Shown: piece after piece, positions 1-64,000 of the stretch | Numbering within the stretch: the stretch's first letter is position 1 | How the letters are laid out: every line of letters starts with the position of its first letter | Assembly (NCBI GenBank): GCA_951406725.2 | Contig: OX597820.1 | Location: forward strand, 84,382,001 to 84,446,000 | Reading direction: 5' to 3' | Origin: Octopus vulgaris | Taxonomy: Eukaryota | DNA length: 64,000 nt | Made by a program: the position numbers and the translations under genes | Notes under the pieces: generated by a model | Told to the model about the DNA's origin: nothing | The model's database searches: none | Seen by the model: the letters and a program-made list of their open reading frames with translations, nothing else

Positions 1-559
1 ATCTGAAATTATACATGCAAATTATTTATTACGCTTCTGTCATAGAATTAATATGCAGGCATGAAACTTTAAAATTCCTCTTTTATCTAGAAAATTTTGT
101 AATTTACTATTTAAAATTTTATGATATTGATTCTTTCGCATTTAGCGTACATAATTAATTCATAATTGTAAGTATTAACAAATGATAGACAACGCAATAT
201 AGATGTATTGTTTTATACACTCACAGAAACACACACACACACATTTTTTTCGCGGAAAGATAAACAATCTTGCCCATAAAGCAAGCCTGTTTCTTTCTCA
301 ATGACAGGTACGCTGAGTTATTGTCCATCGACCAGGAAAAAAACGATGGCATAAACTAGTAGATGAACACTAAATTTAAGTACATTAGGTCATCTTTTAC
401 AGAGAGTAAAAGTGACTTTGACAGCTAATTAAACTCCTGAAATGTTGTATCAAACTTACCAGGTTATCATGAATTTCAAAGTAAATAAACTAATCTACAC
501 AATAGGTGTAAATATTAATGTATCTGCATATGAATGTTTGACTGTAAAGAATGGTGTAC

Positions 560-1390
560 ACGATTGTTTTGATGGCATACTTAATCCAACATAAAGATGA
601 GTGCCTCATGCCGTGACCACACCACCAACATGAGATTCATGGATGTATTACGGTCATCATTTACAGAGCTGTTGAAGGTATTATCTAATTTACTGCCTAT
701 TTTGTCGATCCACAAGCTCCGTCAAATATGATATTTTGAAACTTTCGCACACCAAGAGAAGATGAAGTCAACTCAATTAGGTTGCTGATATTGGCAAGGA
801 TATATAACATCGAAATGAGGAACAGTCACAAATCCAGATATCGGTTATGACACTTTTTTTCTGGATTGCATTAAACAAATGATGACAAGCATTATGAACA
901 ACGTGAGCAAGTATGTACCTTGCGTTGCAACATGTTATTGCAAAAGTAATATGCAGTAATACTTGTAGAAATTACTTCCCAGTGATAAATGTACAGAATA
1001 ACTGTTATTGAATATACTATATAAATATCAACACTAGAGATATTGGTGTAACATTACTTAAAAAGCGCGTCGAGTACAAACATAGCAGTTCTGATTAAGT
1101 TATATTGGAAAGACAATAATAAAAATAGAACCTCTATAGTCAATGAAGTAAGGTACTCTGCCATTGTGCACATATTTTGAAAATCACCGAGGATTACAAC
1201 GCATGGTTAACTGCCTTCAAACCTGCTGGTTTTCTACTCTAAAAATGAACCAGTATATATGCGGATAAATACTGCAAAACGGGCTTATTTTTAGAAAGGC
1301 TTTAATGATAAGAAGAAAGAATTGTCTCCAGAGGAACAGATGACGTATGCAAGAGTATTTTAATGCCAACCTGAGGGAAGAATTCTAATA
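560..1390 (+). pseudogene. Heavily decayed PIF1-like (Helitron) helicase remnant
   Basis: Manual translation gives ASSTNIAVL (~1066), IVNEV (~1136) and IVSRGTDDVCKSIL (~1321), in the order of the Helitron helicase motifs AVASSGIAA, IIDE and PVVxRGT. Many stops and frameshifts. Confidence 0.3.
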
Positions 1391-1453
1391 CAAACACATA
1401 CATAGATATGTACAACCATACATAAATACACATAAACAAACACACGCACAAAC

Positions 1454-1575
1454 ATGCATCACACACATATACGTATATATATATATACATACATATATAT
1501 ATATATATATATATGTACGTATGTATATAATGATATGTATATATGTATATCGATCTATCTATCTATCTATCTATA

Positions 1576-1654
<79 letters not shown>

Positions 1655-1677
1655 ATATATATATATATATATATATA
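1454..1677. repeat. Compound microsatellite (TA)n/(TCTA)n
   Basis: Directly visible. Confidence 0.95.
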
Positions 1678-1706
1678 GAAAATGCTACAATAATTTTATA
1701 AAAACA

Positions 1707-1748
1707 TTTCCGTACCGGTTTCAGTCATTGAGACCTTTTCAACTGTAA
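1707..1748 (-). ncRNA. Minimal type I hammerhead-like motif, U3-A8 core variant (degenerate stem I)
   Basis: Minus strand TTACAG TTGAAAA GGTC-TCAAT-GACT GAAA CCGG TA CGGAAA. Palindromic stem III loop, located in a PLE 3' end. Confidence 0.55.
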
Positions 1749-2162
1749 AAATTAAATAATTAAATTTAGAAAAATTAAAAGAAAAGTTTTTTTTTTAAGA
1801 ATATTTCTATAGTGTTCAAAGTACTCTTGTGGGTTCGAGGTCCTTGTGAATTCTTGGTAGTGGCATTTTCCTTCTTTCTGCCTGTCTCTGTCTCTCTAGT
1901 TTACTCTTGTGGGTTCAAGGTCCTTGTGAATTCTTGGTAGGGAAGAAGGAGAAGAAAAAGAAGAAGGAGGGGAGGAGAAGGGGAAGAGGAGGAATAATTT
2001 GGGAGTGCCATGACAGTAGTATTTTGAATTGTCAGTGGATGGTAGCAGTCCCTGTTCAATTCATGAAAATATTTCTTTAGAATGTTTTGTTTATAGAATT
2101 TGCGTAGGTGTTATTCTGAAAAGCATTAGTGACAGAGTTAGGAAGGAGAAGGGAGACGGGGG

Positions 2163-2310
2163 AAGAAGAAGAAGAAGAAGAAGAAGAAGAAGAAGAAGAA
2201 GAAGAAGAAGAAGAAGAAGAAGAATAAGAAGATGAAGAAGAAGAATAATAATAAGAAGACGAAGTAGAAGAAGAAGAAGAAGAAGAAGAAGAAGAAGAAG
2301 AAGAAGAAAG
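2163..2310. repeat. (GAA)n microsatellite
   Basis: Directly visible. Confidence 0.95.
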
Positions 2311-3016
2311 AGAAGGGAGAATAAGGATATAGTAGGAAGTAGTAAGGTGCTAAATGACTTAAAATTGGCACCTAATGGATTATAGCAGTGATTTGCAATG
2401 TTTTTTTAATGAATTCTTGGGAATCTCTTGAGTGTATCGTTTTTAATATTTGCGTGTATATTTGTGTTATTCTAAGACCGAGGTGGAAATGTCCTTTGCC
2501 GTAGACGCGTTCAGAAGGGGCCTGTATCTCTTATTATAAAAGGCAGATTTTATCTGCCTCCCTTTGGGAGTTATAGAAATCTACAATATAGGATTTCTTC
2601 AATTACAATTTACCTAGCATTTTTAAGAGTACAATGCATCGCGTCATGCCAGGTCCAGTTTTTAAAATTTAAACTCCAATTAAGCAAAATTTACAGAAAA
2701 CTCACATTCTGGTGTGTGTGTCAAATGCTTTTCTTAGTCTGGTTTACAGCACACGCAAACGCACACACACAGTGTGCAACGAATAAAGTGAAACTAGATG
2801 TAATATTTGTTTCTCTCTATCACGCTGATAGATACATGAGTAAAATGTATGGGAAGCTAACACATAAGAGTGAGTGAAAATGTTCTTGGAAGAGAGTAAA
2901 TAGCCAGAGAGAGTGATTTGAGGAAGACTTTACATTAAATAACCGTAGTGGCTTGTGTTAGTAATAAAGTAAACATACACTCATACATACATACATACAT
3001 ACATACATACATACAT

Positions 3017-3056
<40 letters not shown>

Positions 3057-3595
3057 ACATATATACACACACACATACATACATACACACATACATACAT
3101 ACATATACATACATACATATACATACATACATACACACACACACATACACACACACACAGTATTGAAGCTTGAGAACAATCAGATACATTTGCAACACAT
3201 CTGTTGAAAATATTATTGTTCACAGACATACATATACATATATACATACAGACAGACAGACAGATAGACACACACACACACACACATGATCCAGCATGGC
3301 CACAACCTCAAGGCTGAAACATATAAAAGAATAACAGAATATAAATGTGTGCATGTGTGTGAGAGAGAGAGTGTGTGTGTATATGTATGTATGTATGTAT
3401 GTATATATATATATATAATAATGCGGTTTTTTCAACAGCTTGAACTAAAAGTCAGAGGGGAATGGGAGAAACTACTTATATTAACTTGGTATAAAAGCAG
3501 GTAGTAATTTTATCTTGTCCTTATTCATAGTGCAAGTTTTGAAGAGAGCATTTCGATTTTAACAGCTATTTTTTTCAAAGCTATATTGGAACAGC

Positions 3596-3845
3596 CTAGA
3601 AGACGAGCCTCATCCTGAAAGATCTGTAGAACTCGACAAGGACATCCTGAAAACCCTGGTGGAACAAAATCTCATCGTAACTGTTGAGGAACTAGCAGAG
3701 AAGCTTGGATTTGGTCATTCAACCATTCATTGAGACCTGTGTGCTATCGGAAAAGTCAGCAAATTGGGTCAATGGGTTCCTCACGAACTTTCCGAGTCTA
3801 ATTGCATGCAGAGAGTGAATGTATGCTTTTCTTTGCTGTCACATC
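3596..3845 (+). pseudogene. Mariner transposase fragment (HTH region to WVPHEL)
   Basis: LEDEPHPERSVELDKDILKTLVEQNLIVTVEELAEKLGFGHSTIH*DLCAIGKVSKLGQWVPHEL. Confidence 0.85.
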
Positions 3846-3868
3846 TCACCACTACTGCGCTATGTATA

Positions 3869-4509
3869 TCTATATATATATAAAACTGTAGTTGTGTGAG
3901 TGTCTGTCCCCTTCGATTTAGATTCCTAACTACTCCCAGATTTTGCGGTGCAGTTTAACCAGATTCGGGTAGCTTATAGTCGTGATTCATATCGAGCCCG
4001 TCTGAGTATTAGCGCGCGTCTACGATGAGTCTACGATTTTTAAAATAATTTAACATTATTTTTTATTCCATTTTAATGCATAATTTTTCGTGTGTCGATG
4101 GCGGCGGAGTTGGCGTCCACGATCACACCTGCACCTGTGGGGAAGGGAGTGTAAGGAAATCAACGTCGTAATGCGTTGTCAAGGAGACCAGCGTTCTTTT
4201 AGAACAACGACTTCATGGCTTGAAGATACCAAAACAGAAATGGCTAAGAAAGCGTCTACATGAGTCTACGATTTAAAAAAAAATTTACTATCGTTTTTTT
4301 TTTCCATTTTAATGCATTTTTTCGCTACTATATAAGGGACGTAACTCTCTAAAAATGTCTACGATGAGTCAACGATTTTAAAAAAAATTTACCATCATAT
4401 TTTTTCCATTTTTAATGCATTTTTTGCTATTTTTTGGCTATAACTCTCTAAAAATGCTTATATAGTTATTTCCCTTACAAACCCGAGCAACGCCGGGCGA
4501 TACTGCTAG
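3869..4509 (+). mobile_element. Short non-autonomous Helitron, family shared with 9241-9637
   Basis: A|TCTATATATATATAAAA start, 3' hairpin plus CTAG, internal GTCTACGATGAGTC repeats. Highly similar to the reverse complement of 9241-9637. Confidence 0.8.
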
Positions 4510-5945
4510 TTTTGTAATAAAGAGAAGTTCTTTACTAATTCGTTGGCTCCAGGTTGTAACGTCCCTAAATTGGTAGAGGGGGGAAATTCTGAAGTTTGGA
4601 TTTTTGTTGTTGGTGCAAATGTCTATTTGTTGACTGAATGCTAATTTTCTGTTTTGGGGAATTTTTATCTGGGATCTGTGCAGGGCCATTCCTTTACGGA
4701 GACTATTATTTTGTTTGGCCTATGTATTGCTCTTGACACCCAGAACAGGTTAGTGTGTGTATCAGGTTCTCCGAAGCACATGTGAAGTTGCTTTTCACTG
4801 TGAAACGTTGTTCCTGTTTGAAGGAGAACTCTGATCCCTCAATTAGATAATCGCATATCCCACAATTGGGTCTTCCACATCGTTTTCACTGTTGACTTCT
4901 GTGTTGTTGAGCGTATATAGGATTGTGTTAGGAGACTTTCATAGATTTGGGCTGTCTCTTGCTTTTTATGATGGTGTGTTTGGAGGATTAAGTTCATTCT
5001 GTGTTCATTTTTTTAGCAGGTGTATGTTTTGGAGGATGGTGTCGAAGGCCTCATTGTTGAGAGGGTTGTGTGTGGAGACGTATGGTAAGGCTTTTGGTTG
5101 TAAAATTTTCTTTAATTTGGGATGTCAGAGTTCCTGGATGTTGAGTTGAAAAGCACGTTGAATGCATATGACAATTAGTGAAGGTGGGTAGTTCCTGGTG
5201 GTAAGTGTATCCTTTAGTTCATGTAGTCGTGTGTCTCTGGTGTTTGCATTAGAAACTATAGTACATATTCTTTTTGCTAAGTTGAAGGGGATATTCATTC
5301 TGGTGTGTCTGGGGTTGCATGAATTGAATGGAAGATATTGCTTGGAATCCGTAGGCTTATAGTATATATCTGTTTCTATTACGTTATTAGATTTCTTAAT
5401 GAGGATGTCTAGGAAGTGGAGTTGTTGCTTGCTATATTCCATCGTGAATTGGATGCTTACGTCAAGTCCATTTAGAAGTCCTTGGAATTCTTTAAGTTTC
5501 GCTATATTTTCCATACCAAAAATGAAATAGTCATCTAGGTGTCTCTTCCAGTTGTTTTCTATGAAGCGGAAGAAAGAGCTGCCGTATCTTTTTAGAACCT
5601 TACAATAAAGTCTGATTTCTAGATATCCCATGACAAGGTTAGCAAAGGAGGGGGCCATTCGCGTACCCATCGCAGTCCCGGATTTTTGTCGATAGAATTT
5701 CTCTTTGAAGGTGAAGTAGTTATTTTCCAGGATGAATTTTAGCCCTTCTATCACGAATTCTTTTTTGATGCGATGTGGGAGTTCGTTGGCGTACTTCTCT
5801 AGCCAGCATTGAATTGCCTCTATTCCTAGAGGTTGTGGGAGATATTGGAATAGAGGTTGACTACATCGAAGGATACTAGTAGTGTGCTCTTGTTTATTGT
5901 TTTAGGAAGGTAATTGAGCATGTCCATATCGTCCCTTATATACCT
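4510..5945 (-). mobile_element. Penelope-like element RT + GIY-YIG endonuclease (5'-truncated, frameshifted)
   Basis: ORF 5125-5754 has GTAMGTRMAPSFANLVMG, RHLDD, FLDI and YYKPT. Upstream are LVSFDVVNL-like residues; downstream are C..C..QYIGQT and ORF 4438-4689 (GIY-YIG). Confidence 0.92.
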
Positions 5946-8554
5946 TTTGACAAACTTCGAAGACACTGTTAACCTTTTCCTTGTTTGAATAAACATTCAA
6001 TATGTTATTCTTTAATCCGTTATTAGCTAGTTTTGTGTTAAATTGTTTGGCTACAAAATTTACCTTGAAACTAAACATTAGAATATGTCTGCGTATGTGT
6101 TTGATTTCGTTTTCGCATTTCTGTGTACCCTTGTGTGGCGTATTACGTACGTGACTGAAATTTCAGTATGATTCCTCTTACGATTAATCTTCGCCTAAAC
6201 CGCATCAATTTTAGATCTATTATTGCAAGTTTCAATATAGATATTATATAGATTTTTCCAATTTTGTTTCAATAAAATCTCATATTTTCAGTAAGCAGTT
6301 AATGACTCATGAATCGCAATTTGAAAATATTGATACCTTTGGCTACTATTATTCTTAGTTATATTGATATAACTAAAATTTTATGAAATTTATTAGCAAT
6401 ATAGTTATCTAAGTGTATTTGAGGGTTCCTTATTATTTATGAATATTACATTTTATACCAACATATTTCAATAAGATATTCATTTATTTATTTGCCTCAA
6501 AAATCTCCTTGTGGTGTTGTAGTCGAATAACAAAGCATAACTGTATGAATCATATATGAATGTTATTTTTGTTGTAATTCCTGTATTATATAGTATCAGT
6601 AATTAGTAGCAGCTGTTTTTGCTTGCTGGTTTAATTCCGGTGACCGATTCGTGTAGACTCTGAATTATTGGGACTATTTTTATATTAAAATTCGAAACCA
6701 ATAACTGAAATAGGGGAAAATATAAACCGGTAAATAACCATTTCAATATAACTTCCATCTTAAATGTATCAGCAAATGTATCCAATGATGTCTTGCAGCT
6801 AATTACAAAAGTTTCAAAACACCGATGCACACTATAAGAAAATTAAATATATTTGTTCACATTTAGATGCAACTGTATATATTTCGTAATTTCCATATTT
6901 ATGACGTTGATAAATATTTTCACAATTAAGCAGTTTGCGACGCATATTGTAAAGACATATGTGTACGTGAAAAAATTATAAGCATGCTCGTTTATAGTTT
7001 GTTACTTTATACAATATATGACTTGTAGCAAATGCAGATGGAATATACTTTATAGAAATAATATGGTATGTTGTTGCATTATTGTAAATATTTTCATTCT
7101 ATGCTAACACAGAATAAGCAGGATTTTCGCAGCGTGTATTAAAATGATCGCAATACACATATCAAGGTATATTCGGAAGAGCAAGGAAAACAGATGCGAT
7201 TGTATGAACTTATATGCGGTGAGATATATAAACATGACATATTATTAAGCAACAACTTTGGACACTCAACAAAAATAATATAATCACAAAAAGGTGTACA
7301 TATCAAAATGAATTCTGGGTGATGTGGAATCAGATGATGGATAAATAACTGAATATGATGTACTCTTAGTAAACTAACTCTACAACGCAATGGATATGTC
7401 AAAAGAAGATAATATTAGGCACCCTTTCAAATATACCGCTGCTAAAACGAGCCAATGATGAAAGCACTGCGCCGCTAATCGCCCTATAAAAATAGTAATC
7501 GCATTTCCTCTTATAACAAGCTACCATCCAAATAAAATAAGGATAATGTAGATTATATTATGTTAGTAGGTAAACAAAATATAAAACAATCAAAACAAGA
7601 ATGTTGTTACTCTGGAATATCTTTGTTCTCATATTTGCTTACTCAACTCTAAGTTGTAGCAAACTAGAAGGATGAAGAAAATGGTTTATCCAAGGAAATT
7701 CTTGATAGTAAATTGAATGGTAAAAAATAGATTGTCCAAAAATGCGACAAATGAAAATATTAGGCGCTGTAGGTAACATACCTGCATAATTAATAAGCTG
7801 TCATCCACATGTCCTTTAGTTGAGAAATTTCCAACGTAACTGATTTTACTCTTTTACTCTGAAGTTTATTGCTGCTAAGGCCTCTGTGATTGGTGGAATG
7901 GGGCTGGAAGGATAAATGTATTGCCAAACTAAATGATGAAAACAATTACTCTGAGAATTTATACTCTACGTGACTGTGTGAAACCGACAGCATAGTTGTT
8001 GACTTTGCCTACAATATATGTAATATATATTTGTAAACATTGCACATTGATTTCATCATCTTGAACTGTGCAAAAATCGGTAATGATTTATTCATATTTC
8101 ACGGCACATTTTTTGTTTTATTTATTTTTCATATTTGGTTTCATTCTAACAACGCACAACTCCGCTGGAATTAATATGAATTGCAGTCTCTGTGATTTTA
8201 TATAACTTTCTTTCCCACCACGACCGCGACTCTGTTATGTACGTCTATCCCTTAAATATACAATCTACATGACTGCATTATAAATGTTTTATGCTTACTT
8301 TGTCAAAGTTATGTGGAATCATATCTATAAAAGGGAGGATGTGTGTGCGTGTGTGTGTGTGTGTACGTGATTGTAATTTATGCACGTCCACAAATTAGCA
8401 CGCATGTCGCTCCAATTTTAGGAGGACATTTGTCAACATCCTATCTGGGTTTTGTCAACTTAATTTTCCCCGAGGCACCCGTGGGTAGCGTAAATGTCTA
8501 TTTCCAGATATAGCTTTTAGCCACGAAAAATATCAGGCTTGGCTTTTTTTGATG

Positions 8555-8980
8555 GCGTCTAACAAAAAAAAAGATAAAGAAAAGTGGAAGAAGGAGGCAG
8601 AGAGTTTCACGGGAAAGACGAAGTGAGAGAGGGAGAGAGAGAGATTAAATGACAACGTTCTTGCCAGCGTCTAACTAAAAACAATGAGATAAAGAAAAGT
8701 GGAAGAAAGAGGCAGAGACGGGAAAGACAAAGCGAGAAAGGGAGAGACAGAAATTAAATGACAACGTTCTTGACAGCGTCTAACAAAAATAAGATAAAGA
8801 AAAGTGGAACAAGGAGGCAGAAAGTTTCAAGGGAAAGACAAAGTGAGAGAGGGAGAGACAGAGATTAAATGACAACGTTCTTGCCAGCGTCTAAGAAAAA
8901 AATAAGATAAAGAAAAGTGGAAGAATGAGGCAGAGAGTTTCAAGGGAAAGACAAAGTGAGAGAAGGAGAGACAGAGAGAG
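8555..8980. repeat. ~111 bp purine-rich tandem repeat, ~3.8 copies
   Basis: Units start GCGTCTAA at 8555, 8667, 8776 and 8887. Confidence 0.9.
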
Positions 8981-9240
8981 TAAGTTATGAAGTTCATAAA
9001 AAAAATAATGTAAAATGTTTTGTTTTTTGTTTTTGAAAGACACTATATTTTATAATCATAATATTTATACTTGAGTGAAAATCGTGCGAGTGTTAATCTA
9101 CACATTTAACAACATTTTTTCCATTTATTTCTGTGTATGAACATGTATGCGTGCACAAAACATGCAATAGGTGTACGTACGTACGTGTGTGTATGTGTGT
9201 TCGTGTCTGTTGCTCATATATATTCATATTATATTATATA

Positions 9241-9637
9241 CTAGCAGTATCGCCCGGCGTTGCTCGGGTGTGTAAGGGAAATAACTATATAAGCATTTTT
9301 AGAGAGTTATAGCCAACAAATAGCAAAAAGATGCATTACAAATGGAAAAAACATTATGGTAATTTTTTTTTTAAATCGTTGATTCATCGTAGACATTTTT
9401 AGAGAGTTACTTCCCGTATATAATAGCAAAAGAAATGCATTGAATTGGAAAAAATGATGGTAATTTTTTTTTAAATCGTAGACTCATCGTAGACGCGCGC
9501 TAATACCCAGAAGGGCTCGATATGAATCACGACTATAAGATACCCGGTTTTGGTTAAACTGCACCGCAAAATGTGGGAGTAGTTAGGAATATAAATCGTA
9601 GGAGACATACACACAACTTCACTTTTATATATAAAGA
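9241..9637 (-). mobile_element. Short non-autonomous Helitron nested in 8319-9901
   Basis: Reverse-complement copy of the 3869-4509 family, with A|TC...CTAG|T ends on the minus strand. Confidence 0.8.
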
Positions 9638-9648
9638 TATATATGATA

Positions 9649-9779
<131 letters not shown>

Positions 9780-10754
9780 CTCATTTCAACGGATTTCGCC
9801 CAAATTTCACGTCTATATTACTTAGTTTGGTTTGAAATAAAGAACTTGATTAGCTTAATAATCGTAACTTAATCCCGGGCAAGGCTGGTTTGTACTGCTA
9901 GTAGAATATAAAAATAAAAATATTTCAAAATATCTCAAATAATATTCGCCTGTTTAACTGCGAAATCTTAAATTAAATAACTATGAAAAATGATTAACCG
10001 TAATCCTGATTTTCTTCTTTATTTCAACTCCCTTTAATTATGTACACATGTACGCAACGTAAATCATGCAACTTTAAAGCAGCACTAAAATTTGAAAGAA
10101 ATATTCAGTTTTCAAGCACATGTTCACTACAAAGTATGATTGTTATTATAGTAGAAACATCATGAGACAGTTATTACTAGGTGAGATGTCAAAGCATGTA
10201 ATTTAAAATTCCTATTTTGCTGCATTGTTTTAAGCTTTATAAAGTGACGTACAACAAGGTATTAGAATTAGGAATCAGATGAGTACCATGCATAACAGGA
10301 GGACTACAATAAGAGGGGCGATTAAATGCACTGTGCATCTATAATGAATAACTATTTCGAAGAATAATTCCTCGCATTGTATGTTGAATTTTTGTCTGTG
10401 ACCTTTGACTAATAAGTCGACGCTTCCATAGGTGTAGCGTTTATAGTTTTATAAAATCTAAAGTGTAATTAACTAGCGACCAAACTCTGAAATATTAAAA
10501 ACAAAAATGAAAAATAAAACAAATATATATATTAAAAGTTATTTATGTAGCGTTGAACGTACGCAGATGTTGAAAAAGACAGGCACTAGTTTTATTAATT
10601 ATATATTTGTTGTTAAAGGCTAATATAGTGGCTGATAAAGAATTTGTAAACACCATTTACAATATACATGCCTCGCAACAAGTAGACTATATACACAGAA
10701 AATGCTGCGGGTAACTACTGAAAATTGCGAATTAGATATATTTAATCTGTGTTA

Positions 10755-11270
10755 ATCATCATCATAATCATTGGAATTTACCATGCTACACCAGACTTCA
10801 CGGTCCATCATGGCAGTACGGAAGTCCTGTTGCTGGATGCCTGTATGCCTGGAGATTACATCAGGGTAGGAGAGTGTGCACCCTCTGGTATTGCGAGTAG
10901 ATGGCGTCCAGAGGAGAAGAGTAGAAATTACTTCTTTTTCAGCTCTACAACAATGTCCAGCAAACTGGACTCTCCTACCTTTCATAAGAGATGACACAGG
11001 TAGTAGTTTCCCATATATTTGCATTTTGGTTGGATGTCTTTCTTTTCCATTCACGGAACTGAATTGTCTATATATATATTACTTAAGAGGTTTTTCTCGT
11101 CGTTCAAAAACGGTGAGAGCTGCCACGAAAGCTTCAAACAAGGGGAAACTGTTAAACTTACCCAGAAGATGTTAAAAGAGGTTATGGATTAAATTTTGAG
11201 CTCAGAAGCAAACGAGAAACTAAATACTTCAAGAATACATCCGGTGCTCTCGATACTATGCCAACCATAG
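10755..11270 (-). mobile_element. RTE-clade LINE 3' fragment
   Basis: ORF 10752-11054 (RRVQFAGHCCR..LLLWTP..AMMDREVW) with a (GAT)n-like tail. Confidence 0.8.
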
Positions 11271-12042
11271 TCAAGAATTAATACATTTCTTCTGCCATAC
11301 CATCATGAAAAATGTCCCGGGGGAGCTTGCCCGTCAATATTCATTACGGCAAGTTGAGGTGACTGGGGAAAAATAACTCGAGTTACACACTGCACGCTCA
11401 AACGAATATCCCAGTCAGATGTTAGTGATATGAACTGTGCAGCTGTGTGTAAATAAACAGTTGAAGAAAAATTGATGTTGTAAACGTTCAGAATTAGCGA
11501 ATAATCCGAGTTCCCTTATTGTATGTACCACAATTTGCAATAAAGTGAAGAACCTAGGCTATAAAGTTTACACGATAAGCTTTGCTCAATCGAAGATGTT
11601 TCAAATCATGACTTCGAAGCCTATCAATTTTGTAAGAGAAAATATTTGTAGGAAATTGTAATTACTTCCCAAAATAAGATAAACTTAAGATTGCAATAAA
11701 TATTGATAATCTGTTCTGTACAAATTATGTCAGACGCACATACGAAGGTATTTAATTTTGCAACACACTCAGTAATGTCGAAATCCTTGGGCATCTTATA
11801 ACCAGTTAGTGATGATAAACGGATATACATAGAGACTATGAAACGTCAAGTTTTACTTTAGGCATTATAGCATAAAGCAACAAAATATACTCTTGTTATT
11901 CTCATATGTAGGATTTTGTAAAGGCTTAGTGAAAGGAGGTAGTCAAAAGTCATTATATTTTTAGAGGCAAAGAAAGGTTTTAAAGAAGGTCTTTCACAGA
12001 GAGAAGAAATAGCTTAAAAACTTGAATAAGTGAGCACTTCGT

Positions 12043-12091
<49 letters not shown>

Positions 12092-12429
12092 CATTCGAAG
12101 GAGACGATATATGTTTGTAACCTATGAAATTATTAGAACATTAGTACTTGTGTGATAAGTGGATTGGTTAGTATGTCCTATGCATGTTAATGGTGCGTGC
12201 GTATGCGTTTGTGCATTTCGTGCGCATGATTTGTATATATGTCTGTTTTCATTGTTATATATTATTTGTAGGCTGATCCGCATATGTGTTTATGTGTGCA
12301 GAATTAATTTACTTAGCTGATTATTGTTGCTATGTATTGGCTGGGTGTTGAATTCATGCGTTTGTACCACAATATTTTCCTGCAAATAGAAGGTGAGACT
12401 TGGTGAGCATACATACTATGAGGATCTCT

Positions 12430-12600
12430 TAGTTTCTGTTATTCAGCTATATGTCATTGGATTTTAATTCCTATTATAAATGGAAAGTCTCAGGTAAGCG
12501 AAAGGCGCATCTGTTGTTCGTGTTATTCGGCATAGTTCTATCTAGAATTTTCCATTTGATGTTGAAGGGTACTCATTTTTCTTTTAGTACCCAGACCCGT
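12430..12600 (-). mobile_element. Penelope-like GIY-YIG C-terminal remnant
   Basis: Minus strand VWVLKEK*VPFNIKWKILDR, typical of PLE endonuclease ends. Confidence 0.55.
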
Positions 12601-13099
12601 TAAGTATTCTACAATACTCAGATAAGTATTGGTGTAACATATTCTCAGTAGAACAACTAAACGAACGAGACAATAATGTGACTTCGCTACCCAGATAATC
12701 TCATAGCTACGTTAATAATCTACGGTAGTGGTCAAACATTCAAGTTTTTGCTTTTTTGAAATACTAAAGTCACCCCGAGGTGGGGAAACACTGTTGCCTA
12801 CAGCAATTGATTACTTACACACCATTAAGTTTATGAATATTTAGGAGTTAGGAAGGTGATTTTAGCAATTGCTGTCAGTTTTATATACCTTATGTTCAAC
12901 GGTTTTCTTTGACATAAGGTTGCCAAGCTATTGGCTTCGCGGCGTCTTCTCTTTTTCTGATATAGCTTCAAAGTTTTCGTCACAGTATGCTCCGGTATTT
13001 GCTAGTGAGCTTTCTTTTTGAACCGATTCAAGCTTACACTGGCTTTTGAACTCCAACATGATATTGCAGTCTTGTAACACTTTAAATGTTAAACAATTA

Positions 13100-13200
13100 A
13101 GCCTAAGGTATTCTCCAGACTTCTCCGATCCGGCAATTTGTCCTCTTTGGAAATTGGACAAGTTACGTATTTCAATATTTGTTGTATATACAGATCTGCA
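13100..13200 (-). pseudogene. Tc1-type transposase N-terminal remnant
   Basis: RNLSNFQRGQIAG resembles Tc1 DLSDFQRGQIVG. Confidence 0.45.
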
Positions 13201-14198
13201 CAAATATAAGTAAAATAGGTCTATATAAAATATCATGAGGGTCACATATGTGCAGAGGAGAAAAGTCGTTAAATATGCAAAGAAATATTCAATTATAAAG
13301 TGTTGTAACCATTGCTTTGTCTAACATCTGCATATTATATATGTTCAAATGTTTGCATTTATATATGTGTGCGTGTGAGAAAGAGAGATACAGACAGAGA
13401 CAGACAGATGGAGAGGGAGTATGTGTGCGAGAGTGCGTGTGTGAGAGAAAATGTGTGTATGTGAAAGAAAGATGGAGTTCATGTGTGTATGAGTGTGTGT
13501 ATGCATCTGTATGTGTTGGTGTGTGTACATTCGTGTGTGCTTGCGTGTATGTGCATCAGTATGAGTGTGTGCATATTTAAGTGTATTTCCCGTAAGTAGA
13601 TTTTAGAGCTTGGTTAAGCCATTGATTTGTGATGCAAATAGTAAATCACGATTTTATCCATACTATTTTGAAGGATAAAAAAACCGTTAAAACGTCGAAT
13701 AAATTACACGATTTAAGAAATAATATAACTAACAATCGAATATCCACTAGTAGATAAATACACAAAAAGCCGTCAAAAGCAAGCCAGCAATAAGCGCCTT
13801 TCACTCTTACGAAAAACATTATCCTAAGTCTCTCAGGTAAAATATAATTCTATTAACGATTCGGCCTATTTCATGCTTCATTAAATCTAGTGTTATTTCA
13901 ACTGTATTCATCAACGATGCATCTCTGATTAAAGTATCAGTGAAAGTATGTTCAGCGGAACGCCTTTGTTGTGTTGATATATTTTGGATTCTATATGCTG
14001 AGTTTTTTTGTTTGTGTGTGTGTGCAGGCAAGTAAAGAGTGTGAGAATGCGCCTGCGCCACCCAGAGCGTAAAGATGTTGCCCTTTACTTTATATACAGA
14101 CATTTTTCCTCGCATTTCACTGTGAAGCACTACTTCGTTTCTATTACACCTACTACTAAATATTTCTCTTTCTACTAATCTCAGTCTATACTCATATA

Positions 14199-15400
14199 CA
14201 CTGAACTGCAAAAGAAAAGTGAGACATTTCTGACTGCGAAATATGCTTTAATTTCATTGTGTCAGAGATATTGATAAATCTGATAACGTCAATTTCTTAG
14301 ATGCTTTTTGACCACAGCCTATGGGTCGTTGTCATGTGTTCTAGTAGCGGGCTGATCCAGCACATCGATATTGCCGAGCGTGACTTGTTCAATACCGTGT
14401 ATTCCCTTCCTGGGTGATCAAAACGGCCACACAACCTCGGTACATGGAGTGTATGGGGCGGTCCATAAAAGCTATTGGCATCTGTGCTCACACCCTCAGG
14501 AAAGCCACCTCAAATTCTACACGATTTGTCGGCCTTACGACTACCTAGTTCAGCCGTCTCTGGATTTCATCCCACAGGTGTTCAATTGGGTTCAAGTCCG
14601 GGCTGAGAGCCAGGCACCGCATGCTTCTGATGTTGTCCTGACGCTGGAAGTCCATGTTGACCCTGGCCGTGCGGGACGGAGCATTGTCCTGCAGGAAAAA
14701 GTGGCTATGATGACGCGCGAATGAAGGGCATGATGTGAGGTATTAGCATCTGGTCAACGTAGAGCTGCACTGTGATGTCATTCTCTCTGCCTGCACCAAC
14801 ATTTTTGAACACATGGGACCCAATTCTCTGATTCAAGTCTATAGTAACCCAAACAATGATGTTTTGGCCACCCCACACGTCTCTGTAGCGTTCACCGCTC
14901 CCACGCTACAACCTCATTCCGCCATCAGAGGTGGAAACCCAGTACCAGCTCTCGCCAGAGAAGACTATCGATATTCATTGTTGATGCTGCCTATGTTGGT
15001 GCTGTGTAACGCACAGTAGTTGTGCCTGACGGTGGCTAGTGGTAAGGACAGGCCCTCGAGGAGGACGACGACAATGCAGGTTTTTTGCGGCCAGTCGACC
15101 TCGTACCACGTTGTCGCTGATTGGTCGCTGTCCAGTGCGAAAGGTCACGCGAGCTGTCACACTAGCCAGTCTGAAACGATCACAGAGATGTTGCAGGTGG
15201 ATGTAACTGTCCTGTAACTGCATCGTCGCAAGGAAACGAACTCTTCGAGCATGGTCTGCAGTGCTGTTGATGTTGTTGTATCGCTGTTGCAGGCGGTAGA
15301 TGGACATTGTAAGCTTTCGCAAAAGCCAGGGCATGCTGCCCTGCTTGCAATCGGCCGATGGCTTATTCTTTCAGAGGAGTGAGCGGGGACTGTTCAGACG
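14199..15400 (-). mobile_element. Decayed Tc1 DNA transposon
   Basis: TA|CACTGAACTGCAAAAG terminus. Transposase pieces AIGRLQAG, ORF 14975-15334, FLQDNA and SPDLNPIEHLWDEI. The second TIR was not found. Confidence 0.88.
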
Positions 15401-15599
15401 CCGCAAGACACGTTCCAACACTAACCCTTTTGTTTTTACTTTTCCGGGATAGCGCTCACATAGGACCATTCATTCTCAACATGCGAACCACTTCCTAACC
15501 TTAATCTGCCTTCGTAGAAGGAAAACAAAAAAGTGTGTCAATCATTATTCAGAAATGAAAGTGCCTGTCTCCAATCCTTTTTATACGTGTTCGCCATAT

Positions 15600-16260
15600 A
15601 GCCTCTTTCGCTATAGTGACCACAACGAGAAAACAAGCCTTACCTTCTCTGCTCAGTGAGGGAGGTGGATCGATATTTATAACAGAATCGGACGACAGCT
15701 GTATTCTTCTAAGCCTAGACATCAGTCGTTCAACGCAAACCCATAGCCCTGAAATCCTCGCACCCTGCCAAAATGCGTGCAGAACAGTTTCTCTGTCATG
15801 TCCGCTGTTGTGATCGATCCTTCACAGCATTTCGCAAATTATCCCGAGAGACGCGGCAAACCGGCGAGGAAGTCCGTAGGGTCCACCCTGCGCTCTGGTC
15901 CTCCGCTTCTCCCGAAAAGCTGACCGAAATGCTCATAAAACCCCTTGCACATCTCCTCGGGTTCGTTTGCCAATTGCCCTTGGTTGTTCATCATAGACCT
16001 TATTCTGGCATCGTTGCCATGCTGGGCTTCTACTACACGGACCCCTCCCGCAGCGTTGATTCCTTCTCGACCTATGACACGAACCTTAGACCTGATAATG
16101 CAACCTTCGTGTTTAGCCTCAAGATGATAGTTGTGGGCCATTTAAGAAATTGTTGCTGTGATTATTTTTTCCTAAATCATTATATTATCCCTTAAAACCG
16201 ATCGTGGGGCGATCACGATATTTCAAAGTCAAGGCAGATTTTAGGATGATATGGTTGATT
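15600..16260 (-). mobile_element. L1/Tx1-like LINE ORF2 fragment
   Basis: ORF 15839-16141 (EGCIIRSKVR..EG..IRSM..QG..EPEEMCKGFYEHFGQLF) resembles the EN-RT linker of L1/Tx1. Confidence 0.6.
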
Positions 16261-16284
16261 TTTTTAGGAAAAATTGCTTGTCTG

Positions 16285-16462
16285 GGTAGGGGATTAGTCA
16301 ACTAAATCGACCTAGCGTTTAACTGGTTCATATTTTATCGACCGCCGAAAGGGTGAAACGAAAAGTCGACCTTGGGGGAATTTGACCTGAGAACACAAAG
16401 ACGGACGAAATGACTCTAAGCATTTCGCTCGGCGTGCTAACGATTCTGCCAGTTCACCGCCC
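16285..16462 (-). mobile_element. tRNA-derived SINE (family 1), degenerate
   Basis: Minus-strand head GGCGGTGAACTGGCAGAATCGTTAGC with A/B-box-like motifs. Homologous to 19193, 26010 and 27838. Confidence 0.8.
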
Positions 16463-17614
16463 AAACAACATTAATATTAACATTGTCTTGAGCTGTTCTC
16501 CCGAGGGCGACATTGTCTTTCACTTCTTCGGGGTTGATAGAATAAATACCAGTTGATGACTGGTGTCGATGTAATCGACTTACCTCACACCAATATTAAA
16601 ATCGTCCTAATTAAAGAGGGTTAAAACAGAACGAACAGACGATTCCATTCGATCCCGAGTAATAACTAGTTATTCATTTCAGGAAAAATTTAAAACGTGG
16701 CTCATTTGGGAAATGAAGAATTTATGAAAAACATGAGAAAAATATGAGACAAGTAATAAAATATAGAAAGGGAGAATGAATATCACAAATATAGAAAAAA
16801 AATTGGTATAGTGGAATAAAAGTGCAAAGGAATTTATGTAAGATAAAGAAGGGGGAAAGGTAATAGCAGAAAATTCGACGGAAGGAGTAATCTTAGGTTT
16901 GATTCATACCGTAGTTATATTGATAAATATATGAAGTTCTAAATTTTTCGTACCATTGAATTATTGTTTCTCCGACATGAACGTGCAATTTAAAAATCTA
17001 AAGACGCTTACAAATACAAAACGGAAATAAATGCATTGCTAAATATAACATATGCTTTGGTAATTATTAAGTTAGTTTGGAAATCAAAATCGATTTTTTT
17101 TTGTTTTCAGCTAAAAATGTTGTTTTTATTTCAGCTAAAAATTTTCAAATGCCACAAAAGAATGTCGATTACTGAAGAAAGCAAGAGAAAATATTTTGGT
17201 TACAATCAAACAAAAGATGGCAGTAAACAGTTCTATTAATGTCTCTATAAACATAGAATTAATCAAGCAATTTCGAATTCCTACAGTGAATTCATGGCTT
17301 TTTGTTCTACAGCCGGAAGTTCAAGTTGTGAGACACATTATAAATTCAAATGTAATGAAGTTAAATAAATAATAATGCCCTGAAAATATAGGACTCATCT
17401 CTGATGTAAATGCGTTGTATAAAATAGAGTAATATTGAGTTATGACCTGAATATACGCCGAAATGTACTGCAATTTTAAATGAATAATATTTGGTCGAAT
17501 GACGTTATTTCAGTAATGTTGGTAAAATTGAAATGTTTATATTCTCACATAATTTTACACGCAATGATTGATTAGTTTCTGAAGGATATAAAATAAAGCT
17601 ATCGATGGCACGCA

Positions 17615-17767
17615 ACATAAATGTGTATATGTGTGTATGTTTGTAGATGCTTACATAAACGTGTATATGTGTGTATGTTTATAGAGGCTTACATAAACGT
17701 GTATATGTGTGTATGTTTATAGATGCTTACATAAACGTGTATATGTGTGTATGCTTGTAGATGCTTA
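17615..17767. repeat. 38 bp minisatellite, 4 copies
   Basis: ACATAAACGTGTATATGTGTGTATGTTTATAGATGCTT-like units at 17615, 17653, 17691 and 17729. Confidence 0.9.
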
Positions 17768-18175
17768 TGCATGAGCGTGTGTGTTCACCAATGCGCGTGA
17801 ATGAATTTATGTGTGTGCATGTGATGCTCTTAATGGTAGGAAAGTTTTTAAAGTAGCTTAAAGGAAGTAGGAGAAATACGAAGAGGAACGAAAAAATTGA
17901 GTGGGGAGGAACAATTCCTAATAGTGTTAAGCTTAAGTCAATTACATTCATTTGCAGTTAGAAGTATATTTTTAAACATATACATGGAAATGAGATATAG
18001 ATGTGAGAGACAGATGCAAACGATGGTTAAAAAAATGATGATGTTGAATACGATGATGAAGACGATGACAATGATAGCAAACGTATCATTAATCATTCTA
18101 TCATTAATATCAATATTGATAGTAATAATAATATTGCTATTACAAACATCGACAGTGAGATGATGGTGACGAAAA

Positions 18176-18215
18176 ACGACGAAGACGACGACGACGACGT
18201 TGATGATGATGATAT

Positions 18216-18263
<48 letters not shown>

Positions 18264-18271
18264 CGATGATG
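18176..18271. repeat. (GAC)n/(GAT)n microsatellite
   Basis: Directly visible. Confidence 0.9.
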
Positions 18272-18675
18272 CTTTAATAGTAACAGTAATAACTTAAAAA
18301 CATGGTATTGCTACGAATACATGCACCGAGAGACAAATCGTGTACTGAGAATGGTACTCACGGATGTGAAAAATATATTAAGCTCATAATCATGATATTA
18401 ACGATTCTGTTCAGTCTACCCAGCTTTAAAATTGTATCCACCGAAAAATGGTAAACGTGTTTCTCCTCGATATCTATTTTTTATGCACTCCCGAGCCATG
18501 TGCAAGGAAGCCGAAAGAAACTCCACTCTCACGATCGGATACTGAAATAATGTGTTCGAGCGACGGCTTCCTGTAGAGTAATATTGTTATAGGCATGTAG
18601 TTTGAAAAATATTTGATCCATATTGTTAAATGGAGAAGTAAAACTTGTATCGTTTCTTCTACTATCATCACCACT

Positions 18676-18880
18676 TCTTTTACTCTTTTACTTGTTTCAG
18701 TCATTTGACTGTGGCCATGCTTGGAGCACGGCCTTTAGTCAAGCAAATCGACCCCATAACTTATTCTTTGTAAGCCTAGTACTTATTGTAAGCCTAGTAC
18801 CGCTAGGTTACGGGGACGTAAACACACCAGCATCAGGTGTCAAATGATGTTGGGGGGGACAAACACAGACACAAAAGCAT

Positions 18881-18959
<79 letters not shown>

Positions 18960-19119
18960 TACAACGGGCTTCTTTCAGTTTCCGTCTACCAAATCCACTC
19001 ACAAGGTTTTGGTCGGCCCGAAGCTATAGTAGAAGACACTTGTCCAAGGTGCCACGCAGTGGGACTGAACCCGGAAGCATTTGGTTCGTATGCAAGCTAC
19101 TTACCACAGAGCCACTCCT
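18676..19119 (-). mobile_element. tRNA-derived SINE (family 2) with internal (TA)n(TG)n
   Basis: tRNA-like head (TGGCTCTGTGGTAAG..GGTTCAGTCCC), CORE-like middle and (GTAAAAGA)n tail. Homologous to 56093-56507 and 49430-49660. Confidence 0.88.
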
Positions 19120-19192
19120 AACCCTAACATTAATGGTTTCAAAGTTTGGTACAAAGCTAGGAATTGTGAGGGCCGTTATAAATCGATTACCT

Positions 19193-19423
19193 ATTTCTTT
19201 ACTACCAACAAGGGGCTAAACACAGAGGGGACAAACAAGGACATACAAACGGATTAAGTCGATTATATCGACCCCAGTGTGGAACTGGTACTTAATTTAT
19301 CGACCCTGAAAGGATGAAAGGCAAAGTCGACCTCGGCGGAATTTGAACTCAGACCGTAACAGCAGACGAAATACGGCTACGCATTTCGCCCGGCGTGCTA
19401 ACGATTCTGCCAGCTCGCCGCCT
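19193..19423 (-). mobile_element. Young family 1 SINE with 14 bp TSD, nested in an older family 1 copy (~19133-19590)
   Basis: TSD TAAATCGATTACCT at 19179-19192 and 19424-19437. Confidence 0.88.
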
Positions 19424-19777
19424 TAAATCGATTACCTCGACCACCATTTGGGACTGGTAAGTGTTTCATCAACAACGAAAGAATGAATGTCAAAGTCATC
19501 TTCGGCTAATTTGAGTGCAGAATTTAAAGGCAGAAGAACTGCCACTAAGAATTTTCTCCAGCGTGCAGACACTACAGCCAGTTCGTTACCTTTCCGCCGA
19601 TCATAATAATATATACATTATGAGACGTCAAAGACCAGAAAGATTTTGCATCTAAAAATGCAAACAGGTGAGGTGACATGCTACTGAAAATATGATGTCT
19701 GTCAAAAGATATCTGTTTAAAAGAAAATTATTCCTTCTTATAAAATTTGTAATAAAATCGAATTAATAAAATTGTAA

Positions 19778-20005
19778 TTACATGGCGAGGAATTTACGTA
19801 AGATATGTGAGGTACCCATAAGTATGATCTGGTACAATTCACTTATTTTAGGGCTGCCAGTAATCTGTTCGACATATTTGTTGACTCTTTTTGATATTAT
19901 TCCAAGTGCCTCAATGACAGTAGGTAATGTTGATTTGAAATGCCACATTCTTCTGATTTCTATCTCAAAATCCTTATATTTGCTCAATTTCTCAAAATAT
20001 TTTCA
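19778..20005 (-). mobile_element. R4/Dong-like non-LTR element 3' fragment (end of REL endonuclease)
   Basis: EKLSKYKDFEIEIRRMWH..PTVIEALG..LMGTSHILRK. Adjoins (TTC)n(TTA)n. Confidence 0.75.
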
Positions 20006-20011
20006 TTATCA

Positions 20012-20129
<118 letters not shown>

Positions 20130-20417
20130 CGGTGTATATTATTTTTATCAACTGAACTGGAAGTACTTGAAGAGATAAATAATAGCGTGTAGAATTTTCT
20201 GATAAGATCTTTTGTATGGAAACAAATCGATGGCTAGCAAAAGGGATCGACGTGCTAAACAGAAGCAGGATATCAATTTGTTCCCAGTCACTTTAGAGTC
20301 TTTGTGCTAGCCAGCAAGAATTGTAAGATTTCTGTATGATTAGCTTGTTTAGGAGAAATGTAAGAATATGTACATGCATACAGCATGCATACCTACATAC
20401 ATCTATTCATAAAATTT

Positions 20418-20487
<70 letters not shown>

Positions 20488-20525
20488 TACACACATACAC
20501 ACACACGCAAACACATGTATATAAC

Positions 20526-20556
20526 CCTTCATGAGGAGAAACATAATTGTAGAAGG
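20526..20556 (+). ncRNA. Hammerhead remnant lacking stem II
   Basis: CCTTC ATGAGGA GAAA CA-TAAT-TG TA GAAGG. Perfect 5 bp stem I and a stem III, C3A change, no stem II. Confidence 0.45.
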
Positions 20557-21790
20557 CACCAAAATTCGTCACCGGATAATCATTGTTTTTGATGTAATAT
20601 CATTTATTAAAACCTTGTCTATACAACGCATTCGTTCTCAGTATTAAAGAATCATCCTGTACTTCAGAGCCAAATTATATCCATCATCGAACAGCTCATT
20701 TCCCATAATTCTCCCTGGTTTGTTCTTGCATTTGGATAAAGCTTACAAGTCGGGTTGCACTGCATGAAATTTGTACTGCAGAAAATTCCTGGAAATTTAT
20801 GGGAACATAAGAATGTTGTTAACAGTTTTACATGAATATATTCTGGCCCTATAGGTTATTCAATACAGTTTCCATTTATCAAATATCAGCATGTTTTAAT
20901 TGACCTACATAAATTTACAGCCCGTTATTATATACTTACAACTTTACCTATTTTATCTTTTATACATAGCTTTATAGCGGCAACATTAGCATCGTCTGTT
21001 TTATTCAACATGGTATGTTTCGTTTGATATTACCACTTAGTTTTGAATTCACATTGATATCCTCTCACTACTCCTCATTTATTTAACCTATATTTACGAC
21101 CTTTCTTTGATAATCTGATAGAAAGGTCTTCTTTTTTTCCAACTTCCTATTTCTTTATTAGTCTATTTCCACCTACGGCAGCTTTTTCTTTCGTCCTGGA
21201 CCATACATGAATCCCCCTATTTCAAGGTGCCTGATTTTCATGTTTCCGTGTTTCAAATCCATTCAATTCCCATATTGGTACATCAAGGAAACTACTACCT
21301 GACAGAGGAAAGTCAGAGATAAACCACGTGGGCCTTCTAGCACACGCTATGACGTCTACACACAATTCCTTGACTGGATATTAAAGCTACTAACAATGCA
21401 TTTCGGCATTGCCCGGGTGTTATGACCTACAGCCATATTGCATTATTTGTTCCTTTCATATGGGCAGAACCGGCACAGCTGGTGTATAAGGAACTGGATT
21501 ACTGGCGTAACAGAAGTTATTGTTTGTTTAAAAGTGAAACTGGGAGGTACAATTTGCATGGGTTTGCATGATAGTGCTTTCTGTTCTTAAGAAAGATCAC
21601 AAATTATGTATTGTTTCATGGTATAAACGGGTGTTTATACGATTTTTCCCAGAAATCACGTTTTCAGAATTTTAATTCCACCCCCTCCCGTCTCCACCGC
21701 AATTCCTTAATTTGTAATTTTTTTCAAAATATTCTTTTTCTTCACGTAGTAAAATAAAGAGAAAACGAATTTGGGAAATATATATATATA

Positions 21791-21828
<38 letters not shown>

Positions 21829-24173
21829 TTAGTGCGCGCGTATGTGTGTATGTATACACATATCTTTCAAAATTTTATTTTTCTTAAGAAATACTCAATG
21901 CCCCTTCCCCTACCCCGTCCACCCATCATCTACCCTCTTTCAAAAAAGCTAAAACCTCCCGCTATTTCGTCTGATGTATCCCGCATGCGTAGAATTTTAC
22001 TGCAGACCTCAAAAATGCAATACCACAACCGAAAAACCAGACATGCTAGAAATAACATGTAAACGACATTATTTCTGAAGAAACTTCTCCTCTTTCCAAA
22101 GAGTTAAAAATTAAACACTGCAAGTTTGCAGCTTTTTGAATGTGGTGAGTCGATGGGTGCATGTTTGGAAAGGAGAAAAAAAGGAAGAAGAAAATTCTTA
22201 AAGATTCCTTCTCTGTTTCTTTCTCTGTGGATTACCGACAAAAAAATTGCAAAATAGTAGAAATGAAAATCATTGAGAGTGGGGAGGGAGAACATTAAAA
22301 TATTGAGAACGTTTGTCTTGGGCGAAATCCTAATCTCGTGAATCAAAAACATGAGGATCGGAAAAAAATTGAGAAAAGAATAAGGGGAGGGGGAACAAGT
22401 GTCACCTTTGGCATGCAAAAAATAACAGCTAATGGACAAAATTTCTGGAAAAACGTCCTTAGCATTTTATATCGAATGATATGTTTTTTATATATGCTCA
22501 TCAGAAACACAAATTACAGAATAGAAAAATTTCATTTCCATTGCATTTGAGCCGTAATTTTGCACGAGAACATAGCAAGAGATAGCATAAATCGCACAGA
22601 AGTTTACCTAGAAAGAGTGCGTGTGTGCGTGCGCGCGTGGTCTTGTGTGCTCCTGTGTGTATGTGCCGAAGGAAGTTATTCCATGGCATTCTTACATTTG
22701 AAGTAGCATAGTTGTTAACTCGATTACATTGTCGATCATATTGGATCATATGATTGTTCGGTTATTTACGTATTTTTTTTAATTTGTTTATGCTTTGAAG
22801 AGAGCAGAAATTGAAAGGGAGGAGAAAGTGAAAAGGTGACATTTGCATTGCAGTGAGAGCAGGACGTGAAAGAGAGGAGAAAGTGAAAGTTGTATGCACG
22901 TGTGTGTATGAAATGGACGTTTGTTTGCATGTGCGTGAGAGTGGGAGAGGGAGAGAGTGAATGTGTATGTTGCCATGGACGTATTATCTGTATGTATGTT
23001 TAAGTGGCACTTACTCTCTCTCCCTTTCTTTCTCTCTCTTTCTCTCTCTCTCTCTGACACACACATACACAAATACGCATACATAAATACATATTGGCTG
23101 TATGTATGTATGCGTGTACGTATGCATATGAGAGAAAGAGAGAGTGAGTGGCTATTTTCTCATTACAAATTGAGTAATGGATGTCTTTTAATTGTTGAGG
23201 CATTTTTTTTAAATACAATATTTATGAGCACATTTTCATAAATGTTTGTCATAGCAGAATTCTACTCATGCGTGAAACATCCGACGTAAGTGACACATTA
23301 GAAGCAAATCGAAATATTGCTCGAAAATGACCTGAAAATCGTGCGTTTCCGACGTTATTTTCGTAGTAAAAAAGGAGTTATGCCAGAAATATAGTGTATT
23401 TGGTAGCCTTTATCTTGAGTCATCCCATAAAGAAGGCGGTTTTTTTTATGTTTCTTTTCTTTTTAAAAATTAAGGTTAACAAAGCCCTTTCTCAATCTAA
23501 AATATACTCTCTGTCATTTTCTGTAATGCACTTCCATGAAACTGGTAGACTTGCAAATCCCCACTACCAAAATTCACTTGACCGTGACGAAAAATAATTC
23601 ATCAGTACTGTCCTGACCTTGCCTATAGAATTCATATTTTTCCGTTCAAATGATTTTGAAGACTGTGCAATAAATGATAATGAGATGGGACAATATCTGG
23701 CGAATATGGTGGGTGGGGTATCTTTTCACATTCAAACACGCTCTAACATTTATATCAATTGGAAAAGCCGAATAACCCATGGGATGACCCAATAGATATC
23801 GTTAGATGTTGAACAGTTTTCTTTCTTACAGTACATATGTAACTAATTCGGAGAAAAATTACTTTCATTATTCACACATCGTCACTCCCAAAATGCAACG
23901 CTGTAATATTGGTTCAAATTGACATTGTGAAACTATTATTCTTTTCTAACGAAACCTGCTCTTTGTAGGGACGGGTCTTTCAAATAACTAAAACAGGTTG
24001 CTGAGATAAGGACGAGAATATGTAAATGAAAATGAAGTTTGTTTGGTAACCGAAAGATTACTTAATCGTTTGATACCCTATACATAAAAACCCAGTTCTC
24101 GAAGGCATAAGGAAGATGAATAAACACACACACACACACACAAATTCTGTTATATATATATATATATATATAT

Positions 24174-24721
24174 AATTAATCAATATAGGGTGGCAAAAAA
24201 ATTTTGTAGAATTCTTTTGCCACCAGCGGCCTAGTAGGAAAAAATTAAAATAGTCAAAGACCATTTTTAAGTTCAACATCAACAATAAAGGAACGGCCAT
24301 AATAGGCCATTCACCCACTAGAAATAACAGCCAAAGCTTCAACCGCAAATAAAGGTCAATTCAGTAAACCAGGAGAAAATTTAAAAAACATTTACCCTGT
24401 AATTTCTTATACGATATACCGTTTCATCTGCTGATTAATGGTAAACTAACCTGATTAAATTAAATCAAGCCAATCTTCCACAGGCCCTCAGATTCTTCAG
24501 TAAGAAGTATCTGAGGGCCTGTGGAAGATTGGCTTGATTTAATTTAATCAGGTGAGTTTACCATTAATCAGCAGATGAAACGGTATATCGTATAAGAAAT
24601 TACAGGGTAGATGTTTTTTAAATTTTCTCCTGGTTTACTGAATTGACCTTTATTTGCGGTTGAAGCTTTGGCTGTTATTTCTAGTGGGTGAATGGCCTAT
24701 TATGGCCGTTCCTTTTATTGT

Positions 24722-24725
<4 letters not shown>
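24174..24725 (-). mobile_element. (TA)n-flanked fold-back element A (PLE-derived), ~220 bp inverted arms
   Basis: Arms 24278-24498 and 24504-24725 are near-perfect reverse complements (about 4 differences). Carries a hammerhead. Confidence 0.85.
24404..24506 (-). ncRNA. Type I hammerhead ribozyme with complete core and extended stem II
   Basis: Minus strand TTCTTA CTGAAGA ATCTG[~58 nt]CAGAT GAAA CGG-TATA-TCG TA TAAGAA. Stem I 6 bp, stem II 5 bp base, stem III with UAUA loop, GUA cleavage triplet. Confidence 0.82.
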
Positions 24726-24766
<41 letters not shown>

Positions 24767-24777
<11 letters not shown>

Positions 24778-25090
24778 ATTCGAGACAAAACCACTACTTT
24801 GCAAAACAAACAAGGAAAGACTTAATCAATACATAAAAATTTTTAATATAAAGAAATAAACCGCCACTACAATCGTTTCATGTCTTCAATGACATTCGAC
24901 AGGTGGACTTTCGATCTCCTAATCTGTTTTAATTTAGTTTAAAACAGATTTTTATGTATTGATTAAGTCTTTCCTTGTTTGTTTTGCAAAGTAGTGGTTT
25001 TGTCTCGAATTATATTATATAATATTTTACTATAAAATTGGATTTAATCCTAAATCTGATTTTTCCCTGTAAATTTGGATTTATTCCCTA
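24767..25090. mobile_element. (TA)n-flanked fold-back element B
   Basis: Arms ~24767-24842 and ~24948-25020, inner hairpin AATCTGTTTTAA/TTAAAACAGATT, hammerhead in the loop. Confidence 0.85.
24864..24906 (-). ncRNA. Minimal type I hammerhead (A6U change)
   Basis: Minus strand CCAC CTGTCGA ATGTC-ATTGAA-GACAT GAAA C-GATT-G TA GTGG. Confidence 0.75.
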
Positions 25091-25094
25091 ATAT

Positions 25095-25153
<59 letters not shown>

Positions 25154-26009
25154 GAGAGAGAGAGAGAGATTTTATTTAATGAATTCATAACATTCTACAT
25201 TTATTTTATTAGAGGTTGATTTTAAAATAAATTATGTCAACAATAAAACTTCAGTTTAAATATGAATATATTCCTATAATTAGTGTTTATCCTGAAGTAG
25301 TCACAGTGATTTTCAAGGGACTATATGACTATTAACTAATACCGTGTTGTAAACTGTCATCTGTTTTCTATTGTGATGTAATGATATGTGCTTATTCATA
25401 GATATCCTTTATGTATTATGAATTTTCTTTTGTGTGTGAAGCAAATATTAAATATATAGAAATACAGTGTCTGTTAAGATTTACGGAGTGTATAGAGCCA
25501 AACAGACACACATAATCACAAATATATTATAATGTTTTCATTTTTCTACTCGTGTATACATACGTCCAGTGAAGGTGGACGAGTAATCATTAGTAAAATT
25601 GACATAACGTAGCGTTTTAGATTTATATCAAATCTAAGCGAAGCATAAAGTTCATCAATAGTTCACCTTTGCAAATACTACTAGGTTCTGTTTGGCTTAC
25701 ACAATATATATGGAAGAAATTTTAGTGTTGCAATGGACGAAAAAGAAAATAAATCTTTCAACTATGAAGTCTTTATTGCTTCTCACTGTAAACTGCCTGT
25801 GTTCCATAGGCTCCTGCTTTTGAGGGCAATGTTTTACAACTGCAACTTTCACTGGCCTGCCAGTACTTATTTTTTCGTTTCTTAGTGCAACATTTTCCGA
25901 AGTTCATGTTCCTGAAACAGTGCTAAGTTCTACAATACGATTCAAATCGTCAGGAACTCGTGGGTGCATTAACGGTTGCTGTTCATATTGTAGTTGGATA
26001 ACATCGCTT

Positions 26010-26217
26010 TCAACTTTCGGCACAAGGCCAGCAATTTTCTGAAAGGGCAAAGTCGATTACATTGACACTAGTGCTCAACTGGTACTTGTTTTAAGGACTC
26101 CAAAAGGATAAAAGGCAAAGCTGAGTCAGTCAAATTTGAAGTCAGAACGCAAAGATGCACGAAATATCACTTAGCATTTTCCTCGGCGTGCTAACGATTC
26201 TGCTAGCTGATCGCCTT
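26010..26217 (-). mobile_element. Family 1 SINE, degenerate
   Basis: Homology to 19193-19423. Confidence 0.8.
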
Positions 26218-26922
26218 GCTATTGGATAATATAACAATTATCACTTTTATAGTTTGTTCAACTAGTTAAAGCCTCCGTAGTTTTGTGCAAAATACTTTAA
26301 CTTATACTGCTACAGATGAAAATAATTTGCACATGTCACATACTGAAAATAAGGTATCAAATTCTGTCGACATGTCAAAATAAATATGAACAGGAATTTT
26401 AACTATTACAGAAGCGTTTGTTAATTACTGTTACAAACAAATTCATTTTTCTTTCTCTTAGGAATTTGGTACGATTGTGCCTGAGTTGATAGAGAGGCGG
26501 TCAATTAGTAAGGTCGCATCTTTCCAACCTGCTTATTTCTTATGTTCAGTCTTTTTATTTGTCTCTCCTGCTCTCTCTCCCCCTTTCGCTCTCTGTATAT
26601 ATATATATATATATGTACACACACGCATATATATATCCTTGTATCTCTGAAACGGCTACCATCGAAAATGAAAGAGACCGACACAGAAAACTCACCTGAC
26701 TACGGATTAATAGAATTTACATTTATTATTAGGTATGACTAACTATAAGAAAGAATCATGCTTAAACATTGACATCATATTGTGATAATTCCCAATTTGT
26801 ATAAGATGCCTGATTAGTATAGGGTTCATGTATCACAGTAGCACACTTCAGTTTTGAAAATATAAAAGCATTTAGGTTATGTGTAGATTATATATTCTAA
26901 TCCCAAATGTGAACGTTTGTAC

Positions 26923-26999
<77 letters not shown>

Positions 27000-27002
<3 letters not shown>

Positions 27003-27276
27003 AAAATTAATTAAGGGTAGAAATTGATATTTATCAATTAAGACCAGTGGTCTAGCATATTAAAAAAGAATCCGAAGATTAAAATATTTATATATACCAA
27101 TTAAGGACTGAACAGGAAAAGTGGACAGTCAACATGCTAGATATAGACGTCAAATCGTCATTCTCCACAAAAGATTATGTTTGAGTTTGATCTGAGAACA
27201 TAATCTTTTGTGGAGAATGACGATTTGACGTCTATATCTAGCATGTTGACTGTCCACTTTTCGTGTTCAGTCCTTA

Positions 27277-27280
<4 letters not shown>
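27000..27280. mobile_element. (TA)n-flanked fold-back element C, 84 bp arms
   Basis: Arms 27098-27181 and 27197-27280, one mismatch. Confidence 0.85.
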
Positions 27281-27323
<43 letters not shown>

Positions 27324-27489
27324 CCTTTCTCACAAGCTATTGGAATCTTAGATATATACCATTCTGCCTAAAAAATGGATCTACAAATTCAACATCCCTA
27401 CATATCTCACATCTATTTTCTTTCCTCCACCTCATTCTCTATTTTGTATCCTATTTAAATTAATTATTACTTAACCATCCTCTCACACC

Positions 27490-27541
27490 GTCCCGTATGA
27501 CGGGATATAATTAATAAATATCCTGAAAACAGCTATAAGAC
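27490..27541 (+). ncRNA. Degenerate hammerhead, CAGCTG-loop family
   Basis: GTC CCGTATGA CGGGATAT..ATATCCTG AAAA CAGCTA TA AGAC. Homologous to 39368 and 54789. Confidence 0.55.
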
Positions 27542-27837
27542 CTATCTATAAATGTTCTAATATCTACACACTCAATCTCATTACGCAATAAATGTATATA
27601 TATATATATGTATGTATATTTTGATATTGATATATACACTTTTTAACTTCTAATTTTACATTTAGTGATCTGTATATACCTGTGATTTTGTTCATGGTTG
27701 GTTACAGACCATGCAACAACGTGTTTGTTTTACCTAATGTAGAAATTCATGTACGTGTTTCTGTAACTGATGTATGGTTTAAGTTTAAGTATTTCTCTCT
27801 ACTAATACCTAAGCGGAGACTAACTACAATTGGTAAC

Positions 27838-28046
27838 CTATTTCTTTATTATCCACAAGGGGCTAAACACAGAGGGGACAAACAAGGGCAGACAAAGAGA
27901 TTAAGTCGATTATAACGACCCCAGTGCACAACTGGTACTTATTTAATCGACCCCGAAAGGATGAAAGGCAAAGTCGACCTCGGCAGAATTTGAACTCAGA
28001 ACGTAGCATTTTGCCCGTCGTGCTAACGTTTCTGCCAGCTCGCCGA
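27838..28046 (-). mobile_element. Family 1 SINE
   Basis: Near-identical to 19193-19423 with an internal deletion. Confidence 0.88.
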
Positions 28047-28297
28047 CATGATTATTTATGATATCGTTTACATACACGCTATTTACTGTACTTCTAATAA
28101 TGCATTCTTCTGCCAGGTCATGATGAGCCATATTATTATCCTCTATGCGTAGGCGTTTTACATTTTTCCTCAACCTCAATCCTTAATTGTTTTCAAAGCG
28201 ATTTAACTTGATTGATTGATTGATTGATTCTAGTTTCAGCTTATGAGCTGTGGCCATGCTGGGGCACCGCCATTTGGTGTTGCTACTTGGTTTCACT

Positions 28298-31270
28298 TCA
28301 TGAAGGCTTTCTAGCAACTGCCATTTGGTGCATGAGAGAGTTCGATGCAGCTGCCCTCATCTGCCCCTCCTGCCGTGAAGTTGGTTCATCTGGGACACCT
28401 GACAGGAAGAGATCCAGCTTCATTTTAAAGACATCTGCATCCACCCCATGCAGGTCTCTCAGGGTCTTCGGGAGGATATTGAAGAGCTGTGGGCCTCGGA
28501 AGCCCAGGCTATCACAGAATCTTGTCCTACATCTTGATGGCAAGTTTGGAGTCCTAGGCACCACGCAGTGGCGCCCAGTTCTGGCATTTGCGTAACTCTC
28601 GATGCCAAAGTTCAGGACACTTCCCTCCAGGATCTTCCAGATGTATATTATGGCATATCTTTCCCGCCTACGCTCCAGGGAATATAGTTTTAATCTCTTG
28701 AGTCTTTCCCAGTAGCTTACATTCTGCATAGAGGCTATCTTCTTCGTGTAGCTACGTTGGATCGCCTCGAGCTCTATGATCAACTTGACACTGGATGGTG
28801 ACCATAACTGAGAGCAGTAGTCAAAGTGCCTTAGGACAAGTGTCCTCCAGAGGACCATCATAGTTTCTTGTTCTCTTGTTCTAAAGGTTCTGAGGATCCA
28901 TCCGGCCAGTCGTCTACATTTCATTGCCAATTTAGCAACATGTACACGAAAGGTCGCGTCATCACTCATGTAAATACCTAGGTCACGCACTGATTGTGCC
29001 TCTGGGATTGCTATTCCTCCGGGTCCAGTGTATTGATTGGGTATTGCATTTAGTTTTGCATGCTGATAGTATAGAGCTTGAAACTTTTCAGCATTGAACT
29101 GCATGCTATTCTTTTCGGCCCACTTGTATATTTTGTCTAGCTCACATTGCAGGTGTTTAGTGTCCTCACTGTTCTGTATTGCCTGTGAAACTTTTGTATC
29201 ATCTGCATAACTTGTGATCATGGCTCTCTGCGTGGCTGAGGGCATGTCTGAGAGGGCCATTATGAACAGTAGTGGTCCCAGAACAGTGCCCTGCGGAACA
29301 CCGCTCAGTATTTGCGTGTTAATGGAAGTGGCCCCATTGGCCACTACCACCTGACTTCTATCTTTCAGAAAGTCATGAAGCCATTCTCCCAGTTTTCCAA
29401 CTATGTTGAGATCACGCAGTTTGTGACATATCATTCCATGATCGACTTTATCAAATGCCTTTGCAAAGTCGAGGTATATCACTTCCACATTTGAGTGGTT
29501 GAGCAGCCGTTTCAGCACCCAGTCATAGTGTTGTAGGAGCTGAGTTAAACAGCTTCTCCCTGGTCGGAAACCATGTTGGGTCGGGCAGCAAGTCATTCTC
29601 TTCAAGGAAGGTGATCAGCTTCCTTCTGACTATTCGTTCCATGACCTTGCTGATGTGTGAGGTCAGAGAGATAGGTCTATAGTTCTTGGCTTCCGCTCTG
29701 CTACCTCCTTTATGAATGGGGCATATTTTACCTTCCTTCAGTTTTCTTGGAAGTTTGCCAGCTGCAAGGAAGCTCTGAAAGAGGAACTGCAGTGGTCTTG
29801 CTAGGACTCTCTTACATGCTTTTAGGAGGATTGCCGGGAATCCATCGGGGCCAGTAGCTGAGTCTGTTTTCATTTCATCTATAGCCTTGATTACATCGTC
29901 TTCCTTTATATCGATGTAATCTATCGTCGCCGCCTCTGATTTTATATCTGCAGTGGTAAAAAAGTCAGTTGGATTGGTGATTTGGAGATGCCCAAGGGGT
30001 GGAGTGAAAACACTCTTGAATTGCTCATTCAGTATTTCACTTACCCTCATTGGTTTTCCTGTGAGTGTGCCATCCTTTTCGAGGAGTGGCCCTATTCTAC
30101 AGTGCACCGTAGCTGTTTCTTTGGCATACCTGTAGAAAGCTCTGGGGTTAGATTTTATGTTGTCTATAGCCCAGGCTTCTTTGTCTGCTCTTTCCTTTTC
30201 ATGGGAGAGTTGCAGACATTTTTCGATTTCCAACAGTTTTATTTTTAGGCGGGACTTTTCACTGCTTTCAATCAGTTTGTTTAGGCGATTTGAAAATTTT
30301 GTACGCCGTCTCATTAAAATTTTCCTCTCTCTGGGGATTTTGTTCTTGTGTACAGTGGCCTTTCTCTCTGGGACACATTTGTAGCATATGGCTTGCATTA
30401 CAGACATGAATTGTTGAAGTTTCACGTCGATGTCTGGCGAGGAGAGACATTTAGGCCAGTTTTGTTTGAGGATCTCTTTCTCAATTTGTTTCCAGTTTGC
30501 CTTATGGTAGTTCAAGCTGGAAAGATTCTGGGGGTTCCTTGTAGGCTGCATGTCCGTGCTCTCTTTTGGCCCGTACATGGTCAGCTCTATCATGTTGTGA
30601 TCCGAGAGTAGTGTCGGTGTCACTTTCACATTATGGATGAGATCCATGTCATTTGTGAAGCAGAGATCCAGTGTGTTACCTGCCCTGGTTGGTTGGAGTA
30701 TTACCTGCTCCATGTACAGGGTGTTGATGAGGTTCAGGAGGGACCTCGCCTGTCCTCGTTCACATCTTGTCATTCCTGGGAGAGAAAGGCCCTCGGGCCA
30801 TCTGACATTGGGCAGATTGAAGTCTCCCATAAGAAGTACACATATGTGTTGTTCTAATGTGGTTAGAACTTCTTCTATTTTTATAAGGCAGTTTTCAAAC
30901 TTGCCCACATGGCTTGGGGCATCTGGAGGGTGATATGTAGCACACACAACTACATCAAGTTGCCTAATATGTACAATTAGTGTGTCACACACCGAGTTTG
31001 AGTATGACAAGAGGACCTGGGGTGTGAGGTCCTCACGGATGTACATAGCAACACCTCCATGACTCCTTTCTTTCCTGTCGGTCCGTAGTACAGCATACTG
31101 TGGTATGTGTAACTCCGCATCTGCTATATCCGGTTTCAGGTGCGTTTCCGTTAGTGCTATGCATAAGGCTTGATTGCATGCAACAAAATCTCTCAGGAAC
31201 GGGATTTTTGTCCTGTTACTGAGTGTTTGCAGTCCTCTGATGTTCAGTAGGAGCATCGAGGTGAGGTGTA
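28298..31270 (-). pseudogene. LINE ORF2: AP endonuclease + reverse transcriptase, one frameshift near 29580
   Basis: LLNIRGL, LTETHL, MGDFN and SDH (APE). NYRPISL, QHGFR, YLDFAKAFD, GVPQG and YADD (RT). Split over ORFs 29523-31400 and 28298-29605. Confidence 0.93.
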
Positions 31271-32046
31271 CGTTGTTGCCGGTGGTGTCCATCCTGGGTC
31301 TGTTTGCTGTGGTGGTCTGGTATATAGTGGGTAGTCCCACCTGCGGGCTTGGGTTTGATGAAGCCAGGTCAGCTGCTGTACAATCTTTTGTGCCATGCAC
31401 AAAAAAGATTGTTGCTCAGCAGCTGCCCTTTCGACAACATCATGTTGGTGGTTTGTGGCACGCACATCATCTGCGTACCTCCGCTTTGGGGCAAGTGGTG
31501 CGTGGTCCATCGCTTTTCCTTCTGTTGATGGTTTGTCCATCTGCCTCGTGTCTCTGTGGCAGGGTCCCCGATGTGCAAATCGGCAGCCTGCACCTTCCTT
31601 TTCATGCCAGCAGGAACCTCTCAGGTAGAACCTACACACCCGTGTGCGCTGTTTGTTTCCATCTTTTGCGGTTCCACTTCTATTCCTGGTTTTTTCACCC
31701 TTTGGTCCTGCTTGAGCTTTTCCTTTAGCTCTTCCAGCCCTTCTTTTAGTTCTTCCTCCTCCTCTACCTCTTCACCGGGTTCTCCGTCTCCATGGCCTTT
31801 GCTGCCGGTTGGAGAACTTGCACCTGGGTTCACTTCCCGGGCAGGTTTCTCATTCAAAACCTCCTCCCGGGCGTCCACCAGGTGGGGGTGACTTCTTTCA
31901 TCGTCTCCATTCTTGCCATCTTTGCCCCGCTCGTTCTCAAAGATGGCATCAAGTGCGCCATGTGCGACCGTATACGCGCATATGAGCGCACGAATTCCCG
32001 TCTCTTTCGCTCCATCTGAGCCGCTGTCCTTTTGTAGCCTTTGCAC
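31244..32046 (-). pseudogene. LINE ORF1 with coiled-coil-like acidic region and CCCH zinc finger (frameshift near 31640)
   Basis: ORFs 31621-32046 and 31244-31639. CRFYLRGSCWHEKEGAGCRFAH is C-x7-C-x8-C-x3-H. Confidence 0.7.
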
Positions 32047-32241
32047 TTCAGCAACTTAATTTTAATTCTTTTATTTGTAGTCGGATGTTCATCAAATTTA
32101 TCAATATGTTGCCGGAATTTTAGTTAGAAAAAGACACGATGGATTAGATGTTAGGTGACAATTATGCAATGCTAGATGGTCGTAAATGGCATATAACAGA
32201 CACACATACATAGTCACATAAATGTATATATGTATGTATGC

Positions 32242-32287
<46 letters not shown>

Positions 32288-32362
32288 AATGCGACCGCGT
32301 ATGTAACGTTGGCGATTTTTTTTTCCTCCGTCTTCCCTTCTTTGGGTTTTTCCTTTTCCTAT

Positions 32363-32397
32363 GTTTCTGACGAAAAGCTCCGCTCAAAACGTTAAGC
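32363..32397 (+). ncRNA. Degenerate minimal hammerhead in a (TA)n-flanked ~215 bp PLE-type segment (32283-32499)
   Basis: GTTT CTGACGA AAAGC-TCC-GCTC AAAA CG TT AAGC. G12 appears mutated. Confidence 0.55.
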
Positions 32398-33072
32398 CCC
32401 CTTTCTTTCCTTCTTTCCTGAGCGTCCAATAATACTATGCTTGTTCCAAGTCATCGTGTTGTTGTGTTTTCTCTTTGTGTTTTCATGTTTGGATTAACTA
32501 TATATATATCATCATCATCATCATCATCGTTTAACGTCCGCTTTCCATGCTAGCATGGGTTGGACCGTTCAACTGGGGTCTGGCAAGCCCGAAGGCTGCA
32601 CCAGGCCAGTCAGATCTGGCAGTGTTTCTACAGCTGGATGCCCTTCCTAACGCCAACCACTCCGAGAGTGTAGTGGGTGATTTTATGTGCCACCGACACA
32701 GGTGCCAGACGAGGCTGGCAGACGGCCACGCTCGGATGGTGTTTTTTATGTGCCACCGACACAGGTGCCAGACGGGGCTGGCGGACGGCCACGCTCGGAT
32801 GGTGTTTGTTACGTGCCCTCAGTACGGAGGCCAGTCGTTGCGGTACTGGCTATGATCACGTTCGGATGGTTTTCTTATGTGCCACCGGCACTGGTACCAC
32901 AAGGATACAAATTCCATTGATGTTCATCTATTTTGATTTGGTTTGATTTGATTTGATTTGATTCGATTCGATTCTCACTTGCCTCAACAGGTCTTCACAA
33001 GTGTCACAAGAAGGAAGGTATGCACAGGTGGACTGACTACGTCCCAGGTAGGGGCCACGGATTATGGCTTCA

Positions 33073-36000
33073 CTAGTCTTGCCGGGTCTTCTCACGCACA
33101 GCATACTTCCATAGGTCTCGGTCTCTAGTCATTTCCATGGTGAGACCTAACGTCCGAAGGTCGTGCTTCACCACTTCGTCCCAGGTTTTCCTGGGTCTAC
33201 CTCTTCCACGGGTTCCCTCAACTGCTAGGGATTGGCACTTTCTCACACACCTATCTTCATCCATTCTCGCCACATGACCATACCAGCGCAATCGTCTCTC
33301 TTGCACACAACAACTGATGCTTCTTAGGTACAACATTTCTCTCAAGGTACTAACGCTCTGTCGAGTAAGTACACTGACATTACACATCCATCGGAGCATA
33401 CTGGCTTCGTTCCTCACGAGCTTACGCATGTCCTCAGCAGTCACGGCCCATGTTTCACTGCCATGTAGCATAGCTGTTCGTACACATGCATCATACAGTC
33501 TGCCTTTTACTCTGAGCGAGAGGCCTTTAGTCACCAGCAGAGGTAAGAACTCCCTAAACTTTGCCCAGGCTATTCTTATTGTAGCAGTTACACTTTCAGC
33601 GCACCCGCCCCCACTACTGTCTTGGTCACCTAGATAGCGGAAGCTATCAACTACTTCTAGTTTTTTCCCCCCGGAAAGTGACGGAAGTTGTTTTCTGCAG
33701 ATTTTCGGAGGTCAATGCTCCAGAGCATCTGCCACATACAAAAACTATCTTCCCAGTTAGCCTACCTTTGACATTGCTGCACCTCTTATGTGTCCATAGC
33801 TTACACTGGGTACATCTTATAGAGTTTCTACCTACACCTTTTCTACAGATCGAGCAGGGCCATCTTCCTGAGGATATTTGTGGATTTTCTAACTTTCTAC
33901 TTATTAGTACTTTGGTTTTAGCTAGGTTGACTCTAAGGCCCCTCGATTCTAAACCCTCCTTCCACACCTGGAACTTCTCCTCCAGTTCTGATAGTGACTC
34001 AGCGATTAGAGCGAGGTCGTCAGCATAGAGGAGCTCCCAGGGGCAACCTGTCTTGAATTCCTCCACAATTGCCTGGAGGACTATGATAAATAGGAGGGGG
34101 CTGAGTACTGAACCCTGGTGGACCCCAACCTCTACCTTGAATTCTTCTGTGTACATGCTGCCAACTCTAACCTTACTTACGGCATCTCTGTACATGGCTT
34201 GCACAGCCCTCACCAGCCATTCATCTATCCCTAGTTTCCTCATTGACCACCAGATGAGGGATCGGGGGACCCTATCAAAGGCTTTCTCCATGTCAACGAA
34301 AGCCAGGTACAGGGGCTTATCTTTGGCTAGGTATTTCTCATGCAGCTGCCTTACCAGGAATATAGCATCAGTGGTGCTTTTCCCTGGAACAAACCCAAAC
34401 TGCATCTCATCTAAACTAACTCTCTCTCTAATTAGTTGGGCTATGACCCTCTCCGTAACCTTCATTACCTGATCCAACAGCTTGATACCTCTGTAATTAT
34501 TTGTATCCAGGGCATCACCTTTACCTTTGGAGCAGTTGACTAGTATGCTGCTACACCAGTCATTGGGTATGACTCCTTCGTGTATCACCTGGTTGACTAT
34601 ACGGGTGACTAGGTTATAGCCGACACTGCCAGATATTTTGAGCATCTCTGCAGTAATTCCTGATGGGCCTGGGGCTTTCCCTGTCTTCATGCTTCTAATT
34701 GCCTTAGCTACCACGGAACTATCAATTCGGATAGCTGGTCCCTCTGTTGGGTCAACATTCGGCAGACTCTCTTTATCCCATTCATTTTCTTTATTCAGCA
34801 ACCTTTCATAGTGGCATCTCCAAACCTCTCTCTTTGCATCCTCATTTAGCGCAAGTGAACCATCATCCATGCGAACACACTTCTCTCCTACCACATCACG
34901 ATTCTCTCTCACACACTGTCTTGCAACACGAAATACCTCAAGTCTTTCATCCTCACGGCTCAGAACATTGGCACATTTTTTCTTATCCGCTTCCCCTCTG
35001 GCTAAATAAACCTGTCTCCTAGCTTCCCTTTTGGCTGTCTGATACAATTCCCTGCTACCACCGTTCTTCCAGTCCTTCCAAGCCTGTCTCTTTTGTCTAA
35101 TAGCCCTGTCAACCACAGTGTTCCACCACCATGTTACTCTAGGTCGAGATGGTACTTTGCTCCATCCACAGATCTGGTCAGTGGCTGTCAGTAGATTGTC
35201 CCGTAGGAATCTCCAGTTGTCTTCCACATTAAGTGAAGCTATATCCCCTTCTATTTCGTCAGAGGCTTCGAGTAGTATGTCTCTAAATCTCTGTCCATTT
35301 GCAGGATCTTTAAGCTTCCAGACCCTTCTCCTCCAAGCTGGTCTTCTTCTGGGCAACCATTTAGCTCTGATCCTGAAGTCGCTAACTACTAATCTATGTT
35401 GGGGAGTACATTCTTCGCCTGGGAAGGTTTTGGCATTTATAATCAGCCCTCTTTCCCTTTTTCTGGCAAGGATGTAGTCAATCTGGCTGGTGTGTCTGCC
35501 AGAAAGGTAGGTGACTAGGTGAGAGGTGGGTTTCCTGAAGTGGGTATTGCAGACCATAAGGTCATTTGCATCGCAGAACTCCAGCAGCCTGGTTCCTTCC
35601 TCATTTCGAGAGCCAAAACCGTAGCCTCCATGGACGCCATGGAAGCCCCCGACATGTCGTCCAACATGTTCATTGAAATCACCTGCCACGAAGAGAAGGT
35701 CACTGTCATTTGTCAATGAGGTAGTCCGCAATAGGGTGTCATAGAATTGGTCTTTTTGTCCTTCCGGTAGCCCTGGTTGAGGGGCATATGCCGAGATGAT
35801 GGTAGCTGTCCTATGGTGAAGAACTAATCTAATTTTAATTACTCTGTCACTTACTCTGACTACCTCGATTACCTTACCTACCCATTTCTCCGCAAGAAGT
35901 ATACCCACGCCCCCGACTCCGTCAGTGTTCCCTGCCCAGAAAATCTTGTACCTGTGTTCCTTGCCTGTGAGGAGCCTAGCAGAACCTCCTCTCCACCTTA

Positions 36001-36160
36001 CTTCCTGGATACAGCATACATCCACACGTCTCCGTTCAAGCAGCTCTACAATCTCTCCAGACCTACCTTTCAATGTGCCAACATTGAGCGTGCCAACTCT
36101 GAGGGTTTGGGAGGTGTGGGCATCAGAGACCCTGGGACGAGGGACAGCCGTGTCATGTAC
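33073..36160 (-). pseudogene. RTE ORF: APE + RT + PHD-like zinc finger, one frameshift near 33665
   Basis: GTLNVGTL, CIQEVRW, AGDFN, IDYIL, NYRGIKL, DMEKAFD, GVHQG and LLYADD. The C-terminus is in ORF 33073-33534 (RRLRWYGHV, RGRGRPRKTW). Confidence 0.93.
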
Positions 36161-36348
36161 CTGAAAAGAAAGCTTGCATTTGGCAGATTTCATATGGAAA
36201 CTCTCGACTACAACCTGCATACTTTTCACAATTTTTTGCGCTATATGTTCAGATAAACCCTTCATAGGTGCTAGTGGGGGGGGGGCAGTTTCCGGTATTT
36301 TGGGTAGAAACTTCCGGTATTGGTGGTGGGGGTGGGAGGGTGGGCGAC

Positions 36349-37223
36349 AAAATCGAAGCAACTAGTTTGAATACTATATTTGAGGGGGAGAAATAATTAA
36401 TTAGATAAAAACTGAATGAAAGCCAGAGAGATAATGAGTGAAAATAGATAAATAATAAAAAAATACGGTAGAGAAAGAAAATAGATAAATAATGAAAAAA
36501 ATACGGTAGGAAACGAGGGGGCATATTTTCGGAGGAGAATGGGATAAACATCGAAGATGGCTCTGAAGGAAAATAAACTTTAAAAATGCAATGCATGTAG
36601 TCGCCATGTTTAGAGAAGAGAAACGAAGGGAGAACAGATCAAGCTATCCAAACAAAACGCTTAAAAATATGAAAAGAGCAGGATGAGATTGACTTAACTG
36701 GCCATTTTTGGAAGTCTGTGTTTTCTCTGAAGGTGTAGCGAGTGAATGGGGATGGGATACGATCGCTCGCTGGCTTTTATAAGGGAATTAGGGAGGGGGA
36801 CGGAAACACGAGAGAGAGAGAGAGAGAGAAAATCGAAACAACTAGTTTGAATACTATATTTGAGGGGGAGAAATAATTAATTAGATAAAAACTGAATGAA
36901 AGCCAGAGAGAGAATGAGTGAAAATAGATAAATAATAAAAAATACGGTAGAGAAAGAAAATAGATAAATAATGAAAAAAAAAAAAATACGGTAGAAAAAC
37001 GAGGGGGCATATTTTCGGAGGAGAATGGGATAAACATCGAAGATGGCTCTGAAGGAAAATAAACTTTAAAAATGCAATGCATGTAGTCGCCATGTTTAGA
37101 GAAGAGAAACGAAGGGAGAACAGATCAAGCTATCCAAACAAAACGCTTAAAAATATGAAAAGAGCAGGATGAGATTGACTTAACTGGCCATTTTTGGAAG
37201 TCTGTGTTTTCTCTGAAGGTGTA
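36349..37223. repeat. ~390 bp direct repeat, 2 copies (36349-36737, 36829-37223)
   Basis: Near-identical copies, period ~480-486 bp. Confidence 0.92.
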
Positions 37224-37239
37224 AGAAAATAGTAAAAAG

Positions 37240-37726
37240 TGAATAAACTACAGAAGGCTTGTTTTAAAAGGTTAAAAAATATATTTGAGTCATTATGTCA
37301 GAAGAATGTTATAAAATTTTTTCACCCAGTGACATAGTTTTTGAAGAAATTACCGGTTTCGTGTTAACTTTTAAAATTTCTCAAAACATCGTGTTATGCC
37401 TTCGTTATGGAGTGTAAAGAGGAGTTACAGGTAAGGGGAGGTAATAAGTGATTTCTTCCAGTGTAAGGGAGATAATCTCTTTATATTTCTTGTCCCATTT
37501 ATTTAATAGGGTGAGTTTCTCTGTATAAGAATGTTAGAGTAGTTAAGTTTGGGCTTATATTTTTCAATGAAGAATGTTTCCTTGTTTAGTCTAATTTGTG
37601 TTGGTGTTTCAATAGCACATTGATAAAATGGAAAGATTAAAAATTGTGGTAGTAGTTGCTTTGCGCATTTCTCAATATGTTCACTAAAGGGTATCATTCT
37701 GTATTCTGGGAATACAGAATGATACA

Positions 37727-37730
<4 letters not shown>
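37240..37730 (-). mobile_element. Penelope-like 3' fragment with terminal hairpin
   Basis: PFSEHIEKC..FLIFPFYQC..RLNKETFFIEKYKPKLN (GIY-YIG end). Hairpin GTATCATTCTGTATTC-TGG-GAATACAGAATGATAC (37691-37725) lies next to (TA)n. Confidence 0.8.
37344..37382 (-). ncRNA. Minimal hammerhead-like motif, U3-A8 variant (G5 mutated)
   Basis: Minus strand GAGAAAT TTTAAAA GT-TAAC-AC GAAA CCGG TA ATTTCTT. Stem I 7 bp, same GAAACCGGTA as the 1707 motif. Confidence 0.55.
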
Positions 37731-37793
<63 letters not shown>

Positions 37794-38444
37794 TACGTAT
37801 TCATAAACTTCTATGTATGTATACGGAGAGATAGTGCTAGATAATCATATATATTTGCAAAATATATACTTTACACTATTACAGATACACCTATAAATAT
37901 ACATACGTATATGTGTGTGTTTGTTTGCATATGTGTGTGAATGTATGTATGCAGGTATATATCATTGGTATTATATATATGAATATATATGTTAACGCTC
38001 GTAAAATATATCAGTGAGAAGACGGCGTGTAAGGAAGCGGTCTATTTTGCAAGTCACCATTCGAATCAGACAAGACTGAAATCGAATACACTATATTTTT
38101 GAAGATTGTCAGTTATGGATTTCCCTTTTCCTGTTATAATTCACTGTCACTTACTAAACATGCTGCATTTCATTACAGAATAATCTATCTTTGCTTAAAT
38201 CACTGTATTTAGAATGCAGGTGTTTATCTATTCTATTTTGTATTCAGCTATCTCACAAGAGAGAAATTAAAAGTAAACATTGAGGTAAATCGATTTAGAA
38301 TCAAAGAAAATAAAAAAATAACTAAAGAATTTATTTATCAGTCCCTCGTGACATACACATATATTTTAACCAGTGTACCACTCCCACATCTCTCATTCTC
38401 ACTCTCTTACTCTTTCTCTTTGTTTCTCTCTCTCTCTCCCTGTT

Positions 38445-38482
<38 letters not shown>

Positions 38483-38809
38483 ATTACGTCTCTCAGTCGT
38501 TCTTTCACGGCATTCCTCTCTATTTCCTTTCCCACAGTATTCTAATCTTTCATTCCTTCCCAATCACAGGCAGACAAATACCTATACAGAATTCTATGAC
38601 AAGTAGTCAACGATTAACCAGAAAACGTGAACAGCTGAAAACTGTAAGAAATCTAATTAAATGTTTATGCATATACTTGTATACACACATGCATACATAT
38701 AAAATTTGTATATACATATAAATATATATATATATATCCTCATATATATATATATATATATATGCTTGTATGCGCAGGGAGAGTGGGAGGCAAGATTAGA
38801 TTCAGAAAC

Positions 38810-38867
<58 letters not shown>

Positions 38868-38870
<3 letters not shown>

Positions 38871-39259
38871 ATATATAGGGAGATGTACTCGCATAGCAAG
38901 TGATTTGATCTCAGATCGTGTGCTGAAACGAAAACAATTGCAGCGTGGAAGGTGTTTGTAAGCCATTTAAGAAACACACAAGAACCGTTCGATTCACTTC
39001 AACATTTAAGTTTAATTTGTCAAAATATTTTCGTCGCTAAAATCCGCGACCTGTTCACTGACAGAAATCCGTGCTGCATCTAAGAAAGTAACAGTTAGTT
39101 CGTCATATATATGTACGTATGTATGTGTGATACACACATACACACGTACATATATATGACGAACTAACTGTTACTTTCTTGACAAATTAAACTTAAATGT
39201 TGAAGTTAATCGAACGGCTCTTGTGTGTTTCTTAAATGGCTTACAAACACCTCCCACAC

Positions 39260-39263
<4 letters not shown>
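38868..39263. mobile_element. (TA)n-flanked fold-back element D
   Basis: Outer arms 38939-39023 / 39179-39263, inner arms ~39082-39128 / ~39132-39180. Same family as 59531-59720. Confidence 0.85.
39018..39063 (-). ncRNA. Minimal type I hammerhead, G3-C8 core variant
   Basis: Minus strand TGTCA GTGAACA G GTCGC-GGATTTTA-GCGAC GAAA ATAT TT TGACA. Stems I and II are perfect. Confidence 0.7.
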
Positions 39264-39300
<37 letters not shown>

Positions 39301-39367
39301 TTACCACCTCTCTCTTTATTTGTATCACATCGAAACTAACTATGACTTAATCTTTTCCTCTTACACC

Positions 39368-39419
39368 GTCTCCGATGAAGGGATATTATTAATAAATATC
39401 CTAGAAACAGCTGTAAGAC
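39368..39419 (+). ncRNA. Minimal type I hammerhead, CAGCTG-loop family (U4C)
   Basis: GTCT CCGATGA A GGGATATT-ATTAATA-AATATCCT A GAAA C-AGCT-G TA AGAC, inside a ~190 bp (TA)n-flanked segment. Confidence 0.75.
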
Positions 39420-39483
39420 CTTCTATCTATAAATTCTCTAATATCTATACAACCTTGGCTTTATATCTCATTATGCAAAAATT

Positions 39484-39538
<55 letters not shown>

Positions 39539-40254
39539 CCGAAATTACTACGATGATCCGGTTCTTGACTGAAGACTGAGGGTTTCGAATGTCCTGTCCG
39601 TGTTTATTGTATCGTCTTCTAAGAGTTATACGTTCTTGTCCATGTTGTATTTTTCTACATACCTTAATATATATATATATATATCTAACAAACTGAGTAA
39701 AATAGTTCCTTCAAACGGATGTGTAAAATATCCAATTCACTGGTACTTCACTTGCATACCATGTAAATATTGGTATAATTCTATAATAACGATAAATTTA
39801 ATATAGAGATATTGTATTGACAATCTAATAATTTATTTATATTACAATATTACGTTAAATACTATGAATATGATATTATAACAACATAATATTTTAGAAA
39901 TGATTATAAAACGCCAACAAATTGTTTCGACTTATAACTTTTTTCTGATATACATAATCACTGTTCCATTATATATAAGTCACTTTAGGGGCCTTAGTTC
40001 AGAAAGACGTAATTCTGTGTGAAAGGACTGCAGGATTGTAAAAATTAATTCGAATGTTTGTGTTATGAGCGTGAGCGTTAACTATTCAATCTTACAGCTA
40101 CATTATAACGGTGAATCTCTTGGACCGCGTGAATTGTCAGGAAGCTGGTGGTTCCTTCGTGTCTGGAGGTGGGGGCTTTGAAGAGACTTAGAAGCCGACA
40201 GAAGAAAAGTCGGCAACAGTGTTTGTGAATGTGTGTATTTGTGTGCGTTTGTGT

Positions 40255-40298
<44 letters not shown>

Positions 40299-41629
40299 TG
40301 GCAAGAGAGAGTGAGAGTGTTTGTGTGTAATATGTGTGTGGGCAAACGAAAGAAAAATGCTCTTAGCACATTTCGCAGAAGTTACATTGATTATTATTTA
40401 AAACAGTTTGATTCAGCTTGAAATAAGTGAGAAATTACTCAAAAAGCAGGAGGCAGTTGAATATTTTACGGTAAAATATGAAGAGAAGACGAGTAACATA
40501 ATGGTGGGCCTGAATGACTACAAAATATGAAGGATTCTGTTTCGTAGTCGCAAGAAGAAGTTAGCATTCGAAGCAGATATTTGCGATAACTATATAGGAA
40601 AATAAGTCATTGGAATACAGATGAGCCTGATATTGTTCAGGTGTATTGGTTAAAGAAGCGGACAGGTGCCATACAATAACAATAGAAAAAGTTCATTAAC
40701 TGGTCAACTGAATTTGAAATTGGCCTGTATGTTTAACTATGCGATGAGCAGCAGTCTTTGAAGGATGCTTTAAAAAAAGAAAACTGCGGATAATTATAAT
40801 CATATAATTATAGTCATGTGAAAGATATTCAATGGAATAAACGTAGGGAAAATATATAGATTTCTTGATGATAAAAGAATGCTCCGTTTTGAGCAAAAAC
40901 ATTGTAAACGAAATTGCAAGGGGAATAAAAGTAGCTATGCGTAGATAATATAATGATAAGAGGTTATAAACAATGACCTGGATAAATTACTACAAAACTA
41001 GGATAAGATATCGCACTTGTGGATCATTTAATATTTGAACATCTTACAAATTGAACAGAATATAAGAGTTTTACTGTGTCATGGTAAGTTAGAAGACTGA
41101 GCTCACATTATTACGCACAGTACCTAACAAGATTAAGAGTAAAGAAACGGATTTTGAAGATGAATGAGTTTTTTTTTCTGTACTTGATTCCTTTAACATC
41201 GTTACTAAAATAAAGCAAGACCAGGAGTTAAATATCAACCATCCCTTTCGTATGGGATATCGTGAACTGCATGATAAGTACAATTCTTAAGTCAGTTTCT
41301 TAGTGAACAGAATTCAATGCTGTAACTAGGATATGAACATGGAATGTGGCTTTAAAATTATGGAATAATATCCCCAACAAACAAAAAGGATACAAACATT
41401 TAGTGTTACCAGCTGCGAGATGGATTGACGATACAGTGTTTTAATACCTGAACATATTAGGAGTGAATCAAATGAATGAAGTGCTGCGATCGAACCTAAA
41501 TAGAATTAAGATTCAATTAACAAGAGATAAGCGGTTTCATATTGACGTACGGTGAAGGTATTATCAATTGAAAGTTAGATGATTTATTGAGACTGGATCT
41601 AAATCACGATAATTACTCACAACGCATGG

Positions 41630-42102
41630 AACATTCAAATCCGAGGTCGATCTACTGAAGTTGATGACCGAATCAAAGCGATAATTGAATTTGATTGTCC
41701 TATAACTTTGCGAGAGATTGCAGAGAGGTTAAATGTAAAAGACACAATTGAAAATGATTTAAAATATCTTAGACTGGTTAAGAATCTCGATGATTGGGTT
41801 CCATACCAATTGAAAGACATTCACTTTACACAACGAATCTATATTTGCGATACGCATCTCAAACGCAATTTAATCGATCACTTTTTTTAAAACGAATCAT
41901 CACTGGTGTTGCAAAATGGAGTGTTTAGAATAACATCAATCAAAAATAATCATAGTCTAAGCGTAATGACCCAGCACAAACCACATCGAAAACTGAATTG
42001 CATAAAGTCATGCTGTCAAATTGGTAGGATTACAAAGGTGTTGTGTATTTTAAGCTGGTTCCTAGATGCCGAACGAAAAATTCAGATATTTACTGTCAAC
42101 AA
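41630..42102 (+). pseudogene. Mariner transposase remnant, 5' part
   Basis: TLREIAERLNV..WVPYQL..KRIITG..KVMLS.W.DYKGVVYF..YCQQ. Confidence 0.85.
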
Positions 42103-44755
42103 AAGTATTGCTCGGAATAATTGCTAGACGAATTATAAGATTCGTACAGCATAACGGATACGTTAATGAAGCGATTCAAAAAAGCAGGAATCCCCGGAAT
42201 CCCTGGGTGCATAGAACACGCATTTTCCATCTGGGAAGCCATCACCTGTGCAAAACAAAAGAAGACAAACCTGTACGTTGTTTGGCCAGATCTTGCCAAT
42301 GCCTATGGATCTGTCCCGCACGCAATAATAAAAACAGCGATGGACTTCTATTGGATTCTAAAAGATGTTCAACAAATGCTCATGTTGTAGTACGACAGCC
42401 TGAGGATGAGATTTACAGCAGGAAACTTCACAACGCAGTGGCAACGGCTTGAAATAGGTATTGCAACCGGATGCACGATATCAGTCATCTTATTCGTGCT
42501 AGTCATGGAAATGCTACTCAGATCTACTAACTGTGAGAAAGCTGTTACAAAGACACCATTAAGGGCTTTTATGGACGATGTAACTATATTATCCGAAAGT
42601 AGAGAAGCAGCAGAGGGAACGTTAGAGCGGTTGGACGAACTGATTGCATGGGCAAGGATGAAATTCAAAGCCAAAAAATCTCGAAACGTGGCTTTCGTGA
42701 AAGGAAGGCAAGAAGTGAAATTTAGGATAGGAAGTGAAGACATACCAACGGTGAAAGAACAACCAGTAAAGAGTCTCGGCAGATGGTATAGAGATTTATG
42801 AAATGATAAGAAGCAAAGGAAAGAAACGCATGAGTTAGTAGAACAAGGATTAAAGGCAATTGACAGAACAGAGCTGCCGGGAAAATTCAAATGTTGGATA
42901 CTGCAATCTGGGCTGTACCCAAGAATAACGTGGCTATTGCAAATATACTAAATAGCCTGAAGTAAAGTAGAAAGTATGGAGCAAAGATGCAGTGTGTTTA
43001 TCAGAAAATGGTTTGGTCTGCCGAAATCACTGAATACAACTGCACTATACGGAAAACCCGTGCTGCAACTACCAATAACATAAATCGCCGAATAATATAA
43101 TGCAAGAAAGGCAAGGACAGTAATGATGCTAAGGTATTCAAAAGATCAGAGCATCCGGGAAAACCCTCCAAAGGTACGAACAAGGAGGAAATGGAAGGCG
43201 GAAGAGGCAGTAAACAGGGCGTAGTCGGAGCAGCGCAAGAAGCTAGAACCGGCCTAGGGTCGCAAAACTTCAGGCCATTTTGCAAGAGCAGTGTAAAAGA
43301 GATGAAAGAGGCAGTGATATACGAAGTGAGGAAGGAAGAAGAAGAAAGGCGAAATGTACATTTGGTGCAATGCAGTCAACAGGGACAGTGCCTGAGATGG
43401 GAGGAATATGTGATCAACCACAAAATATCATGGAAGGAACTTTGGGCTTGGGATCAAGCAAGAACATCCTTCCTGATCAAGTCTACCTTCGACGTTCTAC
43501 CCTCACCGGCGAACTTAGTCCGGTGGAACATAAAAACAACCGATGAGTGTAGATGCGGAGAGAAAGCGACGGTTAGACATGTTCTGTCAGGTTGCAGACT
43601 AGCACTTGAAAGATATACATGGCGGCATAATCAAGTCCTCGGCGTCATAAGTGCAGCACTCAAGCATAAGACCGGGAGGTACAATAGGGGAGAATACCCA
43701 AAAGAAGAAACGCGCAGGAGAGTATACTTCCACAAAGAGGGAAAGGTTATAAAACCAGGCCTACAAGTAAAGTATACGAGATGGACGAAAGATGGAAGGG
43801 ATACTGGGAGGTGGCCACGGACTTGGAAAGACAAGTAATATTTCCACTAATAAAAACAACAAAAAGACCGGATTTAGTTCTTTGGAACAGAGACAGGAGA
43901 ATAGGAATTTTACTAGAACTGACAGTACCTTGGGAAGAGAATATCGGCAATGCAGAGGAACGAAAGCAGAAGAGATATGAAAAGCTAATCGAAGAATGCA
44001 GAGAATAGGGATGGAATGTCGAATATTATCACATGGCAGTGGGTCTAGAGGCTTCATTGAAAAGAAAATGACAACGCTTTTCAAAAGAAGATTTGTTTTT
44101 TCTAGCCCCGAGCTGCGTAAACTAATAAGGAGAGTACAGGAGGCGGTAGAAAAAGCCAGCTTCTATGTATGAAGCCCGAAGACCGAAAATGGCTTGAAAG
44201 TCATAAACACGCCGACGGGAAATAACATCACGAGGTGAGACAAGGTGACTGACAGGTGACGGTCGTTTAGAAAAAGCGCAGGCTAAAACTACGCGCCTTC
44301 ACTAGTCAGTTAAGGTGAGACAGTATCACGTGACAACTTGCTGGGACTGGCTGTCAGGTGACGGTCGTTTAGAAAAAGCGCGGGCTAAAACTACGCTCCT
44401 TCACTAGTCAGTTAAGGTGAGACAGTGTCACATGACAACTTGCTGGGGCTGCCTGCTGGAGACTATGCGGCAGGTATTTAAAGGAACAATTTGACAAGAC
44501 AGTCAGTCACCGGTGACACTCGCTGACGATACATCGAAGGGGCCAGGGAACAGTAGAAAGGAGAAGAAAGAAGACATGCACCCAACACCAGAGCTGAAGA
44601 CACCTCCGAAAGGGGGGACCCCACCACGTCAAAACGGTAGAGGAGTAGGGACCGAAACCGGACGTGGTTCCACCTGCTGATGTCTTGCGCTAACTGGATC
44701 CTATAAAGGAGCTGTTGTTGTAGCAGACCACGAAACATGGTTGTAATTCCTGGTT
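42103..44755 (+). mobile_element. HERO/NeSL-like non-LTR retrotransposon (RT, CCHC, REL endonuclease), 5'-truncated and decayed
   Basis: GCIEH, WPDLANAYGSVPH, GIATGCTIS, AFMDD, C..HVLSGC..RYTWRHNQVL and RPDLVLW..LELTVPWE. The 3' UTR has a 102 bp tandem duplication (44250-44453). Confidence 0.88.
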
Positions 44756-45070
44756 GTTAAGTGAGGTCTCATACATCCTATAGCTCTGAATTCGCACTAT
44801 CAGATTACTATTTATTTCGAAGTTTTCAAAATTCTTTGAATTATTAAACTTCGGAAAAGCAGGATGACCAGAAATCGCACTTGCTGAAGTCTTTAGCTGA
44901 TAAGGATTAGACGTTCTATAAGCGCGGAATCACGAAGTTTCCAGAAGATGGTAAAAGTTTGTCGAACAAAATGGAAAATATAATTGATTAAAGCTCATTC
45001 TTTGTACGAAAAAAAATGACATTTATTTCACATAAAAAAAAATGAAATTACTTTCTTGCCAAATGAATAT
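44756..45070 (+). pseudogene. Mariner remnant, 3' part and terminus
   Basis: YSSEFALSDYYLFRSFQNSL (YSPDLAPSD-like), FYKRGI and a TIR-like AAATTACTTTCTTGCCAA end. Confidence 0.75.
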
Positions 45071-46660
45071 GTGAATGTGTGTGTGTTCCCCAGCCATCGC
45101 TTATCAACTAGTGTTGGTTTGTTTATGTCCACGTAACTTAGATTGTTTCATAGTGAATTCAACGTAACTTGTCTTTCATTAAGATTCACTTCGTTTCTGA
45201 TATTGTTTACCGTTTATCTCAGTTTTAGAAATGAATTCTTTACTCTTTTGTTTGCAAAGTAGATATATAATTTTTTCTTTTTGAAACAGCGTTTTAAGTG
45301 GACCTTATTTAAGTGCATATATAATCATAATAGCTTAATATGTTTACACTTTGTTCGTCAAAATTTGCATATCTTGGAATATTAAATTTAAACATTAAAG
45401 TTTATATTTGACGGTCAAAGCCTACTATTTATATATCACTCATTGCTTTTTGTGATATGATGCCTAATTTACATTCATGTGTGTATAAAATTGAGATCAA
45501 ATAATGTAAGCAATAATTTAATTTTGAATAAATGTTATCTTGTCTTGCAGTTCTCCAAGTTAGTCACATAAATAGCTCCATAAATGACACCAACAACCAG
45601 AAATAATGTGCAAGCCTAAGAAAGTTTGCTTTGATCTTCAATATATCTGTTGAGGTCGACATTTTTTCTCATTAAAAACTGATAGCAGCACTAAGTGATT
45701 TAACTTTCATTTCCTCCGAAAAGTAAAACAATAATTTAACGGCACATAATGATACATCCACCGATATATCTTAATTTTAGTTTTGCTGAAATGACAACTA
45801 TTTTTTCCATTTACTTATATATTTTATCTACTGTCTGAAATTGCACCAACTCAGAAATCCATTAATTTTGTGGTTAACTGTTTTACTTTCATTTACTTAT
45901 TTATTTTTCTTTTTAGCTTCATCTTTGTAACCTTTTTATTTTCTAAAAATGAATGAAGACAGTGAGGATAAAACTAGAAAATTGTTATTAACATAACCTT
46001 TACAGTCCTCCATTGTTCCGTTTTTGATTTTAATACTGAATTGAAAGGAAATATGTTGAAAGCTATTCATTGTACGACCAACGTTATTAGTTCAGATCAC
46101 TTAAGACGGTCTAATACTACATAAATAACATTCGAACACTTGAATTTTATGAAGTAGCATCAACAACAAAATTCGTATGCATCAAATCTTTAAAATGTTA
46201 TTATTTAAACTTCGTACATAAATGAGAATACTATTATAAATTATAAAGTTTTTTCTCTTATATGATATATTTCACATAAATTCCTGTGAGATTTTTACAG
46301 AGCTGTGACTTATATATGAGAATCTGCAACGTATCGCCCAGAAGAATGAAATAAAGTAAAGACAAAGATGGAAACTAAATAAGAGTATACTAGTAGACTA
46401 AATATATAAAACAGTAACAGATAATACATGACAAAAATGTATCATTGTAAGTTGTACTCTGTTCTTTATTTTGGAATTTCATTTCATATTTAATTTTTTT
46501 TTATTGTATTTATCATCATTGAATTGAATAATTAAGATTTGAAAAGTGAACAAGCTTAGAATTATAACTGCCACTTACAGTCAAAATAATTCGCTTGAAG
46601 AGATGCTTAACATGTTAATATAAAATGGTATAAAGAATTACTTCTATAGGTATTCTGTTG

Positions 46661-46661
<1 letters not shown>

Positions 46662-46705
<44 letters not shown>

Positions 46706-46729
46706 TACATATATATATATATATATATG

Positions 46730-46760
<31 letters not shown>

Positions 46761-46869
46761 TACACATATATATATATATAAAGATACATATATATACATG
46801 TATGCATGCATATATACACATATATATGAATGCCTATACATATACATACATATATACACACATATATAC

Positions 46870-46906
<37 letters not shown>

Positions 46907-47005
46907 GGAACCCACCATATATGGTTGCGTACATATACGTATAAAGAAATACATGTCACTGTCCCTCTCTCTCTCTCTCATATTATATATATATATATGT
47001 ATATC
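46662..47005. repeat. Compound (CA)n/(TA)n microsatellite
   Basis: Directly visible. Confidence 0.9.
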
Positions 47006-48683
47006 ACAGATGACGCTACGTCATCAGCATCACGTGGGCGTATTACAGATTTAGCTTACGACATATGCCTGTAAAAATGTCACGTTTTCTGCTTTATTGC
47101 TAGTCCCAAATTACTCTTGTTATATATCTAGCACTATAGTCTTTCTCTAATTCTAAGTTAAGGATAAAAATAAAGCAACCCTGCAAAACACAATTGATCT
47201 ACGGATAGAATTAGACCATGCCACATTGGTTGGAAATTATCTCAAAAATCGACTTAGAAAATTTATGTTTGCATAATCAATTTAATATGTTATATGACAA
47301 AATGGGAGGAAATAGTCGCGTGTATGCTTTTATCTGTGCTATGTAGACTAACAGTAGTTTAAGATATGCATTTGGTTACCATTCAGCTTCAATCAATTAT
47401 TCAGGCGATTGATCGATTGAGAATATGGAGAACGACCATCGTAATGTTATTGTCTATGTTTGACTCTGAGCGTTATATATGGCAGCAGTCGATATATTGT
47501 TTAAATGTAACCACGAACGCATCCCAAATGCATATTTGAAACAGCTGTAAGTCTATAAGACACAAATAAATTTATATAGTCCAATGTTTTTACGCATACA
47601 AGTGAATATAGATTTTTGTTACTTACGATACATATTTCCACACTATTTCCACACACATTAACACACACATTTTCTACTATGTCAATGTGGACTGTTGAAC
47701 AGGTTTAGTTGCGCCCTTTTCAAGCCTAGCCAGGCTCATAGGCCCGGTTTCCCGGTTTCTATGTTGTATTTATGGATTTTGCCTTCTATATATTTCTGGG
47801 GTTTTTTTATGCTATAGAATATGTGACTGTTTATGTTTGAAGAATGATATTTTTTATTTGCCTTTTTTAAGTATAAGCAAGTGTAGACATAAGGTTTAGC
47901 TCCTGATTGTTCTCTATTTATATCCAAGCATCATCTAGGTATTTAACACTGTTATAAGGAGGGATTAATTGATAGTTCCTAGGTATCGGAACTGTAATGA
48001 TGTTTGTTAGTGAATAAAGAGAGGTTGTATTCGAATTCGGGTCCTTATTTTTTCTTTTGTATATGTGTCGTTGAATGAGGAATTTTAGCATCTCCTAGAG
48101 CTTCAAAGTTTATCTTCATTGAAATTCACGCTCATGTAGGTTCAACCTTGTTTAAGGTATTTTAGTTTCGTGATTTATAGTAATGTGGTTGTATATATTC
48201 TGCATTGATATTGCCTGAGAGTTCTTCATTGGGATTCCGTTTCTAGTAAACTTACTATTGGTTTTGCGGGTTGTAATGAATAGAGTGTACTGACATATAT
48301 TTATAGATTAAGAAATGTGAACTACTTTGCAATTGAATAAATTCACGTTTTAATATCTATGGAAATAAATCTCATGTCTTGAAATAACAATTTAGAATTT
48401 TCTCACTTTTGAAAGGATGTACGAAACTCACAAAAGGAAACCAATACGTTAAATATTATATAAAACGTAAACTTACCAAGCTTACAGGAGATATTTTAAA
48501 TCAGAGTGTATGGTAGCAGAAATGTAAGTGTAATTTTTTTAAGTGTTATATTTTCATTCAATTGCACATGAAATTAGAATAATTTTTCCTGCAATGAAAC
48601 CATTTGAAGAAATAGATCTCTATGAAATGCTATCTTTCTACTCTTGATGAAATTAAGATGTGTGAGTATGTTGTCTAAGAGAG

Positions 48684-48747
<64 letters not shown>

Positions 48748-48751
<4 letters not shown>

Positions 48752-49053
48752 GAGGGGTAAAGTTTATTAAATAATTAATTATTTAATCAATTAATTAATA
48801 ATTTTATCAAGTAGATCGGTACGTTAAAATAACCTTTATAGGTAAAATTATCCACATAATTATAATTAGGGTTCATCTAATTGCTTCATCACATACCGAA
48901 TTTAGAAATAGGAGTTAAAATTCCTATTCTGCGACAATAAGAATCTCCATGACGGTAAATATTTCCCGTTATGGAGATTCTTATAGTAGCAGAAAAAAGA
49001 ATTCTAACTCGTATTTCTAAATTCGGTATGTGGTGAAGCAATTAGCTGAACTC

Positions 49054-49061
<8 letters not shown>
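48748..49061. mobile_element. (TA)n-flanked fold-back element E, ~95 bp diverged arms
   Basis: Arms ~48861-48955 and ~48966-49061. A further partial copy lies at 49124-49180. Confidence 0.8.
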
Positions 49062-49121
<60 letters not shown>

Positions 49122-49172
49122 TGTTATTTCTAAAAGTTCGGTGTGTGGTAAAGTAATTTTTTTGCTGAACCC

Positions 49173-49250
<78 letters not shown>

Positions 49251-49367
49251 CAGAGATAGGAATGGAGAGAAAGAGATGGGGGAGATATGCTCAATATAGA
49301 AAGCACGTTGTAGTGCACAAATGATTGCAACCTTGACTCTGTAAGAAGTCCATCGTGTGTATGTATG

Positions 49368-49428
<61 letters not shown>

Positions 49429-49429
49429 T

Positions 49430-49660
49430 GTGTGTGTATATATGCATGTATATGTTTGTTTGTCTGTGCTTGTTCCCCCCACCATCACTTGACGACCGAT
49501 GCTGGTGTGTTTAGTTCCCTGTCACGTAGCAGTTCGGCAAAAGTGACCGATAGGATAAGTACTAGCCTTGCAAAGAATAAATCCTAGAATTTCTTCGTTC
49601 GACTAAACTCGGTGCTCCAGCATAACCGCAGTCAAATGACTGTAGCAAGTAAAAGAATAA
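49430..49660 (+). mobile_element. Family 2 SINE, 3' half
   Basis: Homology to 18676-18870 (reverse strand). Confidence 0.75.
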
Positions 49661-49716
49661 TAGACTAAAATATACAAATAACTAATAGTATTCAGTAGAT
49701 ATACACATGCGTACAA

Positions 49717-49761
<45 letters not shown>

Positions 49762-52700
49762 AAAAGCAATTTAAATTTGCTTCGGGCATCAATTATGCAG
49801 GATAAAAGAGACAGGATGCATTGTATTTTGAAGTCGATAATTGTTTCTCGGAGGTTGGAGTTATATAATAACTTTGATGGTCATAGTTAGCAGATAGAAT
49901 GTGCGAAAAGCCAAGGATATGCAAGTAGTAAATAGTTGCATAACGATATTAACATAAAACTGGCATCTTTCATTTGGAGGAAAAAATGGCAAATCGCAGT
50001 TCATATTTTAGTGTGAGAGATTCAAAGGTGAAAAGAATAAGGGTGTGGGAGGTCGGTAATCGGGTAACCGACCAGAAGAGAGCCGGAGAAATGATGGGAA
50101 GGAGTAAGATAGGTCCGTCTGGTAAAAGGAGGCATCACTGGTAAATTAATCAGGAAGGTTTCTGTCTATGGGGAGACTTAGAAAGAGGCAAGGAACAGGA
50201 ATGGTCTGCTGAGGTGAGGAGAATCGTAGAAGGAGGAAATAGAGGAGCAGGCATTGAAGCAAATGGTGATGGGATCTGATTGTACATATAAAAATAGGAA
50301 AAGGCAAGGACAGATTTCAAGGAATGGAGGTAAAGGAAGTTATGCTGAGATATGGAGGAAGGTACAATAAATGACTTTGCATAGTAGTTAATAGAGGAAT
50401 ACCATTTGTGCATACATAAGAAGATTTCGTCAAAGAAACTATTGAGTAATGTGGTGTTATGGAGGCGAAGAAAATCAAGCCATTACCTAGAACAAGATTT
50501 GCAAACATGGAGATTAGCCTTGCACGACGAACTATCTCAAACTTTGGATATGTTGTATGGATCATTTCGAGACGTGAGCTTTTGTATATGGAACCATTCA
50601 GGGCTTGAAATTTGTGATGTGTGTAGCTAGGGGTGTAGAGTGTCTTGCAGTTCGATTTAAACACGAGTTCATGTATTCATTGTAGCTGTGCTTCAAATCG
50701 CTTAGGGATATATTTCATCCGAGTCGTCGGCATTGTGGTAGGAGGCGATAGAGACGAGCACAGATGACGATGCTGCATCAACGGTGGCGGAGAGCAGACC
50801 TCATCGATAAGTTTAAACGCTCGTATGACTACTCAGGGAGCGAACGCTGAACTACGACGGCAGTATAAAGAGAGGGGAAAGAAGAAAGGATTTAGAAACA
50901 GCCACTCTGCAGTTGGCGTTGGGGGATGCGGGGGGTTGTTGCGGCAGAGGAAGGAAATCGCGGAGTCTTCCGCGAGGGTAGTTGTGTTAGTTCTATCTAT
51001 ATTTTGTCTCTCTCTGCGTCGTTCAGTTTCCCCCTCCAGGAGGCCGGTTGACGATGGCTCTCTGGCAAAGCGGGAGAGGGAGTATTGAGAGGCGTGCGTA
51101 AAGTGGGCGGTGAGCCTTCCATGACGTCGCCGACCGTAGGTTTTTCTTGTAATTTCCGACAGCCCTTTAGCGCCAGAGATCCCAGGGACGCGTTCGAGGT
51201 ATCGGTGTTCACTCAAGCCATATGAATTTTCATCAGTTCATGCGGATGGCCATGCTCTACATGGATAAATGAGCCGAGTGATCCCCCGTCCATAGTTTTG
51301 GTGCTACTACTAATATTACAAACAACAACAACAACAACAACAATAATTATAATAATGATATTTTTCACGATTATTTCGGTTTTTACTTGCGATACGATGG
51401 AAACGGTGGAAGGCTATGCAGTGGCAACAGCGTAAATAGAATGTCAGCAGTAGATCAGCGCACGTGTACCGCAGCTCGACGCAATGGGAAGGAGACTCAG
51501 ACGAACGCTTAATAGGAAAATGCGAAACAATATACAAGTGGGTGTGACGTCGCCTCGTAGTTAGAGCTGTCGGGCAGGTGCCAGCGAAAAACGGTGTGTA
51601 TGGTCGGCATCATACCGACTGTAAACGTGAGAATGAGGTGGCACTGCCACGACGGAGGCAAACGATCGACCAACGCTGACAGCATCAGCGGTGGCAGAGA
51701 GCGTAAAACTTGAGGATGGCCGTCGTCGGCCGATTGCTTCCGCGGAATCGATAATGATACTCTGACATATTATCCTTTGGAATGTTTGGTTGACATTTAC
51801 TTCCTCTAAACGATACACTCCAGTGGTCAGGCGGTCATATGTGTGTGTGTGTGTGTGTGTGTGTGCCTACATCTGCATAAAGTTTACGTATGTGTCAGAA
51901 AATATGAACTTTGAATTTCACCTGTATTTTATTGTAATCTACTATATAAAAACGGTATCACACAATATTACAAGAACTTTCTTTGAAGTTCTTCTGATTC
52001 CTCCCAATCCAGCCCGATAGGAAATATAATTTATAGAACGCTTAAGTGTAAAATATCGGTTAGTCACATTATAGTACTTTGTATGAACGAGAGTATGTTG
52101 AAATTCTGTTAAGACACAGCAAAACATGATTACTGAGGAACAAACTTACATTTCAAATGTAAGGTGAATTTGAACTAAAGTTGTTACACGCGGGTAATTA
52201 TGTTTACGTGTTTTTGTGTATAATTTGCCAATCTTGTATAACTTTCCCATGTCAATATTTACATCCCAGGTAGCGATAAGGATATTTCTTGATCACCTAC
52301 AAGAACAAGAATACAATCATTAGATGGCTGATGTGACAGGTATGACAGTTATATTAAGGCACTTCTGTGAGATAAAGTAAAACAGTTCTTCGAGTGTTAC
52401 AGATAAGAGAAAAGATGACATATTTATTCATCAGAAAATATTTGTCCTTAGTGTTTAGATTGCTTTATTTACTTTCCAAGCAAATATCATTTCATAGAGC
52501 AAAACTCAAGACAAAAGTAGAAGCCATCCAAAGGTTCTACGCCGATGAGATTGATTCATTACATCGGATGAATCATAAACGGGTAGGGGAAAATATTTAC
52601 TTACTTTCTTTGAGAAGTAAAATATATGGCATCATTCGTCAACAATGATCATATTACAAACGGAGAGCATTTGGATATATCGAAACGTTCGACCTCCTCA

Positions 52701-54729
52701 AATAGTAACAAATACTGAATGGATTTCTGTGACGACAACCTCTCACTGATAAATTTGAAATTTCAAAAGATATATACATAGATTATAATTTCAGTATTTC
52801 AAAACGGTGATATCTCGCCTTAAATTCAGCATTACTAATGAAGAAATTACATGGTGGCAGGAGTAGCAAATAAATTAGATTACATCTATCAAGCAATTAA
52901 CACATCTATTTTAGTACTTATTGAAAATGCTAACGAAGTATGATGAAATCTGTTAGTAAATTAGTATGTCCACACATTCTACTTCACAATTTCTAAAATT
53001 TCGCAAGAATCGATACAGAACTGGCTTTTCTTGTCACCGTGAACTTGTTCGAAACTGCAAAGTGCCAACTCACTTGCACTTGCAATTTTCCCTCATGTTA
53101 TAATATTACAGACTAGTATATCATTATCCATTTATTTCAAAGTTAATTAATAGGTAGAGTGTTTTACTCCGCTTTCTGCAAGTATAGTTTCTAGAAAAGC
53201 CTGATAAAGCAGTAGCCAATAATATTTCATAATTTTGCCACGCATTAATATATGACGGCTCAGTACTGAACGTTTTCTTCATCCTCTGCAGGAGGAACAC
53301 GAAACAGAAGCCATTTATTTAGAAAAGAGACATTTCCAATTTTAGCATTTTAGAATGATTTTTCAGGCAGCAAGTTAAGTTCATTTTCCTGAATATTTTT
53401 GAGAGTTCTTCATTGTCGTAGAAATAATGTTTAATAGTTGTGCTTAAAATTTACCGACTGCAGTTGATATGAGAGAGTTCATAAACAAGCAATGCATATC
53501 CTGTCATAGAAACAACTTTCAATTAATCACTGTACTCTATTTTCATACGAAGATATCGCAACTGTATCTGTTATTTGTAATCATCAGCAATATCGTACTT
53601 GTATTTTAGCTATATTCATACATTTTAAGAGGATAGGGTTTTCACATTCTTCTTGCCTACGACAAAGAAGGCTCCGACAAAGCTTCCATACACTTATTAT
53701 CGTATTGAATCAATCCTATTTAAAACAAGCGATTAATAGGGCAAAAACAGCAATCAATAACTCAAAGTTGCAAAATGATGTCGAACAAGGGATTACATTA
53801 AAAATCTTTCTGAAGCAAATGTATTCATGATGAGATGAACTCATAACAGAACATTGCGAAATCTTATTTCAGTATATACTTCAACTTTGGCGTCTCTTTA
53901 TGTGATTACGTTGTTTACCTATGAGTAATTGAATGCTAGCTGACATTACAGCAAGAAAGCAGTCATAGAATTTGTTTTCATGCCACGAAAACTGCACTGT
54001 AGTTTCCAAAACAAAAATGTGTTACTTTCCCATTATCTAAGTTAACAGCCAGATGCAGAGCTTATCGTTCATGAATAGGGTATGTAACTATTCGACAAAA
54101 TCCCTCAAAAGCAAAAAATATACGGATCATCTTGATTCATCTTTTATTTGTTAGCCTAAATTCCAGTATGAGAAATCTTGTTAAGCTATTACATCTTGCG
54201 TTAGAGTCCACTATACGTTTTATCCACAATAATTCATTTTCATCACTGCCAGTATCATTTGGAACGTCTTTAAAACATGCGATATATCGATTCCGAATAT
54301 GATAATTTGCATAACAACTACATTGTGGTGCTGCTCTTGTGAATGCCAGAAATATGTCGTACTTGCTTGCATATCTTTAGTGAAAATACCTTGATGACGT
54401 TGCCTAGACTTCTCTTTCACACGTTGTATAGTGTAGTTCATTGTCTTGTGTTGATTTTGGAATTTCTGAATATAGATTATAGCATCAGTATCATAAGAGT
54501 AAATTTGGTGCACGTTCCAGAGAGAATTTCATGCTTGAAGAGGCATTATTGATTTGTATTCATGTGGTAACGTGCTCCTTGAAATATGTATGATTTAGTT
54601 GAGTTCAATGACTCTGAAAACTATAAGGTGTGTGATGAAAAACTGTAACAGATGCCTAGGTGAATATTTTGTACCGTTTAGTTCTCATTTTATTCCATTT
54701 AGATTTGCAAGTAAAGGTAATGAACATAT

Positions 54730-55070
54730 CAAGAATACATAACTACACGTATAAACTGTTAATAGTTTCAGAACATTTATGAAGGAAGGTCTTACAGCTG
54801 TTTCCGGCGGGATATTTTATATGTACCTTCATCAGAAACTGTGTGAGAAATTGTTTAAGTAATAGTTATTATAGCGAACATATGAAATACAGCGTGAAGT
54901 GGAGAAATAAACACAGGCGTGAGATACGTAAGACAATATGGGACCACTGTTGGGAATCACTGTGAAAAGGTTGGGTAGCACTGCTCTAAAGTGTTCTTCT
55001 TGTGTGTAAATGGGGGGTAATACTGAATGAAATTTGACTGTTTTCCTTAACAGGTTAAACAACAATGCAG
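54730..55070 (-). mobile_element. Penelope-like 3' end / pLTR
   Basis: Weak GIY-YIG-end-like residues followed by a hammerhead of the CAGCTG family. Confidence 0.55.
54789..54839 (-). ncRNA. Minimal type I hammerhead, CAGCTG-loop family (canonical core, weak stem II)
   Basis: Minus strand GTTT CTGATGA AGGTACATATAAAATATCCCGCCG GAAA C-AGCT-G TA AGAC. Confidence 0.7.
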
Positions 55071-55124
55071 AAACTCATATTGTGCGTATGTATGTATGCA
55101 TATCTCTCTCTTTCTCTCTCTCTG

Positions 55125-55175
<51 letters not shown>

Positions 55176-55176
55176 T

Positions 55177-55232
<56 letters not shown>

Positions 55233-56005
55233 ATATATGTATGTATGTATGTGTGTGTCCGTGTGTTTGTCTTTGTATATGGGTCTGTGTTTGTGTTTGA
55301 GTGTGTGTGAGTATAGATAGAGATAGATAGATACATATATAGATAAATATAAATTGATAGATAGATATATTGATATATGCATTACTTTAATATATACCTC
55401 ATCAGAATTGCTCCTAGTTTTACGGTTCAATCTAATACTGTCAAATATCTTCTACTTTATAAATAATGGTTCGTGAAATTACACTGAAACTACATCCAAA
55501 ATATGGAACAACTCTGTGTATGGCGAAAGAATTTTTAAGATTTCATAAGAAATCCAAATTGATATTTATCTAAAGACTTACTATGCTATATTTGGTAAGT
55601 TCTACACTAAGATTCATTCACTCTCACATCGTCATGGCTGTCCGATATATAGTTATCATTTTATGGAAAAATACAAATCTGTAATGGGCATGGCTACTGT
55701 TCACTAATAACTGCGTATAACGCATACATTTATTTGTTGGAAAGTCAGTAAGAGGACAATTAAAATGTCTATATTGTGCCTAAAATAGCTATTATTGGAA
55801 TTATATGCACGGCATGCCCATACATATAGACGTACATGAAAGATTCTGGAACAATAGTTACGGTATTTATTTGCATCATTTTAGACTGTGAATTCAAATC
55901 ATACAATATATTCTTTGTCTTTTCCAATACAAGACGACCATCTTCATACAAATCAAATGCAGGACTTCAAAATGTAGATCGTATTTGAATATCTATATGT
56001 GATAG

Positions 56006-56070
<65 letters not shown>

Positions 56071-56092
56071 TTAGTTTTACTCATTTTAGTTT

Positions 56093-56258
56093 AGGTGTGG
56101 CTATGTGGTAAGTAGGTTGCTTATGAACCAAATGGTTCCGGGTTCAGTCCCACTGCGTGGCACCTTCGGCAAGTGACTTCTACTATCGCCTCGGGCCGAC
56201 CAAAGCCTTGTAAGTGGGTTTGGTAGACGTAGACGGAACTTGAAAGAAGCCCGTCGTA

Positions 56259-56320
<62 letters not shown>

Positions 56321-56507
56321 TGTGTAAATGTTTGTGTGTCTCTGTTTGTCCGCCAACTGATGCTGGTGTGTTTACGTACTCGTAACTTAGCGGTTCGGCA
56401 AAAGGACCGATAGAATAAGTACTAACATTACAAAGAATAAGTTCTGGGGTCGATTTTCTCGACTAAATGTGGTGCTCCAGCATGGCCACAGTGAAATGGC
56501 TGAAACA
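56093..56507 (+). mobile_element. Family 2 SINE with internal (TA)n
   Basis: tRNA-like head. Homologous to 18676-19119. Confidence 0.88.
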
Positions 56508-58292
56508 ACTAACGACGAAATCAATATAGCCATATAGATATACATATATTTGAAATTTACAGAGAGACAAGTAAAAGAGTAAACGAGTATATTGTGACTC
56601 TGAGTAGCTATGCAAAAAGGAGAAATACAGAGATAAATGTGGTGCTATATTAAACTGGAAGTTTAAACTTTCTCTTATGAAAGAAATGAACAAATTAACG
56701 AAAGGCTAACAGGAAACGAAATGCAAATAATACTGAAAGAGCTTCACCTCAATATGTCTTAAATATTTAAACAATCTATTCTTTATAATTGTGGCCAACA
56801 GTAATATCCTAATTACATTCACAAATATAACATCGATACAATGTATAAAGGTATGCTAAACGAACAGGCAAAAGCAATTATCTTAGGAAAATATTCTTGA
56901 ACAAACATCTTCATGCAAGAACGAAGTTGAAACAATAAATCATTCTATTCAATACACAAGGTTAACTCAGAAGTGTTATACACGTACACACAAGCACACA
57001 CACACATATATGAGAGAGAGAGGTACACATACGAATGTATATGCATCTGTATTTTTGTATGTGTATATATATATCAGTAAGTGTGCTTGTATATAAACGT
57101 TTGCTGTGGTGTATACATGTAAGAGTAAATAAATGATTCTAATAAGAGCACCATATTCATCAAATCATAAGAAATCGGTAGGATAATTCATTTGCCGATG
57201 AAGTGAGCCATTTATCAAGGACAATTGATCAACAGCGAATGCAAGTCAGTTGATAAGAGAACGAATGAATGTTGAACATAGAAATAAATACGACGAGGAT
57301 GACATTTTAGCACGTATTAAGTCCCTGCTAAATCTTTTGATAATTGCTGAATGATCAATCAAATGAGACTAGAAAATTATTGGCTACAGAAGTAGAATTA
57401 ACGATGAAAGCCTTTGTGCTAGTCACAGTACAAATGACTAATGAGGAAAACGGATATAATTGTCAAACATTTATCTTAAGTGTCAAATATAAAATGAATA
57501 TTAATAAGATATAAACATAATATAAGCATTATAAGTGCAAATTACGATTAGAGTCTGTTGAAATGGTAAGCACACATTGACACAAATTTAAGATTACTTA
57601 TCGACAGAGGTAATTACAGCAACAAATAGATGTATAGATGGACAAAAAGAGACATACATACAGATTCACATACAGACACATATAGATACACAGATACACA
57701 CATAAAAACACACAGTGACGCATATATCCATATTGAGACACAAAAGATAAAATGAAAAGGAGACACAGAGAAAGATGTAGTAAATTGACTCAGAATTAAG
57801 TTGGCGAATAACTATTATGGCAATGGGGAGAACAAATATCAGTATTTGCTGTGATCATGTGCAGGCTGAGTTTAAAACTTACCAAGATCGTTGTGTCTTT
57901 CCATTTACTCCAAGTGGGAAAATATAACAATCCAAGTAGGCAGTGTTTCAGTGATATTCCTACACCGCAGTGTATAATTGTCATATTTTCACTATTCTTT
58001 ACTATGTTTTCCAAAACACTGTTCACTCTAAATTTAATGAAGAGAATCTCTATGAAAAATATCCTTCGGGATGGGAAAACTGATACATTTTGCTTGGCCG
58101 ATACACTTTGCTACCTATATTGGATATATATATATATATATATATATACAAATTGAGATAGGGGTTGTAAATGCAACCCTCCATGGGATAACATATATCC
58201 AATATACTGCTAGTGAAGTACCCAACAGAGTTAATACATAAATGTTAATGATTGCGATGCAATCAATTCATTTACTCTATTATATGGGCAAT

Positions 58293-58342
<50 letters not shown>

Positions 58343-59497
58343 ATGTAAGTTTGTGCACGTGTATGTCTAGATAGATACACACATGCATACATATATATAT
58401 ATATATACATACATATATATACACACATACATACATAATACATACATAATAGGAAGATAGATACATAAACATATAGCCATATATATGGATACATGTTTTA
58501 AAACAAGTTTTTGTATCTAACTTTCATGTGATACAATGCAATAGAGAGAATTGGGTTAAATAAAAAAGAAACCGGAGATGAAGAAACAAAGCAGTCTGTT
58601 TAATTGGGTGAACATATTCCCATGTATGCTATTTCCTCCGTTTGTGTCATCTTTCTTCTTGAAAATATACCTTTACCTGTATTCTTTTACAAATCCAGTT
58701 CTTTCATGCGTAATAAAATTTTGTTAAAACCGATTTCCGACAATTTCATGCCTTTGATTCTGTTCGTATGCAAATCTTTTTGAAAAGTATAGTTCTCCAT
58801 ATTTTTGGAGCATTGGGATGCATAGTTTCCTAAACAAAATGTATAAACTAATTCTCATAGTGTCGCAAAAAATCTATTATGCGTGCAAAATATACTAAAT
58901 ATAATATCTCAAAATTCATCAAAATCTTTCTTCAAGTATTACCAAAGTTTGTTATTATCGGTTTGGAGTATTTAGAACAAAATGAATGCTGAATTTCGGA
59001 ACTCATAAAAGAAGAGACAAAGTTCAACTATATTTTTTAGTATCGATATGACGGTGACCTGCTCATTTCTTTTTTTTTAAACCGTTGAGCCCTCATAATT
59101 TTAATTGCGAAGATATTTCTCAGACATTTCCATTCGATAAGAAATTTGACTAATTAAGTTTTCACTCGTATTTTAAGAGACTGGCAAGGCACAACAAAGG
59201 AGATAATTTACAGATTGTTTTTTGAACACAGAGCAATACTTTGTCCAATACTTGGAAGTTTATCGAATTATTGACAAGGTAATTTTCATCATAAATTCTA
59301 AATCCAATTCTTTATATGGTTTCCGGTAGTATGATTTTAAATAGCACCGGACAGATCCATTCCTTTTGAGTGGATAATTATACCTGAAAACTATATCACA
59401 GCTATTTGGCTTCATATTGCATTTATGCAATATGATATATATATATATTATATAATTATATGATATATATTATATGTATATATATATATATCAATAT

Positions 59498-59530
<33 letters not shown>

Positions 59531-59531
<1 letters not shown>

Positions 59532-59720
59532 ACAATTGCAGCGTGGAAGGTGTTTGTAAGTCATTTAAGAAACACACAGAAGCCGTTCGATTCACTTCAA
59601 CATTTAAGTTTAATTTGACAAAATATTTTCGTGGCTTTAAGACCGTGACCTGTTCAATGACAAAAATCCGTGCTGCATCTGAGAAAGTAACAGTTAGTTC
59701 GTTATATACATGTACGTATG
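59531..59720 (-). mobile_element. Second copy of the element D family, with degenerate hammerhead at 59616-59662
   Basis: Highly similar to 38933-39120. The core reads TTGAACA and the stems are partly mutated. Confidence 0.85.
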
Positions 59721-60084
59721 TATGTGTGTATGTATTTATGCACGCATGTAAGCATGCATGCATGTATGTATGTACGTATGTACGCCTGTGTGTATGTATG
59801 TATGTATGTATGTACGTATGTGTGTATATACACGCACACACACACTATAAACTTAAAGCTATGAACGTGTAGTGATGGATAGATGTAGACTGACAACTCA
59901 TCACAACAATATCAAATTTCAACCTCCCTCGCAGAAACTAGGAAGTGATTTACGACCCTCACAACCACGACAAAACTCTAAAACCTATTATCAGTCACTT
60001 ATCTCTATATCACAAAACTTTTGTTTTACTATTACTTATTTCTTTTTTTTTCTCCCTTACATCTAGTTAGTTGAGGTTGTATAT

Positions 60085-60460
60085 ATATACGTATGCATGT
60101 GCGTATATATGTATGTATGTGTGCATGCACTTACGTACGCATGTGCGTATGTATGTATTTGCGCACGTATGCATGTGCGTATGTATGTATGTGTGTACAT
60201 GTACGTGCGTATGTACGTGTGTATGCCCATATACAGGTATGTATGTTTGTACACATGTGCAACGTATGTATGTGAGTATCTAGGAGAATAGACAGACGCG
60301 TATGTGTACGTGTACATGTGTATGTGCATGTGAACGTATGTCCGTGTACTGGCATGTGTCCGTCTAAGTTCTGTACATGACTGTTACTTTGTTGAAGGTT
60401 GTATATATACACACATATATGTTTGTATAGACGCACACACATATATATATGTGGATGTGC
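60085..60460. repeat. Degenerate (TG/TA/TGCA) low-complexity tract
   Basis: Directly visible. Confidence 0.85.
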
Positions 60461-61019
60461 GTTTGTTCCTCTCATCGTCATCTAACGGTGAATGGATACA
60501 ACGTTTAGGTGCAACTGTGCACATATAACCATATACATATAGACAAATACACACAATCATATAGAAACACTCATAAATACACTTATAACCTTAAAATTAT
60601 ATACTCATATATGCCTATCCACTTCTACATACATATGTGCTATTACACACATACACACACACACGCATACACACACGCACACACACGCATAAACATACAT
60701 ACACACACACACACACACATACATACAAAATATGACACAGTATTCAAGGGCAACGGTTAAAAATCGAACATGCATTATATTAACCTATCTGCTCTTTTTT
60801 TTCTTTAATTTTATATATGCATAAACGCATACATATACAATACATACATACACCCATACATACTCATATGTGCATGCATGTGCATTTTTTATAGCACCTC
60901 ACACGCACATAGGTAACAAACAACGTACGCTGATACGGTTATATATAGCTGCACATAAGTGTTTTAGCACCACACATTGCAACATGCATGTAAGGATTAC
61001 ATGTAAATGAGAGAGAGGG

Positions 61020-61855
61020 GTGGTTATAGAATGGTCCTCCTGAATGGGATCTGGATGTTACTCCATTCGGATTTTCGGTTTGAGAGTAGGTTTGTATTCT
61101 TGTATACAAACAGATTCTGTGACCTGTCTCATCATTGCATCGGTGGGATGTGTTGATAGGATGTTTAACTTAAGTTTCCCTAAGAATCCCTTGTGGCAGT
61201 CTACAGCATGTTGATAGAAGATGGAATTTGGCTTCTTTTCAATGTAGTTGTCCAGGTTTTCATTGAACCTATCATTGATAATCCTAGAAGTCTCACCTAT
61301 GTATGACTCTGGGTTAGTCGCCCAAGCTTCCTTGCCCTTGGTCTTGCAGTTCACATGTGGTTTTCTCGAACATACTGCACAATTACTTTGATACGTGATT
61401 CTATCAAATGGATATGATCTGCATAATGCAGATTTGATAGTCCTACCTGTCTTTTCTACAAATTTGATTCTAAGGCCAGTAGTGCGCAGGATTTTCTTGA
61501 ATGCCTTACTTAGCTCGTTCTTAGGTGTGGCGTCAACGAACATTAGTCCGTGAAATTTCCTGTTATCATACCAAGTATTGTTTCTCATCCTTTGTTGGTG
61601 TCTCTCTCAAGCCTATTCCAGAAATTGTTGCAGTATAGGGGGCATATACCGTTTTCGTCGCTCCTTAGAATGCGTTCGAATCTTGAATTTGCTCTGTTGT
61701 ATACTCTGACTCTATCGTCTTGTGTGTATCCGGAGAGATGCATTCGGAATATGTAGTGCTCGATGTGCTGTTGTCGTTCTTGTGGTTGGCATAGTGGGGA
61801 TGCATTCCTCATTACTCTAATTAAGTCTGCCACTAGGATGTTGAGTTTGGTAGTG
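61020..61855 (-). mobile_element. Penelope-like (Neptune-type) RT C-terminus, Cys-rich linker and GIY-YIG
   Basis: ORFs 61585-61833 and 61058-61588: MHLSGY, CAVC..NC, YIGETSR..RF.E, RQVTESVCI..KPTL. Confidence 0.85.
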
Positions 61856-61867
61856 TATATATATATG

Positions 61868-61903
<36 letters not shown>

Positions 61904-61910
61904 CATAACG

Positions 61911-61942
<32 letters not shown>

Positions 61943-62259
61943 TATAAACATACATATATACTATACAATATATATATTTATATATATGTATATATTTATA
62001 TAATATAAAATAAATATATATACATATATTTATATATATATATGTGTGTGTGTGTGTATGTAAATATATATATAATGTATAAAATATTCTATAACTATAT
62101 ACATAATTATAATGAGGCGTCAGATAATTGCCTCACCCCCTAACGAATTGGAAAGAGACGCTAATGTCTTTTCAACTACAATAAAATCTCAGAGAAAATA
62201 ACACACTTTTTGAATGTAGCCAACAGGGAAAATGATGAATCAAATCGACTTCGGTTAAA

Positions 62260-62317
62260 TACAGACGCCTTTCGAACTAAAAGTAAAATATAATTACCTT
62301 TTGTTCTCATCAGAGTA
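62260..62317 (-). ncRNA. Minimal type I hammerhead, canonical core
   Basis: Minus strand TACT CTGATGA GAAC-AAAAGGTAA..TTACTTTTA-GTTC GAAA GGCG TC TGTA. One mismatch each in stems I and III. Confidence 0.65.
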
Positions 62318-62610
62318 ATGTCCAAATATAAATTTGCAAGTATTGGAATAATTATCCACGCGATCAGGCGTCATCGCATGACTAATATTGAACTACACTT
62401 CCAGAGATATATAGTCGAGTGTGATTCATATTTTAGAATTATACCCACGTATGTTCAAAGAACTATCCCGTAGAAAACTGCAGTTTCTATCATGGAGTGT
62501 CCCTAATTATGATAATAATAATATAGGGTAAGATTATTAATAATAATTTTACCAAGTAGTCACTACGTACAAATATATTTTAGGTAAGTTATACAAATTA
62601 TTTGATAGAG

Positions 62611-63192
62611 TATTTTGTTTATTTTAGTAGTTTTGACCGCATTGGTCCCTCTTAGCGTGTGGTATCTACTAATAGTAGTACCCTCAATATAATATAAATA
62701 AATATTTTCAAAGTGGAAAAATTTACGGATTTTTTCTCTGACGAGGTTTTTCACGCTAACTACTGATAATTTCTTTTAAAGATTTTATCCTCAGTTGTAA
62801 ATTTATATTTTTCACCGGAATAGTTCAATACTGAATTTTTATTCCGAGTAAGCAATTTGTGACCGAAATGCATTGCGAATAAGCCCGCCATTTTCATAGA
62901 TCTGTAAAGATAAACATTCGTACATGCTACGAAATCACAGGTGATATGTAACTAACTTCTTTTTTTTAAATGATTTGCTTTGAAGCTTTGCATTCGGTAA
63001 TATTTTGTTTATTTTAGTAGTTTTGACCGCATTGGTCCCTCTTAGCGTGTGGTATCTACGATTAGTAGTACCCTCAATATAATATAAATAAATATTTTCA
63101 AAGTGGAAAAATTTACGGATTTTTTCTCTGACGAGGTTTTTCACGCTAACTACTGATAATTTCTTTAAAATATTTGATCCTCAGTTGTAAAT

Positions 63193-63198
<6 letters not shown>
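62611..63198. repeat. ~198 bp direct repeat, period 390 bp, in a (TA)-flanked segment (62521-63200)
   Basis: Copies 62611-62808 and 63001-63198. Confidence 0.92.
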
Positions 63199-63256
<58 letters not shown>

Positions 63257-63257
63257 C

Positions 63258-63565
63258 GCCAAATACGCTTGAGGATCAACTACTGCAACAGACTGTGTTT
63301 CAAGGGCCCACAGCTTTTTAATATTCTCCCAAAGAGTCTGAGGAACTTGCACAAAGTAGATGTAGCGGTTTTTAAATCAAAGCAGGACATCTTCCTGTCG
63401 AGAGTCCCAGTTGAACCTACCTCACGGCAAGAGGTGCAAATGAGAGTAGCTATATCAAACACCATTCTTCACAAAGTGCCACATATCAGAGGAGGCTCTT
63501 AGTAATAACAGTGTAGCATAAAAACGGCGATGCAACAGCATGGCCGCAACTCTGAGCTGAAACAA
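63258..63565 (+). mobile_element. CR1-group LINE 3' fragment related to the 28.2 kb element
   Basis: FKGPQLFNILPKSLRNLH..VFKSKQDIFLSRVPVEPTSRQE matches the C-terminus of ORF 28298-29605. Confidence 0.88.
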
Positions 63566-63732
63566 AAAAGAAATATAGTATATATATATAATATATATAT
63601 TATATATGTTATACATATAGACATATTATATATATATATGTATATATATATTATATATAGATATTAAATATATATATAATATATATACATATATATATAT
63701 ATAATATAAAATATTGTATATATATTATATAT

Positions 63733-63800
<68 letters not shown>

Positions 63801-64000
63801 AAGTATTATATTTTATTCTATTTACTAAAGATTGCCAAAACTATGCATAGCCCAGGAAAGATAGGGTAAACGTTTTATATCTTATTCCCTTTCTTAATTA
63901 CAACTATTAGTGGTTTGGAGTTTAACTGCTCTTTCTAGTGAGTCAGATGTCCTATTAGGGTCACCTCTTATGTGTTTAAATGTACACTGTATTTTTATAT

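What the first reader, a model, noticed from the sequence alone, without database searches (positions are those of the whole stretch)
24174..24725. Fold-back palindrome A turns exactly at the 5' edge of its ribozyme
Seen: ~220 bp near-perfect arms centred on CTTC-AGTAA-GAAG (24495-24507), which is the stem I/core junction of the hammerhead. The return arm starts inside the core (GAAGT ATCTG), so only one arm has an intact ribozyme. Both ends run into (TA)n. Inference: the cDNA 3' end snapped back on a micro-hairpin and primed second-strand synthesis during insertion. If transcribed, the locus gives long dsRNA, a potential ADAR or siRNA substrate.
Basis: partly seen in the sequence, partly recalled or inferred. 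Interest (0 to 1): 0.7.

Follow-up and report, generated by a model that had tools for sequence, protein, structure and literature searches.

The report
Twin-primed retrozyme palindrome, not fold-back
This mirror-image sequence is one young copy of a small non-coding jumping repeat with a predicted self-cutting RNA motif; its sister copies turn at many other places, so the turn at the ribozyme edge is likely mostly chance, and the mirror shape likely comes from two DNA copies of one RNA, started at two fixed sites and joined head to head.

Summary
The palindrome is real: 221-nt arms, a 5-nt loop at the stem I/core junction of a type I hammerhead motif, and only the left arm intact. It is one insertion of a 492-nt tandem non-coding family (non-LTR retrozyme type) with hundreds of copies in (TA)n. 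The family has two fixed outer ends (monomer 132 and about 238): 79 of 100 and 29 of 40 anchored loci pair one with the other, and none repeats the same end. Inner turns are not enriched at the ribozyme 5' edge (7 of 192 ends, 9.8 expected). They cluster at the predicted cleavage site (57, 13.7 expected). In 37 of 69 insertions neither arm can be a copy of the other, yet arms share variants. Best reading: a Penelope-type enzyme primed two cDNAs on one RNA and repair joined them. Snap-back fits this one copy geometrically but is not needed. An autonomous Penelope family here follows the same rule (12 of 12). The structure is known for Penelope elements, and this scan reported it on other DNA of this genome. 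The junction was not confirmed in independent contigs; transcription and cleavage are untested.

The parts
24151..24174 (.). Left (TA)n target microsatellite; its boundary with the element is ambiguous by a few bases
   Evidence: Sequence
24172..24277 (-). 106-nt one-sided tail (monomer 133-238) ending at the family's long terminus; contains a 14-bp hairpin (24189-24224)
   Evidence: Absent from the right arm; maps to monomer 238; hairpin
24278..24506 (-). Left arm, part shared with the right arm plus the loop (monomer 396 round through the cleavage site to 132)
   Evidence: family contigs part from the window after 24506
24404..24506 (-). Type I hammerhead motif: stem I TTCTTA/TAAGAA, core CTGAAGA (24500-24494), long stem II, GAAA, short stem III, predicted cleavage after GTA at 24410
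   Evidence: Motif scan; constrained fold -27.8 versus free -30.6 kcal/mol; variation in 236 copies; no Rfam hit; activity not tested
24495..24508 (.). Head-to-head junction: CTTC-AGTAA-GAAG, GAA shared by both arms, T at 24508 found in none of 138 other copies of that position
24504..24725 (+). Right arm (monomer 404 to 132), ending at the family's short terminus; broken hammerhead; carries three private substitutions and, read from the alignment, the extra T
24724..24777 (.). Right (TA)n target microsatellite, shared with the next insertion

Best explanation
The sequence is one young insertion of a 492-nt non-coding tandem repeat with a hammerhead motif, and its mirror shape likely comes from two cDNAs that a Penelope-type enzyme likely primed on one RNA at two fixed sites and that repair likely joined head to head. 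Steps: (1) shown: the family forms tandem arrays of near-identical units, each with a type I hammerhead motif, inserted in (TA)n. (2) inferred: arrays are transcribed and self-cleave, giving linear and probably circular RNA. (3) inferred from in vitro work on another Penelope element: the enzyme nicks both strands of (TA)n and starts reverse transcription inside the RNA. (4) shown: the two outer ends are fixed at monomer 132 and about 238, one of each per insertion; inferred: these are the two priming sites. (5) inferred: both cDNAs run towards the RNA 5' end and stop at the cleaved end, at a hairpin, or at a break; here they stopped 8 nt apart (396 and 404). (6) shown: junctions carry micro-homology or short fill copied from the element; inferred: the two cDNA ends were annealed by micro-homology-mediated end joining, here on GAA/TTC. 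The position at the ribozyme 5' edge is likely mostly incidental.
For: 492-nt unit in tandem; 457 exact core sites, 181 short-end sites and 681 long-end sites in G000. Of 100 loci anchored on the short end (first 100 of 181), 79 have an inverted arm ending at the long terminus and none has a second short end. Of 40 anchored on the long end, 29 end at 120-140 and none at 225-245. Self-copy is geometrically impossible in 37 of 69 and in 52 of 96 by a looser test; some pairs share no sequence (L046: 24-132 with 173-238). Of 24 near-symmetric junctions only 3 allow self-copy, and several have a 0-1 nt loop (L088, L080, L127, L064, L068). Arms are identical over monomer 35-125 in 58 of 66 loci, mean 0.15 differences against 2.66 between loci; the window's arms share the rare T56C. 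Inner ends pile up at the cleavage site, 57 of 192. Where both ends lie there, the 132 arm reaches further in 13 of 16 (counted; p=0.021), as expected if the 132-primed enzyme leads. Micro-homology of 2 nt or more in 26 of 39 insertion-free junctions, against 18% by chance. Unit-specific variants are not mirrored between arms: 8 of 133 in register, 20 of 449 out of register. An autonomous RT plus GIY-YIG element in the same genome has two ends 34 nt apart, one of each, in all 12 of 20 regions where both ends were resolved. PMC11167929: a Penelope protein cuts and extends both strands and starts at two internal RNA sites that bound the tail.
Against: For this copy alone, snap-back and two-cDNA annealing give the same junction. 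All arm differences sit in the right arm, which error-prone copying could cause, though 3 substitutions in 221 nt is not significant (p=0.075). The geometric test assumes nothing was deleted at the centre after insertion. The mirror test is weakened because many unit variants are G>A or C>T (50 of 133) and may postdate insertion. 21 of 100 short-end loci and 11 of 40 long-end loci do not show the two-end pattern (single arms, a gap, other). No autonomous partner was found: four Penelope families share no clear sequence with the unit. The hammerhead fold is 2.8 kcal/mol above the free fold. PMC11167929 saw no difference in start site between strands in vitro, and no need for ribozyme cleavage. 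The junction has no independent read support.
Confidence: 0.75

Rival explanations
1. Fold-back plus resolution: one cDNA primed at 238 snaps back at its 3' end, second-strand synthesis makes the return arm, the endonuclease cuts the product at 132, and later deletions at the unstable centre make most copies asymmetric. This joins the first reader's model to the self-priming idea in PMC3846280 and the 'EN-mediated resolution' idea in PMC8557442.
For: This copy fits the geometry. Arms share variants. Symmetric centres are enriched beyond chance (9 of 38 away from the cleavage site, 2.5 expected). Arm lengths correlate (rho 0.48). Snap-back is described for R2 insertions (PMC11371274 passages). 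L035 shows a short snap-back fill. Central deletion in long palindromes is recalled, not found in the passage search.
Against: It needs one-sided deletions of up to 3.5 kb (L062: 4076 versus 554 nt) and centre revision in more than half of very young copies. Perfect palindromes with 0-1 nt loops persist unrevised. It does not predict that the 132 arm reaches further at the RNA 5' end (13 of 16). No excess of mirrored variants. Two internal start sites are shown in vitro.
Confidence: 0.15
2. The ribozyme's 5' edge is a real, minor stop site: reverse transcriptase pauses on leaving the folded hammerhead, so two cDNAs stop there together. The mechanism is otherwise as in the best explanation.
For: 3 of 96 other insertions have both inner ends in 388-412 (L127, L155, L176), that is 3 of 15 near-symmetric centres away from the cleavage site (p about 0.04 by hand). 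A hairpin elsewhere in the unit is a stop site (22 of 192 ends, 8.6 expected).
Against: All inner ends together show no excess there (7 of 192, 9.8 expected, p=0.86). The window was chosen after seeing this copy. A 3-bp snap-back site exists at 54 of 492 positions.
Confidence: 0.2
3. The palindrome is an assembly or library artefact (chimeric hairpin read).
For: No listed contig in four runs crosses the centre. The right arm has private differences.
Against: The right arm ends at the family's fixed short terminus and enters (TA)n, followed by unrelated sequence; a hairpin chimera would mirror the left flank. The same architecture recurs at more than 100 loci with different centres and in other families.
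Confidence: 0.04

Closest known systems
Metazoan non-LTR retrozymes (PMC7229834, passages; bioRxiv 10.64898/2026.07.22.740005, parts 1-3 of 5)
   Same: Non-coding, low-GC tandem units, each with a type I hammerhead motif; dispersed monomers to multimers; proposed dependence on Penelope elements.
   Different: Unit 492 nt (about 300 nt typical, 350-390 in mussel; 51-972 across families in the preprint) and a long stem II. The passages seen do not describe head-to-head arrays with two fixed ends: 'inverted' occurs 0 times in PMC7229834 and once in the preprint (not in the parts read). Circles and cleavage are not shown here.
Penelope-like element insertions with inverted pLTR and tail (PMC8557442, passages; PMC3846280, passages)
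   Same: Inverted 5'-truncated copy joined head to head, tandem units, a tail at one end only, (TA)n targets, palindromes at inverted junctions.
   Different: No ORF; the tail is 106 nt, not 30-40 nt. Those papers suggest self-priming or endonuclease resolution as causes; the family data here favour two priming events.
Poseidon element of Anolis, in vitro (PMC11167929, parts 1-2 of 4)
   Same: Two internal start sites bounding the tail; both DNA strands cut and extended; AT-rich targets.
   Different: There the start site did not differ by strand and no RNA ends were seen at the cleavage site. Here each insertion uses each site once, and inner ends pile up at the predicted cleavage site.
Snap-back junctions of R2-based insertions (PMC11371274, passages)
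   Same: A cDNA 3' end can prime on itself; short self-templated fill is seen at some junctions here.
   Different: Here the second arm ends at a fixed site and often holds sequence that the first arm lacks.

Membership tests
Non-LTR retrozyme | Short tandem units without a coding frame | tested here: met
   492-nt units in arrays; longest stop-free frame over this copy is 100 codons and runs into the microsatellite; the whole unit was not scanned for ORFs separately
Non-LTR retrozyme | Type I hammerhead motif in each unit | tested here: met
   Motif and three stems. In 236 copies N7 takes all four bases, H17 is A or C, and the stem I flanks are unchanged in 228 (the core letters were fixed by the search pattern). 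No Rfam hit
Non-LTR retrozyme | Self-cleavage of the RNA | tested here: inconclusive
   Indirect only: 57 of 192 inner ends at the predicted site; the hammerhead fold is 2.8 kcal/mol above the free fold
Non-LTR retrozyme | Expressed as circular RNA | tested here: inconclusive
   Runs only guessed to be RNA hold family contigs of 523 and 472 nt; contigs cannot tell a circle from a tandem array or from DNA
Penelope-type insertion | Inverted 5'-truncated copy joined head to head | tested here: met
   79 of 100 and 29 of 40 loci
Penelope-type insertion | Tail at one end only | tested here: met
   106 nt here, longer than the 30-40 nt described
Penelope-type insertion | (TA)n or AT-rich target | tested here: met
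   Loci were picked without regard to flanks and their resolved outer ends run into (TA)n; later sets were anchored on TA at one end by design
Penelope-type insertion | Sequence shared with the pLTR of an autonomous element | tested here: inconclusive
   No significant match to four families tested; others in the genome were not examined
Autonomous Penelope-like element | RT plus GIY-YIG open reading frame | tested here: not met
   None in the insert or the unit arrays; it is non-autonomous
Fold-back (snap-back) inversion | Second arm contained in the first, with a loop of 3 nt or more | tested here: inconclusive
   Met for this copy; not met for 37 of 69 sister insertions
Fold-back (snap-back) inversion | Variants mirrored between arms in register | tested here: not met
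   8 of 133 in register, 20 of 449 out of register; weakened by post-insertion mutation

The most novel reading that the evidence does not exclude
A Penelope dimer loads on one RNA at two fixed sites, one per nicked DNA strand, and both enzymes copy the same molecule in convoy: the one primed at 132 leads to the ribozyme-cut 5' end and the one primed at 238 stops some 15-20 nt behind it. Penelope palindromes would then be twin-primed joints, not self-primed hairpins, and the genomic junctions would record in vivo hammerhead cleavage.
Probability: 0.45. Interest if true: 0.62.

Novelty: new member of a known kind. Interest (0 to 1): 0.36.

Why it matters
How Penelope elements make their inverted, one-tailed insertions is stated to be unresolved (PMC8557442), and self-priming was the published guess for the palindromes (PMC3846280). 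This short, young, abundant family lets the models be told apart by counting junctions, and the counts favour two priming events on one RNA. It also gives insertion-level support for the proposal that animal retrozymes ride on Penelope enzymes. The single locus itself is ordinary for its family.

Tried and rejected
Rfam: no hit at gathering score; the miRNA-family hits at E<=10 only reflect a long hairpin. Special role of the ribozyme 5' edge: not enriched overall. Partner search: four Penelope families found through window or locus fragments share no significant sequence with the unit; by eye, the long end of the family resembles the unit's long end (CCACC-NNN-TATTGAT), a weak hint only. A CCCT motif near long ends was seen in 6 of 6 hand-picked families but did not hold in an independent set (3 of 27 long ends, 2 of 27 short ends; that set may include unrelated inverted repeats). 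Sequencing runs: no RNA holder listed on record; no listed contig crosses the centre; neither is evidence about expression or about the assembly. The first exact junction walk stopped at homopolymers and was redone; L115 is mis-anchored. No host gene was recognised among stop-free frames in 21000-28000, which cannot exclude an intron. The literature search for central deletion in palindromes gave no usable passage. The four papers listed for 'octopus' plus 'hammerhead ribozyme' did not appear to describe this family by title; I did not read them for it. Absence from print rests only; bioRxiv supplements were not seen.

Full report
Observation. The longest inverted repeat in the window has arms 24287-24498 and 24504-24715, 99% complementary, 5 nt apart. 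With one gap the arms align over 221/222 nt with three substitutions. The centre reads CTTC-AGTAA-GAAG followed by a T.T mismatch. A motif scan finds one type I hammerhead in the 64 kb, on the minus strand, core starting at 24500 and predicted cleavage after 24410. Rfam does not detect it. The loop is the stem I/core junction, and the right arm lacks the first stem I strand and C3-U4.

What it is. A search of the own genome (2.8 Gb, 227 contigs) returned near-identical copies, many spaced 492 nt apart (40 of 1634 candidates scored). The unit is 492 nt. I numbered it from the first base after the predicted cleavage site; the core then starts at 402. There are 457 exact core sites. Among 236 ribozyme copies, the free position N7 takes all four bases, the cleavage base is A or C, and the stem I flanks are unchanged in 228; the pattern fixed the core letters, so their conservation was not tested. 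The hammerhead fold is -27.8 kcal/mol against -30.6 for the free fold. This matches the description of metazoan non-LTR retrozymes (PMC7229834, passages). Cleavage and circles were not shown. Two runs only guessed to be RNA hold unit-length contigs of 523 and 472 nt, which a circle, a tandem array or DNA could give.

Two fixed outer ends. In the first 30 loci the resolved outer ends lay near monomer 132 or 233-242, in (TA)n. I then fetched the first 100 of 181 sites of the short end. Of these, 69 were simple two-arm insertions, 6 complex two-arm, 4 had a very short second arm, 10 had one arm with TA on both sides, 8 one arm with other sequence, 2 other and 1 a gap. So 79 of 100 end at the long terminus, and none has a second short end. 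I also fetched 40 of the first 42 of 681 long-end sites, leaving out two already held. Of these, 29 end at 120-140, none at 225-245, 8 are single arms and 3 end elsewhere. The window copy is the shortest form of this plan: 238 on the left, 132 on the right.

In 96 simple two-arm insertions, 7 of 192 inner ends fall in 388-412, the ribozyme's 5' edge (9.8 expected, p=0.86). In contrast 57 fall in 488-30, the cleavage site (13.7 expected, p=7e-21), and 22 in 205-226, the 3' arm of a hairpin (8.6 expected). Centres are therefore tied to the ribozyme, but to its cut site. A minor stop there is not excluded.

Fold-back or two cDNAs. A fold-back needs one arm to lie within the other with a loop of at least 3 nt. 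That fails in 37 of 69 young insertions and in 52 of 96 by a looser test. Some pairs share no sequence at all. Of 24 near-symmetric junctions only 3 pass, and several are palindromes with 0-1 nt loops. Yet the arms come from one template: identical over 91 nt in 58 of 66 loci, 0.15 differences on average against 2.66 between loci. In 26 of 96 the arm lengths differ by about the tail length, as expected if both cDNAs stop at one RNA end. At the cut site the 132 arm reaches further in 13 of 16 (from; p=0.021). Unit-specific variants are not mirrored (8 of 133 in register, 20 of 449 out of register), though many may postdate insertion. Junctions show micro-homology of 2 nt or more in 26 of 39 insertion-free cases (18% by chance), and 21 of 69 carry fill over 5 nt, mostly matching the element in part. 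That pattern resembles polymerase-theta end joining (recalled, not tested). For the window copy itself both routes give the same junction; the snap-back hairpin is weak (-2.2 kcal/mol), and such a site exists at 54 of 492 positions.

The enzyme. A Penelope fragment in the window led to a young family with 784-residue frames that carry RT (E 3.5e-8) and GIY-YIG (E 3.8e-4, just under the curated cut-off). Of 20 regions fetched, 12 had both ends resolved, and all 12 pair two ends 34 nt apart, one of each. The neighbouring non-coding family at 24772-25108 does the same with a tail of about 89 nt. PMC8557442 (passages) describes the inverted copy, the one-sided 30-40 nt tail and (TA)n bias. PMC3846280 (passages) ascribes junction palindromes to self-priming. 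PMC11167929 (parts 1-2 of 4) shows two internal start sites bounding the tail and extension on both strands. The preprint 10.64898/2026.07.22.740005 (parts 1-3 of 5; supplements not seen) argues that animal retrozymes depend on Penelope elements. I did not find the partner: none of four families shares clear sequence with the unit.

Limits. The centre is not crossed by any listed contig in the runs laid, so the junction rests on the assembly and on the family pattern. The geometric argument assumes no later deletion at centres. Read-through would give a long duplex (-408 kcal/mol), but transcription of this locus is unknown. Among substitutions fixed in all copies within a young locus, A>G occurs at 7 sites and T>C at none, a hint of edited template RNA; the window's own shared T56C goes the other way.

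Verdict. Real feature, known kind of element, known kind of insertion. This scan reached the same reading on other DNA of this genome; I had set my reading before that look-up, and those notes are not independent support. Interest 0.36.

Noticed in passing
window 24772-25108: A second two-arm insertion in the same (TA)n run, of an unrelated non-coding family (748 first-look candidates) with a one-sided tail of about 89 nt and a minimal hammerhead-like motif (TTGAAGA-CAT-GAAAC) whose stem I was not found.
   Followed up: partly
window 26999-27281, 38868-39262, 48748-49058: Three more two-arm inserts between (TA)n runs with one-sided extensions (about 99, 72 and 116 nt); no hammerhead-like motif found in them; 38868-39262 matches sequence flanking the coding part of the Penelope family.
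   Followed up: partly
L042, L107, L108, L112 and others, junctions near monomer 5-28: Reiterated fill of the T-rich/AAA word (up to 110 nt) between the arms at the predicted RNA 5' end, like repeated slippage synthesis.
   Followed up: no
L205, L211, L219, L221: The young 784-residue Penelope family has a long upstream frame that runs on past the start of the RT frame in another phase, suggesting a two-frame or frameshift arrangement.
   Followed up: partly
Long ends of window inserts 24174, 25108, 26999, 48748 and L066: Families with tails of about 90-107 nt share CCCT 5-19 nt before the long end; not general across all two-arm structures. It may mark a common partner enzyme.
   Followed up: partly
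window 5125-5901, 61058-61606; 28298-31415, 33073-36361: Penelope RT and endonuclease fragments, and two large LINE-like RT/endonuclease frames (named from the translation, not scanned).
   Followed up: partly
L126 junction: 171 nt of unrelated sequence captured between the two arms.
   Followed up: no
Young loci L031-L130: Locus-fixed substitutions: A>G at 7 sites, T>C at none, a possible trace of A-to-I editing of the template RNA.
   Followed up: partly

What the first reader, a model, noticed from the sequence alone, without database searches (positions are those of the whole stretch)
39018..39063. G3-C8 compensatory hammerhead core (GUGAACA)
Seen: perfect 5 bp stems I and II frame GUGAACA in place of CUGANGA. 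Positions 3 and 8 are both changed and stay complementary. The paralogue at 59616-59662 keeps C8 (UUGAACA). Established: positions 3 and 8 form a Watson-Crick tertiary pair in the active fold, and compensatory swaps can rescue activity. Inference: a whole repeat family uses a rare core with a UUU cleavage triplet, which canonical searches would not detect.
Basis: partly seen in the sequence, partly recalled or inferred. Interest (0 to 1): 0.75.

Follow-up and report, generated by a model that had tools for sequence, protein, structure and literature searches.

The report
Swapped-core hammerhead in Penelope retroelement
Thousands of copies of a Penelope-type jumping gene in this animal genome carry a hammerhead-shaped RNA motif in which two paired core letters have traded places (G3-C8 instead of C3-G8), a swap shared with an older related family while sister families keep the usual pair, so it is likely a slow but working self-cutting RNA, though cutting is untested.

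Summary
It is a minimal type-I hammerhead motif in the pseudo-LTR of a Neptune-like Penelope-like element (PLE), 56 nt before the ORF start. G3-C8 is the family state: 6831 of 7436 same-flank copies. An older related family also has G3-C8 (39 of 61), although position 7, the loops and the flanks changed. Sister families keep C3-G8, with further compensatory stem changes. Between families the motif is 61-76% identical while flanks are at shuffle level. The cited paralogue (U3·C8) is a decayed copy and gives no support, and the UUU triplet is already published for a PLE hammerhead. Against function: truncations do not pile up at the cut, and a young sister family fixed A9C. The engineered double mutant (partial rescue) and natural U3-A8 are published. 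Eight literature searches found no natural G3-C8, but four key papers were unavailable. This scan already noted what appears to be the same family at least four times in this genome, and similar swaps elsewhere. Verdict: new variant of a known kind; cleavage untested.

The parts
39018..39063 (-). Minimal type-I hammerhead motif with G3-C8 core
   Evidence: Sequence and fold; family counts
39059..39063 (-). Stem I, 5' strand
   Evidence: 7 bp in family copies
39052..39058 (-). Core positions 3-9, GUGAACA (G3=39058, C8=39053)
39051..39051 (-). Extra G between A9 and G10.1, a hallmark of PLE minimal hammerheads; also G in the sister families
   Evidence: PMC4209133
39033..39050 (-). Stem II (5 bp, G10.1-C11.1) with 8-nt loop
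   Evidence: pair probability 0.96-1.0 in context
39023..39032 (-). G12-A13-A14, palindromic stem III AAUAUU (39029-39024) and U17 (39023); predicted cut between 39023 and 39022
   Evidence: cut position inferred from hammerhead numbering
39018..39022 (-). Stem I, 3' strand
38876..39129 (-). 5'-truncated PLE copy (pseudo-LTR end and tail) beside (TA)n; the ORF start codon at 38966 begins the first ~30 codons
   Evidence: 93-94% identity to full element L237; start frame seen in the tandem copy L151
39130..39263 (+). Inverted partial copy of the same pseudo-LTR that lacks the hammerhead; the deletion joint lies at or within 1 nt of the predicted cut
59531..61854 (-). Second, older 5'-truncated copy: ORF C-terminal part (61854-61027, frameshifted, includes GIY-YIG region), 3' UTR, decayed hammerhead at 59662-59616
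   Evidence: tblastn 82-100% identity to residues 556-839 of the L033 ORF

Best explanation
The motif is the minimal type-I hammerhead of a Penelope-like retroelement's pseudo-LTR, whose lineage fixed a C3-G8 to G3-C8 swap, and it likely still cuts slowly, predicted to need a dimer or the element's own protein. Shown: the motif lies about 1 kb after the RT + GIY-YIG ORF and, in tandem copies, 56 nt before the next ORF start, so a tandem transcript would carry two motifs 4.26 kb apart. Shown: G3-C8 is the state of every subfamily seen and of an older related family, while sister families carry C3-G8. Inferred: the reversed pair keeps the 3-8 tertiary Watson-Crick pair of the active fold, and the 2'-OH at position 8 (the proposed general acid) is unaffected. 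Inferred: U17, already present in the nearest C3-G8 relatives, forms only a G3·U17 wobble instead of the G3-C17 trap, which would have made the swap tolerable. Inferred: two motifs pair through the palindromic stem III, or the RT protein chaperones folding, and the cut processes or gates tandem transcripts without defining the ends of most inserted copies. The single window copy is a dead insertion and is unlikely to act alone.
For: Family state: G3-C8 6831, G3/non-C8 381, non-G3/C8 201, both changed 23. No variant reached 5% at position 3 or 8 in contigs of 4 runs from 4 organism labels, while loop II and the flanks varied. PLE link: RT (YVDD), CX2-5CxxC linker and GIY-YIG; tandem copy L237 has G3-C8 motifs at 3742 and 8003 flanking the ORF. 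The sister family at 54-58% protein identity groups with this one (SH-aLRT 96, quick tree of 23 rows); 97 of its first 100 listed copies of 4497 have C3 and all 100 have G8. Further C3-G8 families appear among 1863 hits. Covariation on 19 hand-picked sequences: 91.5% of cells paired, 6 of 13 pairs changed on both sides, pair 3-8 is CG 12, GC 4, UG 3 (relatedness inflates this). The motif is 61-76% identical between families (6 comparisons) while flanks match shuffles. An older family has GUGACCA with a different loop II, no loop 3 and downstream flanks at mean 0.59 identity (shuffled 0.52), and keeps G3-C8 in 39 of 61 copies with 3 and 8 free. Literature: the C3G/G8C double mutant partly restores cleavage of a PLE hammerhead, which needs the PLE protein (PMC11167929); an engineered G3-C8 works worse with C17 than with G17, 'data not shown' (PMC3884650).
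Against: No cleavage data. Truncation joints do not pile up at the cut: 0 of 30 loci exact in the script, and about 1 exact plus about 5 ambiguous among the 100 listed of 156, counted by eye. The young sister family has C instead of the conserved A9 in 87 of its first 100 listed copies yet has intact ORFs, so a canonical core is not needed to spread. PMC11167929 found hammerhead mutants did not affect insertion in vitro and found no RNA ends at the cut. The palindromic stem III duplex is very weak (-0.2 kcal/mol), and G3·U17 extends stem I with p=0.67 in the isolated motif. Double mutants among dispersed copies are not enriched for Watson-Crick pairs: 10 of 22 after dropping one other-family hit, against about 39% expected. 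This is as expected for dead copies and adds no support. The swap was seen as one clade event, not as repeated independent swaps.
Confidence: 0.65

Rival explanations
1. The fold is kept for a non-catalytic role, for example as a binding site for the RT protein or as control of the nearby start codon, and the G3-C8 form no longer cuts in any useful way.
For: No pile-up of truncations at the cut; the young sister family fixed A9C; catalytic mutants did not affect insertion in vitro (PMC11167929); the motif lies 56 nt before the ORF start.
Against: U4-G5-A6 and G12-A13-A14-A15.1 are invariant in the 19 aligned sequences (the search patterns fixed these letters) and the 3-8 pair stays complementary. 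That pair matters in the active fold, and a binding site has no obvious need for it (established knowledge). Free position 7 varies while 3 and 8 hold.
Confidence: 0.25
2. Two neutral substitutions hitch-hiked in one master lineage after the ribozyme had died, and the complementarity is a coincidence.
For: Only one origin of the swap is seen; sister lineages do fix core changes (A9C); C>G changes are commoner than G>C on the sense strand (24 of 2402 vs 8 of 2590 sites).
Against: G3-C8 and the rest of the core persist across two families whose position 7, loops II and III and flanks diverged. A dead motif should have decayed like the flanks.
Confidence: 0.08
3. A chance hairpin pair in a repeat, with no hammerhead ancestry.
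For: No Rfam hammerhead hit.
Against: Column-for-column alignment with canonical CUGANGA hammerheads at the same place in sister PLEs.
Confidence: 0.01

Closest known systems
Minimal type-I hammerheads of metazoan PLE pseudo-LTRs (Cervera and de la Pena 2014, PMC4209133; read main text parts 1-2 of 4 and supplementary file 2 parts 1-2 of 3; file 1 not searchable)
   Same: Place in the pLTR, extra nucleotide between 9 and 10.1, G10.1-C11.1, palindromic minimal stem III, short stem I, U-rich 5' flank, mostly solo truncated copies; UUU triplet as in the Crassostrea example.
   Different: Core is G3-C8. Of the 56 representatives I counted in Fig. S3, 53 are C3-G8, 2 are U3-A8, 1 is U3-G8 and none is G3-C8. 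The extra nucleotide is G (consensus H).
Natural U3-A8 covariant hammerheads (Perreault et al. 2011, PMC3088659, passages and section 8; S. mansoni Cercyon PLEs, about 1,300 hits, PMC4209133)
   Same: Natural compensatory change at the 3-8 pair, also in a PLE family.
   Different: U3-A8 keeps pyrimidine-purine order and needs two transitions; G3-C8 reverses the order and needs two transversions.
Engineered C3G/G8C double mutant of the Anolis Poseidon (PAc) hammerhead (Frangieh et al. 2024, PMC11167929; read parts 1-2 of 4)
   Same: Same core change in a PLE hammerhead; hammerhead at the ORF start; tail running into the ORF.
   Different: Laboratory mutant with partial rescue; here the form is natural and fixed in more than 7,000 copies of a Neptune-like element.
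Non-LTR retrozymes derived from PLE pLTRs (bioRxiv 10.64898/2026.07.22.740005, part 1 of 5; PMC7229834, passages)
   Same: The same family forms a 166-bp array of about 30 units and a smaller array elsewhere in the genome.
   Different: The window copy is a solo truncated insertion; no circular RNA is shown.

Membership tests
PLE minimal type-I hammerhead | Located in the pseudo-LTR of a PLE | tested here: met
   Motifs flank the ORF in tandem copy L237; start codon 56 nt after the cut
PLE minimal type-I hammerhead | Extra nucleotide between 9 and 10.1; G10.1-C11.1 pair | tested here: met
PLE minimal type-I hammerhead | Palindromic 15.2-16.2 and loop 3 | tested here: met
   AAUAUU here; AAUU in the older family
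PLE minimal type-I hammerhead | Literal core consensus CUGANGA | tested here: not met
   GUGAACA in 6831 of 7436 same-flank copies; filed as a variant, not a plain member
PLE minimal type-I hammerhead | Watson-Crick pair between positions 3 and 8; U4, G5, A6, A9, G12, A13, A14, A15.1-U16.1, H17 | tested here: met
PLE minimal type-I hammerhead | Self-cleavage after H17 (as a dimer or with protein) | not testable with these tools
   No raw RNA reads offered
PLE minimal type-I hammerhead | Genomic footprint of cleavage (copies starting at the cut) | tested here: not met
   0 of 30 loci exact; not a defining feature, also absent for PAc
Rfam hammerhead families | Covariance-model match | tested here: not met
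   No hammerhead among 131 matches at E<=1 in the window
EN+ PLE, Neptune/Nematis type | RT followed by C-terminal GIY-YIG endonuclease in one ORF | tested here: met
   839-aa open frame in L033 with YVDD and YIGET; Pfam GIY-YIG E=6.7e-5 on the 640-aa part, RVT_1 only in 5 of 36 aligned members; the full 839 aa gave 0 Pfam families
EN+ PLE, Neptune/Nematis type | CX2-5CxxC linker between RT and EN | tested here: met
   Motif at residue 710; definition from PMC8557442
EN+ PLE, Neptune/Nematis type | Partial tandems, inverted 5'-truncated copies, tail, (TA)n targets | tested here: met
EN+ PLE, Neptune/Nematis type | Placement in the Neptune clade among named reference elements | not tested
   No named references in the tree; 'Neptune-like' rests on the linker and targets
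Non-LTR retrozyme | Short tandem units each with a hammerhead | tested here: not met
   Not met for the window copy; met for arrays of the same family on C2 and C28
Non-LTR retrozyme | Circular RNA | not testable with these tools
   No suitable RNA reads

The most novel reading that the evidence does not exclude
A whole PLE clade switched its ribozyme to a purine-3/pyrimidine-8 core and held it under selection through family turnover. This would be genetic proof that hammerhead catalysis matters in the PLE cycle although cut RNA is not the main template, and it would mean fixed CUGANGA descriptors hide whole ribozyme-bearing lineages, some of them now called ribozyme-less.
Probability: 0.5. 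Interest if true: 0.6.

Novelty: new variant of a known kind. Interest (0 to 1): 0.42.

Why it matters
What the hammerheads of Penelope-like elements do is an open question (PMC8557442, PMC11167929). A natural compensatory swap of a pair that matters in the active fold, kept across diverged families next to C3-G8 sisters and an A9C sister in the same genome, is indirect evidence of selection on catalysis and gives a ready natural series to assay. It also shows that searches with a fixed CUGANGA core miss more than 7,000 copies in one genome. The chemistry itself is not new: the double mutant is a textbook rescue.

Tried and rejected
1) Cleavage footprint. The window's inverted copy breaks at the predicted cut, but a genome-wide test found joints spread from +43 to -6 with 0 of 30 loci exact (only 30 of 156 hits were scored by script, 100 by eye). 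2) A G3·G8 intermediate lineage. G8 makes up 31 of the first 100 non-C8 copies, but 48 G8 copies had the same divergence as 40 controls (0.048 vs 0.050 and 0.056), spanned all subfamilies and shared no strongly linked site; their inverted arms were C8 in 11 and G8 in 3. Rejected as mutation bias; one older 5'-pLTR copy (L154/L238) is G3·G8. 3) C3-G8 ancestor inside the family: 2 of 23 double mutants, one from another family (L191) and one real (L192) that may be chance or conversion. 4) Expression: no RNA holder listed. Contigs of guessed-RNA runs cover the motif but cannot show ends or transcription, and the one raw DNA run laid 0 reads. 5) Relatives in metagenomes: 3 loci, none with a recognisable hammerhead. 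6) ORFs of the older C3-G8 families and of the older G3-C8 family were too short or absent for a tree, so polarity rests on published C3-G8 prevalence. 7) One search had a pattern one letter too long (0 hits); corrected. 8) The careful tree did not finish; the quick tree is cited. 9) Not readable: Lunse et al. 2017, Przybilski and Hammann 2007, Nelson and Uhlenbeck 2008, Seehafer et al. 2011 (id recalled). From memory, Seehafer's descriptor allowed any 3-8 pair, so natural G3-C8 candidates may be in print.

Full report
Observation. The feature is on the minus strand, 39063 to 39018. It has a 5-bp stem I, GUGAACA at core positions 3-9, one extra G, a 5-bp stem II closed by G10.1-C11.1, GAA, a palindromic AAUAUU stem III, U17 and the 3' strand of stem I. 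The 46-mer folds better than 198 of 200 shuffles (z -3.0). Rfam finds no hammerhead in the window. The paralogue at 59616-59662 has U3·C8, damaged stems and z +1.31: it is a decayed copy and says nothing for 3-8 pairing.

What it belongs to. A 166-nt query returned 1266 candidates in the 2.8-Gb genome; the 40 scored are 97-100% identical. The 30 fetched copies share a 3' end, usually next to (TA)n, are truncated at the 5' end and often carry an inverted partial copy. [quoted passage not shown] This is the layout of a Neptune/Nematis-type PLE as defined in PMC8557442 (passages); I did not place it among named references. L237 is a tandem copy with G3-C8 motifs at 3742 and 8003 around the ORF, and in tandem copies the ORF starts 56 nt after the predicted cut. 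The window's second copy (59531-61854) still holds the ORF's C-terminal part. A protein nearly identical to the sister family is labelled Octopus in a public source, so the host is octopus-like.

Positions 3 and 8. With identical flanks, 6831 copies are G3-C8, 381 are G3 with another base at 8, 201 are C8 with another base at 3, and 23 differ at both: 91.9% of 7436. In contigs from four runs with four organism labels, no variant reached 5% at either position, while loop II and flanks varied. Subfamily-defining changes fall in loop II and the flanks; the one in stem I (A1.3 to G, 21 of 86 copies) keeps a wobble pair. The non-G3-C8 copies behave like post-insertion mutants. The G8 class looked over-represented (31 of the first 100), but 48 such copies were no older than 40 controls, came from all subfamilies and had C8 in the inverted arm in 11 of 14 cases. 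I found no G3·G8 master lineage.

Relatives. A sister family at 54-58% protein identity (grouped with this one at SH-aLRT 96 in a quick tree of 23 rows) has a hammerhead at the same place with C3-G8. Other families with CUGA(A/U)GA, the same extra G and nearly the same stem II gave 1863 hits. On 19 hand-picked sequences, 91.5% of cells pair and 6 of 13 pairs change on both sides, including 3-8, 2.3-1.3, 10.4-11.4 and 15.2-16.2 (rows are related and the search patterns fixed many letters, so this is descriptive). Between families the motif is 61-76% identical in 6 comparisons, while 60-nt flanks are at or near shuffle level. With 3 and 8 left free, 39 of its 61 hits are G3-C8 and 2 are C3-G8 with loops of the canonical families. 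So the swap outlasted changes at position 7, in two loops and in the flanks. The family also forms a 166-bp array of about 30 units on C2 and a smaller array on C28.

Mechanism. Shown: anatomy, location and conservation. From established hammerhead structure: 3 and 8 form a tertiary Watson-Crick pair (PMC3088659) and the 2'-OH of residue 8 is the proposed general acid (PMC6155905, passages). In a PLE hammerhead the single mutants are dead, the double mutant cuts partly, and cleavage needs the PLE protein (PMC11167929). Minimal PLE hammerheads cut weakly and only as multimers or with an extended helix III (PMC4209133). Inferred: this motif cuts slowly after U17 in tandem transcripts, as a dimer or with protein help. 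An engineered G3-C8 is less active with C17 than with G17 (PMC3884650, data not shown), which fits a G3-C17 trap; U17, present in the closest C3-G8 relatives, allows only a wobble, though that wobble is predicted at p=0.67.

Results against. Truncation joints do not cluster at the cut (0 of 30 exact; about 1 exact in 100 by eye), despite the suggestive joint in the window's inverted copy. The young sister family carries C at position 9 in 87 of its first 100 copies, so elements spread with an off-consensus core. The stem III duplex is only -0.2 kcal/mol. The window copy's own stem I is shortened and barely forms in context. No RNA data could test ends.

Comparison and novelty. Every feature of PLE minimal hammerheads is met except the literal CUGANGA. 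Of 56 published representatives, 53 are C3-G8, 2 U3-A8, 1 U3-G8 and none G3-C8; 24 have U17 and the oyster one has UUU (my counts from PMC4209133 supplement). Natural U3-A8 is known. Eight searches found no natural G3-C8 hammerhead, but Lunse 2017, Seehafer 2011, Przybilski and Hammann 2007 and Nelson and Uhlenbeck 2008 could not be read, nor file 1 of the PMC4209133 supplement, and any of them may hold one. This scan has noted what appears to be the same family at least four times in this genome, and similar swaps in protist elements, another animal genome and phages; I confirmed the array and the multi-family claim, not the other genomes.

Verdict. Real feature, new variant of a known kind, interest 0.42. 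The family-level claim is solid, activity is likely (about 0.65) but untested, and the chemistry is already known from engineered mutants.

Noticed in passing
L077:8035-8080 (-); pattern count: The young sister PLE family (intact 1312-aa ORFs, 4497 motif hits) has core CUGAUGC: C replaces the conserved A9 in 87 of the first 100 copies, while an older subfamily keeps A9 (10 of 100). Possibly a dead or altered ribozyme in an active element.
   Followed up: partly
G000:C2:17908105-17912935 (L282-L287) and C28:5210919-5213478: Tandem arrays of about 166-177 bp units of this family, each with the G3-C8 motif; natural substrates for a dimer assay.
   Followed up: partly
L192:4846-4894: A single copy with family flanks but a fully canonical C3-G8 core; chance double mutation, conversion by a sister family or an ancestral remnant.
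   Followed up: partly
G000:C4:158615696-158615908: A 25-bp tandem repeat made of only the 5' half of the hammerhead (stem I strand, core, half of stem II).
   Followed up: no
88 sampled family copies: On the sense strand C>G changes (24 of 2402 sites) outnumber G>C (8 of 2590), a strand-biased pattern that may arise during integration.
   Followed up: partly
window 62313 (-): A canonical CUGAUGA ... GAAA motif with a 4-bp stem II and long loop just beyond the second element copy; not examined.
   Followed up: no
window 39537-39600 (+): GC-rich stretch after (TA)n holding GAAA before a CUGAAGA; may be the end of another retroelement with a hammerhead in a different strand order, as other notes of this scan describe for this genome.
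   Followed up: no
window 51157-51297 (-): Degenerate 5.8S rRNA-like copy (32.6 bits, E=0.00014, below the gathering score).
   Followed up: no
window 24455-24547: Near-perfect 93-nt inverted repeat; its Rfam miRNA match is below the gathering score and probably reflects only the hairpin.
   Followed up: no
L031:2926-5364, L035:1578-3146 (-): Copies of other, distant RT-encoding retroelements beside family copies (Pfam RVT_1 and a weak GIY-YIG match in L031).
   Followed up: no
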